NCBI RefSeq assembly: GCF_000284115.1 | Contig: NC_017080.1 | Span: forward strand, 2,190,001-2,222,000 | Origin: Phycisphaera mikurensis NBRC 102666 | GTDB taxonomy: Bacteria > Planctomycetota > Phycisphaerae > Phycisphaerales > Phycisphaeraceae | Direction: 5' to 3' | DNA: 32,000 nt | Part shown: piece by piece, positions 1 to 32,000 of the stretch | Position numbering within the stretch: position 1 is the first letter of the stretch | How the letters are laid out: each line of letters starts with the position of its first letter | The notes under the pieces: model-generated | The model's input: only the letters and a program-made list of their open reading frames with translations | What the model was told of the DNA's origin: nothing | Databases searched by the model: none | Made by a program: the position numbers and the translations under genes

Positions 1-350
1 AGCTGGCGGAGCAGCTCGTCGCGGACACCGCCGGCTCGGCGGCGCGGGTGACGCAAGGGAAGCGGATCGTGGAGGTCACGGACCAGCGGGCGGACAAGGG
101 CGACGCGGTGGACCGCTTCCTCGGCGAAGCGTCGGCGGCGGGCACGCCCTACGCGGCGGTGCTCTGCATCGGCGACGACCGGACGGACGAGGCGATGTTC
201 CGCGGCCGCCGCGGCGACCCCGCGGCGGTCACCGTCCGCGTCGGGCCGGGGGAGACCGCCGCGGCATTCCGCGTGGCCGGCACCGATCGCGTGCTCGCGC
301 TGCTGTGCGCCATCGCGGCGGAGCCGGACCGAGCCCTCGCCGGGGTCTAG
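1..350 (+). CDS. otsB: Trehalose-6-phosphate phosphatase (HAD superfamily), C-terminal fragment; the 5' end lies upstream of the window
   Basis: Frame 3 is open from base 3 to TAG 348-350. The translation ...GKRIVEVTDQRADKGDAVDRFL...AVLCIGDDRTDEAMF... carries the K-G and GDDxTDE motifs typical of OtsB-type HAD phosphatases. Codon usage is GC3-saturated. Confidence 0.8.
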   Translation, partial: LAEQLVADTAGSAARVTQGKRIVEVTDQRADKGDAVDRFLGEASAAGTPYAAVLCIGDDRTDEAMFRGRRGDPAAVTVRVGPGETAAAFRVAGTDRVLALLCAIAAEPDRALAGV

Positions 351-436
351 CGTTGCTCGCCGCCGACCGCCTCCGGCCCGCTCGCCCGGGCGCTCGCGGA
401 GGAGAAGGCACCCGAGGTTCCGGATCGATCGGCTCC

Positions 437-1516
437 ATGACCGTCTCGCACCCGCCACGCCCGCCACGCCCCGCCGAGCCGCGGACCCTGCTGAGCGCGC
501 TGCTCCGCGGAGGCCCGGCGGCGGGCCGCGGTGCCGTCGAGGCGGCGACGCTGCACGGCTCTTTCGCCGGGGTGGCCGCGGTTGTCGCCCTGCCGCTGCG
601 GAACGAGGCGGAGCTGATCGGCCCGATGCTCGCGGCGCTCGAGGCGTCGATCGGCCGCACCGATCTGGCCTGCGGCCTCGTCGCCGTCGCGAACGACACC
701 GCCGACGAATCGCCGGGCGTGATCCGCGGCTGGGCGGAGCGGACGGGCCACGCCGCGGCCGTCTGCGAGGTGCGCCTCGATCCGGAGGTCCGCGGCGCCC
801 CGCACGCGCGGCGCCTGGCGATGGACCTCGCCGCTCGCCTGGCGCCGGACGCGCTTCTCCTGACGACCGACGCCGACTGCCGCGTCGGCGCGGACTGGAT
901 CTCCGGGAACGCCACGTGGCTGGCCGACGGCGCGGTGCTCGTGTGCGGCGCCGTCGACACGGACGAAGCGGAGATCGCGGCCCTGCCCGGCCTCGTCGAG
1001 GCGTGCGGCGTCGCCGAAAGCCGCTTGTACCGGCTGCTCGAGGCGCGGTGGCGCGAGCTCGTGCCCGACGGCTCGCGGCGCTTCGTCCAGCGGGCGATGG
1101 GGGCCAGCATCGCCCTGCGGGCGAGCGACTACCTGGAGCTCGGCGGGTTGCCGACCCCGCGCTCGAGCGAGGACCGCGCCCTCGCCACCGAGGTCCGGCT
1201 GCGGGGCCGGCGCATCGAGACGCCCGAGGACGTGCGCGTCGTCGCGTCCTGCCGCCTCCTCGGGCGGGCCGAGGGCGGCATGGCGGGGGCGCTGCTCGAC
1301 CGCACCCGCTCGCCGGATCCGGAGTGCGACGAGGCTCTCGTTCCCTGGCCGGTGCTCGAGGCCCGCGCCGCCGCCTGGCGGGAGATCCACGCCAGCGGCG
1401 TCGCCGACCCGCACGGCGTGTTCGAGCGGGCCTGCGACGTGCGGCCGGGCCTGGTGGCGGAGCGGATGCGGCTGAGCGCGGTCCGCGCGGCGCTGGAAGC
1501 GGTGGACGCGGGTTGA
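437..1516 (+). CDS. Family-2-like glycosyltransferase (359 aa)
   Basis: ATG at 437 is the first start clear of otsB; the GTG at 305 in the track overlaps otsB. The fold pattern is GT-A: AAVVALPLRNEAELIGPMLAALEAS..., VAVANDTADES, and the DxD-like LLLTTDADCRV. The stop TGA 1514-1516 overlaps the next gene's ATG (TGATG). Confidence 0.7.
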   Translation: MTVSHPPRPPRPAEPRTLLSALLRGGPAAGRGAVEAATLHGSFAGVAAVVALPLRNEAELIGPMLAALEASIGRTDLACGLVAVANDTADESPGVIRGWAERTGHAAAVCEVRLDPEVRGAPHARRLAMDLAARLAPDALLLTTDADCRVGADWISGNATWLADGAVLVCGAVDTDEAEIAALPGLVEACGVAESRLYRLLEARWRELVPDGSRRFVQRAMGASIALRASDYLELGGLPTPRSSEDRALATEVRLRGRRIETPEDVRVVASCRLLGRAEGGMAGALLDRTRSPDPECDEALVPWPVLEARAAAWREIHASGVADPHGVFERACDVRPGLVAERMRLSAVRAALEAVDAG

Positions 1517-2661
1517 TGGCGCCTCCCCCCGCACCCGCCGCCGCCCCTTGCCCCGCCACCGAGCGGGGGAAGCGAGCCGATCCGGAGGACCGGTCGCTGC
1601 TGGCCGCGATCGACGGCCGCGCGGCCGCCGCCGACCGCGGCGAGGCCGATCTTTCCCGCGAGGTCGCCGCGCTGCGGCGGGCCGGCTGGCTCGCCGCCCC
1701 GCTGCCCGCCGCGGACGGTGGCCTGGGGTGGGGCACCGAGCCCGCCGGCACCCCGGGCTGCTTCACCGCGTTGCGGCAGCTCGGCCGCGTCTCCCTGCCG
1801 GTCGCCCGGATCTTCGAGGGCCACGTCAACGCGGTCGCTCTGGTCGCGCTCTACGGAGCCGACACGCTCCGCGGCAACGCCTTCGACGCGATCCGCGGCG
1901 GCGGCTGCTTCGGCGTCTGGGGGGCGGACGCCCCGGGCGACGCCGTCACGCTGCGGGGCGAGGGAGAAGCCCTCCGGCTCGCGGGAGCGAAGGACTACGC
2001 GTCCGGCCTCGGCCTGCTGTCTCACGCCGTGGTGTCCGCCCGCGTGGAAGCGGGGACGCAGCTGCTGCTCGTGCCCGTCGGCGACGCCGCCCGCGGCCGC
2101 GGCGACACCTGGCGCCTCGCCGGGATGCGGGCCACACGCTCGGGCCGGTACCGCTTCGACGGCGTCGATCCCGGCGCCGACGCCGAGCTGGGCGGCCCCG
2201 ACGACTGGTTCCGCGAGCCGCACTTCGAGGGCGGCGTGTGGCGCTACTGCGCCGCCCACCTGGGCGCCGCGGAGCGGCTGTTCGCCGAGATGCGGGACGC
2301 CCTGGCGGCCCGCGACCGGGCCGGCGACCCGCACCAGCAGGTCCGCCTCGTGCGGGCCGCGGTCGCCGTCGAGTCCGCCCGGCTCTGGATCGAGCGCGCG
2401 GCCCGCCGCGTGCAGGCCGCCGACGCCCATGCCGACGCCGCCGCGGTGTCGCTGCTCGCCCGGGAGGTCACGCAGGACGCCTGCCGCGACGTCGTCCGGA
2501 TCGTCGAGGAGGCGCTGGGGCTCGCCGCGCACGCCTGGGGCCCGATCGAGCGGACGCGGCGCGACCTCGCCGCCTTCGTCTGCCAGGCCGCGCCCGACGA
2601 CAAGCGTGCCCGCGCCGCCGAGGCCCTCGTCGCCCGCGGGGTGCTGCCGGAGCACCTCTAG
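1516..2661 (+). CDS. Acyl-CoA dehydrogenase-like flavoprotein (381 aa)
   Basis: ATG 1516 overlaps the upstream TGA; an in-frame TTG at 1513 is also possible. The size and segments RIFEGHVNAVALV, GMRATRSG, WRYCAAHLGAAERL and RRDLAAFVCQ resemble the three-domain ACAD fold. High GC3. Confidence 0.65.
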   Translation: MAPPPAPAAAPCPATERGKRADPEDRSLLAAIDGRAAAADRGEADLSREVAALRRAGWLAAPLPAADGGLGWGTEPAGTPGCFTALRQLGRVSLPVARIFEGHVNAVALVALYGADTLRGNAFDAIRGGGCFGVWGADAPGDAVTLRGEGEALRLAGAKDYASGLGLLSHAVVSARVEAGTQLLLVPVGDAARGRGDTWRLAGMRATRSGRYRFDGVDPGADAELGGPDDWFREPHFEGGVWRYCAAHLGAAERLFAEMRDALAARDRAGDPHQQVRLVRAAVAVESARLWIERAARRVQAADAHADAAAVSLLAREVTQDACRDVVRIVEEALGLAAHAWGPIERTRRDLAAFVCQAAPDDKRARAAEALVARGVLPEHL

Positions 2662-3977
2662 TGGTGCCCGACCGGCCCGAGGGCGTGGTGCTGGACCGTG
2701 CGGCGGACGCCCCGTGGGTCGGCCTCGACGAGCTGTGCCCGACTCCGGGCCTCGTCGTCCTCGTCCCGCACCCCGACGACGAAAGCCTCGGCTGCGGGCT
2801 GGCGCTCGCCGCGGCCGCGGCCGCCGGGCGGCGGATCACGCTCGTCCTGCTGACCGACGGCGAGGGCTCGCACCCCGGCTCGGCCACGCACCCGCCGGAG
2901 GTGCTGGCCCGGCTCCGGCGGGCGGAGTTGGACGAGGCCATCGACGCGCTCTGCCCGGACGAAGCTCCGCGGGTGGTCCGCCTCGGCCTGCCCGACGGCC
3001 GCTGCACCGCCGACGACGCCCTCGCCCACCTCGACGCCGCCCGGGCGTTGCTCGACGACGCCGCGCCCGCCACCGTCTGGACCACCTGGAGCGGGGACCC
3101 GCACTGCGACCACGAAGCCGCCGCCGCCCTCGCCGAAGCCCTCGCCGCGGATCCCGCGGTGGCCGTCTGGAGCTACGCCGTGTGGGGCCGCTTCGGCCCC
3201 GCCCGCGCCTCCACCCCCGGCCTCCGCCGCTTCGCGTGCGACGAGATGCGGCCGCGGAAGCGTGCCGCCGCCGGTGCCCACCGCTCGCAGCTCACCCCGC
3301 TGATCGCGGACGCCCCCGACGCCTTCCTCATGCCCGAGGCGTTGACCGAGCACTTCCTCGCGGCGCCCGAGCTGTTCCTCCCCGGCACCGGCCGGCCCGC
3401 CGACCGCCGCGCCACCTTCGACGCGTTGCACGCCGGCGACGCCGACCACTGGTCCGTCACCACCAGCGGGTACGAGCGCCAGAAGCGGGCCGTCACGCTG
3501 GCCGCTCTCCCGCGGCCCGGCTACGCCCGCGCCCTGGAGGCCGGCTGCGGCATCGGGGTCCTCACCGCCGAGCTGGCCCCCCGCTGCGGCGAACTGCTCG
3601 CCCTGGACGTCTCGCCGAACGCCGTGGAACGGGCGAGGGTTCGGCTTGCGCGTCACGGGCACGTCCGCGTCGGGGTGGCCGAGCTGCCCGCAGGATGGCC
3701 CGCCGGGACGTTCGACCTGATCGTCCTCTCCGAGCTGCTCTACTTCTTGAGCGCCGACGAGGTCGCGGACCTCTCCGTCCGCGCCGCCGCCGCCCTGGCA
3801 CCCGACGGCGTCTGCTTGCTGGTGAACTGGACCGGCCCCAACGACCTCCCCCTCGATGGCGACGCCGCGGCCGGAGCCTTCCGCGACGCGGCCGGCACGC
3901 GGTGGCACGTCCTGCGGGCCGACCGCCACGAGGGCTTCCGCCTCGACCTGCTGCGGGCGGCAACCCGCGGCGGCTGA
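2661..3977 (+). CDS. Fusion protein: N-terminal PIG-L/LmbE-family N-acetylglucosaminyl deacetylase plus C-terminal NodS-like SAM-dependent methyltransferase (438 aa)
   Basis: GTG 2661 overlaps the upstream TAG (TAGTG). The N-terminal half has the LmbE signatures VLVPHPDDESLG and GDPHCDHEAA. The C-terminal half (from about nt 3400) has SAM motif I LEAGCGIGVLT. It also has a NodS-like context: YERQKRAVTL..., LALDVSPNAVERAR, FDLIVLSELLYFL. One uninterrupted frame joins the two halves. Confidence 0.8.
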   Translation: MVPDRPEGVVLDRAADAPWVGLDELCPTPGLVVLVPHPDDESLGCGLALAAAAAAGRRITLVLLTDGEGSHPGSATHPPEVLARLRRAELDEAIDALCPDEAPRVVRLGLPDGRCTADDALAHLDAARALLDDAAPATVWTTWSGDPHCDHEAAAALAEALAADPAVAVWSYAVWGRFGPARASTPGLRRFACDEMRPRKRAAAGAHRSQLTPLIADAPDAFLMPEALTEHFLAAPELFLPGTGRPADRRATFDALHAGDADHWSVTTSGYERQKRAVTLAALPRPGYARALEAGCGIGVLTAELAPRCGELLALDVSPNAVERARVRLARHGHVRVGVAELPAGWPAGTFDLIVLSELLYFLSADEVADLSVRAAAALAPDGVCLLVNWTGPNDLPLDGDAAAGAFRDAAGTRWHVLRADRHEGFRLDLLRAATRGG

Positions 3978-4034
3978 TGCGGACGCCCGCGCGGCCGCCC
4001 GGGGGACTGCCGCCCGGGCGAACGGAGGCGTGCG

Positions 4035-4080
4035 CCGCGGACCGCGGCGTTTCGGCGCGTCCGCGGCCGGCGGTCCGCGG
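4035..4080. repeat. REP-like 46-bp palindromic element, locus A (CCGCGGACCGCGG-N20-CGGCGGTCCGCGG; right arm 12/13)
   Basis: Read directly. The left arm 4035-4047 is embedded in a 17-bp perfect palindrome, CGCCGCGGACCGCGGCG (4033-4049). The spacer is cgtttcggcgcgtccgcggc. The element ends 35 bp upstream of the korA ATG. Confidence 0.85.
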
Positions 4081-4114
4081 CGCCGGGGCCGCTGGATCCC
4101 CTAGCTTGGCCGCG

Positions 4115-6046
4115 ATGCCCGCCGCCGCAGCCACCGCTTCCGCTCCCGAAACCGCCGCCCGCCGCTCGATCGTCGTCCGCTTCGCGGGCGATTCCGGAGA
4201 CGGCATGCAGCTGGCGGGCACGCAGTTCACCGACACCTCGGCGATCTTCGGCAACGACGTCGCGACCTTCCCGGACTTTCCCGCGGAGATCCGGGCGCCC
4301 GCCGGCACCGTGGCCGGCGTGTCGGGTTTCCAGGTGCACTTCTCCAGCGACGACATCTTCCACCCCGGGGACCACGTCGACGCGCTGATCGCGATGAACC
4401 CCGCGGGCCTCAAGGCGCACCTCAAGGACGTGACCCCCGGCGGTCTCGTGATCGTGAACGCCGACGAGTTCACGAAGACGAACCTCAAGAAGGCCGGGTA
4501 CCCGACGCCGGAGGGCTCGAAGGAGCCGTACAACCCCCTCGAGGACGAGGAGCTGTTCCGCAACCTCCGCCTGCACAAGGTGCCGGTGACCAAGCTGAAC
4601 CAGGAGGTGCTCCGAGCGGGCAACGCCGAGCACGGCTGGGGCCTGGACCCGCGCTCGATCGCCCGCTGCCGCAACATGTGGGTGCTGGGCCTCGTGTACT
4701 GGCTCTTCGACCGGCCCCTGGCCACGACCGAGGAGCACCTGAACCAGACCTTCGCGGTCCGCAAGAAGCTGCCCGCCGTCGCCGCGGCGAACATCCAGAG
4801 CCTCCGCGCCGGGTGGAACTACGGCGAGACGGCGGAGATCGTCGCCGAGCGGGCCCGCGTGGAGCCGGCGGACATCGCCCCGGGGGTCTACCGGAAGGTG
4901 ACCGGCAACGAGGCGTTGTCGATGGGGCTCATCGCCGGCGGCAACCTCGCGGCGAAGGACATCGTGTACGCGACCTACCCGATCACACCGGCGTCGGACA
5001 TCCTGCACAACCTCGCGCCGATGAAGCACTTCGGCGTGAAAACCGTGCAAGCCGAGGACGAGATCGCCGCGGTGTGCGCCGCGATTGGTGCCAGCTTCGC
5101 CGGCCAGATCGGCATCACCGGCACCTCCGGGCCGGGCCTGGCGCTCAAGGCCGAGGCGATGGGGCTGGCGGTGGTGACCGAGCTGCCGCTGATCGTGATC
5201 AACGTGCAGCGCGGCGGGCCGTCCACCGGCCTGCCGACCAAGACCGAGCAGAGCGATCTCCTGCAGGCGGTGCACGGCCGCAACGGCGATGCCCCGGTGG
5301 TGGTGCTGGCGCCCGACTCGCCGGGCGACTGCTTCCGGGTGGGCATCGAGGCGATCCGCGTCGCGCTCACGCGGATGGTGCCGGTGGTGATCCTCACCGA
5401 CGGCTACCTCGCCAACGGCAGCGAGCCCTGGGAGGTGCCCTCGGCCGCGGACTTCCCGGCGATCGAGGTGGAGCACGCCACCGCCGCCCAGATCGCGGAT
5501 CCCGACGGCGAGGGCTTTCTCCCGTACAGCCGCGACGAACACGGCGCCCGGCCCTGGGCGATCCCCGGGGAGCCCGGGGTGGAGCACCGCATCGGCGGGC
5601 TCGAGAAGCAGGATCGCACGGGCAACGTGAGCTACGACCCCGAGAACCACCAGCGGATGACGGACCTGCGTGCCGCGAAGGTGGCCGCCGTCGCGGACCT
5701 CGTGCCCGACATCGAGGCCCTGCAAGGTCCCCCGAGCGGGCCGCTGCTCGTGCTGGGCTGGGGCGGCACGCGCGGGTCCATCACGGCGGCGGTGCAGGCG
5801 GCGCACGAGCGGGGCCAGGCACAGGTCGCCCAGGCGCACCTGCGCCACCTCAACCCGTTCCCGAGGAATCTCGGCGCGTTCCTCGCCGGCTACGAGCGGG
5901 TGCTGATCCCCGAGCTGAACATGGGCCAGCTGCTGCTGCTGATCCGCGGGAGCTTCTGCGTGCCGGCCGTCGGCTTGAACAAGGTGAAGGGCAAGCCGTT
6001 CCTGGTGGAAGAGCTGCTGGCGGCGATCGACGAGCAGCTCCGCTGA
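4115..6046 (+). CDS. korA: 2-oxoglutarate/2-oxoacid:ferredoxin oxidoreductase, alpha subunit (fused gamma-alpha type, 643 aa)
   Basis: ATG 4115. The N-terminus RFAGDSGDGMQLAG...FPDFPAEIRAP is gamma-domain-like. It is followed by TGNEALSMG..YPITPASDIL...AEDEIAA...GTSGPGLALK...GGPSTGLPTKTEQSDL and the C-terminal LIPELNMGQL. This is the typical KorA architecture. Confidence 0.9.
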   Translation: MPAAAATASAPETAARRSIVVRFAGDSGDGMQLAGTQFTDTSAIFGNDVATFPDFPAEIRAPAGTVAGVSGFQVHFSSDDIFHPGDHVDALIAMNPAGLKAHLKDVTPGGLVIVNADEFTKTNLKKAGYPTPEGSKEPYNPLEDEELFRNLRLHKVPVTKLNQEVLRAGNAEHGWGLDPRSIARCRNMWVLGLVYWLFDRPLATTEEHLNQTFAVRKKLPAVAAANIQSLRAGWNYGETAEIVAERARVEPADIAPGVYRKVTGNEALSMGLIAGGNLAAKDIVYATYPITPASDILHNLAPMKHFGVKTVQAEDEIAAVCAAIGASFAGQIGITGTSGPGLALKAEAMGLAVVTELPLIVINVQRGGPSTGLPTKTEQSDLLQAVHGRNGDAPVVVLAPDSPGDCFRVGIEAIRVALTRMVPVVILTDGYLANGSEPWEVPSAADFPAIEVEHATAAQIADPDGEGFLPYSRDEHGARPWAIPGEPGVEHRIGGLEKQDRTGNVSYDPENHQRMTDLRAAKVAAVADLVPDIEALQGPPSGPLLVLGWGGTRGSITAAVQAAHERGQAQVAQAHLRHLNPFPRNLGAFLAGYERVLIPELNMGQLLLLIRGSFCVPAVGLNKVKGKPFLVEELLAAIDEQLR

Positions 6047-6193
6047 CACCGCCGGCGCGTCGGCTCCGGCACGGCGCGGCGGGACGTGCGGATCGCACCG
6101 GATCCTCCGCCGGTGCCGGCTGGGCCCGTGCCGCGGGTTCTCCCCCGGCCCGAGGCGGTGCAGCGGGCGGGGCCGGCCGCCGATGCACGGCGT

Positions 6194-6853
6194 GTGATCA
6201 AGTTCCGCTGCATCGCGTGCTCGAAGAAGGTCGGCGTCTCCGACGCCGCCGCCGGCAAGCGGGCCCGCTGCCCGCAGTGCTCGACGGTGATGCGGGTGCC
6301 GGTGCCCGAGCGGGTGGTCGAGGCGGATCTCGCGCTCGCCGCGGCCGAGCCGGTGATGAAGCCCGCGATGAAGGCGGCCGCCGCCACCCCGCCGCCTCCC
6401 GAGCGGCGCCGGGCGCGGGCACCCCGGCCGCCCGGTGGCGACTTCACGGTCGCCGGCGAGGTGCTCACGGCGCCCGCGGCGGCGGGCGTCCACGAGCCGG
6501 TGGCGCAGGAGGAGCGGCGGATCCGGCAGGACGCGATGGACTCGCTCGCCGGCCTGGCGGCGGTTTCCGACGCGGCGCCGCAGATGATGAACTTCGGGTC
6601 CGGCGTGAACCCCTCGCCGAAGCGGAAGAAGCGCTCGGCGGGTCCGCGGGTGCCCACCGCGGTCCACCCCGCGTGCGGGACGTGCGGCACGACGGTCCTC
6701 GCCTCGGCCCGGTTCTGCACGGCGTGCGGGGCGGCGCTCAAGGTGCCGGACCTGCCGGTGGACAACAACCCGATTGCGCTGCCGATGACGGTCCGCCCGC
6801 CCGCTTCGGGGTGGAAGGCGGGGTTCTGGGGCTGGCTGCTCGGCGCCCGCTGA
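6194..6853 (+). CDS. Hypothetical double zinc-ribbon protein with a low-complexity linker and Trp-rich C-terminal tail (219 aa from GTG 6194; the longest ORF starts at GTG 6086)
   Basis: There are two CxxC...CxxC ribbons: FRCIACSKKVGVSDAAAGKRARCPQCS and HPACGTCGTTVLASARFCTACG. The tail is GWKAGFWGWLLGAR. GC3 rises sharply only after GTG 6194, so I prefer that start. Confidence 0.55.
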   Translation: MIKFRCIACSKKVGVSDAAAGKRARCPQCSTVMRVPVPERVVEADLALAAAEPVMKPAMKAAAATPPPPERRRARAPRPPGGDFTVAGEVLTAPAAAGVHEPVAQEERRIRQDAMDSLAGLAAVSDAAPQMMNFGSGVNPSPKRKKRSAGPRVPTAVHPACGTCGTTVLASARFCTACGAALKVPDLPVDNNPIALPMTVRPPASGWKAGFWGWLLGAR

Positions 6854-6895
6854 GGCCGATCCCAAGCGATCCACGGGCGTCCGCTGATGCACCGG

Positions 6896-7004
6896 CCTGG
6901 GTGCCACGCCCCTTGGGGGGTGCCTGGGTGCCACGCCCCTTGGGGGGTGCCTGGGTGCCACGCCCCTTGGGGGGGTGCCTGGGTGCCACGCCCCTTGGGG
7001 GGTG
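6896..7004. repeat. Tandem direct repeat, 4 copies of a 27-bp unit CCTGGGTGCCACGCCCCTTGGGGGGTG (the third copy is 28 bp with one extra G)
   Basis: Copies read directly at 6896-6922, 6923-6949, 6950-6977 and 6978-7004. They are otherwise identical. The array is intergenic, between convergent genes ending at 6853 (+) and 7080 (-). Confidence 0.95.
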
Positions 7005-7079
7005 GCCGCGTCGCGATCACCTCTCGCACTCGCCACCCCGCAAGCGGCGTGGCACCCGAGAATCGTTTCTCCGGCGGCT

Positions 7080-7490
7080 TCAGCGCGGGCGCTTCGCGGC
7101 GCGGCCGTGCTTCTTCCAGTAGCGGCTGAAGCTCCGCAGGTCGGCGGGCGGCACGGCCTCGTCGACGAACGCGGGCGGGCGGGTTCGCTCCACCTCGATC
7201 GACTCCGCGAGCACCTCCCGCTGCCGGCGCAGGCGCGGGTCGGCCGCGTCGACCGTGCGGACCACGCCGGCCCCGTGTTCGGCCGCGAAGGCCAGCACCT
7301 CCCCGACGACCTCGCCCCGCCGCACCTCCACCCCGGGCATCGCCTCCAGGCACTCGGCCATGAACACCAGCCGCTTGAGCGAGAGGCCGGCGTCGCGGAT
7401 CCACGCCTCGTCGAAGACGAAGACGGCGGGCTCGCCCTTACGGAGCCAGCGCTCCGAGAGCATCGCGTCGTGGACCCACAGCACGCTCAA
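7080..7490 (-). CDS. Stand-alone photolyase/cryptochrome N-terminal alpha/beta-domain-like protein (about 134-136 aa)
   Basis: The start is TTG 7490 (overlapping the upstream TGA 7487-7489) or GTG 7484; an ATG lies at 7463. The sequence LWVHDAMLSERW..PAVFVFDEAWI..SLKRLVFMAECLEAM..VEVRRGEVVGEVLAFAAEHGAGVVRT...LRSFSRYWKK is colinear with the strand/helix pattern of the N-terminal domain of PhrB-type photolyases. The part of the track ORF above 7490 overlaps the upstream gene and is Arg/Pro junk. Confidence 0.6.
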   Translation of the reverse strand: MSVLWVHDAMLSERWLRKGEPAVFVFDEAWIRDAGLSLKRLVFMAECLEAMPGVEVRRGEVVGEVLAFAAEHGAGVVRTVDAADPRLRRQREVLAESIEVERTRPPAFVDEAVPPADLRSFSRYWKKHGRAAKRPR

Positions 7491-8269
7491 GCGAACAGCT
7501 CCGCGGCGAGCTCTTCGGTGGAGCGGTCGAAGGGGTTGCGCTTCCTCCCGCCCCCGCGGGTGGTGGTGCCGTCGAAGACCCCGTTGGAGACGGCCGCCAG
7601 GCCGCCGGCGTTGAACAGGTACGGCTTGCTGCTGAAGGTGCTCGCGACCCACTGCCAGGAGAGGTGGTTGCTGCCCAGGTCGCCGTCGACGAGGTGGGCG
7701 TGCATCCACTCCGCCCCGGCGTGCCAGTGCACCCGACGGAAGTGGACCACGTAGGCGGCGAGCTTCATCCGCTGCTGGTTGTGCAGCCAGCCCGTGTCGT
7801 GGAGCTCGGCGACCCAGGCGTCGACGAAGTCGGTGCCGGTCTCGGCGGCGAGCACGTCCGGCGGCATCTCCGGGGCGTAGTCCTCCTCATCGAGCCCGGT
7901 CTTCCAGCTCCGGAGGCTCTCGTGGACTCGCTCGCCCTCGTGGGCGAGCACCCGCTGGAAGTAGTCGCGCCAGCCCAGCTCGGAGACGAGCTTGTCCGCC
8001 CCGCCGGGGCTCTTGGCGAGCACCGCGTCGCGGACCTCCGCCAGCTCCAGCACGCCGTGGCGGAGGTACATCGACAGCTTCGTGACCTCGCCGCCGATCC
8101 GGTTCCGCGTTCGGGCGTACGGGCCCGGCTTCACCGCCGCGAGCCGCCGCGCCGCCTCGGCCGGATCGCCCCGATGCGGGCTCACGGCGTCGCCGATCGC
8201 CGCGGCGGCGGGGAAGGCCTCGGCGTACGCCGCCACCAGCTCGTCGCGGGATCCGAAGTCGCGGGGCAT
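7487..8269 (-). CDS. Photolyase/cryptochrome FAD-binding (helical) domain protein lacking the N-terminal alpha/beta domain (260 aa)
   Basis: ATG 8269. Motifs are VTKLSMYLRHGVL, SELGWRDYFQRV, TGTDFVDAWVAELHDTGWLHNQQRMKLAAYVV and LVDGDLGSNHLSWQWVAS. These match the FAD_binding_7 core of DNA photolyases. The region upstream of 8269 in the track ORF is low-complexity. Confidence 0.8.
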   Translation of the reverse strand: MPRDFGSRDELVAAYAEAFPAAAAIGDAVSPHRGDPAEAARRLAAVKPGPYARTRNRIGGEVTKLSMYLRHGVLELAEVRDAVLAKSPGGADKLVSELGWRDYFQRVLAHEGERVHESLRSWKTGLDEEDYAPEMPPDVLAAETGTDFVDAWVAELHDTGWLHNQQRMKLAAYVVHFRRVHWHAGAEWMHAHLVDGDLGSNHLSWQWVASTFSSKPYLFNAGGLAAVSNGVFDGTTTRGGGRKRNPFDRSTEELAAELFA

Positions 8270-8423
8270 CACCGGCACGCACCACGCTACGCGGGAGGAC
8301 CCGCCGGGGCCGGGCTTCCGACGCCTCCGGATGCGGGCTCGTCCGGCGTCGTCAGGCGGGAGCCGCACGCCGCCGCCCGGACCGGTGTCGCTCCTCGCGG
8401 GCCGGCTCCGCGGGGCCCGCGCC

Positions 8424-9824
8424 TCACCCCGGAGCGGGAGCGAAGACGAGGCGGCACGCGAAGCGGAGCTTCGAGGCGGCTTCCTCGTCGCCGGGCGGGC
8501 CGTCGATGCGGAAAGGCTCGGCGATCGGCAGCGTCCAGGCGCCGTCCATCCGCAGGCGGGGCCGCCCGTCCTCCGCGACGAAGGCCTCGAGCTGGACGGG
8601 GACCGCGAGCGGGAGCTGGATCCCCTTCATCGTGAAGGTGCCGTGCAGCGTGAGCGGGGTGGGCCTACCGAAGGCGATCCCGCTCCCGTCGGGGGCGTCG
8701 ACGGACTCGATGACGAACGAGGATTCCGGGTGCTCGTCGACCTCCAGCACGCCGCCGTGGATCCAAGCGTCGAGGTCGTCCTCGCCCATGGTCACCGAGG
8801 CCGGGTCCGCCGCGATCCGACCGGTCATCCCGGCGAGGTCGTCGACGGAGTCCAGGGCCAGCGCGCCGGAGACGCCCGCGGCTTCGCCGGCGTAGCCGTC
8901 CAGCGGCGCCGGGAAGGCGAAGGTGACCGCGGGCCCGGCCGCGGGATCCACCACGACCTCCCAGGCGGTGGCCAGCTCCACGCCCGCGGCGTCGGCGGCG
9001 GGCGTGCCCGCGGGACGCTCGGGCAGGCCGAGCCCCATGGCGTCCCAAGCCGCCACCGGGAAGCCGGCCGGCACCGCGTCGAAGCCGTCGCCCCGGGGGG
9101 ACGCCGCCAGCTGCTCCCGCAGCTCCTCGGTCAGCGCCCGGGCAGCCGACGCGAAGGCCGCGCCCAGGCCGTCGCTCCGGGCCGGGCTCTCGAAGTTCGT
9201 CCAGACCGGCTCGTGGCAGTGGAACTGCGAGTACAGCTCGGCGGACACGGCGTAGCCCCGCTCCCCCGCGTAGGGGTAGAAGTTCGCGTACCAGAGCCGG
9301 TCGGCGCGGCCCAGCTCGACGCGATCGGCGAGCGCGAAGCCCTCCACGGCCGCGACGAAGGCCCGGGCATCCGGCGGGGCCGCCACGCGGCCGGCCCCCG
9401 GGCCCGACAGCGGCGTGATCTTCAGCGGGACGGCGATCGTCGCCCGCCCCGCCGCCTGCACCGGGAGGGCCTCCCGCACCAGCGGCGCGTCGCCCTGGGG
9501 CATCGCCCGGGCCGTACGCAGGAAGTTGGTGATGCGGTCGGGCGTCGCGTAGCGGCCCTGGTACACCGACCGCCCGCGCCAGTCCTGGAAGACGAGCAGC
9601 GGGGTGATCTTCACCTCGGCGGGCGCCTCGCCCGTCTCCGCCAGGTCGATCAGCTCGACCGGGACCCCGAGATCCCCGGCGAGCGAGCGGATCTTGGGCA
9701 GGTGATCCTCGCGGAAGGCCGCCTGCAGCGGCGAAGCACCGGAACGCACGAACACGAGCAGACGCTCCGCCGAGGCGGGCAGGCACAGCAGCGCGGCGAG
9801 GAGCGCGGTCAGCAGTCGGGGCAT
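8424..9824 (-). CDS. Secreted multidomain protein with a C-terminal YceI-like domain (466 aa)
   Basis: The signal peptide is MPRLLTALLAALLCLPASA/ERL. The C-terminal approximately 170 aa (VTFAFPAPLDGYAGEAAGVSGALAL...DDLDAWIHGGVLEVDEHPESSFVIESV...LTLHGTFTMKGIQLPLAVPV) follows the YceI beta-barrel pattern. I do not recognise the N-terminal two thirds. Confidence 0.65.
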   Translation of the reverse strand: MPRLLTALLAALLCLPASAERLLVFVRSGASPLQAAFREDHLPKIRSLAGDLGVPVELIDLAETGEAPAEVKITPLLVFQDWRGRSVYQGRYATPDRITNFLRTARAMPQGDAPLVREALPVQAAGRATIAVPLKITPLSGPGAGRVAAPPDARAFVAAVEGFALADRVELGRADRLWYANFYPYAGERGYAVSAELYSQFHCHEPVWTNFESPARSDGLGAAFASAARALTEELREQLAASPRGDGFDAVPAGFPVAAWDAMGLGLPERPAGTPAADAAGVELATAWEVVVDPAAGPAVTFAFPAPLDGYAGEAAGVSGALALDSVDDLAGMTGRIAADPASVTMGEDDLDAWIHGGVLEVDEHPESSFVIESVDAPDGSGIAFGRPTPLTLHGTFTMKGIQLPLAVPVQLEAFVAEDGRPRLRMDGAWTLPIAEPFRIDGPPGDEEAASKLRFACRLVFAPAPG

Positions 9825-9845
9825 GGCGGCTTCCGGGGGCGGCTT

Positions 9846-9891
9846 CCGCGGACCTTCGATCGTTTCCGGCGTTTTCGGCCGCGGTCCGCGG
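9846..9891. repeat. REP-like 46-bp palindromic element, locus B (left arm degenerate: CCGCGGACCTTCG-N20-CCGCGGTCCGCGG)
   Basis: Read directly. The right arm at 9879-9891 is perfect; the left arm matches 10/13. It is intergenic, 22 bp upstream of the ATG (9824) of the minus-strand gene. Confidence 0.75.
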
Positions 9892-9909
9892 CGTCCGACG
9901 GCGCCGGGG

Positions 9910-10533
9910 TCACTGCGCCTCGTAGCCGACGATCCGGACCATGACGTAGATCTTCTTCGCCACCTCCGAGCCGTCCATCTCGGGCTTGATGCCGAAGTCG
10001 GTGCGGTCGATCGTGAAGTCCGACCGCAGCACGAGCAGGTCGCCGCTGCGGTTCTTCGGGCCCCGCTCGGCGGCGCCGTCCTTCTGGATCGTGGCCTCGA
10101 TCGTGTAGGTCTTGTCCACCTCGATGCTCCCGTAGGTCATCGTGCCCTTCACCTCCAGCACGGTGGCGCCGGCGTCGGTGGTGGACACCTGCTCGACCGA
10201 CTCGAAGCTCGCGTCGAAGGTCATGCCCTCGCTGGCGGCGAGCCAGCCGTCGGAGAGCATGTGCTGGGTCATCTGCTCGTTGGTGACCTGCAGCGTGTCG
10301 GCGGCCACGGAGATGGAGCCGGAGAAGCCGCCGGGCGCGTCGGGGTCGAAGCTCACCGTGCCGGTGACGCCCTTGCCGAAGCCCACGAACGGCTCCAGCG
10401 GGGAGTCGTTGATGAAGGCGATGCCGTTGACGCCCTTGGGGTCTTCGAAGTCGTAGCGCACCTCTTCGGCGTCCGCGGCGGACGCGGGCAGGAGGAGCGA
10501 AGCGGCGAGCACGGCGAACAGCGGGCGGATCAT
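9910..10533 (-). CDS. YceI family periplasmic/secreted polyisoprenoid-binding-like protein (207 aa)
   Basis: The signal peptide is MIRPLFAVLAASLLLPASA/AD. The YceI pattern is YDFEDPKGVNGIAF...GTVSFDP...LQVTNEQMTQHMLSDGWL...LEVKGTMTYGSIEVDKTY...DFTIDRTDFGI. Confidence 0.85.
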   Translation of the reverse strand: MIRPLFAVLAASLLLPASAADAEEVRYDFEDPKGVNGIAFINDSPLEPFVGFGKGVTGTVSFDPDAPGGFSGSISVAADTLQVTNEQMTQHMLSDGWLAASEGMTFDASFESVEQVSTTDAGATVLEVKGTMTYGSIEVDKTYTIEATIQKDGAAERGPKNRSGDLLVLRSDFTIDRTDFGIKPEMDGSEVAKKIYVMVRIVGYEAQ

Positions 10534-10619
10534 CGAGAGCCTTGCAAAAGGGAAGAACGTGACGCACCGAGCCTAGCGCATCCTGCGCCACCGGCGGACC
10601 GCCGCTGCGGGATCGACGC

Positions 10620-13517
<2,898 letters not shown>

Positions 13518-13586
13518 GGCGTGGGAGGTTGTGCTTTCGGGCGGGCCCGGGCGGGCCGGGTCCGGCGAGGGTAGGAAAGCCGCGGG

Positions 13587-14447
13587 TCAATCCGCCGCGT
13601 CGGGCGGGCTCAGCGGCTGGAGGCGGAGGCGGAACCGGGCTTCCTCGGCGTTGTAGCCGCCGACACGAACCCAAGCGGTCTCGCCCGCGGGGATCTCCAG
13701 GACCATCGCCTCCCGGCCCGGTTCGCCGCCGAAGTCCGCGTCGCTCCAGGCGTCGCTGTAGCCGCCGAGCGAGGGCAGCGCGAGGGCGTCGCCGGCGGAG
13801 CCGGCCGAGGCGGCCGCGCCCGCGAGGTCCAGGTCCGCGTCCGAAGCGCTGAGCACCGCGTAGAGCCCCGGCGCCGCCTCCAAGCGGAACACGGCGAGGC
13901 CCTCCGGCGGCAGGGTTCCCGCCGCGTCGTTCCCGACCCGCAGCGTGCCCGGCTCGGCGAGGGCACGCATTAGGGCGATGTCCTCCGCGAAGAACGTGTC
14001 CGAGGGCTGCGGTTCGCCGGGGACGAAGGCCGCGGCGAGGTGCAAAGCGGCTCCGCCCGCGTCCGCGTCGTGCGCCTGCACGAGCACCTGGTACGCACCC
14101 GCGGCCACGATCGGCACCCCGACGCGCTCCGTCCAGGCGCCCTCGAGGTCCTGATCGGAGAAGCCGGCCGCGGCTTCGAGGCCCTCGGGGCCGAGCACCC
14201 CGATCACGAGGTCGGCGGCGCCGCCGACCGCCACCTTCAGCTCGCCCGGGCCGGGGGCTTCGAAGCGGTAGCGGGCGGGCCCGGCCTCGGGCAGACGCGC
14301 GTTGACGGATCCGCCGAGCGGGAGCGGCATCGGGCCCGCAACGCCGGCCGGCTCCGCGGGGGTCGGAGCTCCGGAGGCGGGCGCTGCGAGGGCGCCGGGA
14401 GCGGCGGCGAGGAGCAGGACCAGCGGCGTGAGGCGGGCGATGGGCAT
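13587..14447 (-). CDS. Secreted hypothetical protein with two internally repeated beta-sandwich (pre-peptidase C-terminal-like) modules (286 aa)
   Basis: ATG 14447 gives the signal peptide MPIARLTPLVLLLAAAPGALA/AP. The two halves share the pattern ...YRFEAPGPGELKVAV..ADLVIGVLGPEG...GAYQVLVQAH and ...FRLEAAPGLYAVLSASDADLDLAGA...ETAWVRVGGYN..ARFRLRL. The track ORF extension to 15062 is antisense to miaA and is rejected. Confidence 0.5.
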   Translation of the reverse strand: MPIARLTPLVLLLAAAPGALAAPASGAPTPAEPAGVAGPMPLPLGGSVNARLPEAGPARYRFEAPGPGELKVAVGGAADLVIGVLGPEGLEAAAGFSDQDLEGAWTERVGVPIVAAGAYQVLVQAHDADAGGAALHLAAAFVPGEPQPSDTFFAEDIALMRALAEPGTLRVGNDAAGTLPPEGLAVFRLEAAPGLYAVLSASDADLDLAGAAASAGSAGDALALPSLGGYSDAWSDADFGGEPGREAMVLEIPAGETAWVRVGGYNAEEARFRLRLQPLSPPDAAD

Positions 14448-14495
14448 GGGGGCAGTAAAGCAGCACAAGTCATCGGCGCCGTAGCTTCGGCGTTG

Positions 14496-15416
14496 ATGCC
14501 CCCCGTCCGACCCATCGTGCTGCTCGGGCCGACCGCGGGCGGGAAGTCTGCGCTGGCGGTGGAGCTTGCGGAGCGGCTCGGGGGCGAGGTGGTCTCGGCC
14601 GACGCCTTCCAGGTCTACCGCCACCTCGACGCCGGCACCGCGAAGCCGACGGCCAAGGAGCGGGCGCGGGTGCCCCATCACCTCGTGGACGTCGTCGAGC
14701 CGACGCAGCGCTTCACCGTCCGCGACTGGCTGAACCGGGCGGACGCGGAGGTCCAGCGGCTGGTCCCGGCCGGCCGGGTGCCAATCGTCGTCGGCGGGAC
14801 GAACCTCTACGTGCGGGCCCTGCTCGAGGGCCTGATGGAGGGGCCTGACGCCGATCCCGCCTTCCGCGCCTCGCTCGCCGCCGTCCCCGACGCCGAGCTG
14901 CACGCGCGGCTCCGGGAGGTCGACCCCGCCGCCGCGGACCGCATCGCCCCGGCCGACCGGCAGCGGACGGTCCGCGGCCTCGAGGTCTTCCACCTCACCG
15001 GCCGCCCGCTCAGCGGGCACCAGCGGGAGTGGTCCGCCGCGGTGGAGCCGCCCTACCGACACGATCCGGTCCTGCTGGCGCTGCGGTGGGAGGTGCCGGC
15101 CATCAACCGCCGGATCAACGCCCGGGTGAAGGCGATGTTCGAGCGCGGGCTGGTCGAGGAGACGCGGCGGCTGGAGGCCGCGGGCCTGCTGGGGCCGCAG
15201 GCCCGCGAGGCGATCGGCACCAAGCAGGTGCTCGCGGAGCTGGCGAAGCCGAAGCCCGACCTCGACGCCGCGCAGGAGCAGGTGAAGATCAAGACCCGCC
15301 GCTTCGCCAAGCAGCAGCGGACGTGGCTGCGCCGCTTCGCGGGCGTGCGGTGGCTCGCGGGCGATCAGGAGCCGGAGGCTCTGCTGGCGGGAGCGCTGGC
15401 CGCCGCCTCGGGCTGA
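14496..15416 (+). CDS. miaA: tRNA dimethylallyltransferase (306 aa)
   Basis: ATG 14496. P-loop GPTAGGKSALAVELA, then SADAFQVYRHLDAGTAKPT, HHLVDV, VGGTNLYVRALLEG and RRFAKQQRTWLR. Confidence 0.95.
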   Translation: MPPVRPIVLLGPTAGGKSALAVELAERLGGEVVSADAFQVYRHLDAGTAKPTAKERARVPHHLVDVVEPTQRFTVRDWLNRADAEVQRLVPAGRVPIVVGGTNLYVRALLEGLMEGPDADPAFRASLAAVPDAELHARLREVDPAAADRIAPADRQRTVRGLEVFHLTGRPLSGHQREWSAAVEPPYRHDPVLLALRWEVPAINRRINARVKAMFERGLVEETRRLEAAGLLGPQAREAIGTKQVLAELAKPKPDLDAAQEQVKIKTRRFAKQQRTWLRRFAGVRWLAGDQEPEALLAGALAAASG

Positions 15417-15418
15417 AG

Positions 15419-15454
15419 CGCCGGCGTGCTTGGGTGGTCGGGCTCCCGCCGGCG
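15419..15454. terminator. Candidate bidirectional stem-loop between convergent miaA and the deacetylase gene (CGCCGGCG ... CGCCGGCG, 8-bp GC stem, 20-nt loop)
   Basis: Two copies of the self-complementary octamer CGCCGGCG at 15419-15426 and 15447-15454, in the 51-bp gap between stops 15416 (+) and 15468 (-). There is no U-tract. The function is a guess. Confidence 0.3.
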
Positions 15455-15467
15455 GCGGCCTCCGGGT

Positions 15468-16484
15468 TCAGCCCATGTCGGGCGAGCGGAGCGGCAGCGT
15501 GCCGGCTTCGTGGAGCCGCCGCGCGTGCTCGCCCATCGTGAGCACGGTGAAAGCGCGGTCCAGCGAGCGGAACCAGCGGCGGAGCAGGTCGCGCTTCGTG
15601 GCCCCGGTCATGCCCATCGCCGGGAAGAAGGACAGCCGCGGCTCGTCGTCGATGCCCAGGAAATCCAGCGGGTGCAGCAGCACCGACGGCTCCACGCCGC
15701 CGAGCCTGCAGGCGGCAAGCGCCCCCCGCCAGTAGAGGCCCGCCGCCGCGGAACTCTTGCCCGCGAGGTACAGCGCGTAGCTGGGGTGGAAGGGCACGCG
15801 GGCGAAGGGCGCGACCGTGACCGGGATCTCCGGCAGCGGCTCGCGCGGCCCGCCGGGCCCGTCGGGCAGCGCCCACCGGTAGGGCTTCACCGGCCGCCGC
15901 GCGTCCCGCGTGGTGCCGAACAGCCGCGACCGCTCCTCGCGCTGCTCGGCGGTGAGCTTCGCCGTCCGGAAGTAGTACCACCGGGCGACCGGTCCGAGCC
16001 ACGTCGGCAGCGTCGAGGCGTCGAGGCGGTAGCCGCGGTCGCTGAGCACGCCGAGCAGGTCGTTGCTGCACGAGTAGCCCGGTCCGCGGAACAGGGTCGT
16101 CCTCTGCCCGCACGCCGCCTCGATCGCGTCTTCGGCCCGGCCCAGCTCGGCGTGCAGCTCGTCCTCGGCGTAGCGGTGCAGCCACGGCTCGTGCTCGTAG
16201 GAGTGGTTGCCCACCTCGTGCCCCGCGTCGACGAGGCGCCGCATCGCGGCCCGGTTGCGGGGGTCGGCGGCGTCGCGTCCGACGACGAAGAAGGTGATCT
16301 TCCAGCCGAGCTCCGCGAGCAGCGGGAGGCACGCGTCGCACACCGCGTCGAGGTAGGTGTCGAAGCGCTCCCAGCCGGCGTCGCCGTGCGTCTTCTGGTA
16401 CGACCAGAGGTTGTCGAGGTCCAGCGAGACCGAGGCGTGGGGCTTGGGCATGGCGGATCGGTGGGGTCCGGAGAGCGATGGCAT
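15468..16484 (-). CDS. Polysaccharide deacetylase (NodB-homology/CE4-like) family protein (338 aa; alternative ATG at 16451)
   Basis: VSLDLDNLW, ITFFVVGRDA, GHEVGNHSYEHEPW (HxxxH metal motif), LFRGPGYS. ATG 16484 shares its A with the upstream TGA (TGATG). Confidence 0.8.
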   Translation of the reverse strand: MPSLSGPHRSAMPKPHASVSLDLDNLWSYQKTHGDAGWERFDTYLDAVCDACLPLLAELGWKITFFVVGRDAADPRNRAAMRRLVDAGHEVGNHSYEHEPWLHRYAEDELHAELGRAEDAIEAACGQRTTLFRGPGYSCSNDLLGVLSDRGYRLDASTLPTWLGPVARWYYFRTAKLTAEQREERSRLFGTTRDARRPVKPYRWALPDGPGGPREPLPEIPVTVAPFARVPFHPSYALYLAGKSSAAAGLYWRGALAACRLGGVEPSVLLHPLDFLGIDDEPRLSFFPAMGMTGATKRDLLRRWFRSLDRAFTVLTMGEHARRLHEAGTLPLRSPDMG

Positions 16485-17818
16485 CAGGCGAGCAGCCGGC
16501 CGCAGGCCTCGTCGGCCCAGCGGAGCGTGTCGTTGGCGTTGAGCGTCGCGTGCCGGACCTGTGCCGCACCCACCAGCTGCACCCCCGGCAGCGAGGTCTC
16601 CACCGCCGGCACCCGCTCGCCGTGGCCGAGCGTCGGCAGCGGGAAGACCTCCCGCACGCGGCTCACCCGGAAGGCGAGCAGCCGCTGCGGGGTGAAGCTC
16701 GGGTAGACCTCCGCCAGCCCGGCGGCGAAGGCGTCGCGGACGGCGGCGTCGTCCATCCCGAAGAAGGCATCGTCCGCGGGGGCGTAGCGCGGGAGGTAGA
16801 CGAGGCCGCGGCCGCCGAAGCCCGCCTCCGCCTGCGCGTCGACGAAGGCGGACATCTCGACCACGGCGGTGAACGGCAGCGACTCTTCCCCCGCGAGGTA
16901 GGTCAGGTAGTTCCTCCGCTTGGGGTCCAGCGGGCCGTCGAGCACCGCGGCGCCGCAGACGATGCCCTGGAAGGCGATCGAGCGGAGCTTCCGCCTCTCC
17001 TCCTCAAGGAGGTCCGGCAGCAACGCCGCCGAGACCTTCGGCGTCGTCGTCAGCACGACCCGGTCGAAGGGGCCGAGGGTTTCGCCACCGGCGAGCCGGA
17101 CGTCGCGCCGGGCACTGATCCGCTCCACCGCGACGCCCGTCCGAAGCTCCACCCCGAGCGCCTCCAGCGCGCGGGCCGCTCCGGCCATGACCTCCGCGTA
17201 CCCGCCCGCCGGGTGGCCGAACATCTCTTCCTTGATCCCGCTGCGGCGCGCGGCGTACAGCCGCTGGATCGTCGCCCAGATGAACGCGGCCGAGCTCTCC
17301 TGCCACGCGTCGCCGAGCTTCGCCTGCAGCAGCGGACGCCAGAGCTTCTCGAAGAGCGTGACGCCGCCGAGCTTCACGAGCCAGTCGCGGACCGGCAGGT
17401 TCTCCAACCGGTCGCCGTCGGTGACGCGGCTCGCGTAGAGGATCGTGGCCGCCAGCCGGGCCTTCGCGTGCAGCGGGAGCGCCGGGAGCTTCAGGAAGTC
17501 CAGGCCGCTGGTGAGGTCGTGGACCATCGATCCGTCGAAGAAGCCGGTCCGCGTCTTCACCCAGCGGAAAGCGGATCCGCCCGAGCCGGCCCAGGCGCAG
17601 AACGCCCGCGTGTGCGCGTCCGACAGCAGCGTGACGTGGTAGTGGCGGTCCCAGGTCAGCGCCTCCTGCCCGGGGACGCCCACCGTCCACGCGTCCGCGA
17701 GGCCGCCGAGCGCGGAACGGCCCTCCAGGAGCGTGACGTCCCGCCCCGCCTCCGCGAAGCGCCGCGCGCACTGCAGACCGGTGAGCCCGCCCCCGATGAT
17801 CGCGACGCGCTCGCTCAT
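16484..17818 (-). CDS. FAD-dependent oxidoreductase, amine-oxidase/phytoene-desaturase-like superfamily (444 aa)
   Basis: The N-terminal dinucleotide fold is RVAIIGGGLTGLQCARRFAEAGRDVTLLEGRSALGGLA, with a C-terminal Rossmann-return segment. ATG 17818 overlaps the upstream stop (ATGA). Confidence 0.75.
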   Translation of the reverse strand: MSERVAIIGGGLTGLQCARRFAEAGRDVTLLEGRSALGGLADAWTVGVPGQEALTWDRHYHVTLLSDAHTRAFCAWAGSGGSAFRWVKTRTGFFDGSMVHDLTSGLDFLKLPALPLHAKARLAATILYASRVTDGDRLENLPVRDWLVKLGGVTLFEKLWRPLLQAKLGDAWQESSAAFIWATIQRLYAARRSGIKEEMFGHPAGGYAEVMAGAARALEALGVELRTGVAVERISARRDVRLAGGETLGPFDRVVLTTTPKVSAALLPDLLEEERRKLRSIAFQGIVCGAAVLDGPLDPKRRNYLTYLAGEESLPFTAVVEMSAFVDAQAEAGFGGRGLVYLPRYAPADDAFFGMDDAAVRDAFAAGLAEVYPSFTPQRLLAFRVSRVREVFPLPTLGHGERVPAVETSLPGVQLVGAAQVRHATLNANDTLRWADEACGRLLA

Positions 17819-18477
17819 GCCGGCGTATCGACCACTTGGATCTCGCGGATGCGTCCGCCCCTGTTCGTGTAGCGACGGCTACAGGATCCGCAGACGTGCT
17901 CCCCGGCGTGGGACGCGTCCGCCGGGTCGCCGCGGAACAGCGGCGGCCCGCACCGGCAGACCGCACCGACGGGCCGGGCGGGAGAGCCCACGACGAGGTG
18001 GAAGTCCGCGACGTCGCGGGTGACCACCGCCGCCATGCCGATCATCGCGTACCGCCCGATCGCGAGCCCGGGCCCGATCGTGACGCCGGCCCCGGTCGTC
18101 GCGCCCTCGCCCACGGTGGTCTCCAGGGTGTGCGCGTCCGGCTCGCTCCCCCGCAGGGTCAAGCCGTCGGGCTCGCAGGCCCGCGGGAAGCGGTCGTTGG
18201 TGAAGGTGGTCCCCGCCCCGAGCATCACCGCGTCGCCGAGCGTCACGCCGTTGCAGAGGTAGCAGTTCGAGTTGATCTTGCAGCGGTTGCCGATCGTGAC
18301 CCCGTAGGCGATGAGCGTCTTCCCGCCGACGATGCAATCCGCCCCGAGCCTCGTGCCCGGGCCGCGGACGTGCACGTTGTCCCACACGGACGTGCCCGGG
18401 CCGAGGCCAACCCCCTCCTCCACCATCGCGGTGGCGTGGACGCGGGGCGGCTTCGCGCTGGCTCCCGGTCGTTCCAA
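17815..18477 (-). CDS. Left-handed beta-helix N-acetyltransferase, WbpD/WlbB-like (UDP-2-acetamido-3-amino-2,3-dideoxy-glucuronate N-acetyltransferase family), 220 aa from TTG 18477
   Basis: The block VHATAMVEEGVGLGPGTSVWDNVHVRG...IGNRCKINSNCYLCNGVTLGDAVMLGAGTTFTND...GATTGAGVTIGPGLAIGRYAMIGMAAVV is colinear with WbpD as I recall it, including a Cys-containing C-terminal tail (CRCG...CGSC..Y). TTG 18477 sits 8 nt downstream of AGGAGG (18486-18491). Alternative starts are TTG 18513, overlapping the upstream TGA, and ATG 18426. Confidence 0.8.
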   Translation of the reverse strand: MERPGASAKPPRVHATAMVEEGVGLGPGTSVWDNVHVRGPGTRLGADCIVGGKTLIAYGVTIGNRCKINSNCYLCNGVTLGDAVMLGAGTTFTNDRFPRACEPDGLTLRGSEPDAHTLETTVGEGATTGAGVTIGPGLAIGRYAMIGMAAVVTRDVADFHLVVGSPARPVGAVCRCGPPLFRGDPADASHAGEHVCGSCSRRYTNRGGRIREIQVVDTPA

Positions 18478-18509
18478 GCGCCGATCCTCCTGGGCTGCCC
18501 GGTGCGCGC

Positions 18510-19538
18510 TCAAGCCGCGGCCACGCCGGGGCTGGCTTCGGGTGCGGGGCCGTCGGTGCGGACCGGCTGCCACCGGTTGCTGGCGATCGAGCGGTAGGCG
18601 GCCTCGATCACGCGGACCGAGGCGAGGGCGTCACGCATCGAGACCTCCGCCTGGTGCTCGCCGCGGGCGGCGCCGATGAAGTCCCGGACCTGGTTGCGGA
18701 AGGCGGCGACCTTGCTGTAGCCGGTGCCGAAGCCGACCCAGTCTTCGTCGCCGACGCCCTTGACCCGGCCGCCCTTCCAGCCCAGCCGCAACGCGCCCTC
18801 GCTGCCGTAGATGGAGAGGTACGTCGAGAGCTCCTTGTTCAGCGACCAGGAAAGGTCGACCGTGCACATCGCCCCCGAGCGGCTGCGGCAGAAGACGGTC
18901 ACGCTGTCCTCGACGTCGACGTCCTGCATCCGCTTGCCCTCGATCGCCTGCACGCTGTCGATCGGCCCGAGGAAGTGGCGGATCAGGTCCACGCTGTGCG
19001 TGCCGTTGTCGATCAGCACGCCGCCGCCGGAGACCGCTCTGTCCGCATTCCAGCGGCCGGTCATGTCCACGCGGCCGGTGAACGCGTTCTCGAACAGCAG
19101 CACCTCGCCGATGCGCCCGTCCAGGATCAACCGCTTCGCCTCCGCCACGTCGTCGACGAAGCGGAACTTCGTCGCCATCGTGAAGACGACGTCGCGGTCG
19201 CGGGCGAGGTCGCAGAGCTCCTGGGCCTCGGCCGAGGTGATGCACAGCGGCTTCTCGCAGAGCACCGGCACGTCGGCTTCGAGCAGCTCGGCGACCAGCG
19301 CGGGGTGGAGAGCCGGCGGCGCCGAGACCAGGGCGCCGTCGCAGCCCCCGGCGGCGAGCATCTCCTGCACGCCGCCGAAGGTGGCGGCGCCGGCGGGGCC
19401 GGCGAGCGCGGCGGCGGCGTCGGGGTTCACGTCGACGACGGCGGCGAGCACCGCGTCCTCGATGCCGTCGAGGGCGGCGGCGTAGTCGGAGGCGATGCGG
19501 CCCGCGCCGACGATCGCCATGCGGAAGGGACGGCTCAA
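18510..19538 (-). CDS. Gfo/Idh/MocA-family NAD(P)-dependent sugar dehydrogenase (342 aa from TTG 19538; ATG 19520 is an alternative)
   Basis: (MSRPFR)MAIVGAGRIASDYA Rossmann start, the EKPL motif (VLCEKPLCIT), and a C-terminal alpha/beta dimerisation-domain pattern. TTG 19538 overlaps the aminotransferase stop (TTGA). Confidence 0.85.
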   Translation of the reverse strand: MSRPFRMAIVGAGRIASDYAAALDGIEDAVLAAVVDVNPDAAAALAGPAGAATFGGVQEMLAAGGCDGALVSAPPALHPALVAELLEADVPVLCEKPLCITSAEAQELCDLARDRDVVFTMATKFRFVDDVAEAKRLILDGRIGEVLLFENAFTGRVDMTGRWNADRAVSGGGVLIDNGTHSVDLIRHFLGPIDSVQAIEGKRMQDVDVEDSVTVFCRSRSGAMCTVDLSWSLNKELSTYLSIYGSEGALRLGWKGGRVKGVGDEDWVGFGTGYSKVAAFRNQVRDFIGAARGEHQAEVSMRDALASVRVIEAAYRSIASNRWQPVRTDGPAPEASPGVAAA

Positions 19539-20821
19539 GCCGCACCTCCCCTCGTCGCGCCGGCCTCGGCGTGGAGCGACGCGACGGTCTGCTCCACCGC
19601 GGAGGCGATCCGGTCGGCGTGGGCCTCGGTGAAGCCCTCGTTGAGCGGGAGGATCACGACGTGCTTGAGCCCGTCGTAGGAGCCGGGGAAGAGCTCGGGG
19701 CGGTGGTCCGTCGCCGAGGCCTGGGCGAGCGAGAAGGGCCAGCGGCTGGTGCCGAAGGTCTTCTGCTCGCGGATCACCTCGCACTCGAAGGCGGGCTTCT
19801 GGATGTAGCGCGGCGCGGCGGGGATGCCCAGTTCGCGGAGACCGGCAACGAGGGCGTCGACGCCGCCGGGGATGACCCCGGGCTCCACCCGGATCGGGAT
19901 CCGCCAGTACGAGCAGGTGTCGCCGGGCTTCACCGGCGGGGTGGTGATGCCGTCGATCGCCATGAGCCGGCCGATGAGCACGCACGCGGCGTGGAGCCGC
20001 CTGTCGAGGAGGTCCGGCAGCTTCCGGAACTGAGCCCGGGCGACGGCGCCCTGAAGTTCGCTCATGCGGTAGTTGGGCGCGAGGAAGTAGTGATCCGGCT
20101 TCGCGTCGCCGTAGCCCCAAGCCTTGTTGATGAAGAGGAACAGCCGCCGGGCGAGCGCGTCGTCGTTCGTGACGACCAGGCCGCCCTCCCCGGTCGTCAC
20201 GTGCTTGCCCTGCTGAAGCGAGAAAGCCGCCATCGCGCCCATCGAGCCGGCGGGCCGGCCCTGGGATCGCGCCCCCAGCGCCTGGGCCGCGTCCTCGAGC
20301 ACGGGCAGCCCGTGGCGGTCCGCCATCGCGAGGATGGCGTCCATGTCGCAGGGGTTGCCGAAGAGGTGCGTCACCGCGATGGCGCGGGTGCGATCGGTGA
20401 TGCGGGCCTCCAGCGTCTCCGCCGTCACGTTGAGGGTGACGGGATCGACGTCGGCGAAGACCGGCACGACGCCCTGGGCGAGGATGGCCGCGACCGAGCC
20501 CATGTCGGTGATCGGGGTGCCGATGAGCTCCTCGCCGGGCTCGAGATCCAGCGCGGCGACCATGCAGTGCATCGCGGCCGATCCCGAGGTGCAGGCGAGG
20601 GCGTGCTTGACGCCGATCATCGCCGCGAACTCCTCCTGGAGCAGGCGGACCTGGTCACCCTTGGTGGCGGTGAGGCAGCCGGAGTCCAGCGCCTCCTTCA
20701 GGAGAGCGAGCTCGGTGCCGTCGAAGCTGCGGCCCGAGGCCGCCTGATCGTTGGGGAGCGGCTCGGGCGTCGGCGGCGGTGGCGACGCGGCAATGGGGGC
20801 GGCGGCGGGATTGGCGGTCAT
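19535..20821 (-). CDS. DegT/DnrJ/EryC1/StrS-family PLP-dependent sugar aminotransferase (428 aa)
   Basis: ATG 20821. Motifs: ALACTSGSAAMHCMV, VTHLFGNPCDMD, EDAAQALGA, and FSLQQGKHVTTGEGGLVVTND with the PLP lysine. The N-terminal approximately 30 aa are Pro/Ala-rich. Confidence 0.9.
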   Translation of the reverse strand: MTANPAAAPIAASPPPPTPEPLPNDQAASGRSFDGTELALLKEALDSGCLTATKGDQVRLLQEEFAAMIGVKHALACTSGSAAMHCMVAALDLEPGEELIGTPITDMGSVAAILAQGVVPVFADVDPVTLNVTAETLEARITDRTRAIAVTHLFGNPCDMDAILAMADRHGLPVLEDAAQALGARSQGRPAGSMGAMAAFSLQQGKHVTTGEGGLVVTNDDALARRLFLFINKAWGYGDAKPDHYFLAPNYRMSELQGAVARAQFRKLPDLLDRRLHAACVLIGRLMAIDGITTPPVKPGDTCSYWRIPIRVEPGVIPGGVDALVAGLRELGIPAAPRYIQKPAFECEVIREQKTFGTSRWPFSLAQASATDHRPELFPGSYDGLKHVVILPLNEGFTEAHADRIASAVEQTVASLHAEAGATRGGAA

Positions 20822-20928
20822 GGGTGGTCCTGCGGAAGAATGGGCGGACCGGGAAGCGCCGGCCGCCTTGGGGGGTTCATCGATCCGATCGGGCGGCGGA
20901 TCCACCGGCGCAGCGGGCACCGGCGGCA

Positions 20929-20952
20929 GGAACCCCCCTTCGGGGGGGTTCC
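20929..20952 (-). terminator. Perfect 10-bp GC-rich stem with a 4-nt loop (GGAACCCCCC-TTCG-GGGGGGTTCC); candidate intrinsic terminator or RNA stability element downstream of trx
   Basis: Read directly. The arms 20929-20938 and 20943-20952 are exact reverse complements. It lies 84 nt downstream of the trx stop (21036) and 108 nt upstream of the aminotransferase ATG (20821). There is no U-tract. Confidence 0.45.
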
Positions 20953-20974
20953 GCTCCGGGCTCGCGATGCGCAG

Positions 20975-21029
20975 CCGGAACCCGCCGGCGTGCCGGCGCG
21001 GCTCCGTTTGGCTCTCCCCGGAACCCGCT
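20975..21029. repeat. Direct repeat CCGGAACCCGC at 20975-20985 and 21018-21028; GGAACCC also forms the left arm of the hairpin at 20929
   Basis: Read directly. There are three GGAACCC cores, at 20929, 20977 and 21020 (spacing 48 and 43 bp), in the 214-bp gap between trx and the amino-sugar operon. Confidence 0.6.
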
Positions 21030-21035
21030 CCTCGA

Positions 21036-21368
21036 TCAGCTCGCCAGCTTGTCCAGCTCGGCCTTGAACTCGGCCTCCTGGGTCACGCCGACGAACTTCT
21101 TCACGACCTCGCCGCCCTTGAAGACGAGCACGGTCGGGATCGCGGTGATCTCGTGCTTGACGGACACCTCGCGGTTGGCGTCCGTGTCGAGCTTCCCGAC
21201 CTTGACCTTGCCGTCGTAGTCGGTGGCCAGCTTCTCGATGGTCGGCGTGAGCATGCGGCAGGGCATGCACCACTCGGCCCAGAAGTCGACCACCACCGGG
21301 GTGTCGGCCTCGAGGACCTCGCTCTGAAAGTTCGTGTCGGTGAATTCCTGGACGGCTTCGGAGGCCAT
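21036..21368 (-). CDS. trxA: Thioredoxin with a non-canonical CMPC active site (110 aa)
   Basis: ATG 21368. FTDTNFQSEVLEADTPVVVDFWAEWCMPCRMLTPTIEKLA...KLDTDAN...ITAIPTVLVFKGGE is a canonical Trx fold sequence, except that Met replaces Gly in WCGPC (codons at 21258-21269). Confidence 0.9.
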   Translation of the reverse strand: MASEAVQEFTDTNFQSEVLEADTPVVVDFWAEWCMPCRMLTPTIEKLATDYDGKVKVGKLDTDANREVSVKHEITAIPTVLVFKGGEVVKKFVGVTQEAEFKAELDKLAS

Positions 21369-21462
21369 GTTTCTGTCTCGGGGGGGAAACGCGGATGCCC
21401 GGGCGGGTGCCCGGCGGGTCGCGAGTCTAGGGAGCGTCCACCGCCCGCCGCCGCCGCCTCGT

Positions 21463-23145
21463 TCAGGCCGCCAGGCGCGTCGCGGGGCCGCCGGCATCGG
21501 CGATCACGGCGTCGCGGCCGCTCGCCTTCGCGCGGTAGAGGGCGCGGTCGGCCCGCTCGATCAGACCGGTGGGACCGGACGCGAGGTCCCGCGGCTCGGC
21601 GGTGACCACGCCGAGGCTCGCGGTGACGACGCCGGACGCCGGGGAGCCGCGGTGCGGGATCGCGCAGCCGGCGATCGCCCGCCGCAGGTCCTCCGCGACA
21701 CGCCCCGCCGCGCCGGCGGCGGTGTCCGGCAGCAGGACCGCGAACTCTTCGCCGCCGTAGCGGGCCGCGAGGTCGGCGGGCTTCTGGCAGCTCCGCTCGA
21801 GGCAGCGGGCGATCGACCGGAGGCAGTCGTCGCCCGCGGGGTGCCCGTAGAGGTCGTTGAAGCTCTTGAAGGCGTCCACGTCGAGCAGGATCAGCGACAG
21901 GGGCGAGGGATCGCGTCCGGCGGCGCGGCAGGCCGCGGCGATGCGTTCGTCGAAGTGCCCCCGGCAGGCGATCCCGGTCATCGCGTCGATCCGCAGCGCC
22001 CGCTCCTGCCGCCCCGTGACGTGGCGGTGGACGAGGCTGAACCCCGCCATCCCGAGGCTGAGCGCCATGACGGCCAGGGCGAGCAGCCGGATGTAGCCGT
22101 ACACCTCAGCGAAGGCTTCGAGCGCCGCCGCCTCGTCCACCTCCGCGGCGAGGCCCAGGTTCAGCCGCTCGTTCCAGGCCCAGGCGCCGATCACCCGCCG
22201 GCCGCCGTAGCTCTCGTAGCCGCCCGGGGCCTGGCCTCGCCCCCCGGACACGGCCCGCTGCGCCAGCAGCGTCGGCTCGCCAGGGCCGCCGGCCGCGTCC
22301 ATCTTCGCGACCCGCGCGTCGAGATACCACAGCGTCGAAGCCCGCGGCGTCGCGGCCCGGAGGCGGCCGTCGGCGTCCCGCGGCTCCGTCACGAAGCGTC
22401 CGCCCTCATCGAAGGCGTAGGCATCGAAGTGGAAGCCCCGCTCGGTGTCGTTGAGGATGCGGTCGATGGTTTTCCGCGCGTCGTAACGCACGGTCAGGAC
22501 CGCGATGACGCCGCCGCCGGCGCCGCGGATCGGTGCCGCGAGAAAGAGCGACCGATCCTTCACCGGCCCGGTCCGGCTGCTCCCGCCGCCGAGCGGCACG
22601 TCGCTGCGGACCGGCGGGATGGCGACCGTCGCGCCGCTCCAAGCGGCCCGGATCTGCGCCGGATGCTCCCGCACCAGGAAGTTCTCGACGCCGAGGTTGG
22701 CGTCCCGCAGCGACGCGAAGCTGACGTCGCCGGGGCCGAGGATGAAGATCCCGCGGCCGTCGACGACGTCGATCTCCGCCTGCAGGACCTCGCGGATCTC
22801 CGCCAGGACCGGCGAGGCGGCGAGCTTCGCGGGCGTGGGCGTGCCGCGTAGGAGCCGCTGGGTGAGGCCGACCAGGCGCGGACGTGCCGCGATGCGCTCG
22901 ACGAAGCGCTTGTTCGTCGCAAACCACAGATCGATCGCCCGGTGCGTCGTGTTGACGTGGATCCGCAGCGACTCCGCCTGCTGCTGCCGGACGGAGGTCT
23001 CGAAGGTCCCGGCCGCCCGGTGCAGGAGGAGCGCCCCCGCGGTAAGCACGACGCCCATCGCGACGACCACCGCCTGCGTCGCCCAGCCGAGGGAGGCGGA
23101 GCGTGCGGCGGATCTCGCGGGAGCGGCGGGAGGCGGAGCGGGCAT
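21463..23145 (-). CDS. Membrane-bound diguanylate cyclase: TM, approximately 300-aa periplasmic Cache-like sensor domain, TM, GGDEF domain (560 aa)
   Basis: Hydrophobic segments are ATQAVVVAMGVVLTAGALLL and YIRLLALAVMALSLGMAGFSLV. The GGDEF domain reads DAMTGIACRGHFDE...LLDVDAFKSFNDLYGHPAGD...RYGGEEFAVLLPD...ASLGV...ADRALYRAKASGRD. Confidence 0.9.
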   Translation of the reverse strand: MPAPPPAAPARSAARSASLGWATQAVVVAMGVVLTAGALLLHRAAGTFETSVRQQQAESLRIHVNTTHRAIDLWFATNKRFVERIAARPRLVGLTQRLLRGTPTPAKLAASPVLAEIREVLQAEIDVVDGRGIFILGPGDVSFASLRDANLGVENFLVREHPAQIRAAWSGATVAIPPVRSDVPLGGGSSRTGPVKDRSLFLAAPIRGAGGGVIAVLTVRYDARKTIDRILNDTERGFHFDAYAFDEGGRFVTEPRDADGRLRAATPRASTLWYLDARVAKMDAAGGPGEPTLLAQRAVSGGRGQAPGGYESYGGRRVIGAWAWNERLNLGLAAEVDEAAALEAFAEVYGYIRLLALAVMALSLGMAGFSLVHRHVTGRQERALRIDAMTGIACRGHFDERIAAACRAAGRDPSPLSLILLDVDAFKSFNDLYGHPAGDDCLRSIARCLERSCQKPADLAARYGGEEFAVLLPDTAAGAAGRVAEDLRRAIAGCAIPHRGSPASGVVTASLGVVTAEPRDLASGPTGLIERADRALYRAKASGRDAVIADAGGPATRLAA

Positions 23146-23282
23146 GGCGGGCTCGGAGCCCGAGCCACGCGAGGGCGCGACGGCGGACCGGAAGACTCCG
23201 CTTATCGGGGCAGGCGCCCCCCGCCTTGAGCGTCCGGCCCGCTTGTGGGCCGCAAGCCTCGGCAGCGGCCGATGATGCGGCC

Positions 23283-24434
23283 ATGAGCGAGCCCCACCGC
23301 GTCGCGTGCATCATCGGGACCCGGCCCGAAGCCATCAAGATGGCCCCGGTGATCCGCGCCGTGAACGCCCGGGCCGGGCTGCGGGCGCGGGTGGTCTCCA
23401 CCGGGCAGCACCGCGAGATGCTCCAGCAGGTCGTCGAGCTCTTCGGGATCGAGGTGGACGCCGAGCTCGACGTGATGCGGCCCGGGCAGGCGCTGGCGGG
23501 TCTGACCGCCCGGCTGCTGGGGGGGATCGACGCGGAGTTCGCCGCCCACCCGCCCGCATTTGCCCTGGTGCAGGGCGACACGACCACCGTCTTGGCCGCA
23601 TCGCTCGCGGCCTTCTACCGGCGGATCCCGACCGGGCACGTGGAGGCGGGGCTGCGCAGCGGCGACCTCGCCCAGCCCTTCCCCGAGGAGGGGAACCGGC
23701 TGCTGGCGACGCGCCTCGCCACGCTGCACTTCCCCCCGACCGCGGTCAGCGAGGCGAATCTGCGGCGGGAAGGGGTGCCGGCCGGTCGGATCACCGTGAC
23801 CGGCAACACGGTGATCGACGCGCTCCACGCGGAGGTGAGCCGGCAGGAGACGCCCGGCGTGACGGAGGGCCTGGACGCGGCGCTGGCGACGTTCCTCCCC
23901 CCCGCCGCGCTCCGACGGCCCTACGTGCTCATCACCGGGCACCGCCGCGAGAGCTTCGGCGGCGGCTTCGAGGGCATCTGCGACGCCGTCGCCCGCCTCG
24001 CCGCGGACCACCCCGAGGTGTCCTTCGTCTACCCCGTGCACCTGAACCCCGCGGTGCAGGAGCCGGTCAACCGCCTGCTCGCCGGCCGGCCCAACGTCTT
24101 CCTGCTCCCGCCCCAGCCGTACGCCCCCTTCGTCCGCCTGATGCGCGGGGCCCGCCTGCTGCTCACCGACTCCGGCGGCGTGCAGGAGGAGGCCCCGGGT
24201 TTGGGCAAGCCCGTGCTGGTGATGCGCGAGACCACCGAGCGGCCCGAGGGCGTCGACGCCGGCACCGTCAAGCTCGTCGGCACCGATGCCCGGCGGATCC
24301 ACGCGGAGGTTTCCGAGCTCCTGACCGATGGGGCATCGTTCGCCTCCATGTCCAACGCGATCAACCCCTACGGCGACGGACACGCCGCCGGGCGGATCGC
24401 CGACGCCGTGGCGGCGTACCTGAGAAGCGGCTGA
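23283..24434 (+). CDS. wecB: UDP-N-acetylglucosamine 2-epimerase family (non-hydrolysing, WecB/MnaA/WbpI-like; 383 aa)
   Basis: ATG 23283. GTRPEAIKMAPV, STGQHREML, VQGDTTTVLAASLAAFY, GHVEAGLRS, PFPEEGNR, GNTVIDAL, DSGGVQEEAP, VMRETTERPEG. Confidence 0.92.
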   Translation: MSEPHRVACIIGTRPEAIKMAPVIRAVNARAGLRARVVSTGQHREMLQQVVELFGIEVDAELDVMRPGQALAGLTARLLGGIDAEFAAHPPAFALVQGDTTTVLAASLAAFYRRIPTGHVEAGLRSGDLAQPFPEEGNRLLATRLATLHFPPTAVSEANLRREGVPAGRITVTGNTVIDALHAEVSRQETPGVTEGLDAALATFLPPAALRRPYVLITGHRRESFGGGFEGICDAVARLAADHPEVSFVYPVHLNPAVQEPVNRLLAGRPNVFLLPPQPYAPFVRLMRGARLLLTDSGGVQEEAPGLGKPVLVMRETTERPEGVDAGTVKLVGTDARRIHAEVSELLTDGASFASMSNAINPYGDGHAAGRIADAVAAYLRSG

Positions 24435-24594
24435 GACCGCGCTCTTGCGCTCGAGCGGAGGGATCGACCGAGCCGCGGGCGACGCGGCCCGCCCGGGACG
24501 TCTGAACGCTTTGGGGATCCGACACGAGCCGGCACCGCGGCGATCCGCTGCGGAGCTTCTCGGAAGCGTCTCGAGGCGCTGCGGACCGATTGAT

Positions 24595-24640
24595 CCGCGG
24601 ACCGCGGCCGCTTCGGGCTCCAACGCCCCGCGGTCCGCGG
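24595..24640. repeat. REP-like 46-bp palindromic element, locus C (perfect: CCGCGGACCGCGG-N20-CCGCGGTCCGCGG)
   Basis: Read directly. The arms at 24595-24607 and 24628-24640 are exact reverse complements; the spacer is ccgcttcgggctccaacgcc. The element ends 18 bp upstream of the peptidase ATG (24658). Confidence 0.9.
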
Positions 24641-24657
24641 CGCGTAACGTCGCGGCC

Positions 24658-26403
24658 ATGCCGACCGCCACGCCCCACGCCCTCCAACGCTCCTTCGTTC
24701 CCGCCGGGCTCGACCCCGCCGCGCTCGACGAGCTCCTGCCGCTCTTCGACCGGCTCGGAGCCCGCGAATTGCCCGATGCCGACGCGGTCGCGGCCTGGAT
24801 GAAGGATTACTCGGAGCTGGCCGCCGTGGTGGGCGAGCGTGGGGCGCGGATCAACATCGATCACGCCTGCCACACCGAGGACGAGGCCATCGAGAAGGCG
24901 TATCTCCACTGGATCGAGGAGGTGTCGCCCGCGACCAAGCCGCGCTGGTTCGCGCTGCTGCGTCACTACCTCGACGCGGCGGGCCGCGGAGCCTTCGAGG
25001 CCCGCGAGGAGAAGCACCGCCTGATCGGCCGGGCGTGGGAGGCGGAGGCATCGATCTACCGCGACGAGAACATCCCGCTGCAGACCCGCGCCTCGAAGCT
25101 GTCCAAGGACTACGACAAGCTCATCGGCCGCATGCAGGTCGCCTTCGACGGCAAGGAGCAGACGCTCCAGCAGCTGGCGCGGTACCAGGAGGAGACGGAC
25201 CGCGGGATCCGCGAGGAGGCCTGGACGCTGGCGGCGGCTCGGCGGCTGGAGGATCACGAGGAGATCACGCGGATCTTCGGCGACTTGATCGGCGTGCGGC
25301 AGCGGATCGCCGAGAACGCCGACCTGCCGGACTACCGCGCTTACACCTGGAAGGCGATGGAGCGCTTCGACTACACGCCGCAGGACTGCCTGGACTTCGG
25401 CGATGCCATCGAGAAAGCGGTGGTGCCGCGGGTGGCGAAGCTCGACCGCGAGCGGCGGGAGGCGCTGGGCGTCGACACGCTGCGGCCCTGGGATTTGGCG
25501 GTCGATCCGCGGGGCCGCGCCCCCCTGCGGCCCTTCCCCGACGGCGAGGAGGGGGTGAAGGAGCTGCTGGAAAAGGGCCGCGCGGCCTTCGCCGCCGTCG
25601 ATCCCGTGCTCGCCGAGATGTTCGCGGAGATGGAGCCGGGCCGGAACCTCGACCTCGCCGCCCGCCCGAAGAAGCGCGCCGGCGGCTTCCAGAGCTCGCT
25701 GACCGAGAGCCGCGAGCCCTTCATCTTCATGAACGCCGCGGGCACGCAGCGCGACGTCGACACGCTGCTGCACGAGGGGGGCCACGCCTTCCACTACCAG
25801 TGGGCGAGCCGGGCCGAGCCGCTGACGATCCTGCACCACGCGCCGATGGAGTTCTGCGAGGTGGCGTCGATGGGCATGGAGCTCCTGGCCTGCGACCACT
25901 ACGGCGTGTTCTACGACGGCGATCAGGAGCGGGCCGGCCGGGCCAAGCGCAAGCAGCTCGAGGGCATCGTCCGCTTCTTCCCGTGGATGGGCACGATCGA
26001 CGGCTGGCAGCACTGGCTGTACACGCACCCGGGGGCGACGCCCGAGGAGCGCCGCTCGCGGTGGCTGGCCACGCTGGGTCGCTTCGAGAGCGGCGAGGTC
26101 GACTTCAGCGGGCACGAGCAGACGCGGGCGACGCGGTGGCAGCCGCAGCTGCACCTCTTCCACTACCCCTTCTACTACGTCGAGTACGGCATCGCCCAGC
26201 TGGGAGCGCTGCAGCTGTGGCGCAACGCGAAGTCGGACCCGCACGGCACGATCACGAGATACCGCGAAGCCCTGTCGCTGGGCGGCACGCGGAAGCTGCC
26301 CGAGCTCTTCGAGGCCGCGGGCATCCGCTTTGACTTCAGCGCCGCGACGCTGGAGCCGCTGATGGCGCTGGTGGAGGAGGAGCTGACGACGCTGCCGGCG
26401 TAG
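24658..26403 (+). CDS. M3-family oligoendopeptidase (PepF-like zinc metallopeptidase, 581 aa)
   Basis: ATG 24658. The HExxH site is TLLHEGGHAFH with the downstream EFCEVASMGME (third zinc-ligand region). The length and the helical N-terminal domain are typical of oligoendopeptidase F-like enzymes. There is no signal peptide. Confidence 0.88.
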   Translation: MPTATPHALQRSFVPAGLDPAALDELLPLFDRLGARELPDADAVAAWMKDYSELAAVVGERGARINIDHACHTEDEAIEKAYLHWIEEVSPATKPRWFALLRHYLDAAGRGAFEAREEKHRLIGRAWEAEASIYRDENIPLQTRASKLSKDYDKLIGRMQVAFDGKEQTLQQLARYQEETDRGIREEAWTLAAARRLEDHEEITRIFGDLIGVRQRIAENADLPDYRAYTWKAMERFDYTPQDCLDFGDAIEKAVVPRVAKLDRERREALGVDTLRPWDLAVDPRGRAPLRPFPDGEEGVKELLEKGRAAFAAVDPVLAEMFAEMEPGRNLDLAARPKKRAGGFQSSLTESREPFIFMNAAGTQRDVDTLLHEGGHAFHYQWASRAEPLTILHHAPMEFCEVASMGMELLACDHYGVFYDGDQERAGRAKRKQLEGIVRFFPWMGTIDGWQHWLYTHPGATPEERRSRWLATLGRFESGEVDFSGHEQTRATRWQPQLHLFHYPFYYVEYGIAQLGALQLWRNAKSDPHGTITRYREALSLGGTRKLPELFEAAGIRFDFSAATLEPLMALVEEELTTLPA

Positions 26404-26521
26404 ACGGCCGCGGCCGAGCCGCCCGTGTCCACGCCAAGGCGGGCTCTTCGAGCGCGGGAGATCCCGGCGGCAGCGGGGGCGGCCCGCTCCCGGCTCGCCC
26501 CCTCGCACCCCTTGCTGGCGC

Positions 26522-27403
26522 TCAGGCTCCGGCCGGCGCGGCGGGTGTCGCCTCCGGCGCATAGCTGGCGAGCACTTCCTCGTCCAGCTCGAACCCCCCG
26601 GCCCGCCTCAGCACCGCGTGGAAGGTCAGCCGGTCGCCCTCGATCACCACCGCGTGCGGCTTCCCGGGCCAGGTGAAGGCGCCGGTGTCGAGCACGAGGC
26701 AGCCGCGCTCCCGCCAGCTCCCGGCGCGGTGGGAGTGGCCCACGACGACGACCCGGGCGGCGGGCTCGGCCTGCCGGGCGAAGGCGGCGGCGCGGGCGGG
26801 AGCGGTCCGCCAGAAGCCCAGCACCGCGAGGAACCGCTTCGGGCGGATGGACCACCACAGCAGCCGGCGGAGCGGCGAGACGACGTCGCCGTGGCGGAGC
26901 TTCAGGAACTCGCCGTGGCTGACGTGGCGCGCGATCTCCAGCCGGGCGTCGGCGTCGGGCGGTTTGCCGTGCTCGGCCTCCCACGCGGCGAGGCGGCGGC
27001 GGGTGTCGGCGGCGAGCGCGGGGGCGCTGCCCGACCAGGGCGCGACGGCGGGGTGCAGGACGTCGCCGTGCGTCACGAGAACCCGGCCGCCGAGCAGCGT
27101 GAGGCGGCGGCGCTCGGTGAGGAAGGCGTCGTGGTTGCCCGCGATCAGCGACAGCTCGGCGCCGGCCGCCTCGGCGACCGCCTGCAGCCTCACCAGGTGC
27201 CGGCTCGCCCGGGCGCGCAGCTCGGGGACCTGCACCTCGGCGGTGTCGCCGTTGAGCACGACGCGGTCGAAGCCGCGGAAGAGCGTGGCGAAGCTCTGGG
27301 GATCGGGCGAGCGGCCGGGCTGTCCCAGGTGCAGGTCCGAGATCACCAGCGTCCGGGCGGCGTCCTCGGGCTGGTGGTCGCGGTCGGTCGGGGGGTCTGC
27401 CAT
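26522..27403 (-). CDS. Calcineurin-like metallophosphoesterase (293 aa)
   Basis: ATG 27403. Metal-binding motifs appear in order: LVISDLHLG, LNGDTAE, AGNHD, THGD, GHSH. Confidence 0.75.
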   Translation of the reverse strand: MADPPTDRDHQPEDAARTLVISDLHLGQPGRSPDPQSFATLFRGFDRVVLNGDTAEVQVPELRARASRHLVRLQAVAEAAGAELSLIAGNHDAFLTERRRLTLLGGRVLVTHGDVLHPAVAPWSGSAPALAADTRRRLAAWEAEHGKPPDADARLEIARHVSHGEFLKLRHGDVVSPLRRLLWWSIRPKRFLAVLGFWRTAPARAAAFARQAEPAARVVVVGHSHRAGSWRERGCLVLDTGAFTWPGKPHAVVIEGDRLTFHAVLRRAGGFELDEEVLASYAPEATPAAPAGA

Positions 27404-27437
27404 GGGGGTGCGGGAGGCGGCGTCGCCGGGCCCGCCC

Positions 27438-28043
27438 TCATCGGGTGTTGCCGCCGGCGGCGCCACCGCCGCAGCGTCGCTGGGTCTCGAGCACGAGCCG
27501 GTGCACCTCCAGCGGCTCGTGGAGGAACAGCCAGGCGGCCTCCACCGTGCCCGTGCCCGCGGTGGAGAACGTGACGGTTCCGAGGCCGAACAGCCGCTCC
27601 CGCAGCGAGAAGAAGAGCCCGGTGTGCTGCAGCCGCGAGAGCCGCGCCTCGAACACGCTCACCCGGATCACCCCCTGGACACGGAGCACGCGGCGGTCGG
27701 TGAGCACGTACACGCGGCCGGCCCAGTCGAGCGTCTGCCACCCCAGCCGCAGAAGCAGCAGCGTCGCGGCGAGCGTGAGGATCTCTCCGCTCATCCGCGC
27801 TTGGTTGAGAAAGGCGTCGGCGCGGTGGCCGGCCGCGGCGAGGGCCAGCACCAGCACGAAGAAGCCCAGCGGCGCAAGCAGGATGTACCAGCGGCTGGGC
27901 TTCCGCAGCAGCAGCACCGCTTCGCCGTCCTGCAGCAGCTGGGGCGGGAGGATCGACGCGAGCCGGTCCACCGCCGCCGGAGGCGCAGCGGCGGCGGGCG
28001 CGGCGGTGCCGGCGGCGGCGGCCGGGTCGCACCCGGTGCTCAA
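27438..28043 (-). CDS. Membrane protein with a bacterial PH (bPH_2/YdbT-like) domain (201 aa from TTG 28043; GTG 27971 is an alternative)
   Basis: Two hydrophobic helices (WYILLAPLGFFVLVLALAAAG, ILTLAATLLLLRLGW) are followed by YVLTDRRVLRVQGVIRVSVFEARLSRLQHT..SLRERLFGLGTVTFS, typical of DUF304/bPH_2 proteins. TTG 28043 overlaps the hpt stop (TTGA). Confidence 0.65.
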   Translation of the reverse strand: MSTGCDPAAAAGTAAPAAAAPPAAVDRLASILPPQLLQDGEAVLLLRKPSRWYILLAPLGFFVLVLALAAAGHRADAFLNQARMSGEILTLAATLLLLRLGWQTLDWAGRVYVLTDRRVLRVQGVIRVSVFEARLSRLQHTGLFFSLRERLFGLGTVTFSTAGTGTVEAAWLFLHEPLEVHRLVLETQRRCGGGAAGGNTR

Positions 28044-28660
28044 CGCGGCTCACCCGCGGGCGGCACGCGGACCGCCGCCGCATCGGCCCGGGCCGGGGCA
28101 CCGTCCGCCAAGAGCACCTCGATGTCCGGCAGATTGCGGTGGTGGTCGTCGTGGTCGAGGCCGTAGCCGACCACGAAGGCGTCGGGGATGTCGAAGGCGA
28201 CGTGGTCGACCTCCAGCGTGCCCGCCTCCGCGTCCCGGCATTGGTTGGGCTTGCGGAGCAGCACGCAGGTGGAGACCTCCGCGGCGCCCCGCTCCAAGAG
28301 CTCCGCCTTGATCGCCGCCATCGTGCGGCCGGAGTCGAGGATGTCATCGATGACCAGCACGTGCCGGCCGGTCAGGTCCAGGGGCACGTTGGTCTTCGCC
28401 GGGTCGAGCGTGACACCCTGGCTCGTGGTGGCGGTGCCGGGGTAGCTGCGGACCTGGATGAGGTGGATCCGCATCTTCTGCGGGAGGTGGCGGATGAGGT
28501 CCGCGGCGAAGATGAAGGCACCGGTCATGACCGGCACCAGCGTGATCTCGGGGTCGCCGGGCTTGCCCGCCCAGGCGGCGGCGACCTCGCCGGCGAGCGC
28601 CTCGACCCGCGCGGCGATCCGCTCGCGCGGGATCAGGACGCGTTGTTCGGGGGAGGGCAT
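28040..28660 (-). CDS. hpt: Hypoxanthine(-guanine) phosphoribosyltransferase (206 aa)
   Basis: ATG 28660. LIPRERIAARVEALA, LVPVMTGAFIFAADLIRHL, the PRPP loop HVLVIDDILDSGRTM, and DAFVVGYGLD. Confidence 0.9.
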   Translation of the reverse strand: MPSPEQRVLIPRERIAARVEALAGEVAAAWAGKPGDPEITLVPVMTGAFIFAADLIRHLPQKMRIHLIQVRSYPGTATTSQGVTLDPAKTNVPLDLTGRHVLVIDDILDSGRTMAAIKAELLERGAAEVSTCVLLRKPNQCRDAEAGTLEVDHVAFDIPDAFVVGYGLDHDDHHRNLPDIEVLLADGAPARADAAAVRVPPAGEPR

Positions 28661-28751
28661 CACCGGGAGCGTAATCCGGCCGAGCCAACCACGAGACCGC
28701 GGACCCGGCAAGAGCCAAAGCCCCCCAAGCCAGCGACAGCCCGCCCCGCCC

Positions 28752-28823
28752 CTCTCCGCCTCTCCGCCTCTCCGCCTCTTCGTCTCTTCGTCTCTCCGTC
28801 TCTCCGTCTCTCCGTCTCTTCAT
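28752..28823. repeat. Tandem octamer repeat, 9 copies of CTCTYCRY: 3x CTCTCCGC, 2x CTCTTCGT, 3x CTCTCCGT, 1x CTCTTCAT. It lies inside a pyrimidine-rich plus-strand tract of about 100 nt
   Basis: Read directly with 8-bp phasing from 28752 to 28823. It sits in the 182-bp divergent intergenic region between hpt (ATG 28660, minus) and the FlgI-like gene (ATG 28843, plus). The array ends 20 bp before that ATG. Confidence 0.95.
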
Positions 28824-28842
28824 CCCCCCCTTACCCTCCGGC

Positions 28843-30918
28843 ATGCCCCTCCGCCTCTCCCTGCCCGCCGCCACCGCGGCCGCGGCGCTGTGCTCGCTCG
28901 TCCTTCTGCCCGGCTGCCAGCGGGAGCGGCTGGAGGCGACGGCGGCCGCCCCGCCGGCACCGGTCTTCCAGGGCCCGCGTGAGCTGCGCGGCACGATCGG
29001 CTCGTACGCCCGGCTGCAGGGCGGGGCGCCGCTGCTGGTCTCGGGCTACGGGCTGGTCGTCAACCTCGACCGCACCGGCTCGGGCGTGGTGCCGGAGTTC
29101 CTGCGCGACTGGCTGAGCAACGAGATGAGGAAGCGTGGCGTGGGCAGCCGGCAGCTCGCGGCCCGCAACCCCGAGCTCGCGGCGGTGACGCCGCAGCGGC
29201 TGATGTACTCCGAGCAAACCGCGGTGGTGCGGATCTCGGGCTTCATCCCCGCCGGCGCCACCCCGGGGACGCCTTTCGACCTGCTGCTGGAGGCGCTCCC
29301 GGAGGACACCGACACCACCAGCCTCGCCGGCGGCCAGCTCTGGCGCACGGGGCTGGGGGTGGACGGGGCGAACCGCCGGCTCCGCTTCTCGACGCCGCTC
29401 GCCGCCGGCGCCGGCCCCGTGTACCTCGGGCCCGAGGCCGCGGCGACGCCCGACGCGAGCGGTGGCCGCCGCGCGGTGATCGTCGGCGGCGGCCGGGCGA
29501 CCGAGCCGCGGCGGCTGGAGCTGATCCTCAACCAGAGCTCGTGGGTGAACGCCCGCCGCATCGCCGACACGATCAACGAGCGCTACCGCGCCGGCGCCTC
29601 CAGCCGCCCGGGCTCGGTGCGGCCCACGGCCAACGCGGTGTCCGACTCGGTGATCCAGATCTCGGTGCCGGAGCGCTTCGTCGGCAACGCGGAGGCGCTG
29701 CTCGCGCTCATCGAGAACACCTACCCGTATCCGGTGGATCGGGCGGACAAGGTCGACGAGATGATGGCGCTGCTCGCGCAGCCGGCGCCCCCGGAGGACG
29801 TGCTGCGCCGGGCGCCGCTGGTGTGCCGCGCCCTCGGCCCCAACGCCATCCCCGCGCTGCGGGCGCACTACGCCGCCGGCCCGCTCCGCGTTCGGCAGGC
29901 GGCGCTGGACAGCGGTGCCTGGCTGGGCGACCACGAGGCGGTCGGCCCGCTGGCGTCGCTCGCGGCCTCGGGCGACCCCGCCACGCGGCGGGCCGCGGCC
30001 GCGTCGCTCGCCCTCCTGCCCGACGATCTCCGCGCGACCGAGGCGCTGGCCGGGCTGCTCGACGACGCCGACGACGGCGTCCGCATCGCCGCTTACGAGG
30101 CGGTCGCCGGCGGCAGCGCGCTGGTCGAGCGGACCGCCGTGGAGAATCTCGACGGCGTGAAGTTCCTCATCGACCGGGTACCGGCGGAGCGGCCGCTGGT
30201 GCTGGCGATCCCGCGGGGCGTCCCGCGGCTGGTGATCTTCGGGCCGCAGACCGGCTTCACGCCTCCGGTGTTCGACGCGGACCCCGCCGGGGCCCTGCTC
30301 ATCCGGACGCCGACCTCTTTCGCGCAGGCGATGTCGGGGCTGCGCGACGGCGACACCGCCTTCCTGCCCGCCGTGGGCCGGACGCAGGTGCGCGACGGCG
30401 CGGAGGGCCCCGTGGCCGAGGCGCTCGACGCGGAAGGCGCCATCCTCAGCGTCGAGCTGGGCGGGGCCGCCGAGGCGTTCGCGTCTGCGCTCCCGCTGGG
30501 CGGGAGCGCGGGCGGCGTGCCGGCGACGCTGCGCTGCCGGGTGGAGGATGCGGGGCGCGGCACCGTGTCGCTGCTGGGCCTCGAGCCGGGGCTGGGCAGC
30601 ATGCCGCTGTCGATCTTCTACCGCGGCCCCGGGGGCGAGGGCGCGACCACCGAGCGGGTCGCGCCGACGGTCGCGGCGTTGGCCTTCTTCCTCGCCCACC
30701 GGCCCACGATGGGCACGCCGCAGGAGGGGCTGGACCTCTCCTACGGCCGCACCGTCTCGGTGCTCGAGCGCCTCGCGCGCGGCGGTTCGATGCCCAGCCC
30801 CATGAGGCTCCTCGACAACCCGCTCGCGGCCCGGGTGGCCGAGGCCGAGGCGGCCGAAGAGGCGAGCCGGGCCGGTCGCCAGCTCAGCGGCGCGACGCTG
30901 CCCGCTGATGGTTCCTAG
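28843..30918 (+). CDS. Probable lipoprotein with an N-terminal flagellar P-ring (FlgI)-like domain, central HEAT/ARM-like repeats and an unrecognised C-terminal region (691 aa)
   Basis: The signal peptide with a lipobox-like LVLLPGC is at residues 19-25. The FlgI-like block (about nt 28978-29725) reads GYGLVVNLDRTGSG, QTAVVRISGFIPAGATPGTPFDLLLEAL...SLAGGQLWRTGL, LELILNQSSWVNARRIADTINERY and VIQISVP...ALLALIEN, colinear with E. coli FlgI. HEAT-like repeats (about nt 29839-30105) read AIPALRAHY...VRQAALDSGAWLGDHEAVGPLASLAASGDPATRRAAAASLALL...DGVRIAAYEAV. Confidence 0.7.
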   Translation: MPLRLSLPAATAAAALCSLVLLPGCQRERLEATAAAPPAPVFQGPRELRGTIGSYARLQGGAPLLVSGYGLVVNLDRTGSGVVPEFLRDWLSNEMRKRGVGSRQLAARNPELAAVTPQRLMYSEQTAVVRISGFIPAGATPGTPFDLLLEALPEDTDTTSLAGGQLWRTGLGVDGANRRLRFSTPLAAGAGPVYLGPEAAATPDASGGRRAVIVGGGRATEPRRLELILNQSSWVNARRIADTINERYRAGASSRPGSVRPTANAVSDSVIQISVPERFVGNAEALLALIENTYPYPVDRADKVDEMMALLAQPAPPEDVLRRAPLVCRALGPNAIPALRAHYAAGPLRVRQAALDSGAWLGDHEAVGPLASLAASGDPATRRAAAASLALLPDDLRATEALAGLLDDADDGVRIAAYEAVAGGSALVERTAVENLDGVKFLIDRVPAERPLVLAIPRGVPRLVIFGPQTGFTPPVFDADPAGALLIRTPTSFAQAMSGLRDGDTAFLPAVGRTQVRDGAEGPVAEALDAEGAILSVELGGAAEAFASALPLGGSAGGVPATLRCRVEDAGRGTVSLLGLEPGLGSMPLSIFYRGPGGEGATTERVAPTVAALAFFLAHRPTMGTPQEGLDLSYGRTVSVLERLARGGSMPSPMRLLDNPLAARVAEAEAAEEASRAGRQLSGATLPADGS

Positions 30919-30950
30919 CGCGTCGCGCCCGATCACCGGGCCACCGCCCG

Positions 30951-30996
30951 CCGCGGACCGCGGGCCCGCGGACGCCAGAACGCCCGCGGTCCGCGG
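30951..30996. repeat. REP-like 46-bp palindromic element, locus D (perfect arms CCGCGGACCGCGG / CCGCGGTCCGCGG, with an extra CCGCGGAC half-site in the spacer)
   Basis: Read directly; arms at 30951-30963 and 30984-30996. It lies between the convergent stops at 30918 (+) and 31056 (-). Confidence 0.9.
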
Positions 30997-31055
30997 GTCG
31001 GCGGTGCCGCCTCGCCGCGGCGCCGCCTCGCCGCGTCCGGCGGCGCCCGCGGGCG

Positions 31056-32000
31056 TCAGCGCATGCGGTACGCGATCCGGAGGCGTCCGACCGATTCGAT
31101 CAGGCGGCGGAGGTCGGCCGCGGCGACGCGGCCCGAGGAGAAGTCCGCCGACGCCTCCGCGAAGGGGTCGCCGGTGCGAGCCCCCAGCAGGCCGAGCAGG
31201 CCGCCGCCGCCGCGCTCGAGGATCGTGACACGGGCCTCCTCGGCGTCGGCGACGCCCAGCGTGGTCGACACCGACGCGATCGCGTCCTCCAGGTACCCCA
31301 CCTCGTCGACGAGCCCGTTCTCCACCGCCGCCGCCGAGGTGAAGACCGAGCCGTCCGCCACGCCGCCGACGCTGTCCTCGTCGAGCGCCGGCCGCCCCGC
31401 CACGACCACCGAGGCGAAGCGCTCGTACGCGTCGTCGATGAGCGTCGCGACGACCGCCCGGTCGGCCTCGGTCCAGTCGCGGTACAGGTTGTTGGCGTTG
31501 TCCTTGCGGGGGCTGCCGTCGGCGACCAGCGTGACCCAGTCGACGCCGAGCTTGTCCATGGCGCCCGCGAGCGTCGGCACCTGGGCGATCACGCCGATGG
31601 AGCCGGTGAAGCCGGTGGGCTCGATGAAGATGCGGTCGGTGCCGGCCGCCACGTAGTAGCCGCCGGAGGCCGCGACGCCGCCGAAGCTGGCGACGACGGG
31701 CAGGTCGGGGTGGCGCTCCTGGAAGCGCTCGAGCTCGTGCCAGATCCGGTCCGACGCGGTCACGCCGCCGCCGCCGGACTCCACCCGCAGGATCAGCGCG
31801 TCGGGGAGGCGGCCGGGCTTCTCGAGGCTGCGCAGCGCCTCGCCGCAGAACCAGGCCATCTCCTCGTCGATGACGCCGACCACCGGCAGCACGGCGACGT
31901 GCTTGGGGTCGATGCCGACCCCCTCCCGCAGCACCGTCTCCGCCGGGCCGGCGGTCATCGCGTAGACCAGCGCTCCCAGGTACAGGTTCAGGAGCAGCGA
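31056..32000 (-). CDS. sppA: Signal peptide peptidase SppA (S49 family, 36K type); the N-terminus lies beyond the window
   Basis: The frame is open to the window edge: ...LLLNLYLGALVYAMTAGP is a TM-like helix preceding the ATG at 31958. Motifs include ILRVESGGGGVTASD, GGVAASGGYYVAAGTDRIFIEPTGFTGSIGV (catalytic Ser context), PRKD and GSVFTSAAAVENGLVDEVG. Confidence 0.85.
   Translation of the reverse strand, partial: SLLLNLYLGALVYAMTAGPAETVLREGVGIDPKHVAVLPVVGVIDEEMAWFCGEALRSLEKPGRLPDALILRVESGGGGVTASDRIWHELERFQERHPDLPVVASFGGVAASGGYYVAAGTDRIFIEPTGFTGSIGVIAQVPTLAGAMDKLGVDWVTLVADGSPRKDNANNLYRDWTEADRAVVATLIDDAYERFASVVVAGRPALDEDSVGGVADGSVFTSAAAVENGLVDEVGYLEDAIASVSTTLGVADAEEARVTILERGGGGLLGLLGARTGDPFAEASADFSSGRVAAADLRRLIESVGRLRIAYRMR

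Follow-up and report, generated by a model that had tools for sequence, protein, structure and literature searches.

A conserved cassette encoding a putative amino-sugar tailoring pathway in Phycisphaera mikurensis

Glycosyltransferases of family GT2 make beta-glycosides, and in several described systems GlcNAc-containing glycosides are then tailored at the amino sugar. MshB, BshB and PIG-L de-N-acetylate GlcNAc-glycosides during the biosynthesis of small molecules or anchors, and amidases that cleave non-acetyl amides (Mca) belong to the PIG-L enzymes as well. NodS N-methylates the de-N-acetylated GlcN of chito-oligosaccharides. Flavoproteins of the ACAD fold serve as amine or nitroalkane oxidases in natural-product pathways, while nitrososynthases and sugar N-methyltransferases (TylM1, DesVI) act on TDP-sugars.

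Here we describe a locus of Phycisphaera mikurensis NBRC 102666, located at positions 437-3977 of the window, a stretch of 32,000 nucleotides. We propose that it encodes a self-contained cytoplasmic carbohydrate-tailoring module of four activities, in which a HexNAc glycoside would be deacetylated, N-methylated and oxygenated within a stress programme; we give this reading a probability of about 0.45. The cassette is named in no paper found by our literature search nor in any curated family, and no NCBIfam equivalog applies to its proteins. The view taken in a preliminary description, that no characterised pathway is known to have this set of enzymes, therefore stands, and we rate the cassette as a real, uncharacterised pathway.

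Organisation of the locus

The three open reading frames (Table 1) had been described as chained by overlapping stop and start codons, and direct reading of the sequence confirms this. The stop codon of ORF1 (TGA, 1514-1516) shares one base with the ATG of ORF2 (1516-1518), an overlap of 1 nt that is also present in the genome annotation. The stop codon of ORF2 (TAG, 2659-2661) overlaps a GTG at 2661-2663, giving ORF3 a span of 2661-3977; in the annotation ORF3 begins with the following GTG (2664), two bases past the ORF2 stop. As both candidate starts lie near the ORF2 stop, coupling would be tight under either.

Table 1. Features of the cassette and its upstream neighbour (window coordinates).
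Feature	Coordinates	Strand	Description
OtsA-OtsB fusion gene, 3' end	3..350	+	TIGR00685, PRK14501; neighbour, possibly co-transcribed
Intergenic spacer	351..436	+	86 nt
ORF1	437..1516	+	359 aa; predicted soluble GT-A fold (GT2-type) glycosyltransferase with C-terminal helical extension
ORF1/ORF2 stop/start overlap	1514..1518	+	TGATG; read in sequence
ORF2	1516..2661	+	381 aa; predicted ACAD-fold flavoprotein, group-D monooxygenase type
ORF2/ORF3 stop/start overlap	2659..2663	+	TAGTG; read in sequence
ORF3 N-terminal domain	2661..3395	+	aa 1-245; predicted PIG-L/LmbE zinc-dependent de-N-acetylase
ORF3 C-terminal domain	3396..3977	+	aa 246-438; predicted NodS-like class I SAM-dependent methyltransferase

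The partial gene upstream matches both trehalose-phosphatase TIGR00685 (E 4.5e-15) and the bifunctional PRK14501 (E 3.5e-17). In the complete genome it encodes a protein of 749 aa carrying Glyco_transf_20 (OtsA) and Trehalose_PPase domains. The neighbour reported as otsB is thus a trehalose-phosphatase gene, but not otsB alone, being an OtsA-OtsB fusion. Its reported distance from ORF1 is correct, with the upstream stop at 348-350 and the ORF1 ATG at 437. A scan of the spacer returned no terminator-like and no sigma-70 promoter-like sites. A block in the spacer (GGAG...ATCGATCG..CCATGA) is conserved in a Phycisphaerae metagenome contig that is 81% identical (L082), as are the ORF1 ATG and the surrounding sequence, and the adjacency of OtsA-OtsB and cassette is repeated there. 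Probably, 437-3977 forms one translationally coupled transcription unit that is read through from otsAB.

Predicted activities of the encoded proteins

The predicted catalytic residues are conserved in each of the four activities. For ORF1 the Pfam GT2 match is weak (18 bits, below the cutoff of 23). A family profile matches the GT2 enzymes PcManGT, ArnC and GtrB, and a Foldseek search with the structure model (pLDDT 92) retrieved PcManGT, K4CP, TarS/TarP and HAS. Invariant residues are D90, T144-D145-A146-D147 (DxD), E245-D246 and S271/R273/G276/R277. Despite the Pfam score, profile and model confirm the earlier prediction that ORF1 is a GT-A/GT2 glycosyltransferase; its donor specificity cannot be read from the sequence. 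Kyte-Doolittle hydropathy peaks at 1.61 over 19 residues in a predicted core beta-strand of the GT-A fold, which makes a membrane-spanning helix unlikely.

Both assignments made for ORF3 are borne out by Pfam scores above the cutoff. PF02585 (PIG-L) matches aa 33-160 (E 1.2e-22, 81 bits; cutoff 28). The motif H37-P38-D39-D40-E41 and residues D146/H148/D150/H151 are invariant in 17 homologues, and the predicted zinc site is intact. The closest solved structure is TT1542 and the closest NCBIfam families are BshB2 and BshB1, although the score of 43 bits lies far below the equivalog cutoff of 195. The C-terminal domain, encoded by a separate gene in Alphaproteobacteria, matches PF05401 (NodS; E 1e-13, 52 bits; cutoff 24) and NCBIfam NodS (E 5e-19, yet 69 bits where 300 are required). 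In the PDB it matches 4isc (E 1.3e-32), followed by NodS (3ofj, 1.5e-14) and amine N-methyltransferases. On account of its E-value 4isc, a 164-aa entry named 'Methyltransferase' and without assigned function, is probably a member of the same cassette family. The closest characterised relatives are amine N-methyltransferases (NodS, PEAMT, GenN, TylM1-like and CalS10).

ORF2 matches the Pfam ACAD N, M and C domains weakly, with only the C domain above cutoff. SfnB (1.2e-8) and DszC are the closest NCBIfam families, and the protein scores far under every equivalog cutoff (34 bits vs 431). A profile search of the PDB placed DszC first (7e-19), followed by MsuC, KijD3 and DnmZ. With the structure model (pLDDT 90), Foldseek ranked MAB_4123, MsuC, DszC/TdsC and DnmZ at the top, true ACADs being almost equal to the monooxygenases as structural matches. 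Residues H103, S163, K159, W135, R98, R205, R243, R268, R316, R349, D350, Q357 and D361 are invariant, as are two further arginines (R277 and R346). Judged from sequence and model, ORF2 resembles two-component (group D) flavin monooxygenases more closely than it does true acyl-CoA dehydrogenases. Of the flavin-dependent oxidation or desaturation envisaged previously, the ACAD-fold flavoprotein is upheld, but oxygenation appears likelier than desaturation, given the matches of DszC, MsuC and nitrososynthase type. The cassette encodes no flavin reductase.

These data bear on the idea that ORF2 is a genuine acyl-CoA or ACP dehydrogenase supplying an unsaturated acyl group, so that the module would make a Nod-factor-like lipo-amino-glycoside. 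The ACAD fold, the Pfam matches and the resemblance of GT2, deacetylase and NodS-like enzyme to NodC, NodB and NodS would fit, but in both sequence and fold ORF2 is best matched by monooxygenases. Moreover, in our alignment to MCAD and IVD sequences, the family carries Ala358 at what we take to be the catalytic Glu376 of MCAD and Trp242 at what is presumably Glu254 of IVD. The cassette has no conserved association with genes for an acyl carrier, a ligase or an acyltransferase, NodA-like or other, and ORF1 has no predicted membrane-spanning segments, unlike the processive NodC. We regard this reading as very improbable.

Conservation and genomic context of the cassette

The ACAD-like, PIG-L and methyltransferase (MT) parts are contiguous in all of the best 80 related loci, and GT2 is adjacent as well in 74, four of the six exceptions lying at contig ends. 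In position GT2 is the loosest member, being found on either side of the other parts or on the opposite strand. The 80 loci belong to five phyla and include Actinomycetota, Alpha-, Beta- and Gammaproteobacteria, Bacteroidota and Acidobacteriota; plasmid matches extend the cassette to Deinococcota and others. Overall it is present in at least seven bacterial phyla. The family comprises 552 clusters at 50% identity with E <= 1e-30. The neighbourhood is hence conserved across phyla, which favours the reading of the preliminary description, and adjacency of the four domains in 74 of the 80 loci rules out chance. No fifth conserved gene was found among the cassette loci, and no acceptor-specific, sugar-nucleotide, transporter or precursor gene is conserved with them.

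Natural fusions lend independent support to the parts acting together: GT2::ACAD (P0274, P0374), GT4::ACAD (P0398), GH-A-like::ACAD (P0373, Deinococcus L088), ACAD::PIG-L (P0362, P0296), ACAD::MT (P0370, P0399), MT::ACAD (P0384) and ACAD::PIG-L::MT (P0408). They suggest a complex centred on the ACAD-fold protein.

The genomic context is variable, and the cassette also occurs on plasmids and adjoining transposases. Some loci contain carbohydrate-active accessory genes (GT4, a GT28-like protein, a GH-A-like domain). If the module made no metabolite, but modified or detoxified an incoming compound (xenobiotic, antibiotic) or repaired a stress-damaged metabolite, this context and the missing transporter or precursor gene would fit, and glycosylation, methylation and flavin oxygenation are known inactivation chemistries. 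The deacetylase would however have no obvious role, the constant four-part make-up, like the fusions, points to a pathway with ordered steps on a single scaffold, and the only defence match in PADLOC was a generic methyltransferase. We consider this explanation improbable.

The cassette is located preferentially among stress-survival genes. KatE is encoded in 8 and Dps in 10 of the 80 loci, in several independent lineages, and DUF892/YciF-like, OtsAB or OtsA, TreXYZ and TreY-GlgX genes are also found among the neighbours. OtsAB lies upstream in two Phycisphaerae, TreX-TreY-TreZ about 170 nt downstream in Nocardioides and OtsA nearby in Tsukamurella, while in Pseudomonas turukhanskensis the cassette starts 13 nt past treY-glgX. 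BON/MscS genes flank the Deinococcus cassette, and on a Bradyrhizobium plasmid Ku/LigD are encoded within about 5 kb. Stress genes adjoin the cassette in only a minority of cases, and many of the loci are related by descent.

The EcfG consensus GGAAC-N16-17-CGTT precedes the first cassette gene by 9-35 nt; it is exact in three loci (L035, L061, L063; about 0.04 exact sites expected) and has one mismatch in three others (L002, L057, L069). EcfG-type promoters are therefore predicted for several alphaproteobacterial cassettes. No such motif was detected upstream of the tested Erythrobacteraceae or Methylobacterium cassettes, and no SigF-type motif in 79 scanned upstream regions, mostly actinobacterial.

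A trehalose-related acceptor had been suggested from the neighbouring gene. In its fuller form, GT2 would glycosylate trehalose or a maltooligosaccharide and the added amino sugar would be tailored. The cassette is indeed operon-adjacent to trehalose genes of three pathways in three phyla, and the accessory genes of some loci are carbohydrate-active, but of the 87 loci examined only about 5 have trehalose synthesis genes nearby. KatE and Dps genes adjoin the cassette more often, which argues for a common regulon rather than a common substrate. The proposed acceptor is thus unsupported, and a product on such a scaffold is unlikely. The link to trehalose is real, and co-regulation fits it better, because KatE, Dps, YciF-like, BON/MscS and Ku/LigD genes are the neighbours elsewhere and trehalose genes occur in few lineages.

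Proposed pathway and comparison with known systems

The product of the module is probably a modified amino-sugar compound. Sugar, acceptor and order of steps are proposed here from family resemblance. GT2 would attach an N-acetylhexosamine (most probably GlcNAc, with UDP-GlcNAc as donor) to a common cytoplasmic acceptor. The PIG-L domain would remove the N-acetyl group, and the methyltransferase would N-methylate the exposed 2-amine. The flavoenzyme, supplied with reduced flavin by a housekeeping reductase, may oxygenate either the amine itself, by N-hydroxylation or beyond, or a position next to it. The enzymes would work together in a complex with the ACAD-fold protein at its core, and the product would be made as part of a programme for stationary phase or for general (osmotic, desiccation or oxidative) stress, which would explain the otsAB neighbour without trehalose as substrate.

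Alternatively, UDP-GlcNAc could be deacetylated, N-methylated and N-oxygenated before transfer by GT2. Nitrososynthases and TylM1-type N-methyltransferases are among the matches, the invariant ORF2 arginines (R98, R205, R243, R268, R277, R316, R346 and R349) could bind a nucleotide diphosphate, and GT2 is the member least fixed in position. The arginines could equally bind the flavin phosphate, and the GT2::ACAD fusions are compatible with either order. To our knowledge all characterised PIG-L enzymes (MshB, BshB, PIG-L, the aminoglycoside and teicoplanin deacetylases) act on GlcNAc-glycosides, that is after glycosyl transfer. Tailoring of the nucleotide sugar is unlikely, and we prefer tailoring of the glycoside.

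In that order of steps the module resembles early mycothiol and bacillithiol synthesis (MshA/MshB, BshA/BshB), where a GlcNAc-glycoside is formed and a PIG-L/LmbE zinc enzyme exposes the amine for further chemistry, BshB2 and BshB1 being the NCBIfam families closest to the ORF3 deacetylase. However, the transferases there are retaining GT4 enzymes and a Cys ligase (MshC/BshC) follows, whereas the cassette has a GT2 enzyme, no ligase, and a methyltransferase and a flavoenzyme in its place. Nod-factor tailoring likewise combines GT2 (NodC), a de-N-acetylase (NodB) and the closest characterised relative of the ORF3 methyltransferase (NodS). NodB is a CE4 rather than a PIG-L enzyme and NodC a membrane-bound processive synthase, while ORF1 appears soluble; the cassette lacks a NodA acyltransferase and is found mostly in non-rhizobial bacteria.

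By sequence and fold ORF2 is matched best by DszC, SfnB and MsuC, and H103 and S163 align to a His and a Ser of DszC, but good alignment to DszC is limited to the N-terminal two thirds of ORF2. These three act in the oxidation of organosulfur compounds, their genes lying beside those for sulfur acquisition and reductases. The nitrososynthases KijD3, DnmZ and ORF36, likewise flavin enzymes of the ACAD fold, have an amino-sugar amine as their target. Their alignments cover the full length of ORF2 (E 1e-13 to 7e-12), and their identity to it is the highest among the best fold matches (23-24%). This identity is low, their substrates are TDP-deoxyamino sugars and they belong to antibiotic gene clusters, whereas the cassette carries no TDP-sugar pathway genes.

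Gene order and domain assignments

The cassette comprises a GT2-type glycosyltransferase gene (ORF1), a gene for a flavoprotein of the acyl-CoA-dehydrogenase-like (ACAD) fold (ORF2) and a PIG-L deacetylase fused to a NodS-like SAM methyltransferase (ORF3). The preliminary description had read these as a chain linked by overlapping stop and start codons, and both overlaps were confirmed directly in the sequence. It had also placed the chain 86 nt behind a trehalose-6-phosphate phosphatase gene. The distance to the ORF1 ATG is correct, but the gene in front is more than otsB: it encodes a single 749-aa OtsA-OtsB fusion with Glyco_transf_20 and Trehalose_PPase domains. Such a fusion adjoins the cassette also in a second Phycisphaerae contig (L082), where the remaining neighbours differ. 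Neither terminator-like nor sigma-70-like sites were found in the 86-nt spacer, using a scan that is weak at the 74% GC of the window. In a public annotation ORF3 begins at the next codon (GTG 2664), which is practically equivalent. The 314 aa given for ORF1 in an older annotation are probably too few; the start at 437 is kept in an 81%-identical metagenomic relative, and the first 45 residues were folded confidently in the structure model.

Features of the cassette and its flanks (window coordinates unless a contig is named)
Feature	Position	Strand	Remark
OtsA-OtsB fusion, 3' part	3-350		stop codon 348-350; full gene on contig L081, 5438-7687
ORF1	437-1516	+	GT2-type glycosyltransferase
ORF1/ORF2 overlap TGATG	1514-1518	+	read from sequence
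ORF2	1516-2661	+	ACAD-fold flavoprotein
ORF2/ORF3 overlap TAGTG	2659-2663	+	read from sequence
ORF3	2661-3977	+	PIG-L::NodS-like methyltransferase
Downstream oxidoreductase gene	start 4115

Two repeats were seen elsewhere in the window. A near-perfect 27-nt tandem repeat, GCCTGGGTGCCACGCCCCTTGGGGGGT (6895-7004, 4 copies, 97% match), lies just past a zinc-ribbon gene ending at 6853 and adjoins minus-strand genes, and an 8-nt microsatellite, CTCTCCGT, occupies 28752-28819 (8.5 copies, 95% match).

The GT2 assignment of ORF1 is sub-threshold in Pfam (PF00535, 18.2 bits vs a cutoff of 23.3, which many homologues of ORF1 pass) and is carried by the family profile, invariant motifs and the model fold. 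The family profile retrieved GT2 structures (best E 2.7e-9), and a 25-member family alignment revealed the GT-A hallmarks as invariant: D90 as the N-terminal nucleotide-binding Asp, T144-D145-A146-D147 as the DxD motif for metal and nucleotide sugar, and E245-D246. The AlphaFold model (pLDDT 92) has a GT-A Rossmann-like fold, whose top Foldseek matches are all GT2 enzymes (PcManGT, K4CP, TarS/TarP and HAS). A membrane-spanning helix is unlikely, since the highest Kyte-Doolittle value over 19 residues (1.61) falls on a predicted core beta-strand of this fold.

For ORF3, the PIG-L and NodS-like domains originally proposed both scored over their Pfam cutoffs (PF02585, 81.2 vs 28.2 bits; PF05401, 52.1 vs 24). 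The protein is 100% identical to one annotated 'PIG-L family deacetylase', and the zinc site HPDDE...HxDH (H37, D39, D40, E41, H148, D150 and H151) is invariant among 17 homologues. Its methyltransferase domain contains the class I SAM motif LEAGCGIG. No NCBIfam equivalog cutoff was reached by ORF1, ORF2 or ORF3: scores of ORF3 for orthology to MshB, BshB or Mca were 43, 38 and 18 bits (cutoffs 195, 182 and 224), all far too low, and the NodS equivalog gave 68.7 bits on its methyltransferase domain (cutoff 300). The closest PDB structures of this domain are 4isc (E 1.3e-32), NodS (3ofj, 1.5e-14) and then amine N-methyltransferases, and all of its nearest characterised relatives have amines as methyl acceptors. 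The best match, 4isc, is a solved 164-aa methyltransferase that is functionally unannotated and, judged by this similarity, probably a structural-genomics member of the cassette family.

ORF2 had been described as ACAD-like. The fold stands, but the subtype has to be corrected: within the ACAD fold, the nearest relatives of ORF2 are two-component (group D) flavin monooxygenases such as SfnB, DszC and MsuC. The model (pLDDT 90) has the alpha/beta/alpha three-domain ACAD layout and is matched by SCAD, IVD and others with a TM of ~0.77. Only the C domain passes in Pfam (25.6 vs 22.4), the N and M domains scoring below cutoff (21.2 vs 22.9 and 19.5 vs 33.3). The best NCBIfam matches are SfnB and DszC; the best PDB profile matches are DszC and MsuC, with KijD3, DnmZ and ORF36 also among the matches. 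Foldseek placed MAB_4123, MsuC, DszC/TdsC and DnmZ first, with true ACADs close behind. The family-invariant H103 and S163 align with a His and a Ser of DszC in the active-site region. Neither canonical ACAD catalytic glutamate appears to be present in ORF2: in a hand alignment with MCAD and IVD, the positions that we take to be MCAD Glu376 and IVD Glu254 are occupied by Ala358 and Trp242. In the family alignment no Glu is invariant towards the C-terminus, and the invariant D361 nearby might act as a base. A dedicated flavin reductase partner is not conserved across the 80 related loci surveyed below; this is not decisive against the group D assignment, since many such monooxygenases are served by housekeeping reductases. 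A Nod-factor-like lipoglycoside as product, with ORF2 acting as a true ACAD, could draw on the NodS-like domain and on the structural matches to true ACADs. Set beside these relationships of ORF2 and the lack of a conserved acyltransferase, we consider it very improbable. Genes nodA, nodB and nodC are absent from the window and the related loci.

Conservation, spread and fusions of the cassette

To survey related loci, one genome per species was scanned with the PIG-L/methyltransferase alignment and the 80 best loci were kept. Cassette members were located in two rounds of searches against six-frame ORFs, the first with the window proteins, the second with profiles made from the first-round matches. 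In 80/80 loci PIG-L and methyltransferase are immediately preceded by the ACAD-like gene, and in 74 a GT2 gene adjoins; four of the six loci without GT2 stop at a contig edge. The four domains thus co-occur as a neighbourhood across phyla, the check that the preliminary description had proposed. The loci belong in their majority to Actinomycetota, the others to Alpha-, Beta- and Gammaproteobacteria, Bacteroidota and Acidobacteriota. GT2 precedes the other genes on the same strand in the window and in Erythrobacteraceae; it follows them on the same strand in Actinomycetota and on the opposite strand in Bacteroidota and many alphaproteobacteria. PIG-L and methyltransferase are fused in the window, in Actinomycetota and in most Bacteroidota, and are separate genes in Alphaproteobacteria. 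Copies on plasmids or chromids were found in Deinococcus (8 records), Paracoccus, Novosphingobium, Streptomyces, Bradyrhizobium and others. An exhaustive profile search (E <= 1e-30) retrieved 552 clusters at 50% identity, a distinct family spanning at least seven phyla, and carriers of the cassette include well-studied genera (Methylobacterium, Arthrobacter, Deinococcus, Streptomyces, Bradyrhizobium and Pseudomonas).

The closest homologues outside the own class of P. mikurensis are found in Erythrobacter and Qipengyuania (ACAD-like up to 58% identity by alignment; PIG-L 50-53%). This similarity and the common GT2-first order suggest that the cassette may have moved horizontally between phyla.

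Among the representatives of the 552 clusters, natural fusions were found as GT2::ACAD (P0274, P0374), GT4::ACAD (P0398), ACAD::PIG-L (P0362, P0296), ACAD::MT (P0370, P0399), MT::ACAD (P0384) and ACAD::PIG-L::MT (P0408), MT being the methyltransferase. In P0373 and in the D. radiophilus plasmid pRadio2 (L088, 4698-6947) the ACAD part is preceded by an N-terminal TIM-barrel domain of ~400 aa. This domain contains NEI and ETG motifs, matches GH53 weakly and resembles glycoside hydrolases of clan GH-A. All fusion partners are cassette members or carbohydrate-active domains, and the hub is always the ACAD-fold protein. Some metagenomic fusions could be frameshift artefacts, but fusions occur in several orders and one lies in a finished Deinococcus plasmid. 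Together with the translational coupling, the fusions argue strongly that all four activities belong to a single carbohydrate pathway, and the enzymes probably act as a complex. In several phyla (L083, 3448-5533; L005, L008, L064 and L068) the cassette comes with an accessory pair, GT4 plus a GT28-C-like protein of ~319 aa. This pair and the GT4::ACAD fusion suggest that products in some lineages may be larger glycans.

Neighbouring genes and promoter motifs

All-against-all clustering of flank ORFs revealed no fifth conserved gene, be it a transporter, a reductase, a sugar-nucleotide enzyme or an acyltransferase, and a Pfam census of the 128 nearest neighbours in part of the set gave 165 different families and nothing constant. 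The lack of a conserved fifth gene makes it probable that the substrates are common metabolites. An alternative role, in which the cassette would modify a compound that is exogenous or damaged, is considered very unlikely. A role in anti-phage defence was discarded, PADLOC having returned a generic methyltransferase match and nothing else.

The variable neighbours are non-random. KatE-type catalase genes occur in 8/80 loci, Dps genes in 10/80 (directly upstream of the cassette in Arthrobacter and Pseudarthrobacter) and DUF892/YciF-like genes in 4/80, catalase and YciF-like genes also in the additional loci L086 and L087. By our own estimate, assuming one to few such genes per genome, chance would place each stress gene in <1 locus of 80. 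OsmY-like genes are also among the neighbours elsewhere. The Bradyrhizobium plasmid copy has Ku, LigD and DNA ligase genes within ~5 kb, and the Deinococcus copy on pRadio2 is flanked by BON-domain/MscS genes and IS elements.

Trehalose genes, representing three different routes of synthesis, form a second group of neighbours, with OtsAB beside the cassette in the window and L082, OtsA in Tsukamurella and TreX-TreY-TreZ nearby in Nocardioides. In Pseudomonas turukhanskensis (L050, 1435-9985), treY, a small ORF and glgX are followed after a 13-nt gap by the cassette as the last four genes, which looks like part of a trehalose/alpha-glucan operon. The P. syringae trehalose locus may once have been delimited as PSPTO_3125-3134, and its last four genes (PSPTO_3131-3134) may be the cassette. 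According to PMC8982409, P. syringae depends on its treY/Z operon, delimited there as PSPTO_3125-3130, to make trehalose and alpha-glucan and to tolerate osmotic stress and desiccation. Trehalose genes were also considered as a universal neighbour, but phmmer with the OtsAB fusion added one locus of the 80 (L056) and a minority pattern was kept.

Six alphaproteobacterial loci carry the motif GGAAC-N16-17-CGTT at a distance of 9-35 nt in front of the first cassette gene; this is the consensus published for EcfG, a sigma factor of the general stress response. The motif is exact in L035 (6668-6692), L061 (6757-6782) and L063 (10392-10416, minus strand), with ~0.04 expected, and has one mismatch in L002, L057 and L069. 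A candidate in L077 was dropped as it overlaps the GT2 profile match. SigF/SigB-type motifs (GTTT-N14-18-GGGTA) were absent upstream of the cassettes vs 0.3-1.2 expected. An ECF-like motif, GGAACAGCACCGGGGTGTCGTCGTT, is identical in four Curtobacterium loci (L042, L043, L047 and L052, near 6400-6510); it lies ~400 nt upstream of the ACAD-like gene and may sit inside the upstream gene.

From the non-random stress neighbours, the EcfG-type motifs and the role of P. syringae treY/Z, we conclude that the cassette is part of stationary-phase or general stress gene sets. The trehalose link drawn in the preliminary description holds as adjacency in a minority of loci; co-regulation accounts for the otsAB neighbour better than trehalose as acceptor would. 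A product based on trehalose or glucan, which the OtsAB and treY-glgX contexts might favour, is accordingly quite unlikely.

Proposed pathway and comparison with known systems

By analogy with every characterised PIG-L system, GT2 would most likely form a HexNAc (GlcNAc) glycoside, from which the PIG-L domain would remove the N-acetyl group. The exposed amine would be methylated by the NodS-like domain, a target proposed because the nearest characterised methyltransferases all act on amines, and the ACAD-fold enzyme may oxygenate the amine or a position close to it, in the manner of nitrososynthases acting on amino sugars. Donor, acceptor, step order, product and physiological role are what we infer; domain identity, conserved catalytic residues, co-inheritance, fusion and the stress-linked context are observed. 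Tailoring at the level of the UDP-sugar, before transfer, could involve the same conserved activities; as the PIG-L analogy points to a glycoside, we regard it as unlikely.

Tentatively, with a probability of about 0.25, the product would be a new, widespread N-methylated and possibly N-oxygenated hexosaminide, serving as a stress protectant or redox buffer that is deployed with trehalose, catalase and Dps in desiccation, osmotic stress or stationary phase. If so, a GlcN-based protective metabolite made by a multi-enzyme complex on an ACAD-fold scaffold would join mycothiol and bacillithiol, which represent this class at present. A protective product would mean that bacteria survive desiccation and stationary phase with the help of a component so far unrecognised, and it would provide a new example of flavin chemistry acting on amino sugars beyond antibiotic pathways.

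Each of the four enzyme families is well known. For their combination, searches of the literature and of curated libraries yielded no name, family or study, in agreement with the initial view that no characterised pathway has this enzyme set, and the main text of a paper on general stress in Erythrobacter litoralis does not mention the enzyme families of the cassette. We regard the cassette as a real, widespread and uncharacterised pathway, and the earlier reading is supported as far as computation can test it.

Akin to the front half of mycothiol or bacillithiol synthesis, the cassette differs in its transferase class and in the absence of a Cys ligase. It works like Nod-factor tailoring, but an acyltransferase is absent. 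With nitrososynthases, it has the same, putative, ACAD-fold amine chemistry in common. Given the other transferase class, the missing ligase and acyltransferase and the failing equivalog scores, the cassette is not a member of any of these systems.

Follow-up and report, generated by a model that had tools for sequence, protein, structure and literature searches.

A fused PIG-L-family deacetylase/NodS-family methyltransferase gene of Phycisphaera mikurensis belongs to a widespread four-enzyme cassette

The last gene of a short cassette of Phycisphaera mikurensis NBRC 102666 (contig NC_017080.1) is predicted, from sequence comparison and a structural model, to encode a genuine bifunctional enzyme in which an N-terminal PIG-L/LmbE deacetylase domain and a C-terminal methyltransferase domain of the NodS family are both intact. 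The overall reading, according to which this enzyme would deacetylate and then N-methylate an amino sugar as part of the cassette, is given about an even chance of being right.

The fused gene and its two domains

Translation of positions 2661-3977 of the window (the whole stretch of 32,000 nucleotides that was analysed) yielded, from the GTG codon at 2661, 438 residues and no stop other than the terminal one; a start at the second GTG (2664) gives 437 residues. The database copy of the fused protein has 437 residues and was presumably called from this second codon. A GGAG sequence is located at 2649-2652, and the first GTG is overlapped by the stop codon of the upstream gene (TAG, 2659-2661). 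The GC content by codon position between 2641 and 3960 was 0.90-0.97 at the third position and about 0.5-0.6 at the second, and the plus-strand phase was constant over this interval, including the junction region (3366-3434), so that no hidden frameshift is indicated. The single 438-codon frame of the original prediction was therefore borne out by both the translation and the continuous GC phase. In the AlphaFold2 model the mean pLDDT was 88, with most of both domains above 90. The features of the region are presented in Table 1.

Table 1. Features of the cassette region, in window coordinates.
Feature	Position	Strand	Evidence
Trehalose-phosphatase (OtsB-type) gene, 3' end	3..350	+	Pfam Trehalose_PPase (E 6.6e-14), coding phase
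GT2-like (GT-A fold) glycosyltransferase, 359 aa, soluble; component 1	437..1516	+	Gluconacetobacter match, profile A3
Acyl-CoA-dehydrogenase-fold flavoprotein, 381 aa; component 2; ATG overlaps upstream stop	1516..2661	+	Pfam, Gluconacetobacter match
Fused PIG-L deacetylase::NodS-family methyltransferase gene	2661..3977	+	Translation, Pfam, GC phase, relatives, AlphaFold2
PIG-L/LmbE domain (about aa 30-242), conserved PELF motif at end	2748..3386	+	Pfam PIG-L
Junction (aa 243-258), TGRPADRRATFDALHA; corresponds to N-terminus of separate methyltransferase gene in split relatives	3387..3434	+	Comparison with split relatives
NodS-family class I SAM methyltransferase domain (about aa 259-433)	3435..3959	+	Pfam NodS, 4ISC/3OFJ, Foldseek
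Methyltransferase motifs D-H-W; YERQKR; motif I LEAGCGIGV	3444-3452; 3471-3488; 3534-3560	+	
Methyltransferase motifs LALDV (acidic end of beta-2); FDLIVLSE	3597-3611; 3711-3734	+	

The N-terminal domain was matched by the Pfam PIG-L model (PF02585) with 81.2 bits against a cut-off of 28.2 at residues 33-160, covering profile positions 2-127 of 129, and contains the PHPDDE (residues 36-41, nt 2766-2783) and HCDH (residues 148-151, nt 3102-3113) motifs. The residues H37, P38, D39, D40, E41, R86, E89, D112, D146, H148, D150 and H151 were invariant across 20 relatives; by analogy with MshB and BshB, we take H37, D39, D40, H148, D150 and H151 to have zinc-ligand or catalytic roles. The motifs of the domain align with those of TT1542 and BshB1, with R86, E89 and D112 matching their R-x-x-E and (L/F)PDG motifs, and its characterised PDB relatives are all GlcNAc or N-acyl-GlcN deacylases. 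The equivalog models BshB1/2, MshB and Mca all scored far below their cut-offs (BshB2, 42.8 vs 195; MshB, 18 vs 224), which suggests that the substrate is not among the known ones.

The C-terminal domain was assigned to the Pfam NodS family (PF05401) at residues 261-374, with 52.1 bits against a cut-off of 24. This cut-off is permissive and was passed in 7 of 14 control genomes, including those of E. coli and B. subtilis; because control genomes with ordinary methyltransferases also pass it, the match alone carries little weight, and the generic Methyltransf_12/25/11 models scored nearly as high. Eleven positions (D262, W264, Y271, E272, K275, E293, G295, C296, D316, S357 and E358) were invariant in the 20 relatives. 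Both motif I (residues 292-300), in the form E293-A-G295-C-G-I-G, and the invariant D316 are those of a class I SAM methyltransferase, and the alternating beta/alpha arrangement of this fold was predicted with a pLDDT of 95-98. At the N-terminal side, GDADHWSVTTSGYERQKR aligns with DDPWRLDDNPFERERH of NodS and includes the invariant D262, W264, Y271, E272 and K275, so that this DPW...YE..K element is common to the cassette methyltransferases and NodS. Thus, the SAM motif I and NodS-like flanks originally described are present and conserved, and the domain annotation and alignment proposed at that time found both domains intact, with the zinc/catalytic and SAM-binding residues kept.

In sequence searches the best PDB matches of the methyltransferase domain were 4ISC (E 7.6e-32) and NodS (3OFJ, E 8.5e-14), followed by other amine-methylating enzymes: N-methyltransferases of phosphoethanolamine and, listed next to the gentamicin methyltransferases, the N-3'' methyltransferase 5U18. 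Foldseek also placed 4ISC (TM 0.90, 44% identity over the alignment) ahead of NodS (3OFK; TM 0.83, rmsd 2.0 Å over 197 columns with a 196-residue chain), the predicted fold superposing on the whole of NodS. The entry 4ISC is a putative, stand-alone methyltransferase of 164 residues from Pseudomonas syringae, obtained by structural genomics with no function assigned, and in the phylogenetic tree it is found among the cassette methyltransferases, beside the split gene of Pseudomonas turukhanskensis. Both by sequence and by fold, the nearest characterised protein is the N-methyltransferase NodS. The family assignment by HMM nevertheless held only in part: the domain belongs to the Pfam NodS family, but the NodS equivalog model (NF041650) gave 68.7 bits against a cut-off of 300 and was aligned at profile positions 11-137 of 190 only. 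In the tree, the three NodS sequences formed a clade with 100% support and a branch length of 2.5, outside all the cassette methyltransferases, and no nodA, nodB or nodC gene was found in the window. On these comparisons the domain is not a NodS ortholog and is NodS-like at the family level only.

The two domains are joined without an added linker. In relatives with separate genes, '...PEIFIGG*' is the end of the PIG-L gene and the methyltransferase gene starts with 'VADARSHRRKTFDAL', overlapping it in another frame, so that the junction corresponds to two gene ends joined directly; the pLDDT of this region was 67-76. The start of the methyltransferase domain, with its NodS-type N-terminal helix included, lies at about residues 243-259. 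The motifs of an LmbE part of approximately 235 residues, followed by some 200 further residues, were confirmed as originally proposed, although the boundary was shifted, with the PIG-L domain ending at about residue 242. Among the relatives the linker between the domains ranges from 0 to about 50 residues, and such variability argues against a conserved tunnel; the channelling of the amine intermediate that had been put forward is unsupported.

The four-enzyme cassette and its distribution

The window cassette has the order gt-acad-pigl::mt, with gaps of 0-3 nt and the fusion gene in the last position; it consists of three translationally coupled genes that encode four domains. All four components are adjacent, and the glycosyltransferase and the flavoprotein are orthologous to those of the Gluconacetobacter cassette. 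The first protein showed 34% identity (E 3e-30) to the Gluconacetobacter GT2 enzyme, has an invariant T144-D145-x-D147 motif, and belongs to a family whose profile (A3) has the GT2 enzymes PcManGT, ArnC, GtrB and DPMS as best PDB hits; its start codon could be either TTG 353 or ATG 437. A membrane-bound polyprenyl-phosphate glycosyltransferase was rejected as the default assignment because no hydrophobic segment of transmembrane grade was present in any cassette protein, and all of them are predicted to be soluble and cytoplasmic.

The second protein had weak matches to the Pfam Acyl-CoA_dh_1/N models and 40% identity (E 5e-69) to its Gluconacetobacter counterpart. The best match of its family profile (A2) was the monooxygenase DszC (E 1.4e-27), followed by acyl-CoA dehydrogenases and MsuC, and the amino-sugar N-oxygenases KijD3, DnmZ and ORF36 were also matched. 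The position of the MCAD-type catalytic glutamate is not conserved in the A2 consensus. From these profile comparisons it is doubtful that the flavoprotein is a canonical acyl-CoA dehydrogenase, with the margin of DszC over true acyl-CoA dehydrogenases being small. The trehalose-phosphatase gene ends 86 nt before the cassette begins. Positions 1-4400 yielded neither a sigma-70-like promoter nor an intrinsic terminator, a result that is uninformative in DNA with 77% GC.

At 84 loci, which span at least 8 phyla, the PIG-L and methyltransferase domains were found together, fused in 52 of them and encoded by adjacent separate genes, which often overlap, in the other 32. This survey upholds the proposed Rosetta-stone coupling of the two domains, but the operon is not the anonymous one that had been supposed, since the cassette is widespread. 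In 79 of the 84 loci the GT2 enzyme and the flavoprotein were also present within the DNA taken around each locus. Other cassette fusions comprise ACAD::PIG-L::MT, PIG-L::MT::GT2 and GT2::PIG-L::MT, and a GT2::ACAD fusion probably exists as well: in D. radiodurans a protein of 779 residues has its ACAD Pfam matches only at residues 428-750, and in two further loci (L005 and L032) gt and acad share one stop-to-stop frame. This web of fusions among the four enzymes is strong comparative evidence for a single pathway.

The tree requires 10 changes between the fused and the split state, at least 7 of them being forced by well-supported branches. The window fusion groups with split pairs of Erythrobacter and Qipengyuania (99% SH-aLRT) that have the same gene order; nested among split alphaproteobacterial pairs, it arose independently of the large fused clade of actinobacteria, and a single indel where the PIG-L stop and the methyltransferase start overlap is a plausible origin. 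Vertical inheritance within the Planctomycetota was rejected, as a full-length match was absent from all 300 further genomes of the phylum, members of the same family and order included. The architecture itself is not new. It is named in RefSeq as 'bifunctional PIG-L family deacetylase/class I SAM-dependent methyltransferase' in, for example, Nakamurella, Microbacterium, Agrococcus and Arthrobacter, an uncharacterised family that shares with the window the invariant residues and the neighbours (ACAD-like gene upstream, GT2 gene nearby). However, the order in that family is ACAD-fusion-GT2 instead of GT2-ACAD-fusion and the clade is different, which indicates separate fusion events. The literature yielded neither biochemical nor genetic work on a cassette member, and the sole mention found of the module or of 4ISC was the legend of a gene-context figure, beside blsA of Acinetobacter.

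Proposed pathway and alternatives

In the proposed pathway, the GT2 enzyme would transfer an N-acetyl-hexosamine, most likely GlcNAc from UDP-GlcNAc, to a cytoplasmic acceptor; the zinc-dependent PIG-L domain would then remove the N-acetyl group, the NodS-family domain would methylate the freed 2-amino group with SAM, and the flavoprotein might oxidise the amine or the aglycone. The fusion would provide a fixed 1:1 stoichiometry and the proximity of consecutive steps, which is not the same as a demonstrated channel. The precedent invoked in the original prediction, that NodB frees an amine that is methylated by NodS, is correct: PMC11681206, citing Geelen 1995, states that NodS N-methylates the de-N-acetylated GlcN left by NodB during Nod factor synthesis.

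Like the nod system (3OFJ/3OFK for NodS), the cassette combines genes for a GT2 enzyme, a de-N-acetylase and a PF05401 methyltransferase. The deacetylase, however, has the PIG-L instead of the CE4 fold, NodA and a membrane-bound NodC are missing, and an ACAD-fold flavoprotein is present instead. The same three chemistries are covalently joined in uncharacterised trifunctional GT2::NodS-family methyltransferase::CE4 proteins of about 1150-1250 residues (1323 matches) from cyanobacteria, Brocadia and Chitinophagaceae, which differ from the cassette in the CE4 fold of the deacetylase, in another type of GT2 and in having no ACAD-like part in the polypeptide. Because NodS-family domains are thus also fused to CE4 deacetylases, deacetylation followed by N-methylation is plausible. 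An independent assembly of the same logic gains comparative support in this way, with N-methylation itself being an inference only.

The PIG-L catalytic motifs are also shared with the enzymes of mycothiol (MshA/MshB), bacillithiol (BshA/BshB), GPI (PIG-A/PIG-L) and aminoglycoside biosynthesis. In these pathways GlcNAc is attached, its acetyl group is removed and the amine is exposed for the next enzyme, which acylates or ligates it rather than methylating it; the mycothiol, bacillithiol and GPI pathways use a GT4 rather than a GT2 enzyme.

Among the alternatives, the most serious one is that the pathway is the same but the methyl group is placed on another atom (hydroxyl, carboxyl, thiol or carbon) or before the deacetylation, the fusion then reflecting shared pathway membership and not consecutive chemistry on one nitrogen. 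This is a real possibility, although clearly the weaker candidate. Among the Foldseek neighbours ranked behind 4ISC and NodS are O-methyltransferases (DnrK, MfnG, MmcR), a C-methyltransferase (CurJ), halide methyltransferases and DhpI, so that the methylated atom is not fixed by homology; the permissive Pfam cut-off, the similar scores of the generic models and the long separate branch of true NodS point in the same direction. On the other hand, the one family member that has been characterised N-methylates a de-N-acetylated amine and shares the family-specific DPW...YE..K element, the next sequence matches (phosphoethanolamine type, 5U18) also methylate amines, and de-N-acetylases with two unrelated folds are repeatedly found together with NodS-family domains. 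A less probable alternative, unlikely in our opinion, is that the substrate of the PIG-L domain is not a sugar, the domain being an amidase or a hydratase, and that the cassette processes a non-glycoside metabolite or a xenobiotic. The PIG-L family also includes enzymes that are not deacetylases, such as the mycothiol-conjugate amidase Mca and the hydratase GalB, and this would agree with the low scores of the named de-N-acetylase equivalogs and with the strong divergence of the GT2 enzyme (Pfam 18 bits, under the cut-off). Nevertheless, a GT2 enzyme accompanies the pair in 79 of 84 loci, in some of them fused to the PIG-L::MT protein, and the invariant R86, E89 and D112 align with the TT1542 and BshB1 motifs.

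The remaining two alternatives are both very improbable. A genuine system of the Nod-factor (lipochitooligosaccharide) type, with NodB exchanged for a PIG-L enzyme, would explain why GT2, deacetylase and NodS-family methyltransferase mirror NodC, NodB and NodS, but it is opposed by the equivalog score and the separate clade of the methyltransferase, by a GT2 enzyme that is soluble and not a NodC-type membrane synthase, by the lack of NodA, and by the occurrence of the cassette in many non-symbiotic bacteria. It is equally hard to sustain that the organism really has two genes and that a stop lost, or an indel introduced, during sequencing or assembly made them look fused. A single-base error could yield such a fusion from genes overlapping in different frames, as those of the close split relatives do; however, the fused frame is kept in relatives with 81, 78, 75, 55 and 50% identity and in many remoter ones, which makes a lost stop very unlikely, and the independent metagenomic relatives at 81, 78, 75 and 55% also have the same junction sequence. 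The continuous GC phase and a genome that is 99.97% complete in 2 contigs argue in the same sense.

The deacetylation and N-methylation of an amino sugar by the bifunctional enzyme is the reading that is retained. As a sequence feature the fusion is ordinary, but the pathway is shared by hundreds of species in at least 8 phyla, model and clinically relevant genera among them. The fused protein offers a convenient single polypeptide for deacetylation followed by N-methylation, and a cassette-type structure (4ISC) has already been solved.

Stress-related gene context

The cassette probably makes a small amino-sugar compound related to stress. A more specific and rather tentative proposal is that this product is a small glucosaminyl molecule not described so far, N-methylated and possibly oxidised as well, and that its formation is under general-stress control across many phyla. 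If true, such a molecule would be a new addition to the stress protectants or redox cofactors, as mycothiol and bacillithiol once were, and its producers would include Deinococcus, Acinetobacter, Pseudomonas and soil Actinomycetota. Two general-stress regulon papers make no mention of the cassette genes in their main text. The relation to stress is likely because trehalose-synthesis and catalase neighbours and general-stress promoters recur around the cassette. Of 19 alphaproteobacterial loci, 6 have an exact EcfG-type promoter motif immediately upstream, compared with a background of 0.013 per kb-strand. A KatE gene adjoins the cassette in 10 loci, and OtsA/OtsB genes are found beside it in the window, in an Acinetobacter plasmid and in one further locus (L061).

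Integrity of the fusion gene and its companion genes

Translation of the fusion gene has yielded 438 residues with a single terminal stop, and the three motifs named in the original prediction were all found in this one reading frame, together with both Pfam domains (table below). Within a window of 70-79% G+C, the codon-position G+C signature (0.90-0.97 at third positions, about 0.5-0.6 at second positions) keeps the same forward-strand phase over 2641-3960, the proposed junction included. Both domains were also intact. In an alignment of 20 fused relatives, H37, P38, D39, D40, E41, R86, E89, D112, D146, H148, D150 and H151 of the PIG-L domain and D262, W264, Y271, E272, K275, E293, G295, C296, D316, S357 and E358 of the methyltransferase (MT) domain were invariant, and in the AlphaFold2 model (mean pLDDT 88) both domains mostly exceeded 90, lower values being confined to the N-terminal end, a single loop and the junction. 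An assembly artefact as the source of the fused frame seems very unlikely, because independent relatives at 81, 78, 75, 55 and 50% identity share this frame. The gene is real, intact and bifunctional. Its public copy has 437 residues and was therefore probably called from GTG 2664; GGAG 2649-2652 fits GTG 2661 equally well.

Features of the window and of related loci (aa, residues of the fusion protein; L- and P-numbers, fetched loci and further-fused relatives)
Feature	Position or locus	Strand	Remark
Trehalose-phosphatase gene	3-350	+	cassette begins 86 nt downstream
GT2-like glycosyltransferase, divergent	437-1516	+	first gene of cassette
Acyl-CoA-dehydrogenase-fold (ACAD-like) protein	1516-2661	+	ATG overlaps upstream stop
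PIG-L::MT fusion gene	2661-3977	+	GTG overlaps TAG 2659-2661
PHPDDE	aa 36-41	+	PIG-L domain motif
HCDH	aa 148-151	+	PIG-L domain motif
LEAGCGIGV	aa 292-300	+	MT domain motif
PIG-L (Pfam)	aa 33-160	+	81.2 bits, cut-off 28.2
NodS PF05401 (Pfam)	aa 261-374	+	52.1 bits, cut-off 24
Further fusions	P0255, P0274, P0262, P0288, P0263; L084:172-2511; L005, L032 (GT2::ACAD probable)
Trifunctional GT2/NodS-family/CE4 protein	L090:2958-6434
Catalase-adjacent cassettes	L002, L014, L024, L031, L034, L044, L051, L061, L082, L089
Trehalose-gene loci beyond window	L061, L088
EcfG-type motif	L028:5668, L049:5757	+
EcfG-type motif	L051:9416, L059:9603, L077:2407, L083:9498	-
Curtobacterium motif	L033:5456, L038:5436, L042:5484		about 400 nt upstream of ACAD-like gene

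The fusion gene is the third and last of three translationally coupled genes. The GT2 family profile matches PcManGT, ArnC, GtrB and DPMS; despite these matches the cassette GT2 is predicted to be soluble, and no TM-grade hydrophobic segment was detected in any of the three cassette proteins of the window. The profile of the ACAD-like family gave as top match the ACAD-fold monooxygenase DszC (E 1.4e-27), followed by ACADs and MsuC, and also matches the amino-sugar N-oxygenases KijD3, DnmZ and ORF36. Its consensus RDLxxYLRQxxPD, which we take to be the region of the MCAD catalytic Glu, has no conserved Glu at that position. Since DszC leads the matches and the MCAD-type Glu is not conserved, the family would be no less likely to act as an oxygenase or oxidase than as a dehydrogenase.

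Distribution and recurrent fusion of the cassette

A word-indexed search has revealed 415 relatives of the fusion protein, many of them fused (430-510 aa) and others of about 245 aa with PIG-L alone, and an exhaustive HMMER scan gave 319 cluster representatives at the 50% identity level (E <= 1e-30). As a sequence feature the fusion is common and already annotated in databases, where NCBI names the fused relatives 'bifunctional PIG-L family deacetylase/class I SAM-dependent methyltransferase'. Six-frame ORFs of 84 loci (80 from named species, three from assemblies and the window) were scanned with our own HMMs for the four components, all of which were present within the fetched stretch in 79 loci. 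PIG-L and MT shared one ORF in 52 of the 84 and were neighbouring separate genes in the other 32, the arrangement expected elsewhere of a Rosetta-stone pair, and the ACAD-like gene lay directly 5' of PIG-L in nearly all. The loci come from Actinomycetota, Bacteroidota, Pseudomonadota (alpha, beta, gamma), Deinococcota, Acidobacteriota and Rhodothermota, with the window representing Planctomycetota. The GT2 and ACAD-like proteins of the window are orthologous to those of a split Gluconacetobacter cassette (34% identity, E 3e-30, and 40% identity, E 5e-69, respectively).

Further fusions among the cassette enzymes (ACAD::PIG-L::MT, PIG-L::MT::GT2 and GT2::PIG-L::MT) were found, and Rosetta-stone logic holds for PIG-L and MT, reinforced by these many fusions. 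A GT2::ACAD fusion probably exists as well: a 779-aa protein of Deinococcus radiodurans has ACAD domains in its C-terminal half (aa 428-750) as sole Pfam hits, and in L005 and L032 both components share one stop-to-stop frame.

A maximum-likelihood tree built from the concatenated PIG-L and MT domains (92 rows) requires 10 switches between the fused and the split state. Well-supported branches force at least 7 of these; with shuffled labels the mean was 26.8. The window and two fused metagenomic relatives sit in a 99%-supported clade with split Erythrobacter and Qipengyuania pairs, inside a mostly split alphaproteobacterial group, and the large fused actinobacterial clade lies on the opposite side of the tree. 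This separation is also seen in the gene order, which is GT2-ACAD-PIG-L-MT in the window and its alphaproteobacterial neighbours and ACAD-fusion-GT2 in Actinomycetota. In split relatives PIG-L ends in '...PEIFIGG' before its stop and MT starts with 'VADARSHRRKTFDAL' in another, overlapping frame; the window junction reads '...PELFLPG-TGRPADRRATFDAL'. One indel at the overlapping stop and start would give a fused gene, and fusion may recur because this single event suffices.

A full-length match to the fused gene was found in none of 300 other Planctomycetota genomes sampled, and the cassette was therefore probably acquired horizontally. The cassette region (1-4000) has a G+C content of 77-79%, versus 69-77% over 4001-32000, where a single 1-kb bin towards the distal end likewise reaches 77%; high G+C and absence from the sampled genomes are compatible with such an acquisition. 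A fused gene on a contig labelled Stenotrophomonas maltophilia strain P13 (L065) was placed within a Microbacterium clade beside M. telephonicum (99% support), which suggests assembly contamination or recent transfer.

Relationship of the MT domain to NodS

By sequence, the solved structure closest to the MT domain is that of an uncharacterised methyltransferase from Pseudomonas syringae (4ISC, E 7.6e-32), with NodS (3OFJ) second (E 8.5e-14), followed by amine N-methyltransferases, namely phosphoethanolamine N-methyltransferases and the N-3'' methyltransferase 5U18, the latter alongside gentamicin methyltransferases. The fold matches 4ISC with a TM of 0.90 and NodS (3OFK) with 0.83 (rmsd 2.0 A over 197 columns, the whole NodS chain), and the N-terminal element DPW...F/YE..K/R is common to NodS and the MT domain. 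Sequence and fold thus place the domain in the NodS family and not in an unrelated one. However, it scores 68.7 bits on the NCBI NodS equivalog model (cut-off 300), and three bona fide NodS sequences from nodBC-S contexts make up a clade of their own, which a very long branch sets apart from the cassette MTs, among which 4ISC is nested. The description 'NodS-like' therefore holds for the broad family (PF05401, fold, N-terminal element) and fails for NodS proper; the domain is a broad NodS family member, not a NodS. Seven of 14 control genomes, including those of E. coli and B. subtilis, also encode proteins above the PF05401 gathering score, so the Pfam label alone is weak evidence of NodS-like function.

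Predicted chemistry

NodS methylates chitooligosaccharides after de-N-acetylation by NodB (PMC11681206, which cites Geelen 1995 and Cakici 2010). Independently, GT2, NodS-family and CE4 polysaccharide-deacetylase domains are combined in a 1158-aa protein encoded on a Gloeothece plasmid, and its family gave 1323 hits, the best 120 of which all carry PF05401 and PF01522 and mostly also PF00535; RefSeq names them 'trifunctional glycosyltransferase/class I SAM-dependent methyltransferase/polysaccharide deacetylase'. Such proteins, of about 1150-1250 aa, occur in cyanobacteria, Brocadia and Chitinophagaceae, and no characterisation of them was found in the literature. Three arrangements thus bring a NodS-family MT together with a GT2 and a de-N-acetylase, the latter in either of two unrelated folds, which provides comparative support, not proof, for deacetylation followed by N-methylation. 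Relatives of the PIG-L domain that are characterised and in the PDB are without exception GlcNAc or N-acyl-GlcN deacylases, and the substrate of the domain is predicted to be new, because it falls far short of the thresholds of specific equivalog models. The proposed deacetylate-then-N-methylate chemistry is the best available hypothesis, with chances at or just short of even; the suggested channelling of the amine found no support, and the relatives have linkers of anything between 0 and about 50 residues.

No study of the fusion or of the cassette was found in the literature searched. The legend of one figure on BLUF photoreceptors names 'Acyl-CoA dehydrogenase; GlcNAc-PI de-N-acetylase; Methyltransferase domain; Glycosyltransferase' among the surroundings of Acinetobacter BLUF genes, and it passes no comment on these four genes.

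Stress context

Of 19 alphaproteobacterial loci, 6 have a cassette gene preceded, within about 170 nt, by an exact EcfG-type general-stress promoter motif (GGAAC-N16-17-CGTT), which lies directly 5' of the ACAD-like gene or of an opposite-strand GT2 gene. At the background of all loci (0.013 per kb-strand) about 0.1 hits were expected, and these upstream motifs point to a stress-induced pathway. Ten loci, which come from Alpha- and Betaproteobacteria and from Actinomycetota, have a large KatE-type catalase gene next to the cassette, and trehalose synthase/phosphatase genes adjoin the cassette in the window, an Acinetobacter ursingii plasmid and a betaproteobacterial MAG. The motif also occurs in three Curtobacterium loci, where it may reflect mere sequence conservation among close relatives.

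Follow-up and report, generated by a model that had tools for sequence, protein, structure and literature searches.

Reversed domain order, with the FAD-binding domain ahead of the alpha/beta domain, defines the NewPHL/SPL class of photolyases (Emmerich 2020, NAR, PMC7736829; Xu 2021, MBE, PMC8476157), to which Prochlorococcus Phr7 also belongs. NewPHL repairs CPD lesions in single-stranded DNA (ssDNA), and covariation places its Z-domain at the rim of the FAD (PMC7736829); RfSPL repairs CPDs as well (PMC8476157). Separate encoding of the second domain is mentioned in neither the NewPHL nor the SPL paper (PMC7736829, PMC8476157), and Xu et al. include a single planctomycete entry (PMC8476157). 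A two-gene form has been described as phr4/phr5 in marine Synechococcus and some Cyanobium, with phr6 as the fused form (Haney 2022, mBio, PMC9426592). The phr4 and phr5 ORFs are spaced by seven G-C base pairs, and four Fe-S cysteines are stated for all Phr4 and Phr6 proteins; from the Fe-S cluster, Haney et al. predicted (6-4) activity (PMC9426592). Disruption of phr4 in Synechococcus RS9916 lowers UV-C survival 20–30 fold, and phr4/phr5 raise UV-C survival in E. coli, with no significant light dependence (PMC9426592), so that the status of a classical photolyase is unproven even for the cyanobacterial pair.

We analyzed a stretch of 32,000 nucleotides from Phycisphaera mikurensis NBRC 102666 (contig NC_017080.1, positions 2,190,001 to 2,222,000; hereafter, the window), in which two adjacent genes, ORF-A and ORF-B (Table 1), show an arrangement of this kind. 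With a probability that we put at roughly 80%, the product of the locus is a two-subunit photolyase that belongs to the reversed-order NewPHL/SPL class and is of the Phr4/Phr5 type. The two-gene, reversed-order arrangement as such has been known since 2022, and what sets the window apart is its host from the Planctomycetota, the absence of Fe-S cysteines and the -1 overlap between the genes. A preliminary description of this DNA had started from the premise that photolyases are single chains with the N-terminal domain first, to which NewPHL/SPL (PMC7736829, PMC8476157) and phr4/phr5 (PMC9426592) are published exceptions.

Table 1. Features of the ORF-A/ORF-B locus, in window coordinates
Feature	Coordinates	Strand	Comment
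ORF-A (P0001), phr4-like catalytic subunit gene	7487..8269	minus	FAD-binding all-helical domain, NewPHL/SPL-type photolyase (predicted)
GGAG, possible Shine-Dalgarno for ORF-B	7499..7502	minus	8 nt upstream of TTG, read from sequence
TTGA junction	7487..7490	minus	ORF-B start codon overlaps ORF-A stop codon, 4 nt
ORF-B (P0002), phr5-like small alpha/beta subunit gene	7080..7490	minus	NewPHL Z-domain as separate protein (predicted)

ORF-A runs from an ATG at 8269 to a TGA at 7489-7487 and encodes 260 aa that, as first described, comprise only the FAD domain, with the motifs WRDYF, TGWLHNQQRM and DGDLGSNHLSWQW. In a Pfam search, PF03441 (FAD_binding_7) matched residues 95-214 at E 5.8e-26, above the cut-off, and the alignment to E. 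coli PhrB (1DNP) begins at 1DNP residue 220; the FAD domain is thus N-terminal, with no alpha/beta domain before it. The nearest solved structures in a PDB sequence search are class I CPD photolyases (E 5e-18 to 1e-16), and this search retrieved no NewPHL-type structure; in NCBIfam, all photolyase matches to ORF-A were sub-threshold. In E. coli photolyase numbering, ORF-A keeps the equivalents of E274, W277, N341, R344, M345 and W359, as well as those of D372, D374, N378, W382 and W384, so that positions 341 and 345 are of the CPD type (N...M). W306 is replaced by E, leaving two of the three triad tryptophans, and R342 is replaced by Q. The protein contains no cysteine at all; the four Fe-S cysteine columns read F, D, T and N, and the early, Gly/Arg-rich end of the FAD half that had caught attention at the outset sits where relatives have a three-cysteine Fe-S loop.

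ORF-A shares the residues that contact FAD and CPD with the class I CPD photolyases (E. coli PhrB, 1DNP; Synechococcus, 1TEZ/1OWL). Those enzymes, by contrast, are single chains of opposite domain order that retain W306 as the third tryptophan, contain a phosphate-binding loop in their interdomain linker and bind an antenna chromophore. More generally, relative to the canonical cryptochrome/photolyase family (class I-III, DASH, 6-4), the order is reversed and the chain is split in the window. With NewPHL/SPL, the locus shares a FAD domain that no alpha/beta domain precedes, the CPD active site, a two-tryptophan chain and a second domain of approximately 135-150 aa that follows and is related to the antenna-binding domain; an Fe-S cluster is lacking, as in subgroup A. 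However, NewPHL/SPL proteins carry an approximately 150-aa C-terminal Z-domain in one chain, whereas in the window this part is a 136-aa ORF beyond a stop codon and a change of frame. A PhrB/FeS-BCP (6-4) photolyase was considered and rejected: such proteins have PF04244, four [4Fe-4S] cysteines and a DMRL antenna, whereas the window pair has no such cysteines, the Pfam search of the pair gave no match to PF04244 (PhrB-like N-terminal domain), and the best relatives are class I CPD photolyases. The homology to photolyases noted in the preliminary description holds, but its "PhrB-type" label was imprecise, given that class I CPD photolyases are the nearest relatives of the FAD half. The (6-4) argument of Haney et al. 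does not apply to the window because the Fe-S cysteines are absent.

ORF-B begins, as had been proposed, either within the TTGA (136 aa from TTG 7490) or at the GTG six nucleotides further on (134 aa from GTG 7484, the start chosen by gene callers), and contains the motifs LWVHDAML, VFVFDEAW and FSRYWKK. The PF00875 match by which the small ORF was to be recognized did not materialize for the single sequence (E 0.026, 14.9 bits versus a cut-off of 26.6), NCBIfam gave no match to ORF-B, and a PDB sequence search with it returned nothing meaningful, with a chain of RNA polymerase as the best hit (E 0.003). At the family level, 16 of 22 members match PF00875, with a best E of 1.1e-6. AF2 models ORF-B confidently (pLDDT 91.3) as a beta-alpha domain with five strands, for which the top Foldseek matches in the PDB are nearly all photolyase/cryptochrome chains, at probability ~1.0 and TM 0.5-0.67, with E-values of 2e-3 to 4e-2, none of which reaches 1e-3. 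In the family alignment (A1), W5, H7, L38, K39, F43, E46, G59, F121, R123, Y124 and W125 are invariant. Stand-alone proteins of this type, 118-193 aa long, number 156 in the protein collection, and at least 567 ORF-B relatives occur in species-representative genomes, a family far beyond chance. Family profile matches and predicted fold thus support homology of ORF-B to the photolyase alpha/beta N-terminal domain, the identity initially suggested for it.

The two proteins are colinear with single-chain homologues. ORF-A aligns with residues 15-272 of the fused 448-aa protein P0029 (52% identity) and ORF-B with residues 307-441 (42% identity), and the gap between the two matches is the P0029 linker. 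As a proxy for the ORF-A/ORF-B complex, we modeled a natural fused homologue with AF2 (pTM 0.90; low confidence only at residues 1-11 and in the linker, 279-296). Its domains pack confidently and the split site lies in a disordered stretch; the ORF-A stop coincides with the start of the disordered linker of fused homologues. The heterodimer suggested by this packing is predicted solely from fused homologues. Foldseek comparison of the fused model with class I structures aligned one domain over approximately 240-280 columns (TM ~0.4), which is expected for permuted order and cannot place the second domain at the site of the canonical N-terminal domain.

To survey the arrangement, we examined 82 loci; the 80 genome loci are those that, of the at least 567 relatives, best match the small subunit of the window itself. 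The split form is in the majority (53 loci), 20 loci are fused and the remaining 9, including 3 at a contig end, show no FAD gene within reach; since the loci were chosen by similarity to the small subunit of the window, the 53:20 ratio cannot be taken as an unbiased figure for the family as a whole. An NTGA overlap joins the genes in 31 of the 53 split loci. Relatives at 80% and at 59% identity share the split, as do all 10 members of the window's mostly planctomycete clade (100% support). The four Fe-S cysteines are missing in the same 10 of 10 clade members, whereas 62 of 63 other loci read CCCC; the cluster has been lost in this clade. Short sequences lacking the Fe-S cysteines account for 32 clusters among the 120 best protein matches to the FAD half, although some "short" entries of metagenome-derived trees may be fragments. 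The first two dozen of these clusters match the window most closely and, where named, are mostly labeled Planctomycetota. In the wider family tree, the clade falls on the Fe-S-rich side, together with split and fused forms, on a branch with 98% support, and the classical fused Fe-S-less NewPHLs lie on the opposite side of this split.

We consider it likely that, taken jointly, these features describe a clade of its own kind: split, reversed-order and Fe-S-less, a combination not described before, forming the smallest two-subunit photolyase, with junctions that favor two polypeptides and with fission and fusion having recurred at the disordered linker. Loss of the Fe-S cluster could accompany changed function. 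The clade, which functions or is at any rate maintained by selection in the absence of the cluster, might serve as a natural control for the role of the cluster in this class. Phr4/Phr5 resemble the window pair in being adjacent same-strand genes with the FAD domain first and the alpha/beta domain second, and in having a colinear single-gene form in relatives. They differ in their four Fe-S cysteines, absent from the window and its clade, in the 7-bp G-C spacer as opposed to a -1 overlap of 4 nt, and in the cyanobacterial rather than planctomycete host. Three loci of Cyanobium or freshwater Synechococcus (L029, L031 and L032) belong to the window's family and have equally tight junctions.

The junction bears on the published open question of whether such pairs make one frameshifted chain or two subunits. 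A recoding event at the end of ORF-A, yielding a single Phr6-like chain, would be in keeping with the existence of fused colinear homologues and with the +1 frameshift that Haney et al. suggested, noting the precisely kept 7-bp spacer in marine Synechococcus (PMC9426592). The TTGA overlap sets ORF-B at -1, not +1, with respect to the ORF-A frame; the ORF-A 3' end (GAG CTG TTC GCT TGA) contains no X XXY YYZ slippery heptamer before the stop; and a TTG, ATG or GTG start codon stands at the equal position in three relatives, with ATGA in L097 and GTGA in L098 (both at ~80% identity and with the same 4-nt overlap) where the window has TTGA. Among split loci, all three relative frames of the second gene are seen (42, 7 and 4 loci) and spacers range from 13 to ~1,200 nt. 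In Nostocales, the genes lie 4.5-5.4 kb apart or on separate contigs, with exactly one of each in 5 of 5 genomes, and the halves must be expressed separately there. No single frameshift mechanism fits all these split loci, and the varied junctions across lineages favor two polypeptides; for the window, we regard recoding as quite improbable. Less probable still is decay, in which a recent frameshift in a formerly fused gene, or an assembly error, would have split the frames so that ORF-B is no longer produced. The frames are one base apart at the domain boundary and ORF-B would start at a weak TTG, as such decay might leave them, but the split recurs in the relatives and throughout the clade, internal stops are absent, the assembly reaches 99.97% completeness in 2 contigs, and dN/dS against relatives at ~80% identity is 0.23-0.32 for ORF-B, like the 0.24-0.37 of ORF-A. 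Both genes are intact and under purifying selection (dN/dS 0.23-0.37 overall); on these values and the NTGA overlap conserved in the relatives at ~80% identity, we rejected a pseudogene, as the preliminary description had anticipated, and likewise a sequencing error.

That description had also proposed separate polypeptides in reversed gene order that are probably translationally coupled. Split and order are conserved, as detailed above, and the overlap suggests coupling. L097 and L098 have GGAG or GGGAG at a spacing equal to that in the window; the GGAG is ambiguous as a Shine-Dalgarno sequence because the same bases encode a conserved C-terminal (E/R)-L-F motif that is present in fused homologues too. 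Scans for promoter and terminator consensus sequences on both strands between 6800 and 8700 found none.

For the two-subunit photolyase that we favor, the following mechanism can be proposed. ORF-A and ORF-B would be co-transcribed and, through translational coupling at the TTGA, the subunits would be made together. ORF-A would yield a 29-kDa all-helical catalytic subunit with bound FAD and an active site of the CPD type; the FAD would be photoreduced to FADH-, after which near-UV/blue light would drive electron transfer to the pyrimidine dimer, splitting it. The 15-kDa, Rossmann-like alpha/beta product of ORF-B, a homologue of the N-terminal domain of ordinary photolyases, would dock non-covalently on the ORF-A subunit and close the side of the FAD pocket, a job proposed for the covalently linked Z-domain in single-chain relatives. 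The enzyme would work without a [4Fe-4S] cluster, which is present in most proteins of the Phr4/Phr6 type and has been lost in this planctomycete clade. It would likely act on CPD lesions, probably in ssDNA, alongside the class II CPD photolyase and the PhrB-like protein (520 aa, a separate gene elsewhere) that the same genome encodes; the presence of these additional proteins agrees with reports that NewPHL/SPL occurs together with a CPD or (6-4) photolyase. Heterodimer formation, light dependence and the CPD substrate are predicted by analogy with the described systems, and homology would make the activity a light-driven, ssDNA-restricted CPD repair with FAD as the sole chromophore.

The pair could instead form a heterodimer with no photolyase role, acting either as a sensor of light or redox state, similar to cryptochromes, or as a light-independent repair factor. 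The E. coli results with phr4/phr5 (PMC9426592), the cryptochrome-like role that Xu et al. raise for SPLs (PMC8476157), the lost Fe-S cluster, the R342 to Q change and the presence of two more family members in the genome are all compatible with such a function. Nevertheless, the CPD active-site set (E274, W277, N341, M345 and W384) is kept together with the N378 equivalent, and the characterized NewPHL and RfSPL repair CPDs in vitro, making a non-photolyase function unlikely in our view.

As a two-subunit photolyase, the locus would extend the phr4/phr5-type two-gene form to the Planctomycetota, a finding of modest importance, and would make the role of the second domain (flavin sealing, stability or DNA binding) addressable in a naturally split enzyme, without engineering. 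In a sample of 401 Planctomycetota genomes, the search with the small subunit matched 1 and that with the FAD half 2, and the only same-family relative of P. mikurensis found to carry the pair (G011) has it split as well, with a junction other than NTGA. The rarity of the pair in the phylum suggests that it is dispensable and was probably acquired horizontally.

The preliminary description reported a photolyase/cryptochrome gene split in two with its halves in swapped order, and this observation was right: read from the sequence, a FAD-domain gene (ORF-A) and a small alpha/beta-domain gene (ORF-B) follow one another head to tail, both on the minus strand, and all the motifs listed at the time are found in the two ORFs. 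The TGA stop of ORF-A and a TTG start of ORF-B have TG in common (TTGA; junction sequence GAG CTG TTC GCT TGA GCG TGC TGT GG), placing ORF-B in the -1 frame relative to ORF-A, and public gene callers pick the GTG that follows as the start of ORF-B. The expected Pfam match of the larger protein to FAD_binding_7 was obtained (E 5.8e-26); the one expected of ORF-B to DNA_photolyase (PF00875) was not, reaching just E 0.026, under the gathering score.

Coordinates of the gene pair and neighboring features in the window
Feature	Position	Strand	Details
ORF-A	ATG 8269 to TGA 7489-7487	minus	260 aa
ORF-B	TTG 7490-7488 (or GTG 7484-7482) to 7080	minus	134-aa product (P0122) from GTG
Two secreted YceI-like genes	8424-10533	minus	154-nt gap to ORF-A
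Near-perfect tandem repeat	6895-7004		27 bp x 4, 97% matches

The reversed-order two-gene arrangement is of an already published kind. Emmerich et al. (2020) defined NewPHL, in which the catalytic FAD domain is followed by a Z-domain of about 150 aa, placed at the FAD rim by covariation; FAD is the sole chromophore, and CPDs are repaired in ssDNA only (PMC7736829). The SPL of Xu et al. (2021) is the same class; four cysteines are present in about a third of its members, and one member that contains Fe-S repairs CPDs (PMC8476157). Neither PMC7736829 nor PMC8476157 mentions the second domain encoded as a separate gene. The two-gene form was described by Haney et al. (2022): every marine Synechococcus and some Cyanobium have phr4 next to phr5, and in two Cyanobium strains the two form a single gene, phr6. 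Disruption of phr4 lowered UV-C survival 20-30 fold, and phr4/phr5 raised that of E. coli 10-20 fold, with no significant difference between the gains in light and dark; a +1 frameshift yielding one chain versus a heterodimer of two subunits was left undecided (PMC9426592). Relative to these, the window brings a new phylum, a split clade lacking Fe-S and a junction that overlaps in the -1 frame.

Two relatives at about 80% identity (L097 and L098) have the identical two-gene layout with the identical 4-nt overlap, in which the start codon is ATG and GTG, respectively (GCATGAGC and CCGTGAGC), versus TTG in the window; because these starts occupy the equivalent position, the comparison favors TTG 7490 as the genuine start of ORF-B. 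We rejected the possibility that the split is a lesion, given this common overlap, pairwise dN/dS (NG86) of 0.24-0.37 for ORF-A and 0.23-0.32 for ORF-B, and a genome of the same family but another genus (G011, 59% identity) in which the pair is split too, with a different junction.

ORF-A and ORF-B align to successive segments of a 448-aa single-chain homologue, P0029 (residues 15-272 at 52% identity and 307-441 at 42%), so the pair is colinear with the fused protein, minus a linker of about 34 residues. In the AlphaFold2 model of P0029 (pLDDT 88.5, pTM 0.90), confidence is low in the N-terminal 11 residues and otherwise just at 279-284 and 291-296, within the linker, so that the gene boundary sits in a disordered connector joining two confidently packed domains. 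ORF-B itself, modeled from a 22-sequence alignment, forms a five-strand beta-alpha-beta domain (pLDDT 91.3) for which the top PDB matches by Foldseek are nearly all photolyase/cryptochrome chains, including 3FY4, 6FN2, 2J07, 1OWL and 4DJA (probability about 1.0, TM 0.5-0.67, no E-value as low as 1e-3); individually, 16 of the 22 family members match PF00875 (best E 1.1e-6). The invariant FSRYW motif lies on the C-terminal helix of the small protein, with pLDDT of about 67-74 in the isolated model versus 88-93 in the fused one, a weak hint that this helix may be an interface element.

A scan of species-representative genomes yielded at least 567 ORF-B relatives, of which the best 80, plus the window and G011, were classified; this set is biased to relatives of the window's small subunit, and its ratios are not family-wide estimates. 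At 53 loci the pair is split with the FAD gene directly upstream: 31 have the NTGA overlap (ORF-A stop with ORF-B start), 8 other tight junctions and 14 a spacing of 13 to about 1,200 nt. Another 20 are fused (15 Terriglobales, 2 Lysobacterales, 2 Anaerolineae, 1 Aphanothece), three are cut by contig ends, and at six, all Nostocales, the small gene has no FAD gene within 3 kb. Five of these Nostocales genomes, searched whole, each encode exactly one FAD-type and one small-subunit gene, on the same strand 4.5-5.4 kb apart or on separate contigs. Among the split loci, the relative frame of the second gene is +2 (equivalent to -1) in 42, +1 in 7 and 0 in 4. With a start codon kept at the overlap, all three relative frames represented among the second genes, and some genomes placing the two genes kilobases from each other, the survey speaks for two polypeptides and against frameshifting as a universal mechanism. 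Comparative evidence thus gives good support to the two-subunit reading offered in the preliminary description; the formation of a heterodimer, the coupling of translation, the substrate and the dependence on light are properties that we infer.

Several of these loci show further peculiarities. Two Nostocales genomes carry the genes for the FAD subunit and the small subunit (L101/L106, G042:C2 1009460-1010248 and 1004554-1004964; L104/L108, G041:C1 6254821-6255543 and 6249005-6249412) on one strand yet 4.5-5.4 kb apart, so something was inserted between them. The Nostocales small-subunit homologue L107 (G043:C134:44628-45050) has one in-frame TGA, which could reflect a broken copy or a sequencing error. 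The spacing in L035 (Chloroflexota, about 1.2 kb) and L070 (Coleofasciculaceae, about 0.66 kb) is intermediate between tight and unlinked arrangements.

Aligned to E. coli photolyase 1DNP, ORF-A keeps the equivalents of E274, W277, N341, R344, M345, W359, D372, D374 and N378, and R342 is replaced by Q. The N...M at 341/345 is, on this alignment, the CPD-type pattern; in eukaryotic (6-4) photolyases both residues are His. W382 and W384 are kept as well, and W306, the third tryptophan of the triad, is replaced by E, leaving a two-tryptophan chain like that reported for both NewPHL (PMC7736829) and SPL (PMC8476157).

ORF-A contains zero cysteines, and its C-terminus, earlier noted as non-canonical and Gly/Arg-rich, occupies the place of the CxxC...C loop. 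Among the 120 best protein matches to the FAD half, 54 clusters are short with four cysteines, 32 short without, 26 long with four, 4 long without and 4 partial. In a FAD-domain tree of the 72 loci with usable sequence, the window belongs to a clade of 10 loci, all split and supported at 100%; the others are eight planctomycete loci (including G011) and one labeled Myxococcota, and the window's tree neighbors are Phycisphaeraceae. All four cysteine columns are absent in 10/10 of this clade and present in 62/63 other loci. Fused and split states require at least three changes on this tree, and well-supported branches force two of these.

Searched exhaustively with HMMER, 1.84 billion cluster representatives gave 159 clusters with an E of 1e-30 or lower; a wider tree, built from 150 of them together with close relatives, contains a 98%-supported bipartition. 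One side (91 rows) consists almost entirely of long, cysteine-free proteins of the classical NewPHL type; the second (59 rows) mixes long and short proteins and holds every four-cysteine protein and the window's clade (99% support), whose weakly supported closest neighbors are fused and cysteine-free. The cysteine state requires at least 7 changes and the architecture at least 15; both trees come from quick searches and are unrooted, and fragments may be among the short rows, so the direction of change is inferred.

The pair is rare in Planctomycetota. Among 41 family- or order-level relatives, window's genome included, only that genome and G011 have the orthologue, the remainder encoding canonical photolyases (E 1e-14 to 1e-22). 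A search of 401 Planctomycetota genomes, drawn evenly, found the small-subunit gene in the window's genome alone and a NewPHL-type FAD domain only there and in G049, which has a classical fused NewPHL immediately 3' of a PhrB-like gene. At that locus (L110, G049:C38:53500-60500, plus strand), a PhrB-like four-Cys photolyase gene spans about 1300-2826 and the single-chain NewPHL about 2830-4100; a search with the small subunit of the window does not pick up the second domain of this NewPHL, which is of a divergent 'W ... GVFF' type.

Two further family members are encoded in the window's genome, a PhrB-like protein of 520 aa and a class II CPD photolyase (TIGR00591, E 5e-125), which fits the published co-occurrence pattern. 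The class II gene lies in a 762-aa open frame (L096, G000:C1:493261-496728) whose upstream part translates as many ASPLLRF/ASPLPRF repeats, a sign of tandemly repeated DNA immediately 5' of the gene and not of coding sequence. Directly upstream of the pair, the linkage to the YceI-like genes is not conserved, as the 80%-identity relatives have a divergent DUF2254 gene there. On the other side, 75 nt 3' of the small-subunit gene and between convergent genes, lies the 27-bp repeat GCCTGGGTGCCACGCCCCTTGGGGGGT, with a C4-TT-G6 mini-palindrome in every unit.

Follow-up and report, generated by a model that had tools for sequence, protein, structure and literature searches.

What does a 46-bp inverted repeat do just upstream of the start codon of an M3 peptidase gene in Phycisphaera mikurensis, and why does the same architecture recur several times within 32 kb? 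A first-pass annotation of this DNA described four such elements, each consisting of two 13-bp arms around a 20-nt spacer, and took them for a lineage-specific family of REP-like palindromes confined to intergenic DNA. We analyzed the same 32,000-nt stretch (the window; chromosome C1:2190001-2222000) together with the rest of the genome, which is 3.88 Mb long with 73% GC and comprises chromosome C1 (3,803,225 bp) and plasmid C2 (81,157 bp). All four elements are where the annotation placed them and have the arm matches that it gave. A fifth perfect copy lies inside miaA, and genome-wide about 18% of copies are genic, so the statement that all copies are intergenic fails both for the window and for the whole set. 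The five copies, in window positions, are:

4035-4080, copy 1: perfect 10-N26-10 core; intergenic
9846-9891, copy 2: one core mismatch (G10 to T); between two minus-strand YceI-domain genes
14932-14977, copy 3: perfect core, 0 mismatches; inside miaA (14040-15416, plus strand)
24595-24640, copy 4: perfect 13-N20-13; intergenic
30951-30996, copy 5: perfect; between the convergent stops at 30918 (plus strand) and 31056 (minus strand)

The neighbors of copy 1 were typed by Pfam. A PIG-L/methyltransferase fusion gene (2661-3977) stops 57 nt before it, and a korA-like POR gene (to 6046) follows downstream. The fusion gene, on the plus strand, encodes a 438-aa protein that joins a PIG-L-type de-N-acetylase to a class I SAM methyltransferase domain. 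For copy 2, the distances are 18 nt to the upstream gene's stop (9910) and 21 nt to the downstream gene's start (9824). Copy 4 follows the stop of a UDP-GlcNAc 2-epimerase gene by 160 nt and precedes the start of the peptidase gene (24658) by 17 nt. Copy 5 shares 23 of its 26 interior bases with an in-gene copy at C1:609741 and belongs to a small subfamily with common interiors, in-gene copies included. The plus-strand gene that ends beside it (28843-30918) encodes a 691-aa protein with an unusual combination of a flagellar P-ring (FlgI) domain and HEAT repeats.

The Conserved Unit

Arms of 13 bp separated by 20 nt are found genome-wide at 39, 330 and 647 sites when at most 0, 2 and 4 mismatches are allowed, against about 0, 0-1 and 10 sites for each other spacer between 0 and 60. 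The fixed 20-nt spacing therefore does recur well above chance, as the annotation had proposed. However, 13-N20-13 is not the unit that is conserved. In a position table built from 650 copies, the conserved unit is CCGCGGACCG-N26-CGGTCCGCGG, i.e., 10 + 26 + 10 bp; positions 11-13 and 34-36 are weakly kept, and no interior position exceeds 0.3 bits. With this 10-bp core at N26, there are 477, 165, 81 and 55 sites with 0, 1, 2 and 3 mismatches, whereas control spacers average 0.1, 0.4, 3.6 and 32. The total comes to about 740 copies genome-wide, two thirds of them perfect, and the signal holds about 40 bits of information.

The 10-mer occurs 724 times in all, and 573 of these occurrences form position 1 of a paired element. 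Orphan 10-mer arms number 151, where about 80 are expected. Since single arms are enriched just twofold or so, the arm pair is the unit. Lone 13-mers with up to 2 mismatches are at chance level (28 matches against 17.9 expected), which fits the earlier view that matches to a 9-mer core inside genes were chance occurrences, except that one of those matches is the perfect copy in miaA. The spacers were also described as unconserved, and interiors are indeed mostly unrelated between copies apart from A/T patches. The TTCGG string that had been picked out as shared by several spacers is no conserved word; it arises because A/T is preferred, with dyad symmetry, at positions 17-20 and 27-30.

Spacing and Symmetry of the Duplex

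Among spacers of 0-99, only N26 (477 perfect), N27 (9) and N47/48 (6 + 1 perfect) rise above background. The N47/48 class has 6, 7 and 14 sites at 0, 1 and 2 mismatches, compared with a background of about 0, 0.3 and 2.5. The sole alternative to the usual distance is thus one that is 21 bp longer, or two helical turns. N47 copies lie mostly in or beside coding sequence, and since 21 is divisible by 3, codon phase may contribute to this class. It is not a sufficient cause, because every other 26 + 3k spacer in the 0-99 range stays at background.

Peaks of A/T content fall at intervals of roughly one helical turn (positions 7, 18-19, 28-29 and 40), and coding copies show them as well. The pattern of T on the left and A on the right remains mirror-symmetric after copies are oriented by transcription, and both flanks independently prefer CG or AT just outside the arms. 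There was no covariation between interior positions i and 47-i, which rules out stem extension or pairing within the interior.

Occurrence and Conservation

The exact pattern has 480 perfect copies in the P. mikurensis genome, with 0 for the reversed-pattern control, and no copies in 40 relatives, a set drawn from 24 other genera of the family and from the same order. Relatives with complete genomes are far removed, the nearest sharing at most about 70% amino-acid identity. A search of 185,579 other species, one genome each, returned 26 single matches, all in unrelated high-GC genomes; this is chance. We also looked de novo for iterated dyads of any sequence in 400 kb from each of two sister genera and found none, while the same search recovers 52 copies in 400 kb of P. 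mikurensis. About 30 contigs of the marine metagenome ENA ORXU01 do carry the motif, and many of these are 75-90% identical to P. mikurensis. The signal is found only in P. mikurensis and this one close relative. We found no publication on the motif in the literature.

Six non-redundant, gap-free orthologous sites could be compared between ORXU01 and P. mikurensis by counting differences in the alignments. The arms differ at 4 of 120 positions (~3%) and the interiors at 41 of 156 (~26%), so the arms and their distance have been held through speciation while the interior drifts. Within P. mikurensis, ten paralogous 336-bp repeats have invariant motif arms, while the remainder of the repeat differs by about 10-20% and the interiors vary.

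Repeats of about 336 bp fill two regions of the chromosome that have no predicted genes, C1:1344500-1351500 (~7 kb) and C1:2348049-2351995 (~4 kb). Each repeat holds one 46-bp motif and a 10-bp inverted repeat of its own (GTTAGGCGGC...GCCGCCTAAC). Rfam has no family for these arrays or for a metagenomic homolog, and contigs from other metagenomes hold a copy of the 336-bp repeat that is about 88% identical.

Distribution along the Chromosome

The signal occurs about once per 5-6 kb, or about once per five genes, and its spacing is more even than expected. The coefficient of variation is 0.705; random positions give 0.996, and a gene-aware null that respects intergenic gaps gives 0.95 ± 0.037 (z = -6.6). 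In 50-kb bins, the variance/mean ratio is 0.51. Both very short and very long distances are scarce (67 below 1.5 kb vs. 146 expected, and 5 above 20 kb vs. 21 expected). The largest copy-free gap is 29 kb long and has 68.5% GC. Depletion in low-GC islands was rejected as an account of the distribution (rho = 0.06 between local GC and copy density). Plasmid C2 carries 3 copies, where about 14 would be expected in 81 kb at the chromosomal rate of one per 5.9 kb. The core density on C2 is about one fifth of the chromosomal value, and one of its copies has a duplicated right arm that makes it a 61-bp composite (e.g., C2:23959-24019).

Density in intergenic DNA is highest between convergent genes (~1.0 per kb), followed by tandem (~0.85) and divergent (~0.55) pairs. 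Copies within tandem pairs lie closer to the upstream stop (158) more often than to the downstream start (73). The start-codon proximity seen in the window, from which the annotation had argued for a leader or operator function, is therefore not the rule, and that argument does not carry over to the genome.

Copies Inside Genes

Crude gene calls placed 269 copies inside genes, which was an over-call. We substituted a codon-signature test on the 180-nt flanks, in which one continuous frame must run on both sides; gene positions here rest on crude gene calling combined with this test. By this measure, 120 of 650 copies (~18%) lie in a continuous coding frame, compared with 52% of random positions. 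A single codon phase, xCC GCG GAC CGx ... xCG GTC CGC GGx, is shared by 87 of the 120 and encodes A-D-R ... V-R-G. Codon periodicity runs unbroken through the interiors of the in-gene copies.

Alignment of 15 in-gene sites with their orthologs gave the following outcomes:

No indel: 8 sites (e.g., FAD/FeS oxidase, miaA)
Difference of 1 aa: 2 sites (C1:1759620, C1:2573883)
4-11 extra residues: 4 sites (e.g., thyA; mutY, +11 aa)
Variable loop, ambiguous: 1 site (murA)

An insertion of 15-16 codons, as expected of a 46/48-bp mobile unit, was seen at none of the 15 sites. Coding copies are mostly free of indels and so arose in place. Copy 3 of the window illustrates this. It lies in the favored codon phase and encodes AADRIAPADRQRTVRG. 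Gap-free alignments pair this peptide with AAARIHPNDPQRLSRA in E. coli MiaA (2zm5) and also with 2qgn, so the copy overlays the conserved RIHPND-QR-RALEV segment with no insertion. Residues 191-432 of the miaA product match positions 1-242 of the 243-position Pfam IPPT profile. In the ORF as called, some 150-190 residues precede this domain, and PDB homologs align from about residue 154. These extra residues are either an N-terminal extension or the result of a start called too far upstream.

Other genes give comparable pictures. In the FAD/FeS oxidase, the aligned counterpart of AADRAENFARDMAVRG is AGERAKRFAEDMATKG. The left arm in thyA coincides exactly with an insertion of 12 nt that is absent from 13 of 13 relatives, and the conserved IDQI motif falls in the interior of the signal. 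The murA copy has its right arm over an ancestral TVRV. On these alignments, new sites appear to arise mainly in place, through substitutions and small indels and even in conserved genes. The sites are maintained one by one, either by selection or by recognition-linked drive.

Some interiors are nevertheless more alike than expected. Pairs of copies with unrelated flanks whose interiors match at 21 or more of 26 positions number 25, against 2.2 expected under a column-preserving null, and at 20 or more of 26 there are 78 against 18. The copies at C1:230661 and 798502 are identical at 45 of 46 positions, and their identity stops exactly at the arm ends. Shared interiors at unrelated loci imply that whole units are occasionally duplicated or that interiors are converted between sites. 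The comparison indicates that such copying or conversion of whole units happens occasionally and probably concerns a minority of copies.

A Proposed Signal Read as Double-Stranded DNA

Our leading explanation, which we hold tentatively, is that each copy is a site of a genome-wide dyad-symmetric signal that would be read as double-stranded DNA by a putative symmetric protein of the dimer-of-dimers type. Both the reader protein and its function are inferred. The putative protein would contact the bases of both outer half-sites (CCGCGGACCG and its complement), would weakly favor CG or AT immediately beyond them, and could make shape or bending contacts with the two inner A/T patches. The four contact points (positions 7, 18-19, 28-29 and 40) would then lie about one turn apart on one face of the helix, and the rarer six-turn version (N47) would add exactly two turns.

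For such a site, the most likely role would be in chromosome organization or topology, as a loop, boundary or topoisomerase-type docking site. Three features lead us to prefer this role: a rigid geometry with quantized steps, even spacing (~5.5 kb) and a tendency to lie at the 3' ends of genes. Uptake sequences share the even spacing and the 3'-end bias, along with a frame preference, in-place origin and phased A/T tracts, so the preference is not a result. The proposed role would functionally resemble the host-function side of REP/BIME elements, which are thought to serve also as protein docking sites for gyrase and IHF. We regard that side of REP, together with uptake sequences and HIP1, as the closest analogs of the signal.

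The Uptake-Sequence Alternative

A DNA uptake or self-recognition signal is a strong rival, although on balance we consider it unlikely. Here, a competence receptor would prefer the dyad DNA, and biased uptake followed by recombination (molecular drive) would maintain the sites. On our comparison, this model shares almost every computable property with the signal. The known examples are the USS of Pasteurellaceae, a 9-bp core with two helically phased T tracts, and the DUS of Neisseriaceae. These words are over-evenly spaced, under-represented in coding DNA and held in a preferred reading frame; they often form dyad pairs at gene ends, are scarce in non-core DNA and have a core flanked by helically phased T/A tracts (PMC2817400, PMC3458573). 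The P. mikurensis signal matches them in its spacing, coding depletion, frame preference and dyads at gene ends, and in its A/T patches at one-turn intervals. It likewise has hundreds of exact copies in a narrow lineage, is scarce on accessory DNA (the 3 copies in 81 kb of plasmid) and is built in place over genes, as in thyA, miaA and the oxidase gene.

The genome also encodes ComEC, DprA, ComEA-like HHH_3 proteins and three secretins. Each of these competence families, however, also has matches in 6 to 11 of the 14 control genomes, and being near-universal they carry little weight. Known uptake words are short, asymmetric and active singly, whereas single arms are barely enriched here and the over-represented unit is an obligatory inverted pair with a fixed gap of 26 bp (rarely 47). 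The density differs as well, with about one copy per 5.5 kb rather than about one per kb. The enforced 36-bp distance from center to center, with its +21 alternative, fits a stable multi-subunit complex better than a pilus-tip receptor. We know of no report of natural transformation in Planctomycetota.

Hairpins, Transposition and Methylation

Three further readings are each contradicted by specific tests. It is improbable that the element acts as an RNA hairpin, whether as a terminator without a U-tract, a 3'-end stabilizer or a leader structure. A strong hairpin can form at each copy, as had been claimed. The window copies fold at -22.7 to -36.5 kcal/mol (z = -2.0 to -5.4), closed by the 10-bp stem of the arms, with copy 1 at -32.1 kcal/mol and copy 4 at -32.2 kcal/mol (z = -3.7). 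The alternative fold into two small hairpins fares worse, since it needs positions 11-13, which are poorly conserved. A preference for positions just after stops, with 88 of 231 tandem-region copies no more than 20 nt from one, would also suit an RNA function.

The arms themselves do not vary as a stem should. If the half-sites varied independently, 10.3 double arm variants that restore pairing would be expected, and 10 are found; among the 165 single arm variants, 74 are transversions that disrupt a pair. The half-sites thus behave independently, and their variants give no evidence that pairing is selected. Transitions that preserve pairing are slightly over-represented in the sense strand (42 vs. 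25, p = 0.05), which is the only hint of a minor RNA-level effect. The loop is 20-26 nt long and the U-tract of an intrinsic (Rho-independent) terminator is lacking: T is not enriched downstream of the arm in the genome-wide position table, copy 4 has no terminator-like T run, and a terminator scan called none of the window copies. For an RNA hairpin, there would be no need to keep a single arm sequence at ~740 loci or to fix the loop at 26 nt with +21 as the sole alternative. Termination would be harmful at the in-gene copies, and the pattern is mirror-symmetric whatever the direction of transcription.

Very improbable, in our estimate, is a REP/REPIN-type non-autonomous element spread by a RAYT (Y1/HUH) transposase, with the arms as its ends and the interiors decayed. 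The REP-like label survives in part. The copies are lineage-specific, high-copy, mostly intergenic palindromes with signs of some unit copying, and they resemble REP/BIME and REPIN-RAYT systems as short GC-rich inverted-repeat units that are species-specific, number hundreds per genome, lie mostly after genes and can form hairpins. The mobility implied by that label is the part that is not supported. Two further points would favor it: the over-similar interiors at unrelated loci, including the 45/46 pair bounded by the arms, and the presence of two Y1_Tnp genes in the genome (C1:3005658-3006344 and C1:3573575-3574336), which are single-copy paralogs with 58% identity. These paralogs are IS200-like and RAYT-like and are without terminal repeats of the motif.

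Mobilization by RAYT had been suggested along with a search of the genome for such a gene. No motif copy adjoins either Y1_Tnp gene, the nearest being inside a neighboring ORF, and homologs with 48-57% identity occur in 18 of the 40 relatives, all with zero motif copies; the suggestion finds no support on either count. Both genes, which are conserved at this identity in many Phycisphaerales genomes, look domesticated rather than part of an active IS. No target-site duplication of 1-8 bp was found, and a weak 2-bp excess (103 vs. 82) arises because each flank alone prefers CG or AT. Among orphan arms, pairs separated by 300-6000 bp are no more frequent than chance and lack extended inverted repeats, so there is no parent IS with such ends. 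Neutral decay should erode all parts of a unit equally, yet between species the interiors have diverged far more than the arms. The in-gene copies overlay ancestral residues, with no unit-length insertion.

REPINs are reported to lie at random in extragenic space and almost never in genes (PMC3116915). In contrast, the signal is over-evenly placed, with a quantized arm distance, and 18% of its copies are in genes and formed by substitution; miaA, thyA, murA and mutY are among the genes that hold a copy. Most of its interiors are unrelated between copies, and it has no associated RAYT.

Least probable of all is a HIP1-like methylation or short-patch-repair word, in which a methyltransferase target such as CCGCGG would be kept over-abundant: CCGCGG (the SacII hexamer) does occur 15,949 times on C1 against an order-2 expectation of ~8,600 (1.85x), and the genome has three N4/N6-type methyltransferase genes, yet no C5 methyltransferase (PF00145) and no Vsr endonuclease are found in this 99.97%-complete genome, which counts against HIP1/Vsr-type drive, and a methylase site would leave the extra ACCG, the partner arm and the fixed 26/47-bp spacing unexplained. 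This lack of avoidance of CCGCGG speaks against an active restriction enzyme that cuts the hexamer in unmodified DNA. HIP1 itself (GCGATCGC, cyanobacteria) is likewise an iterated palindromic word that is selected in coding and non-coding DNA, is found in genes and has a non-random chromosomal distribution (PMC5861425; PMC4390886). The two differ in form, HIP1 being one 8-bp palindrome and the signal a 46-bp bipartite dyad. HIP1 also overlaps the targets of orphan methylases and is found roughly once per gene.

Significance

If the copies are indeed sites for a symmetric reader of duplex DNA, a more specific proposal can be made, which we put forward as possible but doubtful. The sites may be anchors of an undescribed chromosome-organization system, in which an oligomer measuring two-turn steps would occupy ~740 evenly spaced positions, making four contacts in the 46-bp form and six in the 67-bp form. 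The need for an anchor every ~5 kb would then have rewritten residues of thyA, miaA, murA and mutY.

To our knowledge, very few systems of genome-wide iterated words that extend over genes have been described (USS/DUS, HIP1 and Chi/KOPS), and each has revealed a DNA-reading machine; we know of nothing comparable in Planctomycetota. The signal described here is unusual in its information content of ~40 bits, in its obligatory dyad with a quantized spacer and in its occurrence in this phylum. A 46-bp duplex would be a sharp bait for the reader protein, with built-in controls: N31 and N36 as negatives and N47 as a positive. More generally, "REP-like" palindromes in newly sequenced phyla cannot safely be assumed to be mobile. 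For P. mikurensis itself, the signal explains the recurrent ADR...VRG peptides and the small lineage-specific insertions in its conserved proteins.

Follow-up and report, generated by a model that had tools for sequence, protein, structure and literature searches.

A FlgI homolog with a lipobox and a HEAT-repeat solenoid in Phycisphaerales, a possible P-ring subunit with a built-in scaffold

What is a relative of the flagellar P-ring protein FlgI doing behind a lipoprotein signal, joined to HEAT repeats, and away from any flagellar gene cluster? The question is raised by a complete open reading frame (ORF) of Phycisphaera mikurensis, found in a window of 32,000 nucleotides (the whole stretch of DNA that was analyzed). 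The ORF spans 28843..30918 on the + strand, starts with ATG, and encodes 691 residues plus stop: a FlgI homolog with a lipoprotein signature and, most likely, a HEAT insertion. An hpt-like Pribosyltran gene (28040-28660, - strand) lies upstream in divergent orientation, and a Peptidase_S49/SppA gene, starting at 31056 on the - strand, lies downstream and convergent. These are the hpt and sppA neighbours named in the initial annotation, which had also seen no flg, fli, or mot genes in the window; no flagellar Pfam family was detected across its whole length. The location outside a flagellar cluster holds for the window and for all 88 related loci.

Lipid anchor and FlgI core

The protein begins with a signal peptide (28843..28917, + strand; predicted helix at residues 9-20) that ends in a lipobox at Cys25. 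Measured against the criterion of a signal peptide plus [LVI][ASTVI][GAS]C, the sequence of the window protein (..LVLLPGC, i.e., L-P-G-C) has an atypical Pro at -2. Across the family, 85 of 86 ORFs have the Cys, the sole exception being 5'-truncated; only G, A, or S occurs at position -1 (G57/A23/S5), and position -3 is L/V/I/A in 70/86. The Phycisphaerales FlgI homolog carries the bacterial-lipoprotein signature, and its lipidation is predicted. A poorly conserved, Pro/Ala-rich tether (residues 26-43; 28918..28971, + strand) with a mean pairwise identity of 0.20 connects the Cys to the FlgI fold; residues 22-35 have pLDDT <50. At the opposite end, residues 661-691 (30823..30915, + strand; identity 0.24) form a helix (661-678) and a disordered tail (679-691, pLDDT <50).

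Residues 44-298 (28972..29736, + strand) are homologous to the outer-rim (OR) and upper-inner-ring (IRU) domains of FlgI by three methods. First, Pfam PF02119 matches residues 56-294 to profile positions 6-224 of 343 (E=6.2e-14, 52.1 bits versus a cutoff of 25.3). Second, hhalign pairs family positions 56-297 with Salmonella FlgI 26-248 (probability 96.7%, E=3e-10). Third, Foldseek ranks 1-4 are all FlgI chains (E 5e-12 to 1e-10), with 8z5n_4 (E=5e-12) and 7cbl_a (E=5.5e-11) as best matches. The motif GYGLVVNLDRTG at residues 68-79 aligns with Salmonella GYGLVVGLDGTG, and RIADTIN (residues 240-246) with Salmonella QITDAIN. The initial annotation had described a lipobox-type signal and about 250 residues colinear with FlgI, including the hallmark motif and RIADTIN, and had proposed an FlgI HMM search over residues ~45-295; the family-wide Cys and the significant PF02119 match, backed by hhalign and Foldseek, bear it out.

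Placing this match on the ring requires the OR, IRU, and lower-inner-ring (IRL) limits of the Salmonella LP-ring structure (PMC8298488). PF02119 scores 68-99 bits in 10 divergent members, and the match always ends at profile position 226-230 of 343; in every member this end coincides with the OR/IRL domain boundary. OR plus IRU is the most conserved module of the protein (0.47 identity), and IRU, which in Salmonella is the rod- and FlgH-facing domain, is its best conserved part. The full-length NCBIfam FlgI model NF003676 gives 41.9 bits, below its cutoff of 300. Two rod-facing columns, K95 and K63 in Salmonella mature numbering, have also changed: the former is T/S in 75/85 members and basic in none, and the latter is K in 9/85 (~10%). 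Canonical FlgIs are basic at these two positions in 70% and 57% of cases, so a basic residue is not an absolute family feature there and its loss cannot decide function.

The HEAT solenoid and the domain beyond it

Residues 299-425 (29737..30117, + strand) form a HEAT-repeat solenoid of 8 helices, or ~4 repeats, at the OR-to-IRL junction. Pfam HEAT_2 (PF13646) matches residues 341-421 (E=1e-7, 32.6 bits versus a cutoff of 27.7), alphaRep/HEAT proteins match at E=7e-13 by sequence and ~2e-4 by fold, and the helices at residues 300-421 are modeled with pLDDT >90. The HEAT/ARM-like repeats noticed in the initial annotation are thereby placed in a known family, above its cutoff and with an α-solenoid fold. 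The architecture consists of retained OR and IRU domains, a four-repeat HEAT solenoid exactly at the OR-to-IRL boundary, and an invariant lipobox before the fold.

The domain after the solenoid (residues 426-660; 30118..30822, + strand) is probably a strongly diverged IRL. In a deep-profile hhalign comparison, it is colinear with the entire IRL (FlgI 232-365), with a score of 23.8 (P=0.013) that 0/800 shuffled profiles reached and that exceeds the reversed profile and every alternative register; the order of secondary-structure elements matches IRL as well. A thin profile gave only E=0.05 against FlgI by hhalign, and neither a PDB profile search with this thin profile nor Foldseek on the isolated domain (pLDDT-88 model) returned FlgI. 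The idea of an insertion in a complete FlgI was provisionally dropped after the thin-profile and Foldseek results and was revived by the deep profiles and shuffles. The domain is found solely in the FlgI-HEAT lipoprotein architecture. A likeness of the C-terminal helix pair to urease gamma (E=0.17) is regarded as chance. Within the domain, the P. mikurensis-like subclade carries a folded insert of ~100 residues (~489-588; 30307..30606, + strand) at the site of the flexible FlgI loop 264-295; it occupies columns 700-840 of alignment A1, occurs only in P0001-P0010 and P0030, and has a pLDDT of about 90.

Because the post-HEAT region is colinear with the whole IRL at a score that none of the shuffles reached, the HEAT solenoid has most likely been inserted into an otherwise complete FlgI; the protein is then not a partial FlgI joined to an unrelated C-terminus. 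If the post-HEAT domain is an IRL, as is probable, all three ring-building domains are present. This changes two points of the initial annotation: the ~270 residues it could not assign are now tentatively a diverged IRL, and its picture of a FlgI-like piece fused to other domains gives way to a match that stops at the OR/IRL boundary, with an IRL-like colinear region following the HEAT repeats.

Distribution and readings of function

The FlgI-HEAT lipoprotein occurs in at least 170 species genomes, nearly all labelled Phycisphaerae, and in 671 representative clusters. Every homolog found has the same architecture, and the combination of lipobox, FlgI, and HEAT lies far beyond chance expectation. 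The architecture is ancient and widespread, and it is ancestral and encoded by a single gene across Phycisphaerales. Two apparent natural splits did not stand up: L089 has an assembly frameshift, since its adjacent smc and RNR genes are likewise broken into fragments, and in L090 the break lies inside the domain. The literature searched neither describes the FlgI-HEAT-lipobox architecture nor takes stock of flgH and flgI genes in Phycisphaerae.

We give about an even chance to the reading that this gene encodes the P-ring subunit FlgI of Phycisphaerales, a subunit that is itself tethered to the outer membrane and includes a periplasmic scaffold. Following Sec export, Cys25 would be lipidated and inserted into the inner leaflet of the outer membrane, and the subunits would polymerize, in the manner of FlgI, by way of the conserved IRU and the IRL-like inner face to encircle the distal rod. 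The N-terminus of FlgI is part of the outer rim, and the lipidated tether of ~18 residues would therefore fasten the ring to the outer membrane at its rim. On the outer and lower face, the HEAT solenoids, together with the 'flexible loop' insert in P. mikurensis, would stick out and form a built-in periplasmic collar, which could serve to support the ring or to place stator units. OR and the known flexible loop are the attachment sites of the additions, and none sits on the inner face, so that, with all of them on the outer rim and lower face, the rod-facing side of the ring would remain free.

Besides the FlgI homology, the colinear IRL signal, and the IRU conservation, genomic observations speak for the P-ring subunit. 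Carrier lineages have flagellin genes, in about 9 loci within 10 kb, and Phycisphaerae isolates are monotrichous; the cultured Algisphaera agarilytica has the FlgI-HEAT gene and two flagellins nearby. The P. mikurensis genome is absent among the 120 flagellin matches listed. No canonical or second flgI was found in the fetched sequence, about 1.35 Mb of flanks, and the canonical FlgIs nearest to the family profile belong to clusters of proteobacterial type. An ortholog is automatically named FlgI in RefSeq, and likewise in UniRef.

Other observations count against the P-ring subunit. The gene never adjoins flgA, flgH, or rod genes: within ±10 kb of the 88 loci, FlhA, FlgF/G, FlgA, FlgH, FlgK/L, and MotA/B are absent, and flagellins, 7-10 kb away in about 9 of them, are the sole flagellar genes near. 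In planctomycetes, flagellar genes are generally scattered, so a location outside a cluster is uninformative. The sigma-28 promoter motif CCGATA shows no enrichment upstream (4/76 loci versus 3.7 expected), a result that does not inform on function. The gene immediately downstream, in the same orientation, is smc in 62/79 distinct loci, a linkage far more conserved than that of other neighbours, and the FlgI-HEAT family evolves faster than smc. The low NCBIfam score, the mostly non-basic K63/K95 columns, and an IRL homology that is weak and missed by Foldseek weigh on the same side.

Most of these points would suit a repurposed paralog, which we hold to be possible though on the whole unlikely: a lipid-anchored, FlgI-derived ring module with HEAT scaffolds that builds or docks an envelope structure other than the flagellum, with a role in housekeeping or linked to the cell cycle; the flagellum would then have a separate canonical FlgI elsewhere or no P-ring. 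The 88 loci lacking flagellar neighbours other than the distant flagellins, the basic residues lost at K95, the faster evolution, and the strong divergence (52-99 Pfam bits over two-thirds of the profile, as well as the NCBIfam shortfall) fit such a paralog. The smc linkage helps it a little; however, conserved synteny alone does not imply shared function, and the P. mikurensis clade has lost the linkage and kept the protein, so it is not obligatory. The paralog is further opposed by the lack of a canonical flgI in any fetched sequence, by carriers that are flagellated where this can be checked from flagellin genes, and by the additions sparing the inner face of the ring. A specific variant, in which a lipid-anchored, FlgI-derived ring with HEAT spokes works as an envelope machine in the periplasm and is inherited together with smc, for example as a ring associated with division or segregation in Phycisphaerae, seems to us improbable. 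To our knowledge, Phycisphaerae undergo binary fission without FtsZ. The initial annotation had itself favoured a repurposed module: its view of an architecture that is real, conserved, and outside flagellar clusters has held up, its fusion to foreign domains has not, and its ring 'unrelated to the flagellum' finds no positive evidence, given flagellins in carrier lineages and no second flgI in the fetched sequence.

Equally improbable is a periplasmic lipoprotein that does not polymerize at all, in which the FlgI-like fold would bind peptidoglycan or a partner and the HEAT repeats would act as an adaptor. A lipid anchor with HEAT repeats is typical of adaptor lipoproteins, and AF2, given the monomer alone, returns a compact model of good confidence (pTM 0.79). 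IRL, which in Salmonella forms intersubunit β-sheets (PMC8298488), is barely recognizable here; against this stand its colinear signal and the retention of OR and IRU, the domains of P-ring lateral contacts and FlgH pockets, with IRU the best conserved of all. No monomeric protein with a FlgI fold is known to us. Finally, the ORF might be spurious or decaying, or its Pfam match due to chance, a doubt that a genome of 75% GC invites through the many long spurious ORFs in the window; this reading has a negligible probability and is ruled out by conservation, with full-length orthologs in at least 170 species, a GC3 of 0.95 with coding-type frame bias, the confident AF2 model, and the agreement of HMM, profile-profile, and fold evidence.

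If the protein is the P-ring subunit of Phycisphaerales, FlgI itself would carry both a lipid anchor and an in-chain α-solenoid scaffold, jobs that elsewhere fall to FlgH and to the separate proteins MotX/Y, FlgT, FlgP, and PflA/B. We know of no earlier case of these two features inside FlgI, and they would mark a distinct route of flagellar-motor elaboration in a PVC lineage. An extra periplasmic ring with P-ring symmetry would then be predicted in P. mikurensis or Algisphaera agarilytica; the literature searched contains no imaging of flagellar motors from the Phycisphaerales lineage of PVC bacteria. If the protein is non-flagellar, another envelope structure would have taken over a P-ring module whose gene is tightly linked to smc, which would be a much bigger surprise. 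Under either reading, the automatic database name 'FlgI' masks an unusual architecture.

Comparison with known systems

Canonical FlgI (PF02119; Salmonella 7CLR, 7CBL, 7BGL) shares with the protein described here the homologous OR and IRU domains, the GYGLVV..L..TG motif, probably the IRL as C-terminal domain, and export to the periplasm, here predicted. The initial contrast with a FlgI that has no lipid anchor and no HEAT repeats stands: a lipobox replaces the signal-peptidase-I site, a ~125-residue HEAT solenoid sits at the OR/IRL junction where canonical FlgI has none, and the IRL is extremely diverged, with the 100-residue insert added in the P. mikurensis clade. The length is about 600-720 residues versus about 365, the basic residues at K63/K95 are mostly missing, the NCBIfam score lies below the cutoff, and the gene is not clustered with flgA or flgH, whereas the canonical gene usually is (e.g., L088). 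The solenoid itself agrees in repeat sequence and fold (residues 300-421) with HEAT repeats of the PBS-lyase/alphaRep type (PF13646), but it sits within a predicted periplasmic ring protein, in a context that has no relation to the lyases.

By analogy, the role proposed for the HEAT solenoid resembles that of the Vibrio T and H rings (MotX/MotY/FlgT, PDB 8Z5N), accessory collars of the P-ring made by separate proteins. The FlgP disk and PflA/PflB cage of Campylobacter and Helicobacter, where FlgP is a lipoprotein and PflA/PflB are α-solenoids (TPR), likewise offer an analogy for the α-solenoid and lipoprotein scaffold that may lie around or under the P-ring here. Unlike in all of these proteins, with which there is no sequence homology, the scaffold would lie within the FlgI chain. 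FlgH, the lipoprotein of the L-ring, is a β-barrel with no sequence or fold similarity to the protein; the likeness lies in a lipidated N-terminal Cys followed by an extended chain that would link the ring to the outer membrane, an arrangement predicted here for the P-ring homolog.

Domain organization of the FlgI-HEAT protein

The FlgI-HEAT gene lies at positions 28843..30918 of the + strand of the window, starts with ATG and encodes 691 residues, exactly where the initial annotation placed it. At 0.95, its GC content at third positions is what genuine genes show in this window, whose overall GC is ~75%. The Pfam FlgI profile (PF02119) matches significantly (E=6.2e-14, 52.1 bits versus a gathering score of 25.3), with residues 56-294 aligned to positions 6-224 of 343, bearing out the likeness proposed for residues about 45-295. 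The HEAT repeats that the initial annotation claimed are also recovered, since HEAT_2 (PF13646) scores 32.6 bits at residues 341-421, above its gathering score of 27.7. The suspected lipobox is kept across the family (this protein and its homologs): 85 of 86 ORFs have the Cys, which is missing only from one that is truncated at its 5' end, and position -1 is G, A or S.

A PDB sequence search with the P. mikurensis protein matched only designed alphaRep/HEAT proteins. An AlphaFold2 model built with 28 homologs is confident (pLDDT 84.9, pTM 0.79), and Foldseek ranks four cryo-EM FlgI chains first in the PDB (E 5e-12 to 1e-10): 8z5n_4 from the Vibrio LPHT ring, and 7cbl_a, 7nvg and 7bgl from Salmonella. 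HEAT/alphaRep proteins come next. Profile-profile comparison aligns family residues 56-297 with residues 26-248 of the Salmonella FlgI precursor at 96.7% probability. In the LP-ring structure (PMC8298488), mature FlgI consists of an outer-rim domain (OR, residues 1-11 and 160-230), an upper inner-ring domain (IRU, 12-159) and a lower inner-ring domain (IRL, 231-346). The family match corresponds to mature residues 7-229 and thus covers exactly OR plus IRU. It ends at profile position 226-230 in all 10 divergent members examined, and the HEAT segment begins precisely at the expected IRL start.

By Pfam profile and by OR/IRU fold, the protein belongs to FlgI. By three other measures it does not: it scores 41.9 bits against the cutoff of 300 of the curated full-length NCBIfam FlgI model, its predicted lipidation departs from the soluble, non-lipidated character of FlgI, and its gene lies outside a flagellar cluster.

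The C-terminal domain

The initial annotation was right about the FlgI-like and HEAT architecture; the ~270 residues it left unplaced can now be placed tentatively. A 14-sequence profile of the post-HEAT region (aa 426-660, the C-terminal domain) found no FlgI match in the PDB, and Foldseek returned no significant neighbour for a confident model of the domain on its own (pLDDT 88.3). The hhalign comparison with a FlgI profile of two sequences reached only E=0.05, yet at the colinear position. With 84 family sequences compared to 103 canonical FlgIs, the top match paired domain positions 14-140 with FlgI 232-365 (score 23.8, P=0.013), taking in the entire IRL domain to the final residue of FlgI. 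The reversed-profile control scored 12.8, and all 800 profiles with shuffled columns or blocks stayed below 23.8 (means 14.0 and 14.6, maximum 23.2). The order of secondary structure is that of IRL: three strands, loop, strand, two helices and a final strand. Over its first ~15 columns the alignment runs into FlgI residues that the N-terminal match already covers, which we take to be over-extension. Together, the deep-profile score, the shuffle controls and the matching secondary-structure order argue from sequence that the domain is probably a very diverged IRL.

The FlgI-HEAT protein would then probably contain FlgI in full, plus four additions: an N-terminal lipobox and tether, HEAT repeats inserted where OR meets IRL, an insert in the flexible loop that is specific to one clade, and a C-terminal helix with a disordered tail. 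The third is a folded insert of ~100 aa (aa ~489-588) that is restricted to the P. mikurensis-like subclade and sits at the position of Salmonella FlgI flexible loop 264-295, the source of extra density under the P-ring (PMC8298488). IRU is the most conserved module (mean pairwise identity 0.47), and the tether (0.20) and tail (0.24) are the least conserved. Separately, a conserved helix-loop-helix, LAxxLAHxPT...GLDLSYxxVV (window 30670-30790, aa ~610-650), weakly matches urease gamma subunit profiles (E=0.17-0.57); we judged this similarity to be chance, though it recurs across several urease entries.

Distribution and gene neighbourhood

The architecture is identical in every homolog found. 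Relatives occur in at least 170 species-representative genomes, and the best 80 of these are nearly all labelled Phycisphaerae, Phycisphaerales or Phycisphaeraceae, complete chromosomes included. An exhaustive search with an HMM of the C-terminal domain recovered 671 representative clusters at E<=1e-3, 140 of them at <=1e-30. In the best 150 of the 671, the domain occupies roughly residues 420-600 of proteins 600-720 aa long, or else the protein is evidently a fragment; because of this shared placement, the domain is, as judged on those 150 clusters, exclusive to the family. Two loci carry the family gene as two ORFs (L089, 10001-16163; L090, 4725-6560). We rejected natural domain separation in favour of probable assembly frameshifts, since smc and ribonucleotide reductase are also fragmented in L089, and the break in L090 falls inside the C-terminal domain. 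By score, searches with the FlgI-like region clearly separate the family (109-338 bits) from canonical FlgIs (<=93 bits), the nearest of which belong to flagellar clusters of the ordinary kind (flgF-flgG-flgA-flgH-flgI in L088; fliX-flgI-flgJ in L087). P-ring genes were noted in the Rhodopirellula genome (Cavalier-Smith 2006), so canonical FlgI does occur elsewhere in the phylum.

Upstream of the FlgI-HEAT gene, and divergent from it, are an hpt-like Pribosyltran gene and a bPH_2 membrane-protein gene (window 27438-28660, - strand, overlapping by 4 nt); a convergent Peptidase_S49 (SppA) gene lies downstream. The neighbours hpt and sppA are those first described, and Pfam domains across the window likewise include no flagellar gene. 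Other genes in the window encode POR, zinc-ribbon, photolyase-like and YceI proteins, aconitase, MiaA, oxidoreductases, sugar-modifying enzymes, GGDEF proteins and a peptidase M3. In the divergent intergenic region, ending 24 nt before the ATG, 8.5 tandem copies of the octamer CTCTCCGT (window 28752-28819, 95% matches) could form a slippage-prone or polypyrimidine element affecting expression; the repeat is absent from L002, the closest relative examined. Elsewhere, in a 1442-aa ORF (1718-6046, +), pyruvate:ferredoxin oxidoreductase domains (POR, POR_N) are confined to residues ~827-1301 and the first ~800 residues match nothing in Pfam; the start of this ORF may be over-extended in high-GC sequence, or the N-terminal region unassigned. 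Overlapping ORFs at 8424-10136 and 9910-10572 (-) both contain YceI-like domains, the former with ~400 unassigned N-terminal residues, and gene boundaries in 8424-10572 are uncertain.

The most conserved neighbour is, unexpectedly, smc, which follows immediately 3' of the family gene and in the same orientation in 65 of 82 informative loci (62 of 79 without three duplicates; L004 5896-6076 and 64 others, e.g., L020, L049, L069 and L091), with a gap of 69-430 nt in 61 of them. By comparison, only about 23-27 of the 86 related loci have the hpt/bPH_2 pair upstream (hpt in 23, bPH_2 in 27). Linkage to smc extends to members of ~30% identity; it is gone in the P. mikurensis clade (window, L001, L002), where the protein is kept.

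P-ring subunit or another assembly

Whether the FlgI-HEAT protein is an elaborated P-ring subunit is, in our estimate, an even call. All ring-building domains are apparently kept, IRU best of all, and the additions are all on the outer rim or flexible loop, which, from the alignment and the domains of PMC8298488, would leave the ring's inner face free. Phycisphaerae isolates are monotrichous, no second flgI occurs in ~1.35 Mb around family loci, and carrier lineages have flagellin genes. In about nine distinct loci they are 7-10 kb away from the family gene (e.g., L003 613-2103, L010 218-3880, L020 200-4045 and L091 10001-13367), mostly in one conserved block of flagellin, hisD, bPH_2, hpt and the family gene; in the cultured species Algisphaera agarilytica, the block includes two flagellins. 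Phycisphaerales flagellins show unusual full-length conservation (the 120 best database matches have >=66% identity) and are often tandem duplicates.

Against a P-ring role stand the strong divergence from canonical FlgI, the linkage to smc, and upstream regions not enriched in sigma-28-like promoters. Basic residues are missing at the K95 position and few at K63; however, canonical FlgIs themselves are only 70% and 57% basic at these two positions. No FlhA, FlhF/G, FliA, FlgF/G, FlgA, FlgH, FlgK/L or MotA/B gene lies within +-10 kb of family loci, and at no locus does a flagellar structural gene other than flagellin adjoin the family gene. A repurposed, non-flagellar ring or scaffold is a more tentative reading of the same protein, and a non-polymerising adaptor lipoprotein is improbable.

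The literature searched contained no whole-genome inventory of canonical flgI and flgH and no description of a lipobox-HEAT FlgI. The Algisphaera ortholog WP_184678005.1 is auto-named 'flagellar basal body P-ring protein FlgI' in RefSeq and UniRef. The FlgI-HEAT protein shares the OR/IRU fold of canonical FlgI, but adds a lipobox and HEAT repeats and lacks a flagellar gene cluster. In function it would most resemble a FlgI that also takes on the tasks done elsewhere by the lipid anchor of FlgH and by accessory ring proteins.
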